From Treponema sp. (GTDB taxonomy: Bacteria > Spirochaetota > Spirochaetia > Treponematales > Breznakiellaceae), in contig JAIROT010000070.1 in the NCBI GenBank assembly GCA_031257385.1, positions 1 to 45,146 on the forward strand: a stretch of 45,146 nucleotides of DNA, read 5' to 3'. A model generated the notes under the pieces. It was not told where the DNA came from and searched no databases. It was given only the letters and a program-made list of their open reading frames with translations. The position numbers were made by a program, and so were the translations under genes. Below are positions 1-45,146 of the stretch, in pieces (positions within the stretch are counted from its first letter, which is position 1; each line of letters begins with the position of its first letter).

Positions 1-127
1 CTGCCAAAAAATCATGTAATTTTAGCCATACGGTGGGAATTATCTGATTAAACAGGCCAAAAATAAAGGGTCAAGTGGGAAAAACAGTTACCTTTTTAAG
101 TAAATGCCGGCACCCTGAAGAGGCCAG

Positions 128-235
128 GAGTCTGTGGGGCTTTAGCCCAAATGATAAAGAAAATGCACAATTTTGTGCATTTTCTACCTTGCAGACTCCC
201 AAAGGAGCCCAAAAATCCACAAGTTCCACAGGCTC
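128..235. mobile_element. MITE copy 1 (108 bp) with imperfect terminal inverted repeats and 4-bp target site duplication CCAG
   Basis: Left end GAGTCTGTGGGGCTT, right end reverse complement GAGCCTGTGGAACTT. CCAG at 124-127 and 236-239. Internal palindrome AGAAAATGCACAA-TT-TTGTGCATTTTCT. Near-identical copy at 1291-1431. Confidence 0.8.
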
Positions 236-243
236 CCAGGGGT

Positions 244-1191
244 TCACGTCCCCCCACCTCCAGTAAGATTTCCGTATCGCTTCTCAATTACGCGCAACGC
301 GAGGTATAGCGTCTTGTTTACCGGTACGGGGACGCGATACTTTTCCCCCAGGTTCATCATGGCAAGGGCGAACATCTCCACCTCGGTTTTTCTTTCCGCC
401 AGTACATCCTGACACATGGATGTGGCGCTTTTGGCGTCCAGGGCATTTACCGTTTTGTACCAAGTGTTGATGTCGTCCTCGTTGAGGTCTATTCCTTCGG
501 CGTTGGCAACGGCGATAACTTCCCGCATGGCCATTTCAATAAGCAAGCGCGCTTCGGGCAGCTCCCCGGCGTTTCCGTTTGTCTGAATCGCGCCGTAGGG
601 CAGACGGAACGCGGCGGTGATCTGATTCACCCCGACATTGATCATGAATTTGTACCAGTACATCCGCCTCATGTTGCTCTGCAATTCAAAAGGAACTTTG
701 ACGCGGCTGAAAAATTCGGCAAGGCTTTTTTCCCGCCCGCCGTTGTTCCCGTCCGCGTCGCCGAAGTGAATGACTCCGGGCATCGTGTACACGGTTTCCG
801 TTCCCCGGTGAAAAGCGTCCGTGCCGAGGATCATCGCCAAGGGAAGCCGCTCCCGGCCAAAAATTTTACCAATGATCTCCTCGCTTGAAATGCCGTTCAA
901 CAGGGAAAGAATAATCGTACCGGTTTTGACGTATGGCCTGATGTCTTCGATAACCGCGTCAAGGTGATGGAACTTGCAGGCGACGATGATAAGGTCCACC
1001 GGTTTCCCGTCGCCAAAGCGGAAATCAATCCGGCGGCCGTTTACAAAAAGGCCGTCTCTGCGGTAACGCTCAAGGCGCTTGTCTTGAGCGAGAATCGACA
1101 CGCAGGAGGGATCGCTTGAGAAAATCCGCTCCGCCACCGTAAGGCCAATGGAGCCGGCGCCGGCAATTAAAACAGTATTAATGGTATGCAT
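244..1191 (-). CDS. panE: Ketopantoate reductase family protein (PanE/ApbA)
   Basis: N-terminal Rossmann GAGSIG, LSLLNG, WYKFMIN, SMCQD and KTEVE motifs typical of the ApbA family; 315 aa. Confidence 0.8.
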   Translation of the reverse strand: MHTINTVLIAGAGSIGLTVAERIFSSDPSCVSILAQDKRLERYRRDGLFVNGRRIDFRFGDGKPVDLIIVACKFHHLDAVIEDIRPYVKTGTIILSLLNGISSEEIIGKIFGRERLPLAMILGTDAFHRGTETVYTMPGVIHFGDADGNNGGREKSLAEFFSRVKVPFELQSNMRRMYWYKFMINVGVNQITAAFRLPYGAIQTNGNAGELPEARLLIEMAMREVIAVANAEGIDLNEDDINTWYKTVNALDAKSATSMCQDVLAERKTEVEMFALAMMNLGEKYRVPVPVNKTLYLALRVIEKRYGNLTGGGGT

Positions 1192-1290
1192 ATCAAACCC
1201 TCACGGTTGTCCGGCCATCGGCGCGCTTCCGGCAAAGGGCCGATATTGTCCGCCACCCCGCAGTAAGCCCGGACGGACAGCCCTTCCCCG

Positions 1291-1431
1291 GAGTCTGTGG
1301 GGCTTTAGCCCAAATGATAAAGAAAATGCACAATTTTGTGCATTTTCTACCTTGCAGACTCCCAAAGGAGCCCAAAAATCGGGGATTTTTGCGGTCAAAG
1401 GAGCCCAAAAATCCACAAGTCCCACAGGCTC
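1291..1431. mobile_element. MITE copy 2 (141 bp) with 33-bp internal expansion and 4-bp target site duplication CCCG
   Basis: Same TIRs and body as 128-235. CCCG at 1287-1290 and 1432-1435. CAAAGGAGCCCAAAAATC occurs twice (1363-1380, 1396-1413). Confidence 0.8.
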
Positions 1432-1596
1432 CCCGGCGCACTATAAGCCCTGTCCTCCCCCTTCCCGAACAGCTCAAACGCAGGGGGGCACAATCTTTTG
1501 CCAAAACAAGGCTGCATAAAGCCATCGTTTGAGTATAACACAAAACAAACAGTAGGCAAATCCATGGCAAAAGGTGTACCTTTTGGCGAGGGGTAT

Positions 1597-1712
1597 ATCA
1601 ACAACCTCGCCCTGAAGGGCGAGGTTGTTGTTTTGGTAAGGTATTTGTCTCAGGGTACATACCCTTTATAACGCCCTAAAGGGCGGGGTATGTACCCTTC
1701 GCATACAATCAA
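1597..1712. mobile_element. Non-autonomous palindrome element resembling IS200/IS605 ends (REP/PATE-like)
   Basis: Hairpin CAACAACCTCGCCCT-GA-AGGGCGAGGTTGTTG (1599-1630). Second nested hairpin AGGGTACATACCC...CGCCCT-AA-AGGGCG-GGGTATGTACCCT (1652-1698). ATCAA at both ends. Confidence 0.6.
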
Positions 1713-1724
1713 GGAGGGCGCTAT

Positions 1725-2927
1725 ATGCCGTTAACCAGTGAACGCACGGCGGGATTCGGTGAATCGGTGATACGCCGCATGACCCGCATTGCCAATGAGC
1801 ATGGGGCGATTAACCTGTCGCAGGGCTTTCCCGATTTTGAGCCGCCGGAAGAACTCAAGCGCGCGCTGGCCGCCGCGGCAACGAAGGGTCCGCATCAATA
1901 CGCGATAACCTGGGGAGCGGCGAATTTCCGTGCGGCCCTGGCCGAAAAACAGCGGCGTTTTATGGGCATACCCATAGACCCGGAAAAAAATATTACCGTT
2001 ACCTGCGGATCCACCGAAGCGATGATGGCCGCCATGATGAGCGTGATCAATCCCGGCGATAGGGTGGTTGTGTTTTCGCCGTTTTATGAAAACTACGGCG
2101 CGGACGCGATTCTCTCCGGCGCGGAGCCGGTGTATGTTCCCCTTGTCCCGCCCGATTTCGCTTTTGACCGGGACACGCTGCGCCGCGCTTTTGAACTGCG
2201 GCCCCGCGCGCTGATTCTCTGTAACTCGTCGAACCCCAGCGGCAAGGTCTTTACCCGCAGCGAGCTTGAGTATATCGCCGGCCTTGCCGAAGAGTTTGAC
2301 ACGTGGGTTATTACCGACGAAGTCTACGAGCATATCGTGTATGACGGGGCTGCCGGGGTTCGGCATATTTATTTCGCGTCTCTGCCCGGCATGTCAAAAC
2401 GGACGATAAGCTGTTCGTCCCTTTCCAAGACGTATTCGATAACAGGCTGGCGGCTGGGCTACACCATCGCCTGCGAAGCGGCAACGGACATTATCAGGAA
2501 GGTTCATGATTTTCTCACCGTGGGCGCCGCCGCCCCGCTCATGGAAGCGGCGGTAACCGCTCTGGCCTTCCCCCAAAGTTACTATGACAGCCTGCTGGCT
2601 TCTTATACCAAAAAGCGCGACGTATTCCTCGGCGCGCTGGACAGGGCGGGCCTCCGTTATACAAGGCCCCGGGGCGCTTATTATGTGCTGGCCGACATCG
2701 GGGAGTTTTACGACAGGGACGACACCCTTTTTTGCGAATGGCTCGCTAAAGAGGTAAAAGTTGCCGCGGTTCCCGGCTCAAGTTTTTTCCGCGAGTCCGT
2801 CACAAATATGATCCGTTTCCACTTTGCCAAAAAAGAAGAAACCCTCATTGCCGCGGGAGAACGGCTTGCCGGCCTGCGCGCTATTTGGGCGGAAAAGGGA
2901 GACGCCCTGGGAAGGGCGGAAAAATGA
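1725..2927 (+). CDS. PLP-dependent class I/II aminotransferase (YbdL/kynurenine-methionine aminotransferase-like)
   Basis: INLSQGFPDF, SNPSGKV, DEVYEH and SLSKTYSITGWRLG (PLP lysine) motifs; SD AGGAGG upstream. Confidence 0.9.
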   Translation: MPLTSERTAGFGESVIRRMTRIANEHGAINLSQGFPDFEPPEELKRALAAAATKGPHQYAITWGAANFRAALAEKQRRFMGIPIDPEKNITVTCGSTEAMMAAMMSVINPGDRVVVFSPFYENYGADAILSGAEPVYVPLVPPDFAFDRDTLRRAFELRPRALILCNSSNPSGKVFTRSELEYIAGLAEEFDTWVITDEVYEHIVYDGAAGVRHIYFASLPGMSKRTISCSSLSKTYSITGWRLGYTIACEAATDIIRKVHDFLTVGAAAPLMEAAVTALAFPQSYYDSLLASYTKKRDVFLGALDRAGLRYTRPRGAYYVLADIGEFYDRDDTLFCEWLAKEVKVAAVPGSSFFRESVTNMIRFHFAKKEETLIAAGERLAGLRAIWAEKGDALGRAEK

Positions 2928-3002
2928 GATTGCTTTACCTTTGGTTTGAAGAACCTCCGGTTCGTGCTCTGCTCCGCGGAGGCTCATTGGCCCCACAGGC
3001 TG

Positions 3003-4445
3003 CTAGCGGCTCCATTTTTCTACCGTCCGTTGATCCGCCAGCAACTGACGGTTATCGGGAAAAAGTTTCAGGGCCTCCGCAAGTATCCGCTCCGCGTCAT
3101 CAAAGTTGCGTTTGTTGAACGCTTCGGCAAAATGGTTGTGGTATTCCGCGGCCAGGTTTGAACGGTAAGTCCGCAGGGCCTGTTCCAGTTGGCGGTTCGC
3201 CCCGTATTGTTCCAGGGCCGCCTCAAGGTATGCAATGGCCGCAGGCCAATCGGGATTCCTGCCCGCAGAAAGGAAAGAAGATACCTTGCCTATGACAAAG
3301 GTCCGCAGTTCGTTTATCCGCTCAGCGGAGAGCAGGTTCCGCCCCTGGGCCAAATCAATGGCGGCAAGGGCAGCCGGGGCGTCTTCCGCTTTTTTTACGG
3401 CGGCGGAAAGTTCCGTCAATTCCCCGTCCAGTACCATGGCGTCCAAATAGGCATAATTGGCGGGGAAAAGAACCGCGGCATTGTGTACGAGAAAGGCCCG
3501 CGCTTCGGGGATTTTTTTCTGCTGAATAAATTTGACAATACGATTATGCGCCGCCGCCAAAACAAACTCCTGCCAGCGTTCCTCGTCAGGGTATTTCGCG
3601 CCCGCAAGGGCAGCCCATCCAAGGGCGTCTTCTTCCTTTCCCCTGTTTAAGAGGGAAACGCCAAAATTGAAAAGGCGGTTCATTAGATCCTGCCGGGGGT
3701 CGTCAAAGAAGGGGGAGCCCAACTCTTGACTGCCCGCCAGGAGTGCGGCCCGGTTTATCGCCAGGGTTACGGCCTCGCCGAAACGGCCGCGGCTTTCCAG
3801 TTCCGCGATGCGGTTGGACAGGATAAGGGACACCAGTTCAAGAGGACTGATGGTTTTCCTTTCCCGGTAATTTCCGGCAGGCACATAGGCAAAGTCCGTA
3901 ACTTTGCCGAATTGATCGTGAAAGTCCTTCCTGTTTCCCGGATCAAAGCCATAGGGGTTGGTGGTTTCCACGTCTATCCATTGGCCCGCCGCCTGCACTG
4001 TGACAAAGGCATGATCTTTGGTCATAACCCCCCGCGCCTCAAGACCGGCCGATTGGGCCAGTATCAGGTAGAGAACCGCCGAAGAAACGCAGTTATACCT
4101 GCCGCTGGTGAGGAGCATGTCCATCCTGGTTTGGAGCGCGGAATAGGACTTGAGCAGCTTTTTGTGCATAAAACCTAAAATATATTCGCCCCTGACTTCG
4201 GTGTCCGCGGGCAGATCAGCCCTCAGTTCCCCCGCAGCCCTGCGGATCGTCTCTATAGCGGACTCCGTTCCCTCCGCCGATGCCCACAGACTGATCTCCG
4301 CCAGATCCTCCCATGTATAGTTCTCCCGGCGGGCATAGGCTTCGGCCCGGGGATCCGCCGTGAGACTTGGGAAAGCGGTTTGGTTTTGGGCATGGAGGAC
4401 AGGGACAAACAGCAGCGCCGCCATGAGGAATTGTAAGGGTTTCAT
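3003..4445 (-). CDS. Exported protein with transglutaminase-like Cys-His-Asp domain and C-terminal TPR-like helical repeats
   Basis: Signal peptide (MKPLQFLMAALLFVPVLHA). YNCVSS, TKDHAFV and WIDVETT form a triad-like arrangement. Helical Ala/Leu-rich C-terminal half. Confidence 0.7.
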   Translation of the reverse strand: MKPLQFLMAALLFVPVLHAQNQTAFPSLTADPRAEAYARRENYTWEDLAEISLWASAEGTESAIETIRRAAGELRADLPADTEVRGEYILGFMHKKLLKSYSALQTRMDMLLTSGRYNCVSSAVLYLILAQSAGLEARGVMTKDHAFVTVQAAGQWIDVETTNPYGFDPGNRKDFHDQFGKVTDFAYVPAGNYRERKTISPLELVSLILSNRIAELESRGRFGEAVTLAINRAALLAGSQELGSPFFDDPRQDLMNRLFNFGVSLLNRGKEEDALGWAALAGAKYPDEERWQEFVLAAAHNRIVKFIQQKKIPEARAFLVHNAAVLFPANYAYLDAMVLDGELTELSAAVKKAEDAPAALAAIDLAQGRNLLSAERINELRTFVIGKVSSFLSAGRNPDWPAAIAYLEAALEQYGANRQLEQALRTYRSNLAAEYHNHFAEAFNKRNFDDAERILAEALKLFPDNRQLLADQRTVEKWSR

Positions 4446-4453
4446 TATAGATA

Positions 4454-4482
4454 ATTTTCTCTATTAAAGACCTCGTTGTCAA
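4454..4482 (-). promoter_or_regulatory. Putative sigma70 promoter TTGACA-N17-GAAAAT, 8 nt upstream of the ATG
   Basis: Read directly on the minus strand; no SD between -10 and start. Confidence 0.5.
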
Positions 4483-4577
4483 TGTTCCGCGCCGCTTCCG
4501 CACGGATGCGCACGGATTACGGCGGAGGCCGCCCCTGCCCTGTATATTTTTTTATATTCTTTTTGTATAATTCCATT

Positions 4578-5351
4578 GTGAGCACGGAACTGCATAGCGC
4601 GAAAATGGACTCTTTTTTCAGAGGTTTTCTGGATATTGAGGGCTTTGCCGGAATTGATAAATCCCTGAACGGCATACAGGTTGATAACGACGGTTCGGAA
4701 ATAGGCAAGATCGCCTTCGGGGTGGATGCGAACATGGAAACTTTTGAGCGGGCCGCGGCCGCCGGCGCGGGGATGCTCTTTGTACATCACGGGCTGTTTT
4801 GGGGAGAACCCCTGCGCTTGTCGGGGGGCCACAGACGGCGGATCAAGTTTCTGCTGGATCACAATATCTGCCTGTATGCGGTGCATTTGCCCCTGGACGG
4901 GCATCCTGAAACAGGGAACAACGCCGCCCTGGCGAAACTGCTGGGGCTTGAAAACATCGAGCCTTTCGGCCTGTACCACGGCAAAAAAATCGGGTACAAG
5001 GGGACTTTTGTCAAAGCCCTGACCATTGACGAGGCGGTAAGGAAAATCGGTTTTATGGGCAGGCCGCCCGTCGGGGTGTATCCCTTCGGCAAAAAGGAAA
5101 ATACAAGCTGCGCGATAATTTCCGGCGGCGCAGCATTTGAGGCCCGGCAAGCCATTGAGGAGGGCCTTGATCTGTACGTTACCGGTGAAGCGTCCCATCA
5201 GATATACCACGAGTGCCTTGAGGGGAAGCTCAACATGATTGCCGGCGGGCACTATTCTACCGAGGTATGGGGCGTCCGCGCCGTGATGCGGCGCTGTGCC
5301 GAAGAACTGCATATTGATACGGAATTTATAGACGTCCCCACCGGACTGTAA
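4578..5351 (+). CDS. Nif3-like dinuclear metal center hexameric protein (YbgI family)
   Basis: NGIQV, LFVHHGLFW, YAVHLPLDGH, GNN, TGE and GHYSTE motifs. Start moved to GTG 4578 (ATG 4605 is an alternative). Confidence 0.9.
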   Translation: MSTELHSAKMDSFFRGFLDIEGFAGIDKSLNGIQVDNDGSEIGKIAFGVDANMETFERAAAAGAGMLFVHHGLFWGEPLRLSGGHRRRIKFLLDHNICLYAVHLPLDGHPETGNNAALAKLLGLENIEPFGLYHGKKIGYKGTFVKALTIDEAVRKIGFMGRPPVGVYPFGKKENTSCAIISGGAAFEARQAIEEGLDLYVTGEASHQIYHECLEGKLNMIAGGHYSTEVWGVRAVMRRCAEELHIDTEFIDVPTGL

Positions 5352-5375
5352 CAAAGCATATATACGGAGCAATCA

Positions 5376-5912
5376 ATGAAAATAGACAAAGCGCGGACCC
5401 TGCCCTTGATACTGACGGGCCTTGTTATTCTGGCGGATCAGGGGATCAAATTCTTTATCGTCAAAAACTGGCCCCGAAGCGGAACCCTGATCAGGGATGT
5501 GTTCGGCAATGAATTGCTGCAGATCTGGCATGTGCGAAATAAAGCCATTGCCTTCAGCCTGGGCAGCGGTATCCCCGACGGCTTAAGGCCGACGCTTTTT
5601 GTGATACTGCCCCTGCTGGTGCTGGGACTGTTGTTCTGGTATTATCTCAAGTCCGATGATTTCACCCCTTTGCAACGCTGGGCCGCATCGGGCATATTCG
5701 GCGGGGGTATCGGCAATATCATAGACCGGATATTCCGCCCTGATGGAGTGGTGGATTTTATCAGTGTAAAATTCTACGGCATCTTCGGTTTTGAGCGCTG
5801 GCCCACCTTCAACATCGCCGACTCGTGTGTGGTGGTCTGCTGTATCCTGCTGCTTATCACGATTCTGGTAAACTCAAAAAAAACCGGGGAAGAGACGGAG
5901 ACGGCCCAATGA
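5376..5912 (+). CDS. lspA: Lipoprotein signal peptidase II
   Basis: DQ..K, N.AIAFS, GNIIDR, GVVDFI and WPTFNIAD motifs. Confidence 0.95.
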   Translation: MKIDKARTLPLILTGLVILADQGIKFFIVKNWPRSGTLIRDVFGNELLQIWHVRNKAIAFSLGSGIPDGLRPTLFVILPLLVLGLLFWYYLKSDDFTPLQRWAASGIFGGGIGNIIDRIFRPDGVVDFISVKFYGIFGFERWPTFNIADSCVVVCCILLLITILVNSKKTGEETETAQ

Positions 5913-6184
5913 ACAAAAAAGTCAACACGCTGTTATTCATACTGGGCGCCACCCTGTTTAATATTCTCGTTACCGTGCTGGGTTTTGTGGCGCTGATGCT
6001 GCTTTATGTTAAATTCATTATGCCCTTCCTGCCTGAGGAAGGCCGCTCCTGGGGCTTTCCGCTGATCTTTATCGCCGCCATTGTCCTTTCGTTTGTCGTC
6101 TACCGTTTGGTGCTCAAGCTGCTGCTGAAAAAACTGGATGCGGGTAAATATTTTGATCCGATTTTCGGCGGCCGTCAAAGATAG
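5909..6184 (+). CDS. Small two-TM membrane protein following lspA
   Basis: ATGA overlap with the lspA stop; MNKKVNTLLFILGATLFN followed by two hydrophobic helices. Confidence 0.75.
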   Translation: MNKKVNTLLFILGATLFNILVTVLGFVALMLLYVKFIMPFLPEEGRSWGFPLIFIAAIVLSFVVYRLVLKLLLKKLDAGKYFDPIFGGRQR

Positions 6185-6214
6185 TTGAAATCCGCCCGCC
6201 GTTGATGGTATAAT
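6185..6214 (+). promoter_or_regulatory. Putative sigma70 promoter TTGAAA-N18-TATAAT (extended -10 TG)
   Basis: Read directly; -10 ends 8 nt before GTG 6223. Confidence 0.55.
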
Positions 6215-6222
6215 GGCGGAAA

Positions 6223-7293
6223 GTGAAATATCCGATATTTGCGCCGGCATTGCTTGTTCTTCTTTTTTCCCTCTCTTGTCGTTCCGCGCCGGCGGATATT
6301 GATGAAAGCCGGTATATTCCGGAAGAGGAACTGGAACAGGTACCGAAAGAAGAGCCGGACGAGGAGCCGGAGCCGTTTATTGACCTTCCCCCGGTGAATG
6401 AAAGCCTGCCGGTGTCTTCTTTCGGGGAGGTTTGGGCTTATGTAATGGTGGGCCGGGAATCGGCCCTGGTAAGGGGCCTGCCGCTTTCGGATGTAGTGTA
6501 CTTCGGCGCGGAAGTCGATTATTACGGCAAACTCGTGGACGTACCCGACCGCCGGAAACTGCAGGCTTTTGCCGGACGGGTTCATCTGGTTGTTGCCTGC
6601 AACAACTACTCGCTGACCCATTTTGTGCTTGTTCCGGACAGCGCCGAGCGCAAGGCCCTCATTGCCGACCTGCTTGCCGCAACGAAGGATTACGACGGCC
6701 TTCAAATTGATTTTGAAAACATCCCTCTGCGGGACGGCGGGAACTTTCTTTCCTTTTTGGGGGAGTTGCGCGCGGGGCTGGGAAACAAGATGTTCAGCGC
6801 GGCCCTTCGTGCCCGGACCAGAAAAATCGCCGACGATGTGCACGATTATGAAAAGATCAAAAACGTGGTTGACCGCATCCTGGTCATGGCCTATGACGAG
6901 CATTGGTCCACAAGCGAACCCGGTCCCGTAGCGTCATTGACCTGGTGCAGACGGGTAGCGCAGCACGCCCTGGACCTTATCGGCAGAGAAAAGCTGATCA
7001 TGGGCATCCCTTTCTACGGCCGCGCCTGGGGCGATACCAACCACTCCCGCGCCCTGGTTTACTCCGGTGTCGAAGATGTCGTTAACGAAAACCGGGTAAC
7101 CCAAATATGGCGTGAGAACGGCATCCCCACTTTTGACTACACGGCTCCGGTACGGGTCAAGGTCTACTATGAAGACGATTATTCCCTTGCCGCCCGCATG
7201 GAGATGTATAAGTCCATAGGCGTCGGCTCGGTCGGCTTCTGGCGGCTCGGCCAGGAAACGGCGGCGGTGTGGAATGTTGTTAAACTTGAATGA
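6223..7293 (+). CDS. Glycoside hydrolase family 18 lipoprotein
   Basis: Lipobox FSLSC, acidic linker, catalytic DGLQIDFE, MAYDEHW, GIPFYG and FWRLGQE motifs. Confidence 0.85.
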   Translation: MKYPIFAPALLVLLFSLSCRSAPADIDESRYIPEEELEQVPKEEPDEEPEPFIDLPPVNESLPVSSFGEVWAYVMVGRESALVRGLPLSDVVYFGAEVDYYGKLVDVPDRRKLQAFAGRVHLVVACNNYSLTHFVLVPDSAERKALIADLLAATKDYDGLQIDFENIPLRDGGNFLSFLGELRAGLGNKMFSAALRARTRKIADDVHDYEKIKNVVDRILVMAYDEHWSTSEPGPVASLTWCRRVAQHALDLIGREKLIMGIPFYGRAWGDTNHSRALVYSGVEDVVNENRVTQIWRENGIPTFDYTAPVRVKVYYEDDYSLAARMEMYKSIGVGSVGFWRLGQETAAVWNVVKLE

Positions 7294-7449
7294 ACGGCAT
7301 TGAAACACTCACCGGCAGGCTGTAAAACCAGTCTTTCGCCCTGCGCAATTGTCGCTTTCAACAAGGCCGGGCCGGCGACACAGGCGGGGGGCATCGGCGG
7401 CAATGGGCTTTCGCGGGGTATTACCGGACTTTCGAATCAAACGGTTTAA

Positions 7450-7872
7450 TTATGGTAACGCATCCCCGCCCCGCCACATATCGTCTAACTCCGCGGTCTC
7501 GGCGCCGAACATTTCTTTCCGGTACTCTTTTTCCCGCCTTTCTTTCAGTTTCTCCATAACCTTGAGTTCACGGGAGGCTTCCAGGTACAGCGCTCGTTTT
7601 TCTTCAAGCGCCAATTCGGCCCGGGCCGCCTCCCGGGCAAGCCGCTCCGCTTCCTGATCCAGGCGGATGATGTAATGGTCCCAGGCCGGCATCGCCGCGG
7701 GATCGGCAAAACGCTCCTTCGCCGCATTATGGCGCATAAGGGCGGTTTCCTTTATGCGGTTTTCAATTGCCGTAAGAACGCCGACGGCCCGGCCAAGCTC
7801 GACTTTGGCTTCCTGTTCCCGGTAGCTCCGCAGTTCCATAATTTTTTGAAGATTGAAGCTGAATCGTTTCAT
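7450..7872 (-). CDS. fliJ: Flagellar export protein FliJ
   Basis: MKRFSFNLQKIMELR start, coiled coil, directly downstream of fliI. Confidence 0.9.
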   Translation of the reverse strand: MKRFSFNLQKIMELRSYREQEAKVELGRAVGVLTAIENRIKETALMRHNAAKERFADPAAMPAWDHYIIRLDQEAERLAREAARAELALEEKRALYLEASRELKVMEKLKERREKEYRKEMFGAETAELDDMWRGGDALP

Positions 7873-9398
7873 GGAGCGCCGTTGGGTGCAATTCCGGTGT
7901 TATTAAGGGTTGAGAACAGGGAGGCGACGCTGTTAAGAGACACGGTCCGGTCTCCGCTTGTTTTCGGCGCGCTGCTTGACGCCGTTCTCCCCCCGGCGGA
8001 AAGCGCGGGCGCGGCTTCCCGCGGGCCCCCTGAATCAACAAGCGGACGGGGCAAATTGCCGGTCATTTCTTCCTCCGGTATGGAAATACCGGAAATCGCC
8101 GCCATATCCGAAAGGGTTTCGGAAAGGGAAGAGCGTTCGTCAACAGCCTGGACAAGGAATTCTTCGATGGGGCCGTGTTTGGCAATGGCTTCGTCTATCG
8201 CGGGGTTTGAACCCGCGTGATAGGCGCCCACATTGATAAGGTCCTCGGCCCCGGCGTAAACCGCCATGGATTTACGGATCAAGCCCGCGGCTTTGCCGGT
8301 AGAGGGGCCGGAAACCGCCGGGGCAAGACGGGAAACGCTTTGCAGTACGTCTATAGCCGGGTAGTGGTAGGCCTGGGCAAGACTACGGGAAAGCACGATG
8401 TGGCCGTCGAGGATTCCCCTGACCGTGTCGGATACCGGCTCGTCCATGTCGTCGCCGTCAACCAGAATCGTGTAAAAACCGGTGATACTGCCCACATCGG
8501 AATTGCCGCTCCGTTCCAGGAGTTTCGGCATGGAATCAAACATGCTGGGCGTATAACCCCTGGTTGCGGGAGGCTCGCCGGAAGCAAGGCCGATTTCCCG
8601 CTGGGCGCGGGCAAAGCGCGTAACGGAATCAAAAAGAAGCATCACGTCCAAACCCTGGTCGCGGAAAAATTCCGCCGCCGCGGTTGCGACATAAGCCCCC
8701 CGCAGCCGGGCCAAAGGCGGCGAATTGGAAGGGGTTACCACCAGTACGCTGCGGGTAAGTCCTTCGGAGCCCAGATCATTTTCGATAAAATCATTTACCT
8801 CGCGCCCCCGTTCTCCGATAAGGGCAACCACGTTGACATCGGCGCCGGTGTTGCGGGCGATCATCCCCAGCAGGGTGGACTTACCCACACCGGAACCGGC
8901 GAATATGCCGAGCCGCTGGCCCTTTCCCACGGCAAGCAGGCCGTCAATAGCCCGTACCCCGGTAGTGATCCTCTCGCCGATCCGCCGGCGCTTCAGGGGG
9001 TCGGGGGGATTTGCCAGGGCGGGATACAACACGGTAGATTCGATTTCGCCTTTGCCGTCTATGGGATTCCCCAGCGCGTCCAGAACCCGGCCCAGCAGCT
9101 TTTGGGATACCGGCACTTCCAGGCGGGAGCCCAGCGCGATGACGCGATTACCTATCTCAATACCGTCTGTTTCTTCAAAGGCCATGAGCTGGACGATTTC
9201 ATCCCGCAGACCCACCACCTCGGCCCGGATCAGGCCGCGGCCTTTGGGGGCTTCGATCCTGCATATCTCGCCGATAACCGCCTGCGGCCCCCGGCTTTCG
9301 ATGAGGAGTCCCTGAACCCTGGAGATTTTACCGGTACATTTTATGGGATCGGTACGTTCGGTTGTTTCAAGGTATTTTTCAAATAGAGCGGTTCCCAT
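7869..9398 (-). CDS. fliI: Flagellar export ATPase FliI with C-terminal extension
   Basis: Walker A AGSGVGKS, IGERGREV, DSVTRFA and YPAIDVL motifs. Start reassigned to ATG 9398 behind SD GGGAGGG. Confidence 0.95.
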   Translation of the reverse strand: MGTALFEKYLETTERTDPIKCTGKISRVQGLLIESRGPQAVIGEICRIEAPKGRGLIRAEVVGLRDEIVQLMAFEETDGIEIGNRVIALGSRLEVPVSQKLLGRVLDALGNPIDGKGEIESTVLYPALANPPDPLKRRRIGERITTGVRAIDGLLAVGKGQRLGIFAGSGVGKSTLLGMIARNTGADVNVVALIGERGREVNDFIENDLGSEGLTRSVLVVTPSNSPPLARLRGAYVATAAAEFFRDQGLDVMLLFDSVTRFARAQREIGLASGEPPATRGYTPSMFDSMPKLLERSGNSDVGSITGFYTILVDGDDMDEPVSDTVRGILDGHIVLSRSLAQAYHYPAIDVLQSVSRLAPAVSGPSTGKAAGLIRKSMAVYAGAEDLINVGAYHAGSNPAIDEAIAKHGPIEEFLVQAVDERSSLSETLSDMAAISGISIPEEEMTGNLPRPLVDSGGPREAAPALSAGGRTASSSAPKTSGDRTVSLNSVASLFSTLNNTGIAPNGAP

Positions 9399-9426
9399 AT
9401 TCCCTCCCCGGCGATTCCCGCCGCGC

Positions 9427-10542
9427 CTATGGGCCTTCGCCCGCAACGGAAGAAACCGCCGGCTCCGCAGCAACAGACTCGGCGGCGGCGGCCATGGCTT
9501 TTGTAGCGGCGGCCGCCCTTGCCGCACCGTTTGCCGTTGCGCCATTTGTCCCCATGCCGTTAGATGCAAGACCGTTTAAGCTAAGACCGCTTGCCGCGCC
9601 CGCGGCCCCGGATTTTACCTTTGATTTGATGGGAGAAATCTCAAGTATTTTGGCCTCAAGTTCGGCAAGCTGGCTGGCAATGCGGGCGTCGATCTCACCG
9701 AAGTCGGTTTCGATAATGCAGCCCCCGGAATCCACCGAGGAATCTTCCAGCACCTGTATGGACTTTACCCCCTCAAGGAGCCGGATAAAATCTTTGGTGT
9801 GCTCGGTGGCGAGTTTCAGGTCCGCCAGATTTACCCGTATGATAACATCTCCCCTGCCCCTCACTTTCCGCAAAGCCTGGATTACGTTGGAGACTATCAC
9901 ATTGCGCTGGTTATCGGAAATAACCTTAACCACTTTTCGGGCAATGAGGAGCACCAAATCGACGATCTCCCGCTCGGTCTCGGCGAGAATTTCCGCCCGT
10001 TTATCCTGGGCGCGTTCAAGCACGGTCTGTGTCCGCTCAATAAGCCGCTCGACTTCAGCTTTGCCTTCGGCGAAACCCTCTTTCCGGCCCGCCTCGCGGC
10101 CCTGGTCTTCGGCTTCTTTCCGCTCCGCCACAAGAGTCGCGCGGCCCCCGTCTTCAATTCTCCGGGCCTCTTCTTTTGAACGGGCGATGATCCCTTGCGC
10201 CTCTTCCTCTGCCCGGCTTTTCAGAAGCCCGGCCTCATCGTTCTTCTGCCGCAGGCTGCCGGCGGCCGCTTCTTCCGCTTCTTTTATTATATCTTCGGCC
10301 GCGGCCTTCGCTGCGGCGATCATCGATTCTTTTTCTTCTTCCCACTGCTCCTTAAAGGCTTCCGCATCCCGGCGAAGCTCATCCGCCGTTGGACCTGAGT
10401 ATTCCTCCACTTCTTCCCTGGCCTCGGCCTTCTCTTCTTCGGGAGAGAGAAAGGCAAGGTCCGGGTAAGACGCGGGAGTCTCAATCATTACCTTTTCTTC
10501 AAGAACGGTAATCTCATCGGGGCGGAATACTGCCTTGGTCAT
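9427..10542 (-). CDS. fliH: Flagellar assembly protein FliH with low-complexity C-terminal tail
   Basis: GxxxG repeats (GREAGRKEGFAEG), GGCIIETDFGEIDARI; position between fliG and fliI. Confidence 0.92.
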   Translation of the reverse strand: MTKAVFRPDEITVLEEKVMIETPASYPDLAFLSPEEEKAEAREEVEEYSGPTADELRRDAEAFKEQWEEEKESMIAAAKAAAEDIIKEAEEAAAGSLRQKNDEAGLLKSRAEEEAQGIIARSKEEARRIEDGGRATLVAERKEAEDQGREAGRKEGFAEGKAEVERLIERTQTVLERAQDKRAEILAETEREIVDLVLLIARKVVKVISDNQRNVIVSNVIQALRKVRGRGDVIIRVNLADLKLATEHTKDFIRLLEGVKSIQVLEDSSVDSGGCIIETDFGEIDARIASQLAELEAKILEISPIKSKVKSGAAGAASGLSLNGLASNGMGTNGATANGAARAAAATKAMAAAAESVAAEPAVSSVAGEGP

Positions 10543-10545
10543 TCC

Positions 10546-11607
10546 TTATACCACCATCTCGTCCTCTCCGGAACGGGCAACCACGATCTCGCCGGTGTCT
10601 TCCAGATGCCGGATGATGGAAACGATCTTCTGCTGGGCCTCTTCCACATCTTTGAGCCGTACCGGACCCATGTACTCCATGTCTTCCTTGAGCATATTCG
10701 CGGCGCGCTTAGACATATTCCTAAAAATCTTGTCTTGCACTTCGGTATCCACCGATTTGAGGGCCTTGGCCAGTTCCTGGGAATCCACTTCCCGCATAAC
10801 TTTCTGAATAGCCCGGTCGTCAAGCATAACAATATCTTCAAACACGAACATCCGCTTCTTGATCTCTTCGGCGAGTTCCGGGTCTTCGTCTTCCAGGGCC
10901 TCAATGATCTGTTTTTCAGAGGCGCGGTCAACGAGATTGAGAATTTCGACAATGCTCTCAACGCCGCCTGCCGAGGTGTAGTCTTCACTGGACAATGATG
11001 AAAGTTTCTTTTCAAGCACCCGCTCCACCTCGCGGAGCACTTCCGGACTCGTCCTGTCCATGGTGGCAATCCGCCGGGCCACGTCGCTTTGCATCTCATG
11101 GGAAAGGTTCTGCAAAATTACCGAAGCCTTGTTGGGTTCCAGATACGCTAGTATAAGGGCGATGGTCTGGGGGTGCTCCTGCTGGATAAAGTTGAGAAGG
11201 TGCGCCGGGTCGGTTCTGCGGATAAAATCAAAGGGACGCACCTGCAGGCTCGACGTTAGACGATTGATGATGTCAATGGCCTTCTGGCTTCCCAGTGATT
11301 TTTCCAGAAGCTCCCGCGCGTAATCAATGCCGCCGGTGGAGATGAACTGGTTCGCCATCATGAGTTCCTGGAACTCCTGGAGGATGGCATCCTTCTGCTC
11401 GGCATCTATGGTTTCAAGACGCGCTATTTCAAAGGTGAGGGTTTCTATTTCATCTTCACGCAGATACTTGAATATCTCCGCCGAAATTTCCGAGCCGATG
11501 GTAACGAGGAATATGGCTGCCTTCTGACGGCCGGTATATTCTTTCGCGCCTTTCTTTTTGGATCCGCCCGCGGCGGTTCCGCCTGACGCTGCGCCTGTTT
11601 TTGCCAT
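10546..11607 (-). CDS. fliG: Flagellar motor switch protein FliG
   Basis: QKAAIFL, EHPQTIALIL, MFVFEDI and GPVRLKDVEEAQ motifs. Confidence 0.97.
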   Translation of the reverse strand: MAKTGAASGGTAAGGSKKKGAKEYTGRQKAAIFLVTIGSEISAEIFKYLREDEIETLTFEIARLETIDAEQKDAILQEFQELMMANQFISTGGIDYARELLEKSLGSQKAIDIINRLTSSLQVRPFDFIRRTDPAHLLNFIQQEHPQTIALILAYLEPNKASVILQNLSHEMQSDVARRIATMDRTSPEVLREVERVLEKKLSSLSSEDYTSAGGVESIVEILNLVDRASEKQIIEALEDEDPELAEEIKKRMFVFEDIVMLDDRAIQKVMREVDSQELAKALKSVDTEVQDKIFRNMSKRAANMLKEDMEYMGPVRLKDVEEAQQKIVSIIRHLEDTGEIVVARSGEDEMVV

Positions 11608-11610
11608 TTT

Positions 11611-13317
11611 TTAATCCTCCAAAAGCCAGGTTCTGATGAGCTGGGCGCAATCGTCGGGATGTTCCCTGGCCATATTGAGAACTGTCTCCATAAGTTCCAT
11701 GCGCGTCCGTTCTTCCACCGATATGGATACGTCCACGCCCCCCTGCTCCGCTTCGGCAATGGCGCTTTCCCTCAGCGCCTGTTCTCTCCGCGCCCGCTCT
11801 TCTTCGGCAAGCCTCTTGCGGCGTTCCATCTCGCGGGAGATCATCCTGAAAATTATGAACGCAATTAACAACAATGTCAAACCGGAAAGAAAAACTATCA
11901 CGGTAGTCTGAATCTGTTTCTTTCTGAAATAGGCGGCGTCCTCTTCCTTGAACTGACTGGTCCGGTCAAACTGGATGTTCTGCACGGTTACCGAGTCTCC
12001 CCTGCCTGAATTGTAGCCGATGGCGTTCTGGATCAGCGACTGGGCTGCCCTGAGCTGATCCGGCGGTATCTCGGTATATTCCCGCTCAATGGAGCCGTCC
12101 GGCAGTACCAGCGGATTTCCCTTTTCATCGTATTTCCATTTCCATTTACCGTCGATATTTACCGAAACCGTTACCCGGTCAATTTGGGGACTCCTCTCTT
12201 CCTGGGTAACCTTGCGGTTTATTTCATCGTTCTGCGTATTGGTTTCCTGGGTCATCCTGCCGTAGAGGTTTGACATATCCTTAAAGGCCGGGGGGGTCTG
12301 ACCCTCGACGCCGGCGGGCCCCTCAGGGTTATAGCCCGTACCTTCCCATTTGGTGTCGGAAGTAGACTTTGAGCGGGTGATGGACTCAACCAGTTGGGAA
12401 TCGTCATAAGCCAATCCGGGGGTCCGGGGTTTGATGGTAATGGGAAAAAACTCTTCGGTGTCGATGGCCTTTCTAGACATATCCATATCTATTTTGATAT
12501 TAAGATCACGGACCCGGTCAGCCGAAAAGGTTGACTGCAGAGAGGCCAGGACAAGCGCCCGGTATTTGGTTTCCATTATCTGGATAAATCTATTTTCCCT
12601 TTCTATGAGGCTGAGTCTGTCCATGGCGGCCATGCCGCTAAAGTCGTTAAGGACTATCCCGCTTTGATTTGTGATCACGATGTTGTCGTCGACAAGGCCT
12701 TCAACCGCGAATTTGAGTATCTTCTGAATACCCTCGATCTTTTTGCGGTTTTCGGAAATGTCGCTTCCCGGCTTGGGGATAATAATCACGCTGGTCGTTA
12801 CCGGATTTTGGTCGGAACGGAAAAGCTCCCGTTCAGGCCATACTATGGTCACATTGGCATCGTCCACATCGTCGATGGCCTTGATGTGGTCGGTGATCAT
12901 CTGTGTCTGCGCCCGGCGGAAATTAATGTTGCGCTCATAGTCGGTTATGGTCCAGCGCTCCCGGTCAAAGATCGCCCAGGGGTCTATCCCCGAAGGAATA
13001 AGGTCTTCCCGTATGAGAATGGCCCTCATGCGCCGGGCGGTGGCCTCATCGGCCACCTGAACCAGGTTGTCGGCCCCTACGGTGACTTTTACCTCTTCCT
13101 GATTGAGCCTAAGCACGATCCGGTCCAGGGCGGCCTCGTCCCTTATGGGGGCGTCGATAACCGGCGCCAGAGTCGGCATGGAAGATACCCTGAACAGGGC
13201 AATAACGCCGCCCGCAACCGCGGCCACAATCGCGACAAAGATAATCCGCTGTACCATAGGCCACTTGTCCCACAGTTCGGCTATCCGGATAAACATTTTT
13301 TTTAGAAATTCATTCAT
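11611..13317 (-). CDS. fliF: Flagellar M-ring protein FliF
   Basis: Two TM segments, AIGYNSGRGDSVTV, C-terminal AQLIRTWLLE. Confidence 0.95.
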   Translation of the reverse strand: MNEFLKKMFIRIAELWDKWPMVQRIIFVAIVAAVAGGVIALFRVSSMPTLAPVIDAPIRDEAALDRIVLRLNQEEVKVTVGADNLVQVADEATARRMRAILIREDLIPSGIDPWAIFDRERWTITDYERNINFRRAQTQMITDHIKAIDDVDDANVTIVWPERELFRSDQNPVTTSVIIIPKPGSDISENRKKIEGIQKILKFAVEGLVDDNIVITNQSGIVLNDFSGMAAMDRLSLIERENRFIQIMETKYRALVLASLQSTFSADRVRDLNIKIDMDMSRKAIDTEEFFPITIKPRTPGLAYDDSQLVESITRSKSTSDTKWEGTGYNPEGPAGVEGQTPPAFKDMSNLYGRMTQETNTQNDEINRKVTQEERSPQIDRVTVSVNIDGKWKWKYDEKGNPLVLPDGSIEREYTEIPPDQLRAAQSLIQNAIGYNSGRGDSVTVQNIQFDRTSQFKEEDAAYFRKKQIQTTVIVFLSGLTLLLIAFIIFRMISREMERRKRLAEEERARREQALRESAIAEAEQGGVDVSISVEERTRMELMETVLNMAREHPDDCAQLIRTWLLED

Positions 13318-13344
13318 TGCCCCCCTCCCCTGGTTGGCCAGAAC

Positions 13345-13743
13345 TTATCTGGTATTTATCAAATCTCTCCAGCCTTGTACCAAACGGCTCAGTATGTTTC
13401 GCGTAATGTTAAGCGACATGCTGGCTTCGGCCTGGGCGATGGTGATGTCGTGTACGTCCACCGAATCGGGATTTATAAGGGCTTCTCTTTCAAGAGCGCT
13501 GGCCGCCTGCTGGGATCCCGAAACTTTGTCCAGAGCCTGAAGCATGGCATGTTCAAAAGTACCGGCGCGGCTTATTCCCTCCGCGCCGATCTTTTTCTCA
13601 AGCGAAAGAATTTTGTTCCCGCTGCCCGCATAAGGACTGCCGGGCGGCCCTATATGCCTGGGATGGGTACGGAGCATCTCAACCTGATAGCTCTTCAGCC
13701 CATTGACGCCGATATACGCGTTGTTATTAAAAATTTGCATCAT
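13345..13743 (-). CDS. fliE: Flagellar hook-basal body protein FliE
   Basis: VDVHDITIAQAEASMSLNITRNI motif; operon position. Confidence 0.9.
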   Translation of the reverse strand: MMQIFNNNAYIGVNGLKSYQVEMLRTHPRHIGPPGSPYAGSGNKILSLEKKIGAEGISRAGTFEHAMLQALDKVSGSQQAASALEREALINPDSVDVHDITIAQAEASMSLNITRNILSRLVQGWRDLINTR

Positions 13744-13769
13744 TCCCTCCCCTTAATACCTTTAAGTGA

Positions 13770-14231
13770 TTATCGTCCGCCGATGTCCAGCGCCCGTTGG
13801 AACATCGCCTTTGATCCTTCGATTATCGCGGCGTTGGCTTCGTAAGACCGGGAAGCGGAGATCATGTCTACCATCTCGGTTACTATATCCACGTTGGGCA
13901 GTTCCACATAACCCTGCCTCGGCCCGGATTTGATCGCGTCGGGGTGGTCCGGGTCCCAGCGCAGCGGATTTTCGGTAGAGCGATCCTCCTGAATCTCGGC
14001 AACCCTTACCCCCCTGCCGATTCCGTTGTCCATGGATTCGGGCAGGAAGGGAGAGCGCCAATAGGGACTTTCCACCCTGGGCCTCATGATCACCCTGCTT
14101 CTCCTGAAGGGACCGCCTTCGGCGGTCCTCGTGGTGTTTACATTGGACATATTGTCGGCGATCACGTCCAGCCTCACCCGCTCGGCGCTGAGGCCCGTGG
14201 CGGCGATGTTAATCGAACTGAAAATTCCCAT
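13770..14231 (-). CDS. flgC: Flagellar basal body rod protein FlgC
   Basis: GLSAERVRLDVIADNMSN, PDHPDA and PNVDIVTEMVDMISASRSYEAN motifs. Confidence 0.97.
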   Translation of the reverse strand: MGIFSSINIAATGLSAERVRLDVIADNMSNVNTTRTAEGGPFRRSRVIMRPRVESPYWRSPFLPESMDNGIGRGVRVAEIQEDRSTENPLRWDPDHPDAIKSGPRQGYVELPNVDIVTEMVDMISASRSYEANAAIIEGSKAMFQRALDIGGR

Positions 14232-14234
14232 TTA

Positions 14235-14648
14235 CTAGCCTCTCAATACCTGGTTAATCTGGCTGAATTCAAAAGTTGCCGCCTGTGCCAGAAGGCTGTA
14301 GGTCATCTGGTTTTCGACAGCCAGCATGAATTCCTGCTCAGGGTCCACGTTGTTTCCGTTTGTGTTGTAGGTACTGGTATAATCCAGCACGCGGCGAATC
14401 TGCACGTCCCGGTAATCCCGCTCCTTAAAATTGGGAATGTGTTTGGGATTGCTGAGGACAAGTTCCAAAGCGGGCTTTTGTTTTTCCGTATCCAAAGCCC
14501 GTTTCAGCTCACTCTCAAAATTCACTATGGAGCGCTTGAAATTGGGAACGCTGGCGTTGGCCATGTTATTGGCGATGACCGAGCGGCGCACCGCGCCGGC
14601 ATCCATGGCCCGGTGCAGCAAATCCACGGTTTTAGCGAAAGTATTCAT
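14235..14648 (-). CDS. flgB: Flagellar basal body rod protein FlgB
   Basis: IANNMANASVPNFKR and NGNNVDPEQE motifs. Confidence 0.95.
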   Translation of the reverse strand: MNTFAKTVDLLHRAMDAGAVRRSVIANNMANASVPNFKRSIVNFESELKRALDTEKQKPALELVLSNPKHIPNFKERDYRDVQIRRVLDYTSTYNTNGNNVDPEQEFMLAVENQMTYSLLAQAATFEFSQINQVLRG

Positions 14649-14670
14649 CGGTAAACTTCCTCCCCTTTAA

Positions 14671-14698
14671 GCATCGGCAAGAATCTCCCCCCCCTTTA
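14671..14698 (-). promoter_or_regulatory. Sigma28 (FliA)-type promoter TAAA-N16-GCCGATGC for the flgB operon
   Basis: Matches the TAAA...GCCGAT consensus directly upstream of the flgB SD (GGGGAGG). The spacer contains a G8 run. Confidence 0.75.
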
Positions 14699-14699
14699 C

Positions 14700-16298
14700 C
14701 TACAAAATATAGCGGCCCAGATCCTGGTCCATGGCAATATTCGCCAGTTTTTTGTTGACATAATCCACCGTGACGGGTATTTTCGCCGGACTGATGTCGG
14801 GCGCTTCAAAGGAAAGTTCCTCAAGCAGGGTTTCCATGATGGTGTGGAGCCTGCGTGCGCCGATGTTTTCAAGCCGGGAATTGACCTCCGCGGCAAGGGC
14901 TGCGAGGCGGTCAATCGCTTCGGGGCTAAAGTCAATTTCTATGCCTTCGGTGGAAAGGAGGCCGATGTACTGCCTGGTAAGGGCGTTCTTCGGTTCGGTG
15001 AGGATGCGCAGAAAATCGTCTTTGCCCAGGGAGTCCAGTTCCACCCTCAGGGGGAAACGGCCCTGAAGCTCAGGGATGAGGTCAGAGGGCTTGCTCACGT
15101 TGAAGGCGCCGGCGGCGATGAAAAGTATGTGATCGGTGTTGACCGGCCCCCATTTGGTGTTCACCGTAGCCCCTTCCACAATTGGGAGGATGTCCCGCTG
15201 GACGCCCTCGCGGGAAACGTCAGGGCCGCCCCTGTCGCCCTTGACGGCGATTTTGTCGATCTCGTCGATGAAAATAATGCCGGTTTCCTCGACCCGCTGC
15301 CGGGCCTCGTCAATGACCCGGTCCCTGTCAACGAGTTTTTCCGCCTCTTCCGCTTTAAGAATCTCCATAGCCCTCTCTACGCTGACCACCTTTTTTTTCT
15401 TTCCGCCGCCGAAAAATCCGGCAATTCCCGAAAGGCTTGACTCCAGATCTTCCATGTTGGCCCCCATCATCTCAATGCTGGGGAACTGGGGATTCTGGTT
15501 TACCATGAGTTCCACGGTCCGGCTGTTCAGTTTACCCTCCCGGAGCATGGCCCTGAATTTTTCCCTGGTAGCGTTGAATTTGGCCCTGTCGGTTTCGGCG
15601 CCGTTGTTATCAGGGGAAAGTTCGGATTCCGCGGTTTCCGCGCTTTGGTCAGCCGCCGCGGTTTCACCGCCTTGATTATCCTGTTGTTCTCCCCCGTTAT
15701 TCGCCTTCCGGTTAAAAAACGCCGGTATCCCTACCTGTATGGCGGTTCCGATAAGTCCCGGCGCTCCCCCCGTATCGGGGTTGATTGAAAAGGTCCCCAT
15801 GGGCCGTACTACCGGCCCCTGTTTGGATTTTTGCCCTTTTTGTTTTTTGCCGGTAAAGGGAAGGAGCAGATCCAGCAGAGCTTCCTCGGCCCGTTTCTCC
15901 GCCTCGGCGGTAACGGATTCCTGCATTTCCTGTTTTACCATCTGGAAACCGGCGGCCATGAGATCGCGGATCATGGATTCCACGTCGCGTCCCACATAGC
16001 CCACCTCGGTGTACTTGGTGGCCTCCACCTTAAGGAAGGGAGAACCGGCGAGTTTGGCAAGCCGCCGGGCGATTTCGGTTTTACCGACACCGGTGGGGCC
16101 TATCATGAGGATGTTCTTGGGGGCAATGTCTTCCCTCAGCTCCGGCTCAAGTTTGAGCCGCCTGATACGGTTGCGCAATGCCACCGCCACGGCCCGCTTG
16201 GCCTTTTTCTGGCCCACGATGTATTTGTCAAGCTCCGTTACAATTTCCCGCGGAGTAAGCCGGTCCAGGGTTACTTCGTTCGCTTTTTTTTCGTTCAT
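14700..16298 (-). CDS. hslU: ATP-dependent protease ATPase subunit HslU with enlarged I-domain
   Basis: PKNILMIGPTGVGKT, EATKYTEVGYVG, FIDEIDK, PELQGRFP and NIGARRL motifs. Confidence 0.97.
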   Translation of the reverse strand: MNEKKANEVTLDRLTPREIVTELDKYIVGQKKAKRAVAVALRNRIRRLKLEPELREDIAPKNILMIGPTGVGKTEIARRLAKLAGSPFLKVEATKYTEVGYVGRDVESMIRDLMAAGFQMVKQEMQESVTAEAEKRAEEALLDLLLPFTGKKQKGQKSKQGPVVRPMGTFSINPDTGGAPGLIGTAIQVGIPAFFNRKANNGGEQQDNQGGETAAADQSAETAESELSPDNNGAETDRAKFNATREKFRAMLREGKLNSRTVELMVNQNPQFPSIEMMGANMEDLESSLSGIAGFFGGGKKKKVVSVERAMEILKAEEAEKLVDRDRVIDEARQRVEETGIIFIDEIDKIAVKGDRGGPDVSREGVQRDILPIVEGATVNTKWGPVNTDHILFIAAGAFNVSKPSDLIPELQGRFPLRVELDSLGKDDFLRILTEPKNALTRQYIGLLSTEGIEIDFSPEAIDRLAALAAEVNSRLENIGARRLHTIMETLLEELSFEAPDISPAKIPVTVDYVNKKLANIAMDQDLGRYIL

Positions 16299-16846
16299 CA
16301 GCCTAACTCCTCCAGGGTTATGTGCATATTGGTGTAGATACAGATGTTACCCGCAATTTTTAAGCTCTTCTCGGCAATTTCGGCGGCGGAAAAACCGCTT
16401 CCTTCAAGAAAGGCCAGGGCCGCGGCGTAGGCATAATTGCCCCCGGAACCGATGGCCAGGGCTTCTTCGGCGGGTTCAATCACATCGCCGGTGCCCGAAA
16501 TGAGAAGGGTTTTGGAAATGTCCGCCACAAGGAGCAGGGCCTCAAGCCGCCGCAGGGTACGGTCCATGCGCCAGTTTTTGGCAAGCTCCACCGCCGCCCT
16601 GAGCAGATCTCCCGAATATTCCTTGAGCTTTTCCTCAAAGCGGTCAAAGAGGGTAAAGGCATCGGCAGTCGCTCCGGCGAAACCGCAGAGCACCTTGCCG
16701 TCCATGAGCCGGCGGACCTTACGGGCGTTGTTCTTCATCACCGTTTCGCCCATGGTAACCTGTCCGTCACCCGCCATTGCTACCTTGCCGTCCTTCCGTA
16801 TTGCGATAACCGTCGTGCTTCTGAATCGTGTTTTCCCGTCTTTCAT
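16298..16846 (-). CDS. hslV: ATP-dependent protease subunit HslV
   Basis: Short propeptide then TTVIA; [17 protein letters not shown] and AIGSGG motifs. Confidence 0.97.
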
Positions 16847-17829
16847 TATTGATCACTCCTCATTGCCTTTCGCCCTGCCGCCGATCCGGCGTGCGGATGC
16901 GCTTTTGCGTACACTTTCTTTAAGCCTTCGATGCTCACATGCGTATAGCGCTGGGTGGTGGAAAGGCTTGAATGGCCCAGCATCTCCTGCACTATCCGCA
17001 CATCACAGCCTGAATTAACCAGGTGGGTGGCAAAACTGTGGCGCAGGCTGTGGGGATGGATATTCTTTCCCAAGCCGGAACGTTCCGCGTAACGGGCGAT
17101 GATCCAGCGTACGCCGGGCACCGAAATGGGCCGCCCCCTCCGGCTGATAAAGAGCGGGCCGCCGGGAGCGGCTCCTTTAAGGCCGGCCATTCTGATCCGC
17201 GCCGCCCGCTCCGGCAGGTATTCGGTCAGCGCGGCCCTTCCCTCGTCTGAAAAAAACACGTACCGTTCCTTGCCGCCCTTGCCGATGATCCGCGCCCCTT
17301 CCAGGCTGCCCGTTACATTTTCCATGGTAAGGGAGACAAGCTCTGAAATCCGCAGCCCCGCGGAATACATCGTCATGATCAGGGCCCTGTCCCTGGCGGG
17401 CCAGAGGATCCCCGCGGTATTGGGCAGTTCCGCAAAACCTGCCATTTCCTCCTCCCAGAGTACCGACGGCAGGTTCTGCGGGGCCTTTACATTCCGCAGA
17501 CTCCCGCAGGGGTTATCTTCCCGCTTGCCGAAGCGGAGCATCCAGCGGTAAAAGCCCCGAATCGAGGAAAGGGAGCGGTTCACGCTGGCGGGGGCTATCC
17601 GTTCCTCGTGAAGGTCAGCGATAAAATTCTGCACATCGTAAGGACCGGCCGTTTCAGGCTCAATGCCCCGGTTGTCACAGTAGCTCGCAAAACGGAACAG
17701 ATCGTTCCTGTAAGCCTCGGCGGTTCGTCCGGCTACTCCCCGTACCGCCTGCAAATAAGAGAGGTATTCCCGCACCAGAGGGGAGCCGGTCAAAGATCCG
17801 GCGCGCTCCGCGTCCTGTTGTTCACTCAT
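16846..17829 (-). CDS. xerC: Tyrosine recombinase (XerC-like)
   Basis: [30 protein letters not shown] and [15 protein letters not shown] motifs. Sits between topA and hslV. Start set at ATG 17829 behind GGGAG. Confidence 0.8.
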
Positions 17830-17888
17830 CCCGCGCTCCCTGTTGCACATAACGTAAAATTTGCATTAAGGCGTATCCTTTTCACCTG

Positions 17889-20123
17889 TTATTCCCCGCC
17901 TTCTTCCACCGGCGGCCTCTCTTCTTCATCATTTTCCGCGCTGTGCAGGTAATCGCAAGCGGGGTTGATACAGGCCTTGTGGGAGCCATTTTTCTTGTCG
18001 TATTTTTCCACCATGAACTGGCCGCACTTGGGACAGTTCTGGTTGACGGGCTTGAAATGGCTGATAAAATCGCAGTCGGGGTAATTGGCGCAGCCGTAGA
18101 ATTCCTTGCCCCTGCCCCTGGTCTTGCGGGCCACCACATCGCCGCCGCACTTGGGGCATTTGGCAAGGGGTATGGATTTGGCATTCCGGCATTCGGGAAA
18201 ACCGGTGCAGGCAAGAAAAAAACCGAAACGTCCCAGCTTTTTCACCATAGGCCTGCCGCATTTATCGCAGACATGATCGGTCGGCTCATCCAATGATCCC
18301 TTGAAAGATTCAATGGTCTTGCCAACCTCCTCGACCGTTGTTTTGAAAGGGTCCCAGAATTCCCGGATCATGTCCGGCCAGCGGATCCGGCTTTCTTCCA
18401 CCTCGTCAAGTTTGGTTTCCATAGCGGCGGTAAAACCTGCGTCCACATAATGAGAAAAATATTCCACCAGCATGTCGTTTATCAATTTTCCCAAAATGGT
18501 CGGAACAAGCTGTTTGTTCGATCGCGTAACGTAATAGCGGTCCAGCAGAACCGAAATTGTCGGCGCGTAGGTTGAAGGACGTCCTATGCCTTTTTCTTCC
18601 AGCGTGCGCACAATGCTGGCGTCGGTATAACGGGGCGGCCCCTGGGTAAAGTGCTGTTCGGGATAAAATTTATCAAATTTGACTTTGTCGCCGGTTTTAA
18701 GCAGCGGATAAGGATTGCCTTTTTCCTCTTTTGAGGAGAGGAGCTTAATCACTTTGTAAAAACCTTTCTCGATCAGCTTGGTTCCGGCAACACGGAAGAT
18801 CCCCTCGTCTTTTCCTGAAACAACTTTTATATCCACGCTGACGGTGCGGGTTTTGGCGTTGTTCATCTGACTGGACACAAAACGTTCCCAGATAATCGTA
18901 TACAGGCGCAGTTGGTCCCGGTTCAAATATTCTTTTATCGAGTCCGGGGTATAGCTGGTATATGTGGGCCTGATCGCTTCATGCGCGTCCTGGACCTTTT
19001 TCCCCGGGGCATACTCGACCGCTTTTTCGGGAAAGTCGGCGGGGAAATGCTTTCCAAGCCATTCCCGCACATCGTCAAGGGCTGTCTGGGAGACACGTAC
19101 CGAATCGGTGCGCATATACGTGATAAGCCCCACCCTAGTGCTGCCGATGCTCACCCCTTCGTAGAGCTGCTGGGCTACCTGCATGGCCTTCCGTGAGGTG
19201 AAACCCAGCCGGTTCGCCGCGGCCTGCTGCAACTGGGAAGTGGTAAAGGGCGGCTTGGGCCGGATGGTTTTGTCGGTCTCCCGCACATCGGAGACCATGC
19301 AGTCGGCGCTTTTTATTTTGTCGATAATGGCCTTGACGGCGGCCTCGTTTTTCAGTTCCGGCTTGACGTTCTGCCATAACACAAGCTGGGCGGTGTAGGC
19401 TGATTTACCTGTCTTGAAATCCGCCTCAAGAGTCCAGTACTCATCAGGGATAAAGGTTTCCACTTCTTTTTCCCTTTCGCAGATAAGCCTTAAGGCCACC
19501 GACTGCACCCGCCCGGCGGAAAGGCCGTTTTTCACCTTCTTCCACAAGAGGGGTGAAAGGTTGTACCCGACCAGCCGGTCTAAAACCCGGCGGGCCTTTT
19601 GGGCGTCCACCAGGGCCTCGTCAATGGCGCGGGGAGTCGCCACCGCGTCTTTGATCGCCTGGGGGGTTATCTCGTTAAAACTGATCCGCTGAATGGGAAC
19701 CTTTTCCAGCTTGGCCGAAATGGCGTTTTTTAGATGCCAGGCAATGGCCTCGCCCTCGCGGTCATTATCACTTGCCAGCAGAACCATGTCCGCTTTCTTC
19801 GCGTCACCTTGAAGTTCCTTGAGTATCTTTGCCCTGCCCCGCACAGTGATATACTCAGGCTCAAAGTTATTTTCCGTATCAATGGCAAGCCGCGATTTGG
19901 GAAGATCGATAAGATGCCCCATGGATGCTTTGACACTGTAATCGGGGCCCAGATATTTCTCGATGGTTGCCGCCTTGGTGGGGGATTCCACGATAACGAG
20001 GATTCGTTTATCCTTCTCTTTTTTTGACGTTTTCTTTTTTGGAGCGGCTTTTTTGCCGTTCTTTTTGGGGGCGGTTTTCCTGCCGGCTTTTTCGGGCGCT
20101 TTTTCCGCTGTCTTTGCTGCCAT
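17889..20123 (-). CDS. topA: Type I DNA topoisomerase with Lys-rich N-terminal extension and C-terminal zinc ribbons
   Basis: IVESPTKA, DNDREGE, SAGRVQS, ITYMRTDS, GIGRPSTY and CxxC repeats. Start reassigned to ATG 20123 behind AAGGGAG. Confidence 0.95.
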   Translation of the reverse strand: MAAKTAEKAPEKAGRKTAPKKNGKKAAPKKKTSKKEKDKRILVIVESPTKAATIEKYLGPDYSVKASMGHLIDLPKSRLAIDTENNFEPEYITVRGRAKILKELQGDAKKADMVLLASDNDREGEAIAWHLKNAISAKLEKVPIQRISFNEITPQAIKDAVATPRAIDEALVDAQKARRVLDRLVGYNLSPLLWKKVKNGLSAGRVQSVALRLICEREKEVETFIPDEYWTLEADFKTGKSAYTAQLVLWQNVKPELKNEAAVKAIIDKIKSADCMVSDVRETDKTIRPKPPFTTSQLQQAAANRLGFTSRKAMQVAQQLYEGVSIGSTRVGLITYMRTDSVRVSQTALDDVREWLGKHFPADFPEKAVEYAPGKKVQDAHEAIRPTYTSYTPDSIKEYLNRDQLRLYTIIWERFVSSQMNNAKTRTVSVDIKVVSGKDEGIFRVAGTKLIEKGFYKVIKLLSSKEEKGNPYPLLKTGDKVKFDKFYPEQHFTQGPPRYTDASIVRTLEEKGIGRPSTYAPTISVLLDRYYVTRSNKQLVPTILGKLINDMLVEYFSHYVDAGFTAAMETKLDEVEESRIRWPDMIREFWDPFKTTVEEVGKTIESFKGSLDEPTDHVCDKCGRPMVKKLGRFGFFLACTGFPECRNAKSIPLAKCPKCGGDVVARKTRGRGKEFYGCANYPDCDFISHFKPVNQNCPKCGQFMVEKYDKKNGSHKACINPACDYLHSAENDEEERPPVEEGGE

Positions 20124-20133
20124 TTTTTCTCCC

Positions 20134-21159
20134 TTACAAGTCAATACCCAGGAACCGCGCCAAACCGGCGGCCAGGGCTTTTCCCCCGCCGCATTCCGCC
20201 GGGACATCCCGCAATTCACCATCCGCTGTTGAAAACGCCGCTTCTCCGCCTTCAATCTTCCAGTTCCATTCCCGCAAAATATCCCCGGCGGAACCGATGA
20301 TCCCCGCCCCGTCTTCCGCGAGTTTCGCCGTACCTCTTCTGTCATATAAGGCATGTTTCCCTTGTACGGCATAAGCGGCGGCTTCCGCGCCGGTCGAGGC
20401 AACCCAGAGATCCTTTCCCTGATCCAGGGACTGCTCCGCGGTGATCAAAGCGCCTGAACGTTCGGGGGCCTCAACAACGAGGATACCCCAGGCCAGTGCG
20501 GAAATCAGCCGGTTCCTCGCGGGAAAAGTCCACTTCCTTGCCCCCGCGCCCGGAGGATATTCGGAAAGCAAGGCCCCGCCATTATCCAAAATCCGTTTTG
20601 CCAGAAGCCGGTTTGCCGAAGGGTAGACCTCGTCCACCCCGGAACCAAGAACCACGAAAGTGGGGACGCCTCCCTCCAGGTTACCCCGGCTTGCCATGGC
20701 GTCAATCCCCAGGGCAAGACCGGAAATAACGGAGACGCCCTGCCGCCCCAGGTCCCTGGCAATATCGTAGGCCTGGGCCGCGGCCTGGGGACTGGGCCGC
20801 CTCGTTCCCACAATCGCCACAAGGCGCTTTTCCGGATCGGGGAGAGTTCCCCTGAAAAACAGGACCGGCGGCGGATCGTAAATCTCACGGAGCAGGGGCG
20901 GATAGGCCGGGGAAGCCCAGGATACCCAGCCAATCCGGCGCAGCCGCGCCGTTTTCGCGTCACGTTCCGCCTGAGTACGGAAAAGGGCGGGATTCCAGGG
21001 CGCTTTCAAAGTGCGGGAGATAATCTGCTCTATGGCCCCAGCGGAACTTTGGATCAAATCCCTTTCCCGGTTAAACGATTCGCAGAGAAGAATCCGCTCC
21101 GGGTAAGCCAGGCCGGGAAGCCGGGCGATAATCAGATCCAAAAGCCCCCGTTCATCCAT
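20134..21159 (-). CDS. dprA: DNA-processing protein DprA (Smf)
   Basis: YPPLLREIYDPP, VAIVGTR, SGLALGID, FPARNRLIS and VVEA..SGALIT motifs. Confidence 0.93.
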   Translation of the reverse strand: MDERGLLDLIIARLPGLAYPERILLCESFNRERDLIQSSAGAIEQIISRTLKAPWNPALFRTQAERDAKTARLRRIGWVSWASPAYPPLLREIYDPPPVLFFRGTLPDPEKRLVAIVGTRRPSPQAAAQAYDIARDLGRQGVSVISGLALGIDAMASRGNLEGGVPTFVVLGSGVDEVYPSANRLLAKRILDNGGALLSEYPPGAGARKWTFPARNRLISALAWGILVVEAPERSGALITAEQSLDQGKDLWVASTGAEAAAYAVQGKHALYDRRGTAKLAEDGAGIIGSAGDILREWNWKIEGGEAAFSTADGELRDVPAECGGGKALAAGLARFLGIDL

Positions 21160-21934
21160 ACATCTGTCTCCTTACAATTTCCTTGTTGTTCTGGGCTTCC
21201 GCCTTCACCTTGGGATCTTTGCTGCGGGCAATGATCCGGTCGTAGAGTTCTATCGCGCTGTTGTAGTCTTCGATCATATAGTAGGCGCGGGCCAGGACAA
21301 ACATCACCCGCACGTCGCTCGAAATAATTTGCAGATAACGGGTGAGATGGGGAATGGCCTCGGACGGACGATCCAGTTCAAAAGTATAGAGCACCCCCAG
21401 CCCGTAGCGGGGTTTGGGGTAATCGGGATCAAGCTCTATGGCCCGTAAGTAGGCGTTTTCCGAAAGGGTAAAAAAATGTTCCCTTTCCGTTTCGCCGTTT
21501 CCCGAAAAACCAAGAGAGGATTTTGCCGCCACTCCCGAAGAAACCCCGATAAGGTAATACAGGGTGGGATCTTCGGCGTCGAAACGCAAGGCCTGTTCAA
21601 GGGCGTCAAGGGCGTCGCGGTGCATACCCCGGTCTGCGAGCCTCGTGGCGAGGATCTTCCAGTAGACTCCGGTCTGCGCCCCTTCCTTTACGTTAAGCTC
21701 TATCCGGTCTTCGTAAAGGGCGATGGCTTTCCGTAAACCTTCAATGGTTTCAGGCGGCCCGCCCCTGGGACTCAGTTCGGCTATCCGCTTTGCCAGGTCC
21801 TGATGGACCTTGTTTTTCTCGCAACGGTAGACTACCGTCACCAAAATTCCAATCGCCAGGACAATGAGAATACCCAGAATAATCTCTTTTACTTTCTTCA
21901 CCCGCGTTCCCCTGTTCCTACCGGTTCCGTTCAC
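21152..21934 (-). CDS. Membrane-anchored tetratricopeptide repeat protein
   Basis: N-terminal TM helix, TPR-like repeats (AYLRAIELDPDY, FVLARAYY). Alternative start GTG 21901. Confidence 0.8.
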   Translation of the reverse strand: MNGTGRNRGTRVKKVKEIILGILIVLAIGILVTVVYRCEKNKVHQDLAKRIAELSPRGGPPETIEGLRKAIALYEDRIELNVKEGAQTGVYWKILATRLADRGMHRDALDALEQALRFDAEDPTLYYLIGVSSGVAAKSSLGFSGNGETEREHFFTLSENAYLRAIELDPDYPKPRYGLGVLYTFELDRPSEAIPHLTRYLQIISSDVRVMFVLARAYYMIEDYNSAIELYDRIIARSKDPKVKAEAQNNKEIVRRQMYG

Positions 21935-22850
21935 TGCCCGGAACCAGATTCTTCAATGTAGGCATATACCGGCGGTGGCTTTCCCTGAGCAGACTCACAT
22001 CCACGTGGGTGTAAATCTGGGTGGTGGAAAGATCCGCGTGCCCCAGGAGTTCCTGCACGGTCCGCAGATCCGCCCCTCCCGCCAAAAGCTCGGTGGCAAA
22101 GCTGTGCCTCAAAGTATGAAGCCGGGAACCGGTTCCCGCCAGCGCCGCGCAGCGGGAATAGTTCTTCCAGATACCCTTTCGGGAAAGCCGCTTCCCGCTT
22201 CTCGCGATAAAAAGGGCGGAACTCTGCCGGCCCTGAGCGCGTTTCCCGGCGAGACAGGGCCTGGCCTCCTGCAGATAACGCCTGAGCCATAGCGCCGCCT
22301 CAACGCCGAAAATCGCGATCCGCTCCTTGCTTCCCTTGCCCCTGACTTTTGCCGTCCCCCCGGCAAGATCAATATCCCGCACATTGAGGCCCACCGCCTC
22401 GGAAACCCTCAGTCCCGCCGAATAAATCAGTTCGTAGATCGCCCTGTCCCGCAGGCCCAGGGGACCGCGGGCGTCCACCACGCCCAGTAGTTCTTCCACC
22501 TTCTCCCTGCCCAGCACCTCAGGAAGGCAGGGCCGCCGCCTTGGACTCTCCAGCATGGCGGCGGGATTATCCTGCCTCATTCCCTCGTCGGTGATAAACC
22601 GGAAAAAGGAACGTAAACATGAAACCGCCTTTGCCGTTGAGCGGGAATCAATATGATCCGTTTCCCTTCGTTTTTCAAGATAGCCGGTGAGCTGCGAGGC
22701 GTTAACGGCAGCGACATCGATTTTTTCCAGTTCAAGATACTCCAGAAAACGGCGAATCTCAAGACGGTAAGTCTCGGCGGTCAGGGGAGAACGCCGTTCC
22801 ATAGCGATAAGCCGTGAACGGAAGCGGTCCAGCAGCAAGGGGTTTCCCAT
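21918..22850 (-). CDS. xerD: Tyrosine recombinase (XerD-like)
   Basis: LPEVL, RDRAIYELIYSAGLRVSE and HTLRHSFATELLAGGADLRTVQELLGHADLSTTQIY motifs; follows ftsZ. Confidence 0.82.
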   Translation of the reverse strand: MGNPLLLDRFRSRLIAMERRSPLTAETYRLEIRRFLEYLELEKIDVAAVNASQLTGYLEKRRETDHIDSRSTAKAVSCLRSFFRFITDEGMRQDNPAAMLESPRRRPCLPEVLGREKVEELLGVVDARGPLGLRDRAIYELIYSAGLRVSEAVGLNVRDIDLAGGTAKVRGKGSKERIAIFGVEAALWLRRYLQEARPCLAGKRAQGRQSSALFIARSGKRLSRKGIWKNYSRCAALAGTGSRLHTLRHSFATELLAGGADLRTVQELLGHADLSTTQIYTHVDVSLLRESHRRYMPTLKNLVPGSERNR

Positions 22851-22864
22851 TTCGGCACTCTTTT

Positions 22865-24088
22865 TCAGGCGTCTCTTCCGTCGGCGGCTTTTCGTTCCGC
22901 CGGTTCAAGGCCGTAACTGTGATCCCTGATTACCGTGGGAACATCCAGATCATCCTGATAATTCCGGTGGGGAAGGTAGTCCGGCCGCTTTATCCGCTCC
23001 CGCATCCGTTCAAATTCGGGATAATTGATAAAATCCCCGTCCCGAGGATTGGGATTTTCACCCGGATTTCCCCGTGCGCCCCCCCGGGCGGAAGTGTCCT
23101 GAAAACCGGTAGCGATCACCGTTACGCGAATATTCTCCCCGGTATCAGGATCGGAGCGTACGCCGAAAATTATTTCAGCGTCCGGGTCCGCCTTTTCCTT
23201 GATGGCAGCCATCACTTCGTTTATTTCCACCAGGGATATGCCCTGCGGACCGGCGATGTTCACCAGTATCCGGGTCGCCCCGTCTATTCTGGTATCTTCA
23301 AGGAGGGGATTGTCGATTGCGGCGGCGGCGGCGTCCTTGGCCCGGTTTTCGCCTCCTCCGAGGCCTATTCCCATGAGGGCGTCTCCCTGCCCCTTCATGA
23401 TGGATTCCACATCGGCGAAATCGGTATTGACGGTTCCGGTCTTGGTTATGAGGTCCGATATGCCCTGCACGCCCTGGCGCAGCACGTCGTCGGCCATCAG
23501 GCAGGCATGATCAAAAGAGGTGCTCCGCTCCACCATCTTAAACAGATGCTGATTGGGAATAATAATGAGAGTATCCACCGCCTCCCGCAGTTTTCTGATC
23601 CCCTCTTCGGCCAGCTTCATTTTGTAGCGCCCCTCATAGTCGAAGGGCTTGGTAACCACCCCCACGGTAAGCGCGCCCTGCTCCCTGGCGATTCTGGCGA
23701 TCACCGGAGCGGAGCCGGTGCCGGTGCCCCCTCCCATACCGGCGGTTACAAACACCATGTCCGAGTCCCGCAGGGTCTCGGCGATAAGCTCCCGATCCTC
23801 ATTGGCCGCGTCCTCACCGATCTGCGGTTTGCCGCCCGCTCCCCTTCCGCCCGTCAGCTTGGAACCGATTTGCAGTTTGATTTTGGCCTTGCTCTTGTTG
23901 TTAAGGTCCTGCACATCGGTATTTACCGCGATGAATTCAACCCCCGAAAGGCCGCTTTCAATCATGCGGTTTACCGCGTTTGAACCGCCCCCCCCGGTAC
24001 CAATCACCTTGATAACCGCCGGAACCGGTCCTTCTTGTGGTACAAACCGGACCACCGGTTCTTCTTCATGTACCGCGAAAATGTTCAT
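22865..24088 (-). CDS. ftsZ: Cell division protein FtsZ
   Basis: [25 protein letters not shown] and C-terminal DLDVPTVIR. Start set at ATG 24088 behind GGAGGAG. Confidence 0.98.
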
Positions 24089-24137
24089 CCTCTCCTCCCA
24101 AACCACTTATTTTCGAGACGCCCCGCGCCTTGTTTCA

Positions 24138-25406
24138 CTAAAAAAATTCGTCTTTGAGCCATTTTCTGAGTTTCCCGAACAGGGCGGCCTGCCCTTTATC
24201 GGCCTGCCGCGCTTCCGCGCCCCGCTCCGGATCGGCCCTGCCGTCCCGGTCATTACCTTCAAGTACCAGGCCGACGGCGGTGGCATAGGCGGGATTACGG
24301 TACTCCTCAACCAGGCCCCCCAGGCCCGGCGCGGGAACGGGACTTCCCACTCTGACAGGCAGCTTCAAAATGCTGTGGGCAAGTTCTACCACGCCCGAAA
24401 GCTGCGCGCCGCCGCCGGTGAGAGCCACCCCGCCGCCCAGAGGCCGGCTCAGGTTCAGCTTGTCCAGTTTTTCCTTCACAATCTTGAAAATCTCCTCCAT
24501 GCGGGGCCGGATAATCGTGAGAAGCTGGGACCGGGGAATGGGCAGCGGCGGCCTCCCCCCGACTCCCGGTACAAGAATCTCCTCGTTATCCTCAAGCAAA
24601 GGCTCCCAGCAGCAGCCCGCGTCGAGTTTTATCTTCTCGGCGGTCTCGAAAGAGATATTTTTAATAATCGAAATATCGTTGGTTACCTGGGTACCCCCGG
24701 CGGGAATCGTGGATGTTGAATAAGGCGCGCCGTCGGTGTAAACCAGTACGTCGGTAGTACCTCCTCCAAGGTCGATAAGAACAACCCCCAGGTCCTTTTC
24801 TTCCGGGGTCAGAATGGAGCGCCCCGCGGCCAGAGACTGCAGTATCAGATCGGTAACCTTGAATCCGGCGCGGTTAACGCACTTGATGAGGTTCTGGGCG
24901 CTGGTAACCGAACAGGTAATAATATGCACCTCGGACTCAAGGCGCACTCCGATCATGTCAAGCGGATCCCGTATCCCCTTCTGATCATCCACGATGTAGG
25001 TCTGGGGAATCACTTCGAGTATCTGGCGATCCATGGGGATCACCACCGCTCTGGCCGCCTCAATCACCCTGGCGATATCCTCAGGTCCTATCTCCCTGGT
25101 CTCACGCTTTTTGCCGGTGATGGCCACCACTCCGCGGGAATTAAACCCGTCGATGTGACTGCCGCCGATACCTGTCCAGCAGTCGGACACCTCCCGGCCG
25201 CTCATCATCTCCGCCGCCTCAATGGCGGCGGAGACCGCCCTGAGCGTAGCTTCGATATTGACCACAACCCCTTTCCTCAAGCCCGTGGAGGGACACAGCC
25301 CTACCCCGGTTATCTCAAGGATCCCCTGTTCACTGCGCTCGCCGATTACGGCGCACACTTTTGTCGTCCCTATGTCGAGGCCGACAATCAATCCCTCATT
25401 CGCCAG
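24138..25406 (-). CDS. ftsA: Cell division protein FtsA (probable CTG start at 25406; ORF track gives TTG 25391)
   Basis: [22 protein letters not shown] and YATAVGL motifs; C-terminal amphipathic [14 protein letters not shown]. Confidence 0.95.
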
Positions 25407-26214
25407 AGCGGGCCTCCTTAACTTTGTATGAACCTATGCCCGATCTAAAATCAATTTCCCCGGGGGCGGAATTCCCGGACTTGAACATGTCGAGCATAAG
25501 CATCACATAGCGAAGGGTTTCTTCGTTAAAATTGTCTCCCAAACGTACCTGTATGGGATAATGGACCGGATACAGCGCCAGATCAAAACCGTTAAAAGCC
25601 CTGCGGCTGATTCGTATCTCGGAAACCGCTTCCAGCAGTTCGGGAGCATCTTCCTGTATTTTAGCGAATTCCGCAAGAAGGGGGCCGAAGGCCGCGGGCA
25701 GCTTCATGCCCAGAACCGGGTTTTCCAAAACCAATCCTGAAACAAGGGGCAAATTCGCTGTCTCCCCGCCGCCGATTCTAAATACCACGCCGTACCTGTC
25801 GTAGTAGATAGGCAGCAGGCGGCCCTGAACCTCCGCCAGGGACAGGGCGACCGCCCTCCTCGGTTCAAGGAAAATCGAAAGCCGATCGGGGAAACGTTTG
25901 ATCACCCTGGCGGATTCAACCGGATAGTGGGCGGCAAGGACCTTCTCCGTCTCTTTGACGTTAACCGAAATGAACGAGGCCCCTTCGCGGATACCGGCAT
26001 AGCTTAAAACCTCCGCGCCGTCAAAACCGGTAAAGCCCCTGACTTCCACCGTTGACAGCGGTATGCAGGGGCTGACGACAAAAAGCCAGACAAGCTCCGC
26101 ACCCAGAATAATACCGGCGGTGATTAAAAGCCGTTTGAGGCCCTTTTCGACTTTGCCGGAAGCGGCGTTCTTGAGGGGGACATCAGCGTCGGCATAGATA
26201 AAATCACCGCCCAT
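25396..26214 (-). CDS. ftsQ: Cell division protein FtsQ/DivIB
   Basis: Single TM, POTRA-like segment (VESARVIKRFPDRL), C-terminal EIDFR; between ftsW and ftsA. Start ATG 26214. Confidence 0.85.
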   Translation of the reverse strand: MGGDFIYADADVPLKNAASGKVEKGLKRLLITAGIILGAELVWLFVVSPCIPLSTVEVRGFTGFDGAEVLSYAGIREGASFISVNVKETEKVLAAHYPVESARVIKRFPDRLSIFLEPRRAVALSLAEVQGRLLPIYYDRYGVVFRIGGGETANLPLVSGLVLENPVLGMKLPAAFGPLLAEFAKIQEDAPELLEAVSEIRISRRAFNGFDLALYPVHYPIQVRLGDNFNEETLRYVMLMLDMFKSGNSAPGEIDFRSGIGSYKVKEARSGE

Positions 26215-27364
26215 CCTGAACCTCCCAATCGACGTTACCCGCAACATCTTCCTTCCCCTGCCGGCTTACATTGACAATGAGTCCCGCGCAGACAAGAGTC
26301 GTCGCCAGCGAGGAACCTCCGGCGGAAAAAAAAGGCAGCGGTATCCCGGTGGCGGGAACCGAACCTGAAACTACCGCGATATTGACCAAAGTCTGCGACA
26401 CTATCGAAGTTACCAGCCCCGCGGCAAGGAGCCGCTTAAACAGGGAACCGGTCTTCCACGCCCCCCTGTATCCCTGGAAGGCGAATACCGCAAAGAGAAT
26501 AAAACACAGCGCCACCCCCAGAAAACCGGCCTCCTCGGCAAACGCGGAAAAAATAAAGTCCGAGTGAATCTCCGGCACGCTGGCGATTTTCCGCGTCCCC
26601 TGGCCGATGCCTTTTCCCCAAAAACCGCCGGACATGATCGTAAGCAGACTGGAACGGACCTGAAATCCCGCGCCCAGCGGATCCCATTCAGGCATGAAAA
26701 AGCTGATGAAGCGCCGTACGCGGTGTTCCTTGGTGAGGATCAGCAGCGCCGACACGGGCAGGAACATGATAGCCGCCGCGAAGAAATACCGGAAGCGCAG
26801 GCCGGCAAGAAAAAAAATCACCAGGGCGTTAACCACGATAAAGACCGCGGTGGAAAAATTGTTCTGCAAGTAGATAAGCGTAAAGAACAAAGTGGTAACG
26901 AGAACCGGCGGCAGCACACCGGAACTGAACACATCAATGCTCTCCCGCTTTTTATCAAAAATGTGGGCCAGGTACAGGGGCAGCACGAGCTTTACCATTT
27001 CCGACGGCTGATAAGTCCAGGATCCGATCCCGAACCAGCGGGACGCTCCGTTACGTGTTACCCCGATACCGGGAATAAAAGTAAGGACGCAGAGCACGAC
27101 CGTGCCCGCCACCAGGGGCCTGATCAATTTTCTCACCAGTTCAAGGTTTACCCTCGACATGATGAAGAAAAGCAGTATTCCCCCGGCGCCGTACAGGATC
27201 TGCCGGGAAATAAAATACAGGCCGTTATTAAAGAAACGCTCGGCAAAGGCGTAGGAAGACGAATACAGAGTCACCAGACCCACTCCCACCAGCATCAATA
27301 CGCTGGCGGTGAGCACGTGTTCCCCCTGCGGGGCTCCCGTCCTTTCCGCGTCGAACTGATACAT
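26204..27364 (-). CDS. ftsW: SEDS family peptidoglycan glycosyltransferase FtsW
   Basis: NGASRW, QPSEMVK, PEIHSDFIFS and TGIPLPFFSAGGSS motifs. Confidence 0.95.
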   Translation of the reverse strand: MYQFDAERTGAPQGEHVLTASVLMLVGVGLVTLYSSSYAFAERFFNNGLYFISRQILYGAGGILLFFIMSRVNLELVRKLIRPLVAGTVVLCVLTFIPGIGVTRNGASRWFGIGSWTYQPSEMVKLVLPLYLAHIFDKKRESIDVFSSGVLPPVLVTTLFFTLIYLQNNFSTAVFIVVNALVIFFLAGLRFRYFFAAAIMFLPVSALLILTKEHRVRRFISFFMPEWDPLGAGFQVRSSLLTIMSGGFWGKGIGQGTRKIASVPEIHSDFIFSAFAEEAGFLGVALCFILFAVFAFQGYRGAWKTGSLFKRLLAAGLVTSIVSQTLVNIAVVSGSVPATGIPLPFFSAGGSSLATTLVCAGLIVNVSRQGKEDVAGNVDWEVQDGR

Positions 27365-27372
27365 CCCTTCCC

Positions 27373-28452
27373 CTACTGTATCTTTAATGTCGAGAGGGCG
27401 ATAATGGCAAAAAGCCCTCCCAGTATCCAGAAACGGATAACCACTTTAGTCTCCGCCCAGCCCGAAAGCTCAAAATGATGATGCAGGGGGGCCATCTTAA
27501 ACACCCGCTTTTTTCGCAATTTATATGACGCCACCTGGATAATAACCGAGGCGATTTCCAGCACAAAAACCCCGCCAATAACGAGAATCAGAATCTCCTT
27601 TTTGATGATAAGGGAAAGGACCGCGACAGCCCCCCCCAGGGAGAGACTCCCCACGTCGCCCATGAAAACTTCCGCCGGATGGGTATTGAACCAGAGGAAG
27701 CCGATACAGGCCCCGGCGGCGGCAAGACAGAACACGGTCAGCTCCCCCGCGCCGGGAATATAGGGAATCCCCAGATAGGAAGAGTAATCGGTACGGCCCG
27801 TAATATAGGTGAGGAAGGCCAGGGTGATAAATACCAGTATCAACAGCCCCGCCAGAAGCCCGTCAAGGCCGTCGGAAAAATTCACCGCGTTGGATTCGCC
27901 GACTATGAGCAGCACCCCGAAGGGTATCCAGAGCGGGCCCAAATCAAGAACCGGGTTTTTGAAGAAGGGGATGTACAGGGCCGTTACGTGGTCCCCGCCC
28001 GAAAAATAAAGGTAGAGTACCGCCGCGACGGCGACGGCGAACTGCCCGGCGAGTTTTCCCCAGACGGGAAGCCCCCTGGAATCATGGCGGCTGACTTTGA
28101 GGTAATCGTCAACAAAACCGATGGCCCCAAAGGCGACAAAGGTTCCGACGGTAAGCCAGGTCATTGTATTGCCCAAATCCCCCCAGAGCAGCATTGCTAT
28201 CAGCACCGAAAGGATAATAAACACTCCTCCCATGGTCGGGGTTCCGGTTTTTGCCAGATGAGCCGCGGGGCCGTCGTCCCTGACGGACTGTCCTATCTTC
28301 AAACTCCGCAGAGCCTCAATAATCCGGCCGCCGAAAATGAAACAGATAAGGAGCGTGGTCAGCGCCGCGTAAGCTCCGCGGAACGTTAGATAGAGAAAGA
28401 CATTGAAGGGGGTAAAGTATTTTACCAGAGGGTAGATGAATTCCAGAAACAT
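27373..28452 (-). CDS. mraY: Phospho-N-acetylmuramoyl-pentapeptide transferase
   Basis: KTGTPTMGG, DDYLK, NAVNFSDGLDGL, VFMGDVGS and MAPLHHHFE motifs. Confidence 0.97.
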   Translation of the reverse strand: MFLEFIYPLVKYFTPFNVFLYLTFRGAYAALTTLLICFIFGGRIIEALRSLKIGQSVRDDGPAAHLAKTGTPTMGGVFIILSVLIAMLLWGDLGNTMTWLTVGTFVAFGAIGFVDDYLKVSRHDSRGLPVWGKLAGQFAVAVAAVLYLYFSGGDHVTALYIPFFKNPVLDLGPLWIPFGVLLIVGESNAVNFSDGLDGLLAGLLILVFITLAFLTYITGRTDYSSYLGIPYIPGAGELTVFCLAAAGACIGFLWFNTHPAEVFMGDVGSLSLGGAVAVLSLIIKKEILILVIGGVFVLEIASVIIQVASYKLRKKRVFKMAPLHHHFELSGWAETKVVIRFWILGGLFAIIALSTLKIQ

Positions 28453-29906
28453 CAGCGCGTATCCTCCGGTTCCACGGCCTCACCGGCAAGCATGCCGCTT
28501 AACTGTTCCAGAGCGCAGCCCCGCGACCCCTTCAGCAGAACCAGGTCCCCGTTTTGGACATAGGCGTCCAGAGCGCGGGACAGTTCCCCCATGTCGCCGG
28601 TATGGAAAAAAGACACTGCACCCTCCCCTTTCTCTAAAGCGGCCCGCATGACCCCGGCGGCGGTTTCCGTCTCTTTTCCGTAGAGGAAAACCCTGTCCGC
28701 GGCGGAAGCGGCAAGAAGCCCGCCGGCGCGCTCGTGGGCGGCACGGGAATTATCCCCCAGTTCCAGCATATCCCCGATAACATAGACCCTTCTGCCGGGC
28801 CAGTCCAGGCCGTCGCAGAATTCAACCGCCTCCCTGAGTGATTCGGGGTTGGCGTTGTAACAGTCCCGAATCAGCATGGTCCTGCCCCGGAGGATTTCCC
28901 CCCGGCCGAACAGGGGCCGCGCCGCTTCCAGCCCCCGCTTAACGGCCCCGCGGCTGACGGGAAGCTCCCCGGCAATAGCAAGGGCCGCAAAGGCGTCGGC
29001 AAGGTTGTGTTTCCCCGGCATGGCAAAACGGATAAGTTCCCCTCCCCAGCGGATCTCCGTACCCTCAAGGCCCAAGTCCCTGATTTCACCCAGCTCCCCA
29101 AAAGATTTTGCTCCGTAAAAACAAACCCTGCCCCGCACCCCGCGGGCAAGAAAATCCCTGAACTCATCGTCTTCGGGAATCAGGGCGATCCCCTTGCCGG
29201 CAAATTGAGAAAAAATATTTTTTTTCTCCTCAGCTATCGCCTGTTTACTGCCGAGAATTCCGATATGGGCGGAACCTATATTGGTAATGAGCGCGATGTT
29301 TGGTTTAAGCACCGCGGCCAGTTCGGCAATTTCCCCCTTCCGGTTCATGCCCAATTCAAAAACCCCCGCTTCGTGGCCGGGGCGGACCTCAAACACCGAA
29401 AGGGGAAGCCCGGTCTCCGAATTGAGGTTTCCCGGATTCATCACCGTGTTTTTTTCTTCCCTGATAATGGCCGCCGTGATTTCCTTGGTAGTGCTTTTCC
29501 CCGACGAGCCGGTAATGCCGATTTTCAAAAGACCGGGGAATTGTTCCAGATACACCCTGGCGGCGTCCTGCAAGCCCCGCAGGGTATTGTCCACCACCAG
29601 GAGCTCTCTTCCCATCGCTTTGGCGATATCGACAAGATTGCAATCTTCAAGTTTTGAGGATTCCACCATGGCGGCGGCGGCCCCGGCCTTAAAAGCCGCT
29701 TCCACAAAGCAATGGCCGTCGCCGGAAGAACCGGCAAGGGCCACAAAGAGCGCCCCCTCCCGCAGGGTCCGTGAATCGACACTCACCGATGAAAAACCGC
29801 TGCCGGAAGAGCCCTTGAGGGCAATGTTACCGCTGAAAGAAAGACGGACGGCGCCAAGAGATCGGGACAATCCGGCAAAATCCATGAGCAATTCGCTAGA
29901 AATCAT
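28452..29906 (-). CDS. murF: UDP-MurNAc-tripeptide--D-Ala-D-Ala ligase
   Basis: VDSR, GITGSSGKSTTKE, DCYNANPES, GDMLELG and LLKGSRG motifs. Confidence 0.95.
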   Translation of the reverse strand: MISSELLMDFAGLSRSLGAVRLSFSGNIALKGSSGSGFSSVSVDSRTLREGALFVALAGSSGDGHCFVEAAFKAGAAAAMVESSKLEDCNLVDIAKAMGRELLVVDNTLRGLQDAARVYLEQFPGLLKIGITGSSGKSTTKEITAAIIREEKNTVMNPGNLNSETGLPLSVFEVRPGHEAGVFELGMNRKGEIAELAAVLKPNIALITNIGSAHIGILGSKQAIAEEKKNIFSQFAGKGIALIPEDDEFRDFLARGVRGRVCFYGAKSFGELGEIRDLGLEGTEIRWGGELIRFAMPGKHNLADAFAALAIAGELPVSRGAVKRGLEAARPLFGRGEILRGRTMLIRDCYNANPESLREAVEFCDGLDWPGRRVYVIGDMLELGDNSRAAHERAGGLLAASAADRVFLYGKETETAAGVMRAALEKGEGAVSFFHTGDMGELSRALDAYVQNGDLVLLKGSRGCALEQLSGMLAGEAVEPEDTR

Positions 29907-30186
29907 GCCGCCCTCCCTCTATTTTTATCTGTAATACGTCTTCCGGTTTTATCTTGTTTAATCCCAATTCATTTTGGGCGATATGTTCTATCCGTTCCGG
30001 GGATGAAAGCAGCGCTATGCCCGCGATAAGCCGCTTATTGCTCTCCACCCAGTCGGCCTGGACTTCCTCAAGACGCCTGATCTCCTGTTTCAGAGCGATA
30101 TAGCGGTTGGACTGCCGGATATTAAAGGCAAGAAACAGCGGTATAGTCAGCGCAGCCAGGTATAAAAGCAGATACCGCTTCATCAC
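29896..30186 (-). CDS. ftsL: Cell division protein FtsL
   Basis: TM helix plus coiled coil ending LSSPERIEHIAQNELG; follows rsmH. Confidence 0.8.
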   Translation of the reverse strand: MMKRYLLLYLAALTIPLFLAFNIRQSNRYIALKQEIRRLEEVQADWVESNKRLIAGIALLSSPERIEHIAQNELGLNKIKPEDVLQIKIEGGRHDF

Positions 30187-31133
30187 TGTCCATCCTCGTC
30201 CAGTACTTTTTCAATTACCCGCAGCCGGGCGCTTCGTGACGGAGGATTCCGGGAGATCTCTTCATCGCCGGGAACAATGCCTTTGCGGGTGAGTATATTT
30301 ACAGACCTTCGTCCCTCACATCTACATATCGGCGCTTCAGGGGGGCAGGTACAGTCCTTGTTTTTCATTCTGAAAAAATTTTTGACTATCCTGTCTTCCA
30401 AAGAGTGAAAACTGATAATCCCAAGTCTTCCCCCCGGCTCAAGGACTCTGAGCGCCCCCTCAAGGAGATCGGGAAGCCTGGAAAGCTCCCCGTTAACGGC
30501 GATACGGAGGGCCTGAAAAGTCCTCGTCGCCGGATGTATAGGCCCGTACCGGTACGAAGCAGGCGCGGCCCGTTCCACTATTGAGGCAAGGGCAGCGGTA
30601 GTGGTAATAGTCCCCTTTTGCCGCTCCTCGACAATCAGTCTGGCAATGCGCCGGGAATAACGCTCCCCGGCATTGTTGTACAACAAGTCGGCCAGCTCTT
30701 TTTCGGGCAGCCTGGCCAGCAGGTCCGCCGCCGAGTTTCCGCTTGAGGTATCCAGCCTCATGTCAAGCGCCTCGTCTTTTTGAAAACTGAAACCCCTGCC
30801 GCTTTTTTCATAGTGGTAGAGGCTTAGCCCCAAATCCGCCAGAATAGTATCCGGCCTTTTCAGCTCCGCGGGATACTCGGCAAAAAAGGACTGTGCCCAG
30901 CCGGAATAAAAGTGTACCCGTCCGCCGAATTCCTCAAGGCGGCGCATGGCAATGGCCTGCAAGTCGCGGTCCGCGTCGATCCCGATTATTTTAAGGTCCT
31001 GAAAACGGGATAAAAACGCGTAGCTGTGCCCGCCCTCACCCATAGTGGCATCCACCATAAGCTCCGCCCCGTTTCTGGGCGCGAGGTACTGTAATGTTTC
31101 TTCCAGCAGCACCGGAGTATGCACAACTTCCAT
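30183..31133 (-). CDS. rsmH: 16S rRNA m4C1402 methyltransferase RsmH (MraW)
   Basis: HTPVLLEE, DATMGEGGH, LDMRL, HPATRTFQALRIAVN and SFHSLEDRIVK motifs. Confidence 0.97.
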   Translation of the reverse strand: MEVVHTPVLLEETLQYLAPRNGAELMVDATMGEGGHSYAFLSRFQDLKIIGIDADRDLQAIAMRRLEEFGGRVHFYSGWAQSFFAEYPAELKRPDTILADLGLSLYHYEKSGRGFSFQKDEALDMRLDTSSGNSAADLLARLPEKELADLLYNNAGERYSRRIARLIVEERQKGTITTTAALASIVERAAPASYRYGPIHPATRTFQALRIAVNGELSRLPDLLEGALRVLEPGGRLGIISFHSLEDRIVKNFFRMKNKDCTCPPEAPICRCEGRRSVNILTRKGIVPGDEEISRNPPSRSARLRVIEKVLDEDGQ

Positions 31134-31598
31134 TTATTTGCCTGAAATCCTGTTTCCTTTCAATAAATCACCCAATTCCTCAGAACCGGATATAAATTCA
31201 TCTTCGTGAGCTTCCAAATAGGCCCGGTAGCGTTCCTCGTCCCAAATTTCAATGTAATCAGACTGGCCCAAAACCACACATTCCTTGTTCAGGCCGGCAA
31301 ATTCCCGCAGTGTCTGAGCCACCGGAATCCTCCCCGCCTTATCGATCTCCACCTCCTGGGAAGGACCGATAAGCCGCCGCCGGATATTGCGGGATTTGGC
31401 TGAAAAAGGATTGGTCGTATCCATGATGGTTTTCAGCATTTCCTTCCATTCATTCGGAGGGTACAGCCACAAACAATCGTCCATGCCCCGGGTCAGGAAC
31501 AAAGTGGTATAGCTTAGGGCGTTCCTCAGACGCACAGGCAGACTCAGGCGTCCCTTGTCGTCCAACGTGATCCTGAATTCCCCTGTCAACGATTCCAT
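31134..31598 (-). CDS. mraZ: Division/cell wall cluster transcriptional repressor MraZ
   Basis: Two DxxGR motifs (DDKGRL, DKAGRI) and IEIWD. Confidence 0.95.
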   Translation of the reverse strand: MESLTGEFRITLDDKGRLSLPVRLRNALSYTTLFLTRGMDDCLWLYPPNEWKEMLKTIMDTTNPFSAKSRNIRRRLIGPSQEVEIDKAGRIPVAQTLREFAGLNKECVVLGQSDYIEIWDEERYRAYLEAHEDEFISGSEELGDLLKGNRISGK

Positions 31599-31679
31599 TC
31601 CACTTTTTCCTAAAAAAACCTATTTATCCCCACTTTATCCCATTAATCTTAATTTTACAAAGAAAATCGCCAAGGTCAA
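31593..31679 (-). promoter_or_regulatory. dcw promoter (TTGACC-N16-TAAAAT) followed by 10-bp-periodic MraZ-box-like repeats
   Basis: Minus strand reads TGGGATAAAG TGGGGATAAA TAGGTTTTTT TAGGAAAAAG TGGAATG. MraZ is known to bind TGGGN/GTGG direct repeats with about 10-bp spacing. Confidence 0.6.
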
Positions 31680-31794
31680 GCGGAAAACAAGAAAAAATTA
31701 TAAATAGTTCAAAATAAAATCCGATTTCTCTATACATTTATGTAGTATTTCAACTCTCTTGCGGATTTTCCGTACTTTGCGTTATGCTTCCTGT

Positions 31795-32034
31795 ATGTTT
31801 ACGAATGAATATTTCGTCATTTTTCCGGAAGGCGACATCAGGGAAATACCCGGCCGGCTGCCGATAAACAGCGTTGTAGACATCAACGGCAGGCCCCTTC
31901 CCCTCCCCCTCCCCACCAACCGCATGATCGCTTACCGGATAAACAAAATACAAACCGACGAAGGCAAAGGCAAAAATGACACTTACCATTTTCTGGAATT
32001 ACTCAGCGCCGAAGAACTGCTGGCTTATATATGA
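31795..32034 (+). CDS. Small hypothetical protein (79 aa)
   Basis: Globular-looking ORF MFTNEYFVIFPEGD... divergent from mraZ; TTGCGG-N18-TATGCT lies 6 nt upstream of the ATG. Confidence 0.7.
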   Translation: MFTNEYFVIFPEGDIREIPGRLPINSVVDINGRPLPLPLPTNRMIAYRINKIQTDEGKGKNDTYHFLELLSAEELLAYI

Positions 32035-32043
32035 AAAGAAACT

Positions 32044-32775
32044 ATGGCTTCAAGTAAAATCGGGACCAGGCGGGAAAGCGGCCTGCACCGGATATTAAAA
32101 TTCCGCTATGCCGGCCCGGAGGGACAAACCGAGGTAGAAGCCGGAGGCTACGTGGCTGACGGGCTGAGCGCCGAAGGGGAATTTATCGAAATCCAAACCA
32201 GCAGCTTTGCCCCGCTGAGGCAAAAAGCCCGGGCACTGGCCCTGCGGGGCGGACTGCGGATCATTTACCCGGTAATTGTCGCCAAATATATCGAAGTACT
32301 GGACAAACGGAAAAAACCCATGTACCGGAGGAAAAGCCCCCGCCGCGGAAGCCCCTGGGACCTGTTTAACGCCCTGCTCTACGCCCCGGAACTGCCCCTG
32401 ATCCCCGGCCTCCGCATAGAGCTTGCCCTGGTGGATGTTACGGAAAAACGTATATGCGACGGCAAAGGCTCCCGGCGCCGAAAGGGGCAAAGTATCCTCG
32501 GCCGTGAACTCTCCGCCTGGCATGAAAGTATCACCCTTCAAAGCCTTAAAGATTATCTCCGTTTTGTTCCCTTCAAAGGGGACGAGGAATTCACCTCTTC
32601 CCTGCTTAGCGAACGGGCGGGAATAGACACTTCCACCGCGCAAAAAACCCTCAATGTGCTTCACAAACTGAAACTCGTCGAAAGAATTGGGAAAAAAGGG
32701 AATTTTTTGGTGTATAGACTTAGGGCTTATCCGGGAATGAGCCGGGATAACCGGAATCACAGCCTTCGGATATGA
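32044..32775 (+). CDS. Hypothetical protein with PD-(D/E)XK nuclease-like N-terminus and C-terminal winged helix
   Basis: ESGLH..LK, E..VAD, IEIQT pattern. C-terminal FTSSLLSERAGID..TAQKTLNVLHKLKLVERIGKKGN resembles wHTH. Confidence 0.6.
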   Translation: MASSKIGTRRESGLHRILKFRYAGPEGQTEVEAGGYVADGLSAEGEFIEIQTSSFAPLRQKARALALRGGLRIIYPVIVAKYIEVLDKRKKPMYRRKSPRRGSPWDLFNALLYAPELPLIPGLRIELALVDVTEKRICDGKGSRRRKGQSILGRELSAWHESITLQSLKDYLRFVPFKGDEEFTSSLLSERAGIDTSTAQKTLNVLHKLKLVERIGKKGNFLVYRLRAYPGMSRDNRNHSLRI

Positions 32776-33524
32776 AAACCGCCGTCTACATCAACATAAT
32801 TACCGGTGGTGTAGAGAAAACTGTCGCCCGCGAAAACGGAAACCGCTTCGGCTACATCTTCCGGCCTGCCCCAGCGGGCGATGGGAAAGATCCCTTCCCT
32901 GATAAGGCGCTCGTATTTTTCGCTCGCACCGGCGGTCATGTCGGTCTGTATAACACCGGGCCGTATTTCGTGGACAAAGATGCCTTCTTTTGCCAGACGA
33001 TCGGCGTAAAGCCTGGTAAGCATGGATATCCCCGCCTTTGACACGCAGTATTCACCCCGGTTTATCGATGAAACTTCAGCGGAACAGGAGCCGATGTTGA
33101 TAATCGTCCCCCGTTTTTTACCCGTAAGAGGCTGGCCGATCATGGCTTTGGCGGCAAGCTGGGTTAAAAACATAAGGGATTTTGTGTTGGTATTCATCAC
33201 ATAATCGTAGCTTTCTTCGCTCATCTCAAGCAGGTCCGCCCTCAGTTTCGGCGCGACGCCGGCGTTATTCACCAACACATGCAGGCCGCCGAATTTATTC
33301 AGCGTTTCATCAATTATCCGTCCGCGATCAGCGGAGGCGGAAATATCGGCGCGGATATAAAGATAATCGCCGCAAACCGCGGCAAGCTCATCAAGGTTTT
33401 TCGCACAGTCAGACTGTTCACGAGTCCCCGCCAGGGCCACATTAAAACCATCTTTCGCAAGGCGCAGGCTTATGGCAAAGCCGATGCCCCGCGAACCGCC
33501 GGTAACAATCGCGGTTTTTTTCAT
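32757..33524 (-). CDS. Short-chain dehydrogenase/reductase (3-ketoacyl-ACP reductase-like)
   Basis: TGGSRGIG, NNAG, YCVSK and PGVIQTDM motifs. Confidence 0.9.
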   Translation of the reverse strand: MKKTAIVTGGSRGIGFAISLRLAKDGFNVALAGTREQSDCAKNLDELAAVCGDYLYIRADISASADRGRIIDETLNKFGGLHVLVNNAGVAPKLRADLLEMSEESYDYVMNTNTKSLMFLTQLAAKAMIGQPLTGKKRGTIINIGSCSAEVSSINRGEYCVSKAGISMLTRLYADRLAKEGIFVHEIRPGVIQTDMTAGASEKYERLIREGIFPIARWGRPEDVAEAVSVFAGDSFLYTTGNYVDVDGGFHIRRL

Positions 33525-34879
33525 GCCGTCTCCCCTTCTTCAGCGCCGTGCCGCGCTTCTTTGTAGATGGGCGCGTACACTTCGCTGTCCCGTATCACGC
33601 AGCCGGTCCTGCCGTGGTCCCGCATGATCTGGGTACACTTTGAACAGGCAATGCAGCATTTTTCTTTTTTCGCCGCCCCTGTTTTGAATACGTCCGCGGG
33701 AAGATCCGGATAGGCGAAGGAAGAGCGCCCCAGCCCCACAAAGGAACAGCGTTTCGCGGCCAGGTTTGCCGCCCCCGCCTGGGGTATGAACTGCCTGAGC
33801 CAGCTGTAACCGTTTCCCACAACGGGAACAGACCCCGCTGTTTTTTGTACCAGTCCGGTAAATCCAAAAAGCCGTTCAATGCTCTCAAGCGGATGCTCTT
33901 CCGGTATGGGAATACCCATACTTGAGCTGTCAAAAGGGCGGGTCACCTGGGGATAGATATAGTAGGGATTTCCCGCGGAGTTGCTCAACAGATCCACACC
34001 CGCCGCGCAGAGATCGAGTACCAGGCGCTCAGGTTCGGCGGGAGCAAATTTCAGAAAATCGGTTTTGTCCTGCCCGAAGCCATACGGATAGGGGTGGGCG
34101 TCAAACACGTTAAAGCGGCAGGCTGTGATAAAATCGTCACCGCAGACCCTGCGTACCTCTTTAATAATATTTAGCAGCAATCGGGTTCTGTTTTCATAGG
34201 AACCGCCGTATTTTCCTTCCCGCGTGTGGCTTGCGAGCAGTTCTGATAACAGATAACGGTGACAGGCCTTTATATCAACGCCGTCAAAGCCCGCTTCCCG
34301 TGCAAGCAGCGCCGAAGCGGCATACACGGGAACGAGGCTTTCAAGGTAGTCGTCGCTTACCGGAATCGTGGCGGCAGTTACGCCGGTACGGGGATCGAGA
34401 ATTGGGTCATGCTGGGGAACAAGGGGCCGGGGCCGGCACCCTTCCGGCCTGGAATAACGGCCCGAATGTGTTAGTTGCAACACATATACCGGCTCATGGC
34501 CGAAACTGTTCCTGCAAAGCGTTTTTGTTTCAGTGACCAGAGCCGTAAACTGCCGTAAGTTTTTTTCGGTGAGCATCATTTGCAGCTCGTTGGCGCGGCC
34601 TTCCCCAATGACTGCGCAGGCCTCCCACCAGACAAGACCGTAAGCCCCGGCGGCCAGACGCTTATAACGCCGCCTGACCAGTTCCGAAGGGCTGCCGTCC
34701 GGACCGGAGTCGCAGCCCTCCATGGGAAGTACCGCGAATGAATTGGGGGCGTTTTTGTGCCGAATCCTGACTTCCTGCCGCAGCGGGGAAAGATCCCCGC
34801 TGAATTCAAGGGTTAAACCCAGGGATTTTGTTTTTTCGCGGATCTCTTCCGGCGAGTTAAAATTGAACCGTTCATGCAC
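33521..34879 (-). CDS. NADH:flavin oxidoreductase (Old Yellow Enzyme family) with Cys cluster
   Basis: PMEGCD, LQLTHSGR, AGFDGVDIKACHRYL, YGGSYENR, VGLGR and CIACSKC..C motifs. Confidence 0.85.
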   Translation of the reverse strand: MHERFNFNSPEEIREKTKSLGLTLEFSGDLSPLRQEVRIRHKNAPNSFAVLPMEGCDSGPDGSPSELVRRRYKRLAAGAYGLVWWEACAVIGEGRANELQMMLTEKNLRQFTALVTETKTLCRNSFGHEPVYVLQLTHSGRYSRPEGCRPRPLVPQHDPILDPRTGVTAATIPVSDDYLESLVPVYAASALLAREAGFDGVDIKACHRYLLSELLASHTREGKYGGSYENRTRLLLNIIKEVRRVCGDDFITACRFNVFDAHPYPYGFGQDKTDFLKFAPAEPERLVLDLCAAGVDLLSNSAGNPYYIYPQVTRPFDSSSMGIPIPEEHPLESIERLFGFTGLVQKTAGSVPVVGNGYSWLRQFIPQAGAANLAAKRCSFVGLGRSSFAYPDLPADVFKTGAAKKEKCCIACSKCTQIMRDHGRTGCVIRDSEVYAPIYKEARHGAEEGETA

Positions 34880-34880
34880 C

Positions 34881-36407
34881 TTATGCCGCCCTTGCGCCCT
34901 TTTTCTTTGCCAGTATCGCCTGTTTTATCCTGGAGCTAATCGGCAGCCGGCTGACAATCACCAGCAGGGTGATGATAAAAAGTATGAGGCATATCGGCCT
35001 TGTAAAAAACGGGGTGAGGCTGCCGTCCGAAAGCACCAGGGCGCGCCGCAAATTTTTGTCCAGAATATCCCCCAGGATGATCCCCAGAACCAGGGGCGCC
35101 ATGGGGTAATCCATCTCCCGGAGCAGAAAACCCAGAATGCCGAACACAATCATAATGCTCACGTCAAAAAGCCGGGCCTGAAGGGAAAAAGACCCCACTA
35201 CACAGAGGGTAAACACAACGGGCATGAGTTTTTGCCGGGGGATGAGCAGCACCTTCACCAGGCTCTTGACCATCAAAAGCCCCAGGATAAACATTGCGCA
35301 GGTGGCCAGCAGGGTCATTGCCGTCACTTCGTAAACAAAGCTGGGGAACTCCACCATGATCAGGGGCCCCGGCCTGACCCCGTGGATCAGCATGGCCCCC
35401 AGCAGCACCGCCGCGGGAGCGGAACCGGGGACCGCCAGGGTAAGGACCGGAATAATGGCCCCGGGGACGCAGGCGTTGTTCCCCGTTTCCGCGGCCAAAA
35501 GCCCCTCAATGCTGCCCTTGCCGAATTTTTCCGCTTCTTCGGGTTTTGCCCCCCGCTTCGCGAGGTCGTAGGACACCCAAGCGGCAATATCCTCCCCCAC
35601 CCCCGGCACCGCGCCGATAAAGGTTCCCAGAATCCCCGACCGGATGATCGTCTTCCGGTATTTGAATATCTCCCGCAAGGGCGGGAACAGGCGGTGGATT
35701 TCCGTTTTCACCACCTCAAATCTGGTATGCCGCATGACGGAAATAATCTCCGCGAACCCAAAGGCCCCCACCATGGCTGGAATCAGGGCGATGCCGCTGG
35801 CCAGGTTGAGGCTGCCGAAGGAATACCGCACATAGGCGTGGATTCCCTCCATACCGATCATGGCAACAAAAAGCCCCAGAAAACCCGCGATCCACCCCTT
35901 CAGGGGATCTTTGGGGGCGGTCAGGTTGCCGCAGATCACGATCCCGAAAATGGCGAACCAGAAAAATTCAAAAGACTGGAATTTCAGGGCGATAGTTCCG
36001 ATAAGGGGGGTAAAGAGGGCCATGGTAAGCATCCCGATCATGGAGCCTAAAAACGATCCGGTGGTGGCGATACTGATGGCCTTCCCCGCGAGCCCCGCCT
36101 TGGCCAGGGGAAACCCGTCCACCGTGGTGGCCGCGTTGGCGGGAGTTCCCGGAATATTAAGGAGAATAGCGCTCCGGCTCCCCCCGTAGATCGAACCGAT
36201 ATACATACAGATAAGGATCAGAATCGCGTCATTGGCCTCCATGCTGAAGGTAAGGGTAGTCAGGAGGGCCACCCCCATAGTCGCCGTAAGCCCCGGCAGC
36301 ATCCCGATGATAATCCCCAACTGGGTGGCCCAGAGGGCGTTAAAGATAGTACGAAAATTCAAAAACCCCAGCACCGCCCTGCCGAACATTTCCACACCTT
36401 GAAACAT
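34881..36407 (-). CDS. tctA: Tripartite tricarboxylate transporter large permease TctA
   Basis: GMLPGL, YGGSRSAILLNIPGTP, AAETGNNA and LAVPGS motifs. Confidence 0.93.
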   Translation of the reverse strand: MFQGVEMFGRAVLGFLNFRTIFNALWATQLGIIIGMLPGLTATMGVALLTTLTFSMEANDAILILICMYIGSIYGGSRSAILLNIPGTPANAATTVDGFPLAKAGLAGKAISIATTGSFLGSMIGMLTMALFTPLIGTIALKFQSFEFFWFAIFGIVICGNLTAPKDPLKGWIAGFLGLFVAMIGMEGIHAYVRYSFGSLNLASGIALIPAMVGAFGFAEIISVMRHTRFEVVKTEIHRLFPPLREIFKYRKTIIRSGILGTFIGAVPGVGEDIAAWVSYDLAKRGAKPEEAEKFGKGSIEGLLAAETGNNACVPGAIIPVLTLAVPGSAPAAVLLGAMLIHGVRPGPLIMVEFPSFVYEVTAMTLLATCAMFILGLLMVKSLVKVLLIPRQKLMPVVFTLCVVGSFSLQARLFDVSIMIVFGILGFLLREMDYPMAPLVLGIILGDILDKNLRRALVLSDGSLTPFFTRPICLILFIITLLVIVSRLPISSRIKQAILAKKKGARAA

Positions 36408-36416
36408 AGGCCCTCC

Positions 36417-36920
36417 TTAAGGCAGCCGCACCAGGAAAAGCCGCTCAAAGGTAAGCGTCACCAGGGCGGAGACGATAAGCGCCAGCAGCGCCGCAATCGC
36501 GATCTTTTTTATCCGGCCCCTCCACGGGGTCCCCCGTTCATATTCAAAACAGACCACAAAGCTAAAGACGAACAAAAAAGTAAGCGCCGGAAAATAAATT
36601 TTCCCCAAAAGAACCGCGTAAAAAACACACACCGCCAGGGTCAAAAAAATCCGCCGGGTGGCCGGGTCCTGCACAAACGCTTTAACCGACCTTCCCCGGA
36701 TCCCCACCTTTCCTTTGGAACGGTACAGGGAACGGACAAACATGATAAAACTCAAAGCGAAAATCACAGATCCCAGCAGCGCCGGTAAAAGCCCCGGCGC
36801 GGAATAAACATCCCCCTGAATCACCGGCATCTTCAGGGCCAGGGCCAGGGCGGCGATACCGAAGGCCATCAATATGAGGGAGGTATAAAAATCCGCCCGA
36901 AGCATGTTTTTTCCTGTCAT
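36417..36920 (-). CDS. tctB: Tripartite tricarboxylate transporter small subunit TctB
   Basis: Four to five TM helices, APGLLP, C-terminal FERLFLVRLP. Confidence 0.88.
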   Translation of the reverse strand: MTGKNMLRADFYTSLILMAFGIAALALALKMPVIQGDVYSAPGLLPALLGSVIFALSFIMFVRSLYRSKGKVGIRGRSVKAFVQDPATRRIFLTLAVCVFYAVLLGKIYFPALTFLFVFSFVVCFEYERGTPWRGRIKKIAIAALLALIVSALVTLTFERLFLVRLP

Positions 36921-36944
36921 CGTGTACCTCAGAATTTTTTATGA

Positions 36945-37094
36945 GGGGGAAGGCCTTCCCCCCCGGCCCAGCCCGCCTCCGGCGGTCTTGGCCCCCCCCT
37001 TCTCCTGGGGGCTCCGCCCCCAAACCCCGGCGCGCGCCCGGCGCCCAACAAACGCCGCCGCGCTCCCAAAAAGCGAGCCCGGCTTTAGCCGGGC
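36945..37094. repeat. GC-rich REP-like palindrome cluster
   Basis: GGGGGAAGGCCTTCCCCC perfect palindrome (36945-36962), GGGGGCTCCGCCCCCAAACCCC (37007-37028), GCCCGGCTTTAGCCGGGC (37077-37094). Confidence 0.6.
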
Positions 37095-37106
37095 GGACGC
37101 CCCGCT

Positions 37107-37149
37107 TAGGGCAACGCTGATTAACTTGACGCTAATCAGCGTTGCCCTA
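37107..37149. repeat. 17-bp perfect inverted repeat, probable IS5-like TIR-only element
   Basis: TAGGGCAACGCTGATTA-N9-TAATCAGCGTTGCCCTA. Confidence 0.65.
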
Positions 37150-37192
37150 TTATTTTTCTCGTTTTCCTGCGAAAAACTGCAAAAAAACCACA

Positions 37193-37242
37193 TTAAAGTA
37201 GCACTGATTTATTCTCGATTGAATAAATCAGTGCTTCCTTAG
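37193..37242. repeat. Inverted repeat with YTAR flanks, probable IS5-like TIR-only element overlapping the tctC stop
   Basis: TTAA-AGTAGCACTGATTTATTC-N6-GAATAAATCAGTGCTTCC-TTAG. Confidence 0.65.
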
Positions 37243-38273
37243 GGCCTGGGTATTCCCACCGTGTCCGGGGAAACCACCGCCTTACCCGCTTCGTAATACA
37301 GCCAGGCCACAGGCTGATAAAATTCGTATGCCTGATTCTGGGCCGCCGCGCCGGAGGCGGGGGCAAAAACCGCGCCGTTTTCTTTGGCGTATCTCTGTAT
37401 CTCCTGGCTGCTAACGATCTTTTCCGTCCAGACCTTGTTCAGGGTGTCGATAACTTCCCGTGGCACTCCCCTGGGAATAAAGATGCCGAAATAGTTGGGT
37501 CCCAGCTTAAAATCGGGAATCCACTGTTTCACCGAAGGGATCTTTCCGTATCCGTCAAGGTCCAGATCGGTTTCGGCAAGTACCGCCAGGGGCCGTATCT
37601 TGCCCCCCCGGATCATGTTGGCCTGTTCCACCGCCAGCTGGGGAGTCACCAGGACTTCCCCTGCCACCACCGCGGTAACCGCCGGGTTCCCGCCGTCATA
37701 GGTGACATGCTTGTAATCGATCCCCGTATACTTGCGGACCATTTCAATATTGACATGACCCGATGAAGTCTGGCCCGCGGTGGCCACCCCTATCTGTCCG
37801 GGATTGGCCTTAAAATCGGCCAGCAGCTGATCAAAGGTCTGGTACTTTGAATCCGCGTTTACCCCGATGACGCCCACGTTGCCGACAGTGAGGAAAATAT
37901 CCCAGTCATTTTTAATGTTGGTCTGTAACATACCGGTGGTCTGGTAGGTGGCCAGATCAACCGCGGCCCCCGCCGTCCAGGTATAGCCGTCTTTTACGGC
38001 ATCCATACAGTTTTTGGTGCCCGTGGAACCCGACGCGCCGGGCTGGTTGTCAATGACGATCCGCACCCCCAGGGCTTTTTCCAGTTCCGCCGCCGTAACC
38101 CTCGTGATCTGATCGGTGGAGCCGCCCGCGCCCCAGGGCACAATAATGTGAATCGGTTTATTTGGCTGCCAGCCCCCGTCCGCCGCCTGTCTTTGAGCTG
38201 CGGCGAAAAGGTTTCCCGCCGCGATAAGGGTTATAAGCCCAAGAACAAGCAAAAATCCCCATGACTTTTTCAT
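37239..38273 (-). CDS. tctC: Tripartite tricarboxylate transporter substrate-binding protein TctC (Bug family)
   Basis: PIHIIVPWGAGGSTD, NQPGASG, DGYT and YDGGNPA motifs; signal peptide. Start ATG 38273 behind GGAGG. Confidence 0.92.
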   Translation of the reverse strand: MKKSWGFLLVLGLITLIAAGNLFAAAQRQAADGGWQPNKPIHIIVPWGAGGSTDQITRVTAAELEKALGVRIVIDNQPGASGSTGTKNCMDAVKDGYTWTAGAAVDLATYQTTGMLQTNIKNDWDIFLTVGNVGVIGVNADSKYQTFDQLLADFKANPGQIGVATAGQTSSGHVNIEMVRKYTGIDYKHVTYDGGNPAVTAVVAGEVLVTPQLAVEQANMIRGGKIRPLAVLAETDLDLDGYGKIPSVKQWIPDFKLGPNYFGIFIPRGVPREVIDTLNKVWTEKIVSSQEIQRYAKENGAVFAPASGAAAQNQAYEFYQPVAWLYYEAGKAVVSPDTVGIPRP

Positions 38274-38391
38274 AAGTTCCTCCATAAAAAACATTATCTA
38301 TGACAGAAGCATAAATTAACTCAGTATAGGGGGCTTTTTACGGCGGAGCAATGATGTTTTTTGTCTGAAAATTTGCGTTTATTGCAGTGTC

Positions 38392-39237
38392 TTAGGGCAG
38401 GGTTCCGGCAATTTTTCGGTATTGCAGGGGGGAAATTCCCCGTATCTCATGAAACGTCCGGATAAAGTGTTCCGGATTTTCATAGCCCACAGCGCCGCTG
38501 ATTTCCGCTACCGGCTTGTTGGTGTACTGGAGGAGATGCTGGGCCTCGTTGATACGGTAGCGGATGAGGAAACTTTTGAAGCCGAAACCGGTTATTTCTT
38601 TAAACTTCCGGGAAAGATAATATTTACTCACAAAATACTTCCGGGCCACATCGTCAAGGACAATATGCTCCCGAAAATGCAGGGCCACATAATTTTGAAT
38701 TTCCGTGACGGTACCGATGATGTTAACATAGTCCCCGGCGGAAAAGAGGCCGGGGTTCTCCCGGTACAATTCGATCAGGATCTGGATGATGAGCATAATG
38801 ACCCGGCTGCTCCACATGGGTTTCTTTTCCTCACATTCCCTGATGGTTTCCTCAAACACTAGGGAAAGCCTTTGGGCAAAATCCTCCCGCAGGAGGACCA
38901 GATTGCGGGCGTCCGGCTTATGGTACAAAAAAAGAGAGAGGAGTTTTGGTTCCCGCAGGGCGTTCAGGATGAGTTGGTTGGTGACGGTAAACACATAACG
39001 TTTGTAGGGATATTTGCGGATGGAAACATTATGGGTGTCAAAGGCTCTGATGATGACAAGCGAGTCCTTCCCCGCCAGGTAATCCGCCCCGTTTATCCTG
39101 AAATTTGCCAGCCCCTCACGAACCAGCACCAGTTGATGATACCGGTGAAAATGTACGCCTATCCCATTGTAGTCGGTGTTTTTTTGAAAATAGGTAAGTA
39201 TGGGGAGCATATCGCTCAAATTGTTAATTTCATGCAC
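38392..39237 (-). CDS. AraC family transcriptional regulator
   Basis: Cupin HFH N-terminus; C-terminal SKYYLSRKFK...EISGAVGY...FIRTF...SPLQYRK. Confidence 0.93.
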   Translation of the reverse strand: MHEINNLSDMLPILTYFQKNTDYNGIGVHFHRYHQLVLVREGLANFRINGADYLAGKDSLVIIRAFDTHNVSIRKYPYKRYVFTVTNQLILNALREPKLLSLFLYHKPDARNLVLLREDFAQRLSLVFEETIRECEEKKPMWSSRVIMLIIQILIELYRENPGLFSAGDYVNIIGTVTEIQNYVALHFREHIVLDDVARKYFVSKYYLSRKFKEITGFGFKSFLIRYRINEAQHLLQYTNKPVAEISGAVGYENPEHFIRTFHEIRGISPLQYRKIAGTLP

Positions 39238-39245
39238 CGCGTTTT

Positions 39246-39274
39246 ATTTTAGAGCGAAATCCGGAATAGCGCAA
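39246..39274 (-). promoter_or_regulatory. Putative sigma70 promoter TTGCGC-N17-TAAAAT, 8 nt upstream of the araC GTG
   Basis: Read directly on the minus strand. Confidence 0.5.
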
Positions 39275-39340
39275 GGATTTTTACGGAGAGGGCAGGACCG
39301 GCGCATCATTTTGACTATCATACCGGCCTAACGGCCGGCT

Positions 39341-39405
39341 TGGAGTTTTGCGCCTTCGCGTCTGTTTAACTATCGGCGGGCGGTCCGAAGAGGCGCAAAA
39401 CTCCA
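39341..39405. repeat. 15-bp perfect inverted repeat downstream of the sulfur operon (possible terminator, stabiliser or MITE remnant)
   Basis: TGGAGTTTTGCGCCT (39341-39355) and AGGCGCAAAACTCCA (39391-39405). Confidence 0.55.
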
Positions 39406-39486
39406 GGAATCTTCCCCAGAGCGCAGAGGATGAAGTTTATATGCGCCGGCCCTGGGGTATCGGCCGCCTTTCCTGTCGCCATTGCC

Positions 39487-41007
39487 TTATCCTCCGGAGA
39501 GCGTGCGAAGGGCGCGGATCAGTTTGTCAACTTCTTCCGGCGTGTTGTAAAAAGCCAGGGAGGGGCGCACCGTTCCCTCAAGGCCGAAGAAACGCAGCAC
39601 CGGCTGGGCGCAGTGATGCCCCGCGCGTACCGCTATTCCCTGGGTATTGAGGAAGGCTCCTACATCCTCGTTGCTGTGGCCGTCCAAAACAAACGAGAGA
39701 ACGCTTGCTTTTTCCGCAGCCGTACCGACGAGGCGAAGGCCCCTGATTTTTTTCATCTCGCCCGCCGCGTAACGCAGCAGTTCATGTTCCCATGCGGCGA
39801 TGTTGTCCATGCCGATACCGCTCACATAATCAAGCGCCGCACCAAGGCCCACCGCGCCGGCGATGTTTCCGGTGCCCGCCTCGAATTTTGCCGGGGCCTT
39901 TCGGTATTGGGTCTGTTCAAAGCTTACGTCGGCAATCATATTACCGCCGCCCTGGTAAGGCCGGGCCGCTTCCAGCACGTCGGACTTGCCGTAGAGGATG
40001 CCAATGCCGGTGGGGCCGAATATCTTGTGCCCCGAAAAGACAAAGAAATCCGCGTCAAGGGCGCTCACGTTGACCGGCACGTGGGACACCGACTGCGCCC
40101 CGTCGATTAAAACTTTTACCCCCCGGCTATGGGCGATCTGTATCAGTTCCCCCACCGGCGCGATTGTGCCCAGGGCGTTTGAAACATGGGCCGCGGCTAC
40201 AAAACGGGTACGACTGTTAAAGAGGGCCGCATATTCGGAAAGAATGATCTGACCGCTTTGGTCTATGGGGGCAACCCGCAGCAGGGCCCCGGTTTCCTCG
40301 GCGATGAGCTGCCAGGGGACGATGTTGGCGTGGTGTTCCAGCATGGTGAGGATTATCTCGTCTCCGGGTTTGAGCAATTGTTTAACGTAGGCGTTGGCGG
40401 CGAGGTTGATCCCCTCGGTGGTTCCCCGGACAAAAACGATATTGTCTGCGGAGGGCGCGCCGATGAAGGCCGCGGCCTTTTTCCGGGCGTCTTCGTAGGC
40501 GTCGGTGGAACGTGAGGCCAGCTCGTGCGCCCCCCGGTGAACGTTGGAATTTTCGTGTTCGTAATACTGAACGAGCCGGTCTATTACCGCCCGTGGCCGC
40601 TGGGTCGTGGCGGCGTTGTCCATCCACACGAGGTCCTTTCCGTTGACTTTTTCGGCAAGAATGGGGAAATCCGCCCGTATCAGCTCAAGGCTTTTCGGGC
40701 CGATAAAAATGCCGGAAAGGAGGGGCGCGGATTGACGCGGCCGGACCGGCGCTCCGGTTTCACGGACGGGGGCCGCGTTGTACGCATCCCGGGGCAGAAC
40801 CCGCGGCGCATAGGCGCCGGGCCGAAACGCCGCGTCATCGGCATACGGCAGGGCCCTGCCGGGCGGTATTGCCCTGGTTATGCCGCCCCTGTGGTCCGCG
40901 CTTACACTTTCTTCGCCGCCGAATTCAGGAAAATACGCCCCGGCCAGCGCGGCCACCTCTTGAGCGGAGGGCAGAGCGAAGGCTTCCGGCCGGCTAGCTG
41001 TAATCAT
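39487..41007 (-). CDS. Family 2A encapsulin cargo cysteine desulfurase (SufS-type) with disordered N-terminal domain
   Basis: DNAATTQ, NVHRG, FSGHK (PLP Lys) and RAGHHCAQP (catalytic Cys) motifs. About 100-aa Pro/Ala/Arg-rich N-terminal extension. Start ATG 41007 overlaps the shell gene end. Confidence 0.92.
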   Translation of the reverse strand: MITASRPEAFALPSAQEVAALAGAYFPEFGGEESVSADHRGGITRAIPPGRALPYADDAAFRPGAYAPRVLPRDAYNAAPVRETGAPVRPRQSAPLLSGIFIGPKSLELIRADFPILAEKVNGKDLVWMDNAATTQRPRAVIDRLVQYYEHENSNVHRGAHELASRSTDAYEDARKKAAAFIGAPSADNIVFVRGTTEGINLAANAYVKQLLKPGDEIILTMLEHHANIVPWQLIAEETGALLRVAPIDQSGQIILSEYAALFNSRTRFVAAAHVSNALGTIAPVGELIQIAHSRGVKVLIDGAQSVSHVPVNVSALDADFFVFSGHKIFGPTGIGILYGKSDVLEAARPYQGGGNMIADVSFEQTQYRKAPAKFEAGTGNIAGAVGLGAALDYVSGIGMDNIAAWEHELLRYAAGEMKKIRGLRLVGTAAEKASVLSFVLDGHSNEDVGAFLNTQGIAVRAGHHCAQPVLRFFGLEGTVRPSLAFYNTPEEVDKLIRALRTLSGG

Positions 41008-41935
41008 AGTAGTCACCGACCTCAACATCTTCCAGCACGGCGAGGGCGTCATCGGCAAGGACCGCCGCGGAGCAGTACAGGGACAAGAGGTACGAGGCGA
41101 CGCCGTCGTCGTTTATACCCCTGAAACGAACCGAAAGCCCCCGTGACTGTTCGCCGGGCAGGCCCGTCTGGTAGAGACCGATAACCCCCCGCTTCGCTTC
41201 GCCGGTACGCGCCAAAAGAATATTGGTTTTGCCCGCCTTGCCCTTGGGGTTCTTGAGGCCGTCCACAAAAAGTTTGTCCGTCGGAATAAGGGGAATTCCC
41301 CGCCACGCGATAAAAGTACCTCCGGCGATATTCACCGTTACCGGAGGAACGCCGCGGCGGGTGCACTCCCGTTCAAAGGCCGCGATTGCCCTTGGGTGGG
41401 CAAGAAAAAACGAGGGGTCTTTCCATACTTTGGAGATAAGCTCGTCAAGATCATCGGGCATGGGCCGGCCGTATCTGGCCTGTATCCGCTGGGAATCGGC
41501 GGCGTTTTTCAAGAGACCGTAGCCGTCGCTGTTGATGATCTGGCTTTCCTGCCGTTCTTTCAGGCTTTCAATAGTCAGGCCGATCTGTTCCTTCACCTGA
41601 TCAAAGGGGGAGCTGTACACATCGGAAATTTTGGTATCGACATTGATAATAGTCGAAATTGAGCTGAGTTCATACTCGCGGGGCCTGGTCTGGTATTCGA
41701 CATAGCCCTGGGGGATTTCCGTCTTTTTGGGGTCCTGGCTGCACAGCGCATCCAGCGGCGTTTCTCCCTCCGCCACCCTGTTCACACGGTAAATACCCGC
41801 CGCAAGCCCTTTGAATTCCAGTACCCTGGTCAGCCACCGGGGGGTAAGGGAACCAAATTGAGGCGGAGTCTTGGTAATGTCCGCCAGTTGATACGCCGCG
41901 TCCCGTCCTAACGCGTTTACAATTTTTTCAGCCAT
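40994..41935 (-). CDS. Family 2A encapsulin nanocompartment shell protein (SrpI / major membrane protein I type)
   Basis: ALG..AA.QLA..TKT.PQ...TPRWL, GIYRVNRV, PREYEL, LKERQE, GLLKN, PDDLDELI, WRGIPLIP, GLSVRF and SYLLSLYCSAAVL match SrpI-type shells. 313 aa with no cNMP insertion; adjacent desulfurase. Confidence 0.93.
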   Translation of the reverse strand: MAEKIVNALGRDAAYQLADITKTPPQFGSLTPRWLTRVLEFKGLAAGIYRVNRVAEGETPLDALCSQDPKKTEIPQGYVEYQTRPREYELSSISTIINVDTKISDVYSSPFDQVKEQIGLTIESLKERQESQIINSDGYGLLKNAADSQRIQARYGRPMPDDLDELISKVWKDPSFFLAHPRAIAAFERECTRRGVPPVTVNIAGGTFIAWRGIPLIPTDKLFVDGLKNPKGKAGKTNILLARTGEAKRGVIGLYQTGLPGEQSRGLSVRFRGINDDGVASYLLSLYCSAAVLADDALAVLEDVEVGDYYDYS

Positions 41936-41985
41936 GATGTGTTCTCCTTGAACAATAAAGTGATCCCCCGCAGGGGTTGGAAACC

Positions 41986-43158
41986 TTAATATACGGGCAG
42001 GGTGGTGTCAACATCCCTTGCCCAGGCGTTTACGCCGTCTTCCAGATTGAGAAGGCGTCCCGTATAGCCCGCCTCCCTGAGCGCCCGTATGGCAAAAATA
42101 CTCCGCCGGCCTATCTTGCAGATAAACACCGCGTCTACCGCCGGATCAAATTCTTCCATGCGCCGGGTCATCTGCCCCAGCGGGATCGCCTTTGCCCGGG
42201 GGAATTTTACAATGGCCCGCTCGTGGGGTTCCCGAATGTCGATAATCTGCAGGGGATCATTCCGGTCAAACCGCGCTTTGAGTTCTTTGGCGCTGATCGT
42301 CTCAACAGGCTCCTCGTCCTGATTTTTTTTGAGGCCGCAAAACTGCTCGTAATCAATAAGCCCATGGATAGACGGCTCCCTGCCGCAGATGGGGCAATGG
42401 GGATCTTTGTCCAGCTTGAGTTCGCGGAATTTCATTTTCCACGCATCGAACAGCAGCAAGCGTCCGGTAAGACTGTCACCGCCTCCCGCAATAAGTTTGA
42501 TCACCTCGTTGGCCTGGAGGCTTCCCACAATGCCGGGAAGCACCCCCACCACACCGCCCTCCGCGCAGGAAGGCACCAGCCCCGGAGGAGGGGGCTCCGG
42601 GTAGAGGCAGCGGTAGCAGGGCCCCTCTTTGGCATAAAACACCGAGACCTGCCCTTCAAACTGAAAGATCGATCCGTACACGTTAGGTTTCCCCAAAAGC
42701 ACACAGGCATCGTTTACAAGGTAACGTGTCTGGTAATTATCGGTACCGTCGGCAACCACATCAAAGTCCCTTATAATGTCCAGGGCATTGGCGTCGGTAA
42801 GCATCGTATTAAAGATAATAACGTTACTATGGGGATTGATGCTCCTGATGCGGTCCTTCGCCGAAGCTACCTTGGGCCGCCCGATGTCCCGCGTCCCGTG
42901 AATCACCTGTCGCTGGAGATTCGATTCTTCCACAAAATCAAAATCCACGATCCCCAGAGTCCCCACCCCGGCGGCGGCAAGGTACAGTGCCAGCGGCGCG
43001 CCGAGGCCTCCGGTTCCCACCAGCAGCACCTTCGCCGCCTTGAGCCGTTTCTGCCCGTCCATCCCCAGCTCCGGCAGGAGCAGATGACGACTGTAGCGGG
43101 CAATTTCCCCGTTGGATAAACCGGGAAGTTCCCGGTCCTGTATGATACTTTCGCTCAT
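41986..43158 (-). CDS. moeB: MoeZ/MoeBR: ThiF/MoeB E1-like adenylyltransferase fused to rhodanese
   Basis: RYSRH, GTGGLG, SNLQRQ, CYRC, SCAEGG and CPIC motifs; C-terminal rhodanese DIREPHE...ICKIGRRS. Confidence 0.93.
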   Translation of the reverse strand: MSESIIQDRELPGLSNGEIARYSRHLLLPELGMDGQKRLKAAKVLLVGTGGLGAPLALYLAAAGVGTLGIVDFDFVEESNLQRQVIHGTRDIGRPKVASAKDRIRSINPHSNVIIFNTMLTDANALDIIRDFDVVADGTDNYQTRYLVNDACVLLGKPNVYGSIFQFEGQVSVFYAKEGPCYRCLYPEPPPPGLVPSCAEGGVVGVLPGIVGSLQANEVIKLIAGGGDSLTGRLLLFDAWKMKFRELKLDKDPHCPICGREPSIHGLIDYEQFCGLKKNQDEEPVETISAKELKARFDRNDPLQIIDIREPHERAIVKFPRAKAIPLGQMTRRMEEFDPAVDAVFICKIGRRSIFAIRALREAGYTGRLLNLEDGVNAWARDVDTTLPVY

Positions 43159-43266
43159 GCCCTAAATCCCTTGTATATTAGCCGCGTCCGTGAGGTCCGC
43201 GCCTGCATTTCTTCATTCGTGCCGGGGGGGGTTGACACCCGGAAACCCTCCTTGCGGCGGGGAGCT

Positions 43267-43575
43267 TCAGGCCGGGCCTGCTGATTTCCCTCCGGCAATC
43301 GCCGGCACCAGCATGATCGTATCCCCCGCCGAGACGGCAGTCTCCAGCCCTTTGAGGTTTTTTATGTTCACGTCCCCCACAAAGACATTGACGAACGGGC
43401 GCAGTTCCTTTTGGCCCGAATCCGTCCTCTCCTGATACAGATGCTGTTTCAAATCCGGGTATGCCTCCGCCAGCGCCCCAATTGCCTCACCCGCCGTTGC
43501 GCCTTCGACGCTCACCTCGGATTTCCTTTCGGTAAAAGAGCGCAACGCCGTGGGGATTAAAATTGTTACCGCCAT
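43267..43575 (-). CDS. MoaD/ThiS/CysO-type ubiquitin-like sulfur carrier with 6-residue extension after Gly-Gly
   Basis: MAVTILIPTALR, GAT.GE, LRPFVNVFV, GD.I.LVPAIAGG followed by KSAGPA and stop. Confidence 0.9.
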   Translation of the reverse strand: MAVTILIPTALRSFTERKSEVSVEGATAGEAIGALAEAYPDLKQHLYQERTDSGQKELRPFVNVFVGDVNIKNLKGLETAVSAGDTIMLVPAIAGGKSAGPA

Positions 43576-44006
43576 GTTATATCCTCCTCTCTGAATTCGC
43601 TCCGGTCTGCCACAAGTTCCCAGCTTCGCAGTCCCGCGGCCTTTCCTTTTGCCACCGACACTATAACATAAGAATAGAAAGGAAGGGCGTTGTTTTTATC
43701 AAAATCCGAAGGAATTGCGGGATGATCGGGGTGGGAATGGTAAAAGCCCAGAATGTCCCGGTTTTGCCTCCGCGCTTCTTTTTCCGCGTGAAGGTAGTCC
43801 TCAGGGGTAATTTCAAAGCGGTGGTACTGTTCCGCGTCCTCCCTTTTGTTAACAACGGGCAGCAGGGACTCCGTTTCCCGCCTGTCCGGTGAGCCTCCCG
43901 TCCCGGCTTCGAGCTTCCCCAAAAGGACGCCGCAGCACTCGTTGGGGTAGGCCGCCTCGCCTTCCGCCCCTATGGCCGCCGCGTTTTCCGCGGAGAGCAT
44001 GATCAT
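43566..44006 (-). CDS. JAB/MPN+ (M67, Mec-like) metallopeptidase
   Basis: YPNECCG and FYHSHPDHPAIPSDFD (E...HxH-x7-S-x2-D). Start ATG 44006 overlaps the cysteine synthase stop (ATGA). Confidence 0.92.
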   Translation of the reverse strand: MIMLSAENAAAIGAEGEAAYPNECCGVLLGKLEAGTGGSPDRRETESLLPVVNKREDAEQYHRFEITPEDYLHAEKEARRQNRDILGFYHSHPDHPAIPSDFDKNNALPFYSYVIVSVAKGKAAGLRSWELVADRSEFREEDITWR

Positions 44007-44902
44007 CCTTCCCCCCAAAAAGTATCCGAAACATAGCGGGAACCGCCGTCGCACAGGATCGTTACTACCGCCGACCCTTTGGGCAGCGTTTTGGCAAGAT
44101 TCAACGCGGCGGCAACATTGGCGCCGGAACTGATACCGGCGTAAATCCCCTCTTCCCGCGCAAGACGGCGGGCCATCGCGTAAGCCGCGCCGGTGCTGAC
44201 CGGGGCAATTTCATCCGGCAGCGCAGGATCGTAAAAACCCGGATGCCCGGTACTGGCCATGTGTCTTGTTCCTTCTATCCCATGAAAGGGGGAATCGGGC
44301 TGAACGGCGATAACCCGGATATTTTTGTCATATTCCTTGAGCCGCCGTGAAACGCCGGTAAAAGTTCCCGAAGTCCCCGTCCCCGTAATAAAATGGGTAA
44401 CGGCGTGATTCGACTGTTCCCAGATTTCAACGCCTGTGGAAAGATAATGGGCGCACCAGTTGGCGTCGTTATAGTACTGGTTAGGAAAAAAATAAGCCGC
44501 CGGGTCCCGTTCCGCTTCTTTTTTTGCCGCGGCAAAAGCCCCCTCGGAACTTTCCAGCGGATCGGTCTCGACAATTTTGGCGCGGCAGCTCTTCATAATC
44601 GCCTTCCGTTCCGCGCCGGCATTTGCCGGCAGATACAAAGTAACCGGAAAACCCAGAACCGCGCCGATCATGGCGTAGGCAATGCCCGTATTACCGCTGG
44701 TGGCGTCGATAATAGTCTTTCCCGGCTTGAGGTCCCCGTCCGCTATCCCCTTGAGGATCATCGCCTTGGCGGCCCGGTCTTTCACCGAACCTGAGGGATT
44801 CAGGAATTCCGCCTTGGCGTACAGGGAAACGCCTTCACTTTCCCGGGAAAGTTTTTCAAGTTTTAAGAGCGGGGTATTCCCCACCAGGTCAAGGATATTC
44901 AT
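44003..44902 (-). CDS. PLP-dependent cysteine synthase (CysM-like)
   Basis: VGNTPL, KAEFLNPSGSVKDR, ATSGNTG, GTGTSGT and GISSGAN motifs. Confidence 0.9.
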   Translation of the reverse strand: MNILDLVGNTPLLKLEKLSRESEGVSLYAKAEFLNPSGSVKDRAAKAMILKGIADGDLKPGKTIIDATSGNTGIAYAMIGAVLGFPVTLYLPANAGAERKAIMKSCRAKIVETDPLESSEGAFAAAKKEAERDPAAYFFPNQYYNDANWCAHYLSTGVEIWEQSNHAVTHFITGTGTSGTFTGVSRRLKEYDKNIRVIAVQPDSPFHGIEGTRHMASTGHPGFYDPALPDEIAPVSTGAAYAMARRLAREEGIYAGISSGANVAAALNLAKTLPKGSAVVTILCDGGSRYVSDTFWGEG

Positions 44903-44969
44903 TTACTATAACACCTGCCTATCCCCAGGGAGCCGCAAAACCAACCGGGTTTTGCAAGCGGATATATAT

Positions 44970-45019
44970 AATACCCATCGAATTACTATGAAAGTATCAT
45001 ACATAAACAGACCTGTCAA
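44970..45019 (-). promoter_or_regulatory. Putative sigma70 promoter of the sulfur operon (TTGACA-N17-TACTTT, extended TG) with an overlapping operator-like sequence
   Basis: TTGACA at 45019-45014. Immediately downstream TTTCATAGTAATTCGATGGGTATT (44993-44970). Confidence 0.55.
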
Positions 45020-45146
45020 GCCCCCCGCAGGGTATCGGCATTTACTCTCCTGCGCCTTGTCATGGGCATTAATGTGCCGGTTTTAGATCGAATCTTTCTT
45101 CCGCGCAAGGGATTGAAGCGGAAATCCCGCAGGAATTGCGGAGCAA

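Follow-up and report, generated by a model that had tools for sequence, protein, structure and literature searches.

The stretch of DNA here analysed (the window, 45,146 nucleotides of a Treponema sp. contig) carries on its minus strand, between positions 39487 and 44902, six intact open reading frames in the order cysteine-synthase-like enzyme, JAB metallopeptidase, ubiquitin-fold sulfur carrier, MoeZ, encapsulin shell and cysteine desulfurase. Consecutive genes are spaced by -4, -10, +108, +50 and -14 bp, three of the junctions being overlaps; the gene calls, co-orientation, order and overlaps described in an earlier note on this DNA were all recovered. An assembly chimera was ruled out by flat read depth and a bridged MoeZ-shell junction: contigs of run X1, which may be the source sample of this genome, cover the six genes at ~15-18x, and the junction is bridged in X1 and also in X3, from a second study. 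Hairpins were folded, without controls, in both intergenic gaps flanking MoeZ (+108 and +50 bp).

Features of the six gene products

Alignments with homologs indicate that the catalytic residues of all enzymes in the block are kept. The first gene (44003..44902, minus strand, 299 aa, PF00291) encodes a PLP-dependent, CysM/OASS-B-like cysteine-synthase-like enzyme, whose best model, TIGR01138, is matched with a score of 331 (cut-off 394), the protein lying under every equivalog cut-off. Its PLP lysine, Lys41, is conserved in 61 of 62 homologs (one gap), while position 213, aligned to Arg210 of E. coli CysM, is basic in all 62; this arginine has been tied to thiosulfate binding in the E. coli enzyme (PMC9547175). 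Scores against enterobacterial CysM proteins range from 216 to 226 bits (221 for E. coli CysM), and those against mycobacterial CysM, an O-phosphoserine-specific enzyme, from 168 to 170. The predicted structure (pLDDT 89) has E. coli CysM as its top fold match, TM values being about 0.9 for CysK and CysM types alike, so that the fold search does not separate the types; in a sub-region search with the synthase loop, the mycobacterial CysM chain was not among the matches listed. The genome contains four other cysteine-synthase paralogs. The co-substrate, named only as activated serine in the earlier note, is probably O-acetylserine, given that a serine acetyltransferase is present in 27 of the 44 full loci whose sequence extends far enough past the desulfurase; O-phosphoserine may serve instead.

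The JAB/MPN+ metallopeptidase (43566..44006, minus strand, 146 aa, PF14464) retains an intact metal site, with Glu23, His90, His92, Ser100 and Asp103 invariant in 63/63 homologs, and its gene overlaps that of the synthase in 45 of 53 loci. It is followed by a ThiS-family, CysO-type ubiquitin-fold carrier (43267..43575, minus strand, 102 aa, PF02597), with 4N6E_B and 3DWG_C as best PDB matches (E ~1e-22; next 1e-13), the latter being the chain that accompanies CysM in the mycobacterial structure entry. The carrier Gly-Gly, invariant in 24/24 aligned sequences, is not terminal here, being extended by a 6-residue tail that the earlier note had overlooked, and 56 of 58 distinct carrier homologs also continue beyond it, three of them as full MoeZ fusions. 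The Gly-Gly is thus covered, by a tail or by MoeZ itself, so that JAB must likely mature the carrier; that the carrier is likely such a precursor is a new feature of the system. The MoeZ-type E1 adenylyltransferase (41986..43158, minus strand, 390 aa, PF00899) bears a C-terminal rhodanese domain (PF00581); its Zn-site cysteines, Cys198 and rhodanese Cys347 are kept in 67-68 of 68 homologs, Cys347 in all of them. Searches of the genome, 88.9% complete, found no rhodanese besides the MoeZ domain, no match to a second ThiS-family carrier or to MoaE of molybdopterin biosynthesis, and no PAPS reductase or NIR/SIR-type reductase.

The family 2A encapsulin shell (40994..41935, minus strand, 313 aa) scores 478.9 with NF041162, above the cut-off of 380, and 379 with NF041163, below its cut-off of 400; PF19307 is its only domain, the cNMP-binding insertion of family 2B being absent. 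It aligns over its full length to the solved desulfurase encapsulins of Acinetobacter baumannii (PDB 8T6R; PMC10836720) and Synechococcus elongatus (SrpI/CyD, PDB 6X8M; PMC8049743), and keeps the residues that line their pores. Solved family 2A pores, of 3.7-6 Å, would not admit proteins according to PMC8049743 and PMC10836720; thus, protein access to the shell interior is unlikely, and either a small-molecule shuttle or unencapsulated enzyme would be needed. A loop insertion in the shell was considered as a docking site for MoeZ and rejected, as it is common to carrier-less spirochaete shells. The last gene (39487..41007, minus strand, 506 aa) encodes a SufS-type cysteine desulfurase (TIGR01979, 540.9, cut-off 475.1), the predicted shell cargo, which scores 783.7 with cargo model NF041166, just below the cut-off of 800. 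PLP Lys328 is present in 81/81 homologs and persulfide Cys466 in 80/81. Its N-terminal extension of ~110 aa (median 105 aa in 72 homologs) contains at residues 13-29 a conserved helix-like motif; the clade-conserved extension motif resembles the first published cargo motif, the second not being recognised by eye.

Promoter, operator and predicted regulon

Upstream of the synthase, a candidate sigma-70 promoter (TTGACA-17 nt-TG-n-TACTTT; 44991..45019, minus strand) was read by eye; it is absent from the consensus-scan list, and a TTGACA lies at a similar position in many homologous upstream regions. Its -10 box is overlapped by a palindromic operator (44971..44993) that scores 16.4 bits with a motif trained on 42 other upstream regions, the window having been held out of training. 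The same motif precedes cysK, cystathionine lyase, metY and sulfonate-type ABC genes in this genome, where ten matches reach at least 16 bits, against 0-2 in five permuted controls, and where the best matches sit 5' of sulfur genes. Across homologous loci, the operator lies ahead of whatever gene leads the block; it precedes the shell in 0 of 64 loci with MoeZ before the shell, versus 6 of 19 without. In the distant linked loci L139, L165, L253 and L257 it scores below 14 bits.

This operator at the promoter, common to the other sulfur genes of the genome, is a new observation. Considering that it (i) overlaps the promoter, (ii) precedes other sulfur genes, and (iii) moves with the first gene, the six genes likely form a single operon that is induced when sulfur runs short, and co-transcription, claimed from the sequence in the earlier note, is probable. 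Two tandem Rrf2 genes are present in the genome, with CymR-model scores of 107.8 and 127.5 (cut-off 195), and a CymR-like Rrf2 repressor is the likely ligand of the operator.

Conservation of the linkage

The neighbourhood survey rejects the idea that the arrangement is unique to this genome and supports the linkage that the earlier note had reported. Synthase, JAB, carrier and MoeZ are all present in 53 of the 80 close-shell loci, from 51 genomes in nine phyla, 49 of these sets being upstream of the shell and four downstream or inverted; of the 57 loci where 3.3 kb or more of sequence precedes the shell, 46 contain the set. The block occurs in the named strains T. primitia ZAS-10 and Lachnospiraceae ZAX-1, with a further copy on an Aliarcobacter plasmid, and in 101 relatives each of the 11 full-shell genomes also encodes a close MoeZ, even if unlinked. 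Cross-phylum spread as a binning artefact is largely rejected by these strains and the plasmid, and by the shell tree, where same-phylum shells from separate genomes cluster (Synergistota 93, Deferribacterota 98); isolated unexpected placements might nevertheless reflect mis-binning. The trees are compatible with a single origin; the linkage may have arisen once and been passed on vertically, so that the counts are not independent.

One sub-lineage, here newly recognised, drops the synthase and keeps JAB, carrier and MoeZ by the shell, with MoeZ directly before it in 18/23 and 5/6 loci; the synthase, presented in the earlier note as part of the assembly, is thus not a fixed partner. In this sub-lineage, TusA, a gene resembling sulfite reductase and an additional ThiF+JAB are frequent neighbours, as is a MetY-like gene, matched in 15 of the 18 synthase-less loci of the second sample. 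A MetY-like query of the 80 close-shell loci returned matches of only 30-34%, in seven loci.

Other observations delimit the linkage. The MoeZ-shell junction is the loosest of the block, with overlap in 0 of 57 loci and more than 150 bp in 11. The four-gene set is found without a shell in 36 of 80 metagenome MoeZ loci (some contigs being short), no shell was seen in 6 of 17 relatives with a close MoeZ, and shells of another spirochaete family are devoid of the set in 10/10 loci. Transporters for sulfonate, methionine and sulfate, cystathionine lyase and cysK come and go among the same loci. In broad phylum samples, full-length 2A-type shells besides that of the centre genome are few (2 of 250, 0 of 250 and 3 of 250); both shells of the first sample carry the block, and none of the three of the third does.

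Relation to known systems and proposed sulfur flux

Both halves of the block, the storage shell and the carrier-protein cysteine pathway, are already known separately. Like described family 2A systems, this one has an overlapping SufS-type cargo with an N-terminal extension, kept pore residues, a serine acetyltransferase often in the locus and predicted sulfur-starvation control; in S. elongatus, the shell is already paired with cysK, an acetyltransferase and a rhodanese. On the contrary, the rhodanese is here the C-terminal domain of an E1 accompanied by carrier, JAB and CysM-like synthase, and the cargo extension is of ~105 aa, that published being of ~225 aa. Genes of the carrier arm are named in none of the four published family 2A operon types. 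In Data S1 of PMC10836720 the word 'Spirochaetes' occurs 48 times, Leptospira and two Treponema being among the rows, and its 'associated rhodanese' of T. primitia, F5YQC3, is a 390-aa MoeZ. The spirochaete novelty suggested in the earlier note is therefore not supported, as the T. primitia operon was already catalogued, its MoeZ counted as a plain rhodanese. A rhodanese docking on shells has been proposed for sulfur remobilisation (PMC10836720), and MoeZ occupies its slot here.

The carrier arm resembles the mycobacterial CysO/MoeZ/CysM/Mec pathway (PMC3227635, PMC9547175) in its carrier, E1-rhodanese, JAB and PLP synthase with intact catalytic residues. It differs in that the four genes sit together next to a desulfurase shell, the carrier likely has to be trimmed or is joined to MoeZ, and the synthase scores nearer to E. 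coli CysM, with an acetyltransferase often alongside. The same four genes (ThiS/MoaD, E1-rhodanese, JAB and cysteine synthase) constitute class 4c of Iyer et al. 2006 (PMC1779556, Table 1), described there as uncharacterised and patchily spread, without a shell and with 0 occurrences of 'desulfurase' in the paper. As for the synthase-less sub-lineage, its MetY-like gene gives it a resemblance to another protein-thiocarboxylate route. In that route, which serves methionine synthesis in Wolinella succinogenes, a masked Gly-Gly carrier is reportedly trimmed by a JAB peptidase; it is said to be fed by sulfite reduction, to yield homocysteine and to involve no shell.

Shell assembly (T=1), desulfurase packaging and S0 accumulation have been demonstrated for family 2A homologs (PMC10836720, PMC8049743). 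The conserved linkage and its persistence where the synthase is lost, the operator pattern, the kept catalytic residues, the lack of any other carrier or rhodanese in the genome as searched and the slot taken by MoeZ favour a reading that we hold to be evenly poised between right and wrong: the desulfurase-loaded shell would bank cysteine sulfur as S0, the MoeZ-carrier-synthase-JAB arm would rebuild cysteine, and a small thiol would ferry sulfur through the pore, all likely from one operon. At low cysteine, the CymR-like repressor would leave the operator; the shell would package the desulfurase, which, as in homologs, would convert cysteine into alanine and stored S0, and JAB would trim the observed tail to expose Gly-Gly. 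A small thiol, most simply cysteine as cysteine persulfide, would carry sulfur to the MoeZ rhodanese, which might also take outside thiosulfate or polysulfide. By analogy with the mycobacterial proteins, MoeZ would adenylate and thiocarboxylate the carrier, the synthase would condense the thiocarboxylate with O-acetylserine, or possibly O-phosphoserine, and JAB, as Mec does, would release cysteine. One turn of this cycle yields no net cysteine and costs ATP and serine, so that it pays only if it buffers sulfur over time or captures sulfane sulfur from outside. Several points speak against the proposed reading: the loose MoeZ-shell junction, the occurrence of each half alone, the higher score of the synthase against thiosulfate-using E. 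coli CysM than against carrier-using mycobacterial CysM, the four paralogs, and the low operator scores of the distant linked loci. Inducing the enzymes of loading and of unloading together also seems futile, and the common operator explains co-location without any flux.

That latter point leads to a rather unlikely alternative, in which the two halves are mere co-regulated neighbours sharing an operator and a mobile unit, the carrier arm using outside thiosulfate or polysulfide and the shell separately storing or detoxifying cysteine sulfur. It agrees with each half being found alone, both in the loci here surveyed and in row 4c of PMC1779556, with the drift of other sulfur genes, with a possible single origin of the linkage, and with the acceptance of thiosulfate by mycobacterial MoeZ in vitro (PMC3227635). 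MoeZ, however, unlike the drifting genes, stays directly before the shell despite synthase loss and carrier fusion, and accompanies the shell in all shell-bearing genomes of the 101 searched. Desulfurases have also been proposed as donors to rhodanese domains of MoeZ type (PMC3227635), which, together with the docking rhodanese proposed for family 2A shells (PMC10836720) and a cargo extension about half the published length, favours a direct hand-over of persulfide from desulfurase to MoeZ with no small-molecule intermediate, through a free or half-packaged desulfurase fraction or through MoeZ docking on or opening the shell. This is improbable, as pores of such size exclude proteins and their residues are conserved here, and the one shell insertion of the clade also occurs in shells without carrier genes. 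For the same pore-based reasons, it is unlikely that the shell discharges straight into the MoeZ rhodanese, as the earlier note had it, and a shuttle in the form of a small thiol is the more probable route.

It is likewise improbable that the carrier arm serves another product (homocysteine via a MetY-like enzyme, another thio-compound or protein tagging), the block then passing cysteine sulfur on and the synthase using sulfide or thiosulfate by itself. The neighbours of synthase-less loci and the basic residue that the synthase shares with thiosulfate-binding E. coli CysM (PMC9547175) would fit such a role, but synthase, JAB and carrier are tightly coupled by their gene overlap, the nearest solved chains to the carrier include the mycobacterial CysM partner, and MetY-like matches in the close loci are few and distant.

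Returning to the banked-sulfur reading, a wider version of it is put forward only tentatively: MoeZ, carrier and JAB may serve specifically to empty the sulfur-storage shell, their final enzyme being exchangeable, and may have travelled as a mobile unit through at least nine phyla of gut bacteria. If true, this would be the first route defined for tapping encapsulated elemental sulfur, via a JAB-cut ubiquitin-like precursor that would be freed even from a carrier-E1 polyprotein, the last enzyme being a cysteine synthase or MetY-like according to lineage. The block likely explains how sulfur is retrieved from storage. It bears on two matching questions, how family 2A shell sulfur is remobilised (PMC10836720) and which donor supplies sulfur to MoeZ/CysO (PMC3227635), and in this operon a single predicted operator would govern shell and carrier arm together. 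At least one operon in the published 'type 1' class has a rhodanese that is an E1 enzyme, which the classification conceals. Finally, the operator points to a sulfur-starvation regulon that is predicted to extend beyond the block in this genome, suggesting that sulfur, besides nitrogen, may be a limiting nutrient for these symbionts, likely of the termite gut.

Gene content of the block and probable processing of the carrier

Re-reading of the window sequence bore out the six open reading frames of the block (minus strand, 44902-39487), their order and the three overlapping junctions described in the earlier note. Family scans assigned them to a PLP cysteine-synthase-like enzyme, a JAB peptidase, a ThiS-family carrier, a ThiF-rhodanese protein of the MoeZ type, a family 2A shell, and a SufS-type desulfurase, with conserved catalytic residues in all four enzymes checked. 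The shell scored above the cut-off of the family 2A model, and the desulfurase reached 783.7 against a cut-off of 800 in the cargo model, a narrow miss probably due to its short N-terminal extension. Public-run contigs give even coverage of the block and span the MoeZ-shell junction in two studies; the best-matching run is annotated as termite gut metagenome and may be the source sample. The closest named relatives of the shell are found in Treponema and Spirochaetia genomes; T. primitia and L. azotonutricia are isolates from the termite gut.

Short multi-copy intergenic repeats, whose contig depth in public runs is very high, lie on either side of the block (window 39291-39460, 45021-45146, and 37091-37245, with 51, 17, and 65 BLAST matches in the genome, respectively). 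Downstream on the same strand, window 32757-39237 holds an AraC regulator and a TctC binding protein (family scan), together with a TctB/TctA-like transporter and flavin-oxidoreductase-like and short-chain-dehydrogenase-like frames, these judged by eye; it is an unrelated catabolic unit.

The solved chains closest to the carrier are 4N6E_B and 3DWG_C, which we take to be CysO proteins, the latter sharing its entry with mycobacterial CysM. A tail follows the carrier Gly-Gly in 56 of 58 distinct homologs, and in three it is a whole in-frame MoeZ. Thiocarboxylation requires a free C-terminal glycine, and fused MoaX has been shown to be cleaved after Gly-Gly (PMC4326299). Since the tail masks this Gly-Gly, JAB likely has two roles, carrier maturation and product release. 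Natural carrier-MoeZ fusions (loci L085:12571-13989, L091:15195-16625, L102:5666-7096, and L299:7876-9354) contain an internal Gly-Gly, resembling ubiquitin precursors, and would require JAB cleavage.

Distribution and possible origin of the shell-carrier linkage

A neighbourhood survey of shells, proposed in the earlier note, places the linkage well beyond a single genome. Among the best 80 of 111 genome loci with close shells (74-88% identity), 53 contain the four carrier genes (CysM-like synthase, JAB, carrier, and MoeZ), upstream in 49 and downstream or inverted in 4, while 10 hold partial sets and 17 none, a contig edge terminating many of these partial and empty loci. When at least 3.3 kb was available upstream (57 of the best 80), all four genes were present in 46, two genes in three, and none in eight. 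The 53 full loci represent 51 genomes and nine phyla (Spirochaetota 23, Synergistota 8, Campylobacterota 6, Thermodesulfobacteriota 5, Bacillota 3, Pseudomonadota 3, and one each in Planctomycetota, Myxococcota, and Fibrobacterota). Because loci were recruited by likeness to the window's shell, the survey covers one clade rather than the whole shell family. Among 101 relatives, the genome holding the window included, 11 have a full shell, all 11 with a close MoeZ; six more have MoeZ with no shell detected, and two have shell fragments alone.

Serine acetyltransferase occurs in 27 of 44 full loci with room past the desulfurase, nearly always directly behind it; the window's block is without it, a homolog lying elsewhere in the genome. 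A CysK-like gene (about 40% identity, one scoring above the cysK cut-off) directly precedes the shell in 5 of the 17 loci without carrier genes. The mobilisable plasmid pACIB of Aliarcobacter cibarius (L253:4025-14539) also carries the block, its moeZ split by IS5, between cysteine and sulfate transporter genes on one side and cysE-cysK on the other. On this plasmid, IS110 separates the JAB and carrier genes, and the rhodanese end of the split moeZ is annotated as its own gene. Two genomes hold the whole block twice (L047/L048 and L053/L055), the former pair lying on one contig as near-identical copies that face opposite ways. Decayed copies at L026 (G042:C22) and L262 (G490:C23) appear as a shell fragment adjoining a desulfurase tail and as a second, divergent shell interrupted by an internal stop.

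Each half also occurs alone. Of the best 80 metagenome loci from an independent MoeZ search, 36 show the four carrier genes without shell, a set corresponding to the uncharacterised class 4c of a 2006 description (PMC1779556), and eight include a shell, all among the closest matches. In a 400-genome phylum sample, one other family has shells in 42 of its 75 genomes, and carrier genes are absent from all 10 of its fetched shell loci. MoeZ trees, the last comprising 44 chosen rows, place all shell-linked rows, plus a few unlinked ones, on one side of a well-supported branch, and several deep groups are common to MoeZ and shell trees. The linkage may have arisen once and then been transferred and retained, so its counts are not independent events.

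A second, synthase-less form was sampled in 150 genomes of one phylum (that of L067) and 250 of one family (that of L099). In 18 of the 23 shell loci fetched from the former and 5 of the 6 from the latter, a full MoeZ with its rhodanese cysteine directly precedes the shell, usually fused to the carrier and with JAB in front; no CysM-like synthase was found in these 18 + 5 loci. Often nearby are a second ThiF + JAB and genes resembling those for MetY, TusA, and sulfite reductase. As MoeZ is kept before the shell while the synthase is absent, the constant shell partner is JAB-carrier-MoeZ, the last enzyme varying. At L286:2585-19863 this form sits inside a full sulfate-assimilation cluster (sulfate ABC, APS reductase, and cysD/cysN-like, sulfite-reductase-like, TusA-like, thioredoxin-like, and MetY-like genes).

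Predicted operator and regulation

An EM search over 42 distinct regions upstream of the synthase, with the window held out, returned a 23-25 nt palindrome with a log-likelihood of 185; six block shuffles, for which fewer starts were used, gave 44-56. This operator reaches at least 14 bits in 26 of the 42 training regions and 16.4 bits in the held-out window, where it overlaps the hand-read -10 box. The window's genome has 18 sites of at least 14 bits, against 3-10 in five permuted controls; at 16 bits or more it has 10, against 0-2. Of the 18, eight lie ahead of sulfur genes (the block, two cysK, two Cys/Met lyases, metY, and two sulfonate-type binding proteins) and two ahead of a nifH-like gene, while the other eight are unclear or unrelated. 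Where MoeZ lies ahead of the shell (64 loci), no operator was found in front of the shell, a lenient test as the region is mostly coding; where MoeZ does not (19 loci), 6 have one there, two of them being shell-first orders. Such placement is consistent with one transcript for the block; against it, none of 57 loci shows a MoeZ-shell overlap, the gap being longer than 150 bp in 11 of them, and the operator falls below 14 bits in distant linked loci. From these sequence features, the block is probably co-regulated. Two tandem CymR-like Rrf2 genes (L277:3049-3947, G000:C273), both below the CymR cut-off, encode candidate operator binders, possibly as a heterodimer.

One island (L272, G000:C15:13800-31100) has the operator at both ends and inside. 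Alongside cysK, nifH- and nifB-like genes, and a divergent nifD/K-like pair that scores far below nitrogenase cut-offs, it encodes sulfonate-type ABC transporters, MtaA-type methyltransferases, and a corrinoid protein together with an activator. By analogy with Mar enzymes, which are described as sulfur-induced (bioRxiv 10.64898/2026.08.20.746119), it is a candidate for nitrogenase-like organosulfur scavenging.

Proposed sulfur flow and relation to described systems

In homologous shells, which sulfur limitation induces, S0 is stored and the pores measure 3.7-6 Å; their stored sulfur is not lowered by glutathione, while DTT and cysteine are judged small enough for the pore (PMC10836720 and PMC8049743). 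The residues setting pore size are retained in the window's shell, and direct discharge into the MoeZ rhodanese, as the earlier note had it, is therefore implausible. Since MoeZ cannot plausibly reach the shell interior, a small thiol ferrying sulfur to the rhodanese is favoured. This domain would also accept outside sulfane sulfur, as the mycobacterial homolog does with thiosulfate in vitro (PMC3227635). Where E. coli CysM has Arg210, a residue tied to large sulfur donors (PMC9547175), the synthase likewise carries a basic residue, which fits carrier or thiosulfate as donor equally. The 88.9%-complete genome yielded no other ThiS-family carrier or rhodanese, nor MoaE, PAPS reductase, or NIR/SIR-type reductase; lacking hits to such reductases, the organism likely lives on reduced sulfur. 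A full cycle would give no net cysteine, so the block would be of value as a sulfur buffer or scavenger.

The earlier note knew of no characterised case of the combination, especially in a spirochete. No description was found in the literature covered, but Treponema shell operons already figure in Data S1 of PMC10836720, where type 1 lists T. primitia ZAS-2, T. azotonutricium, a Fibrobacter, and an Aliarcobacter. That paper defines its four operon types by combinations of rhodanese, acetyltransferase, shell, and desulfurase. Its "rhodanese" for T. primitia, F5YQC3, is a ThiF-type protein of 390 aa that shares a 90% cluster with the MoeZ of L106. Supplement 2 of PMC8049743 has PALP genes adjoining 287 of 1273 shells, with ThiF, ThiS, and JAB absent from its ten rows. 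ThiF and MoeB are absent from the available main texts of PMC10836720, PMC8049743, and PMC8346489, the accessory-gene figure of the last being able to show such genes. Literature on encapsulin with thiocarboxylate, termite, or Fibrobacter succinogenes, mostly outside subscription journals, does not describe the pairing in the text available. The block is a real, conserved operon variant that brings together two modules already known, rather than a new kind of system. It lets two stated questions, the remobilisation of sulfur stored in family 2A shells, called unknown in PMC10836720, and the sulfur donor to MoeZ/CysO, meet in one reconstitution.
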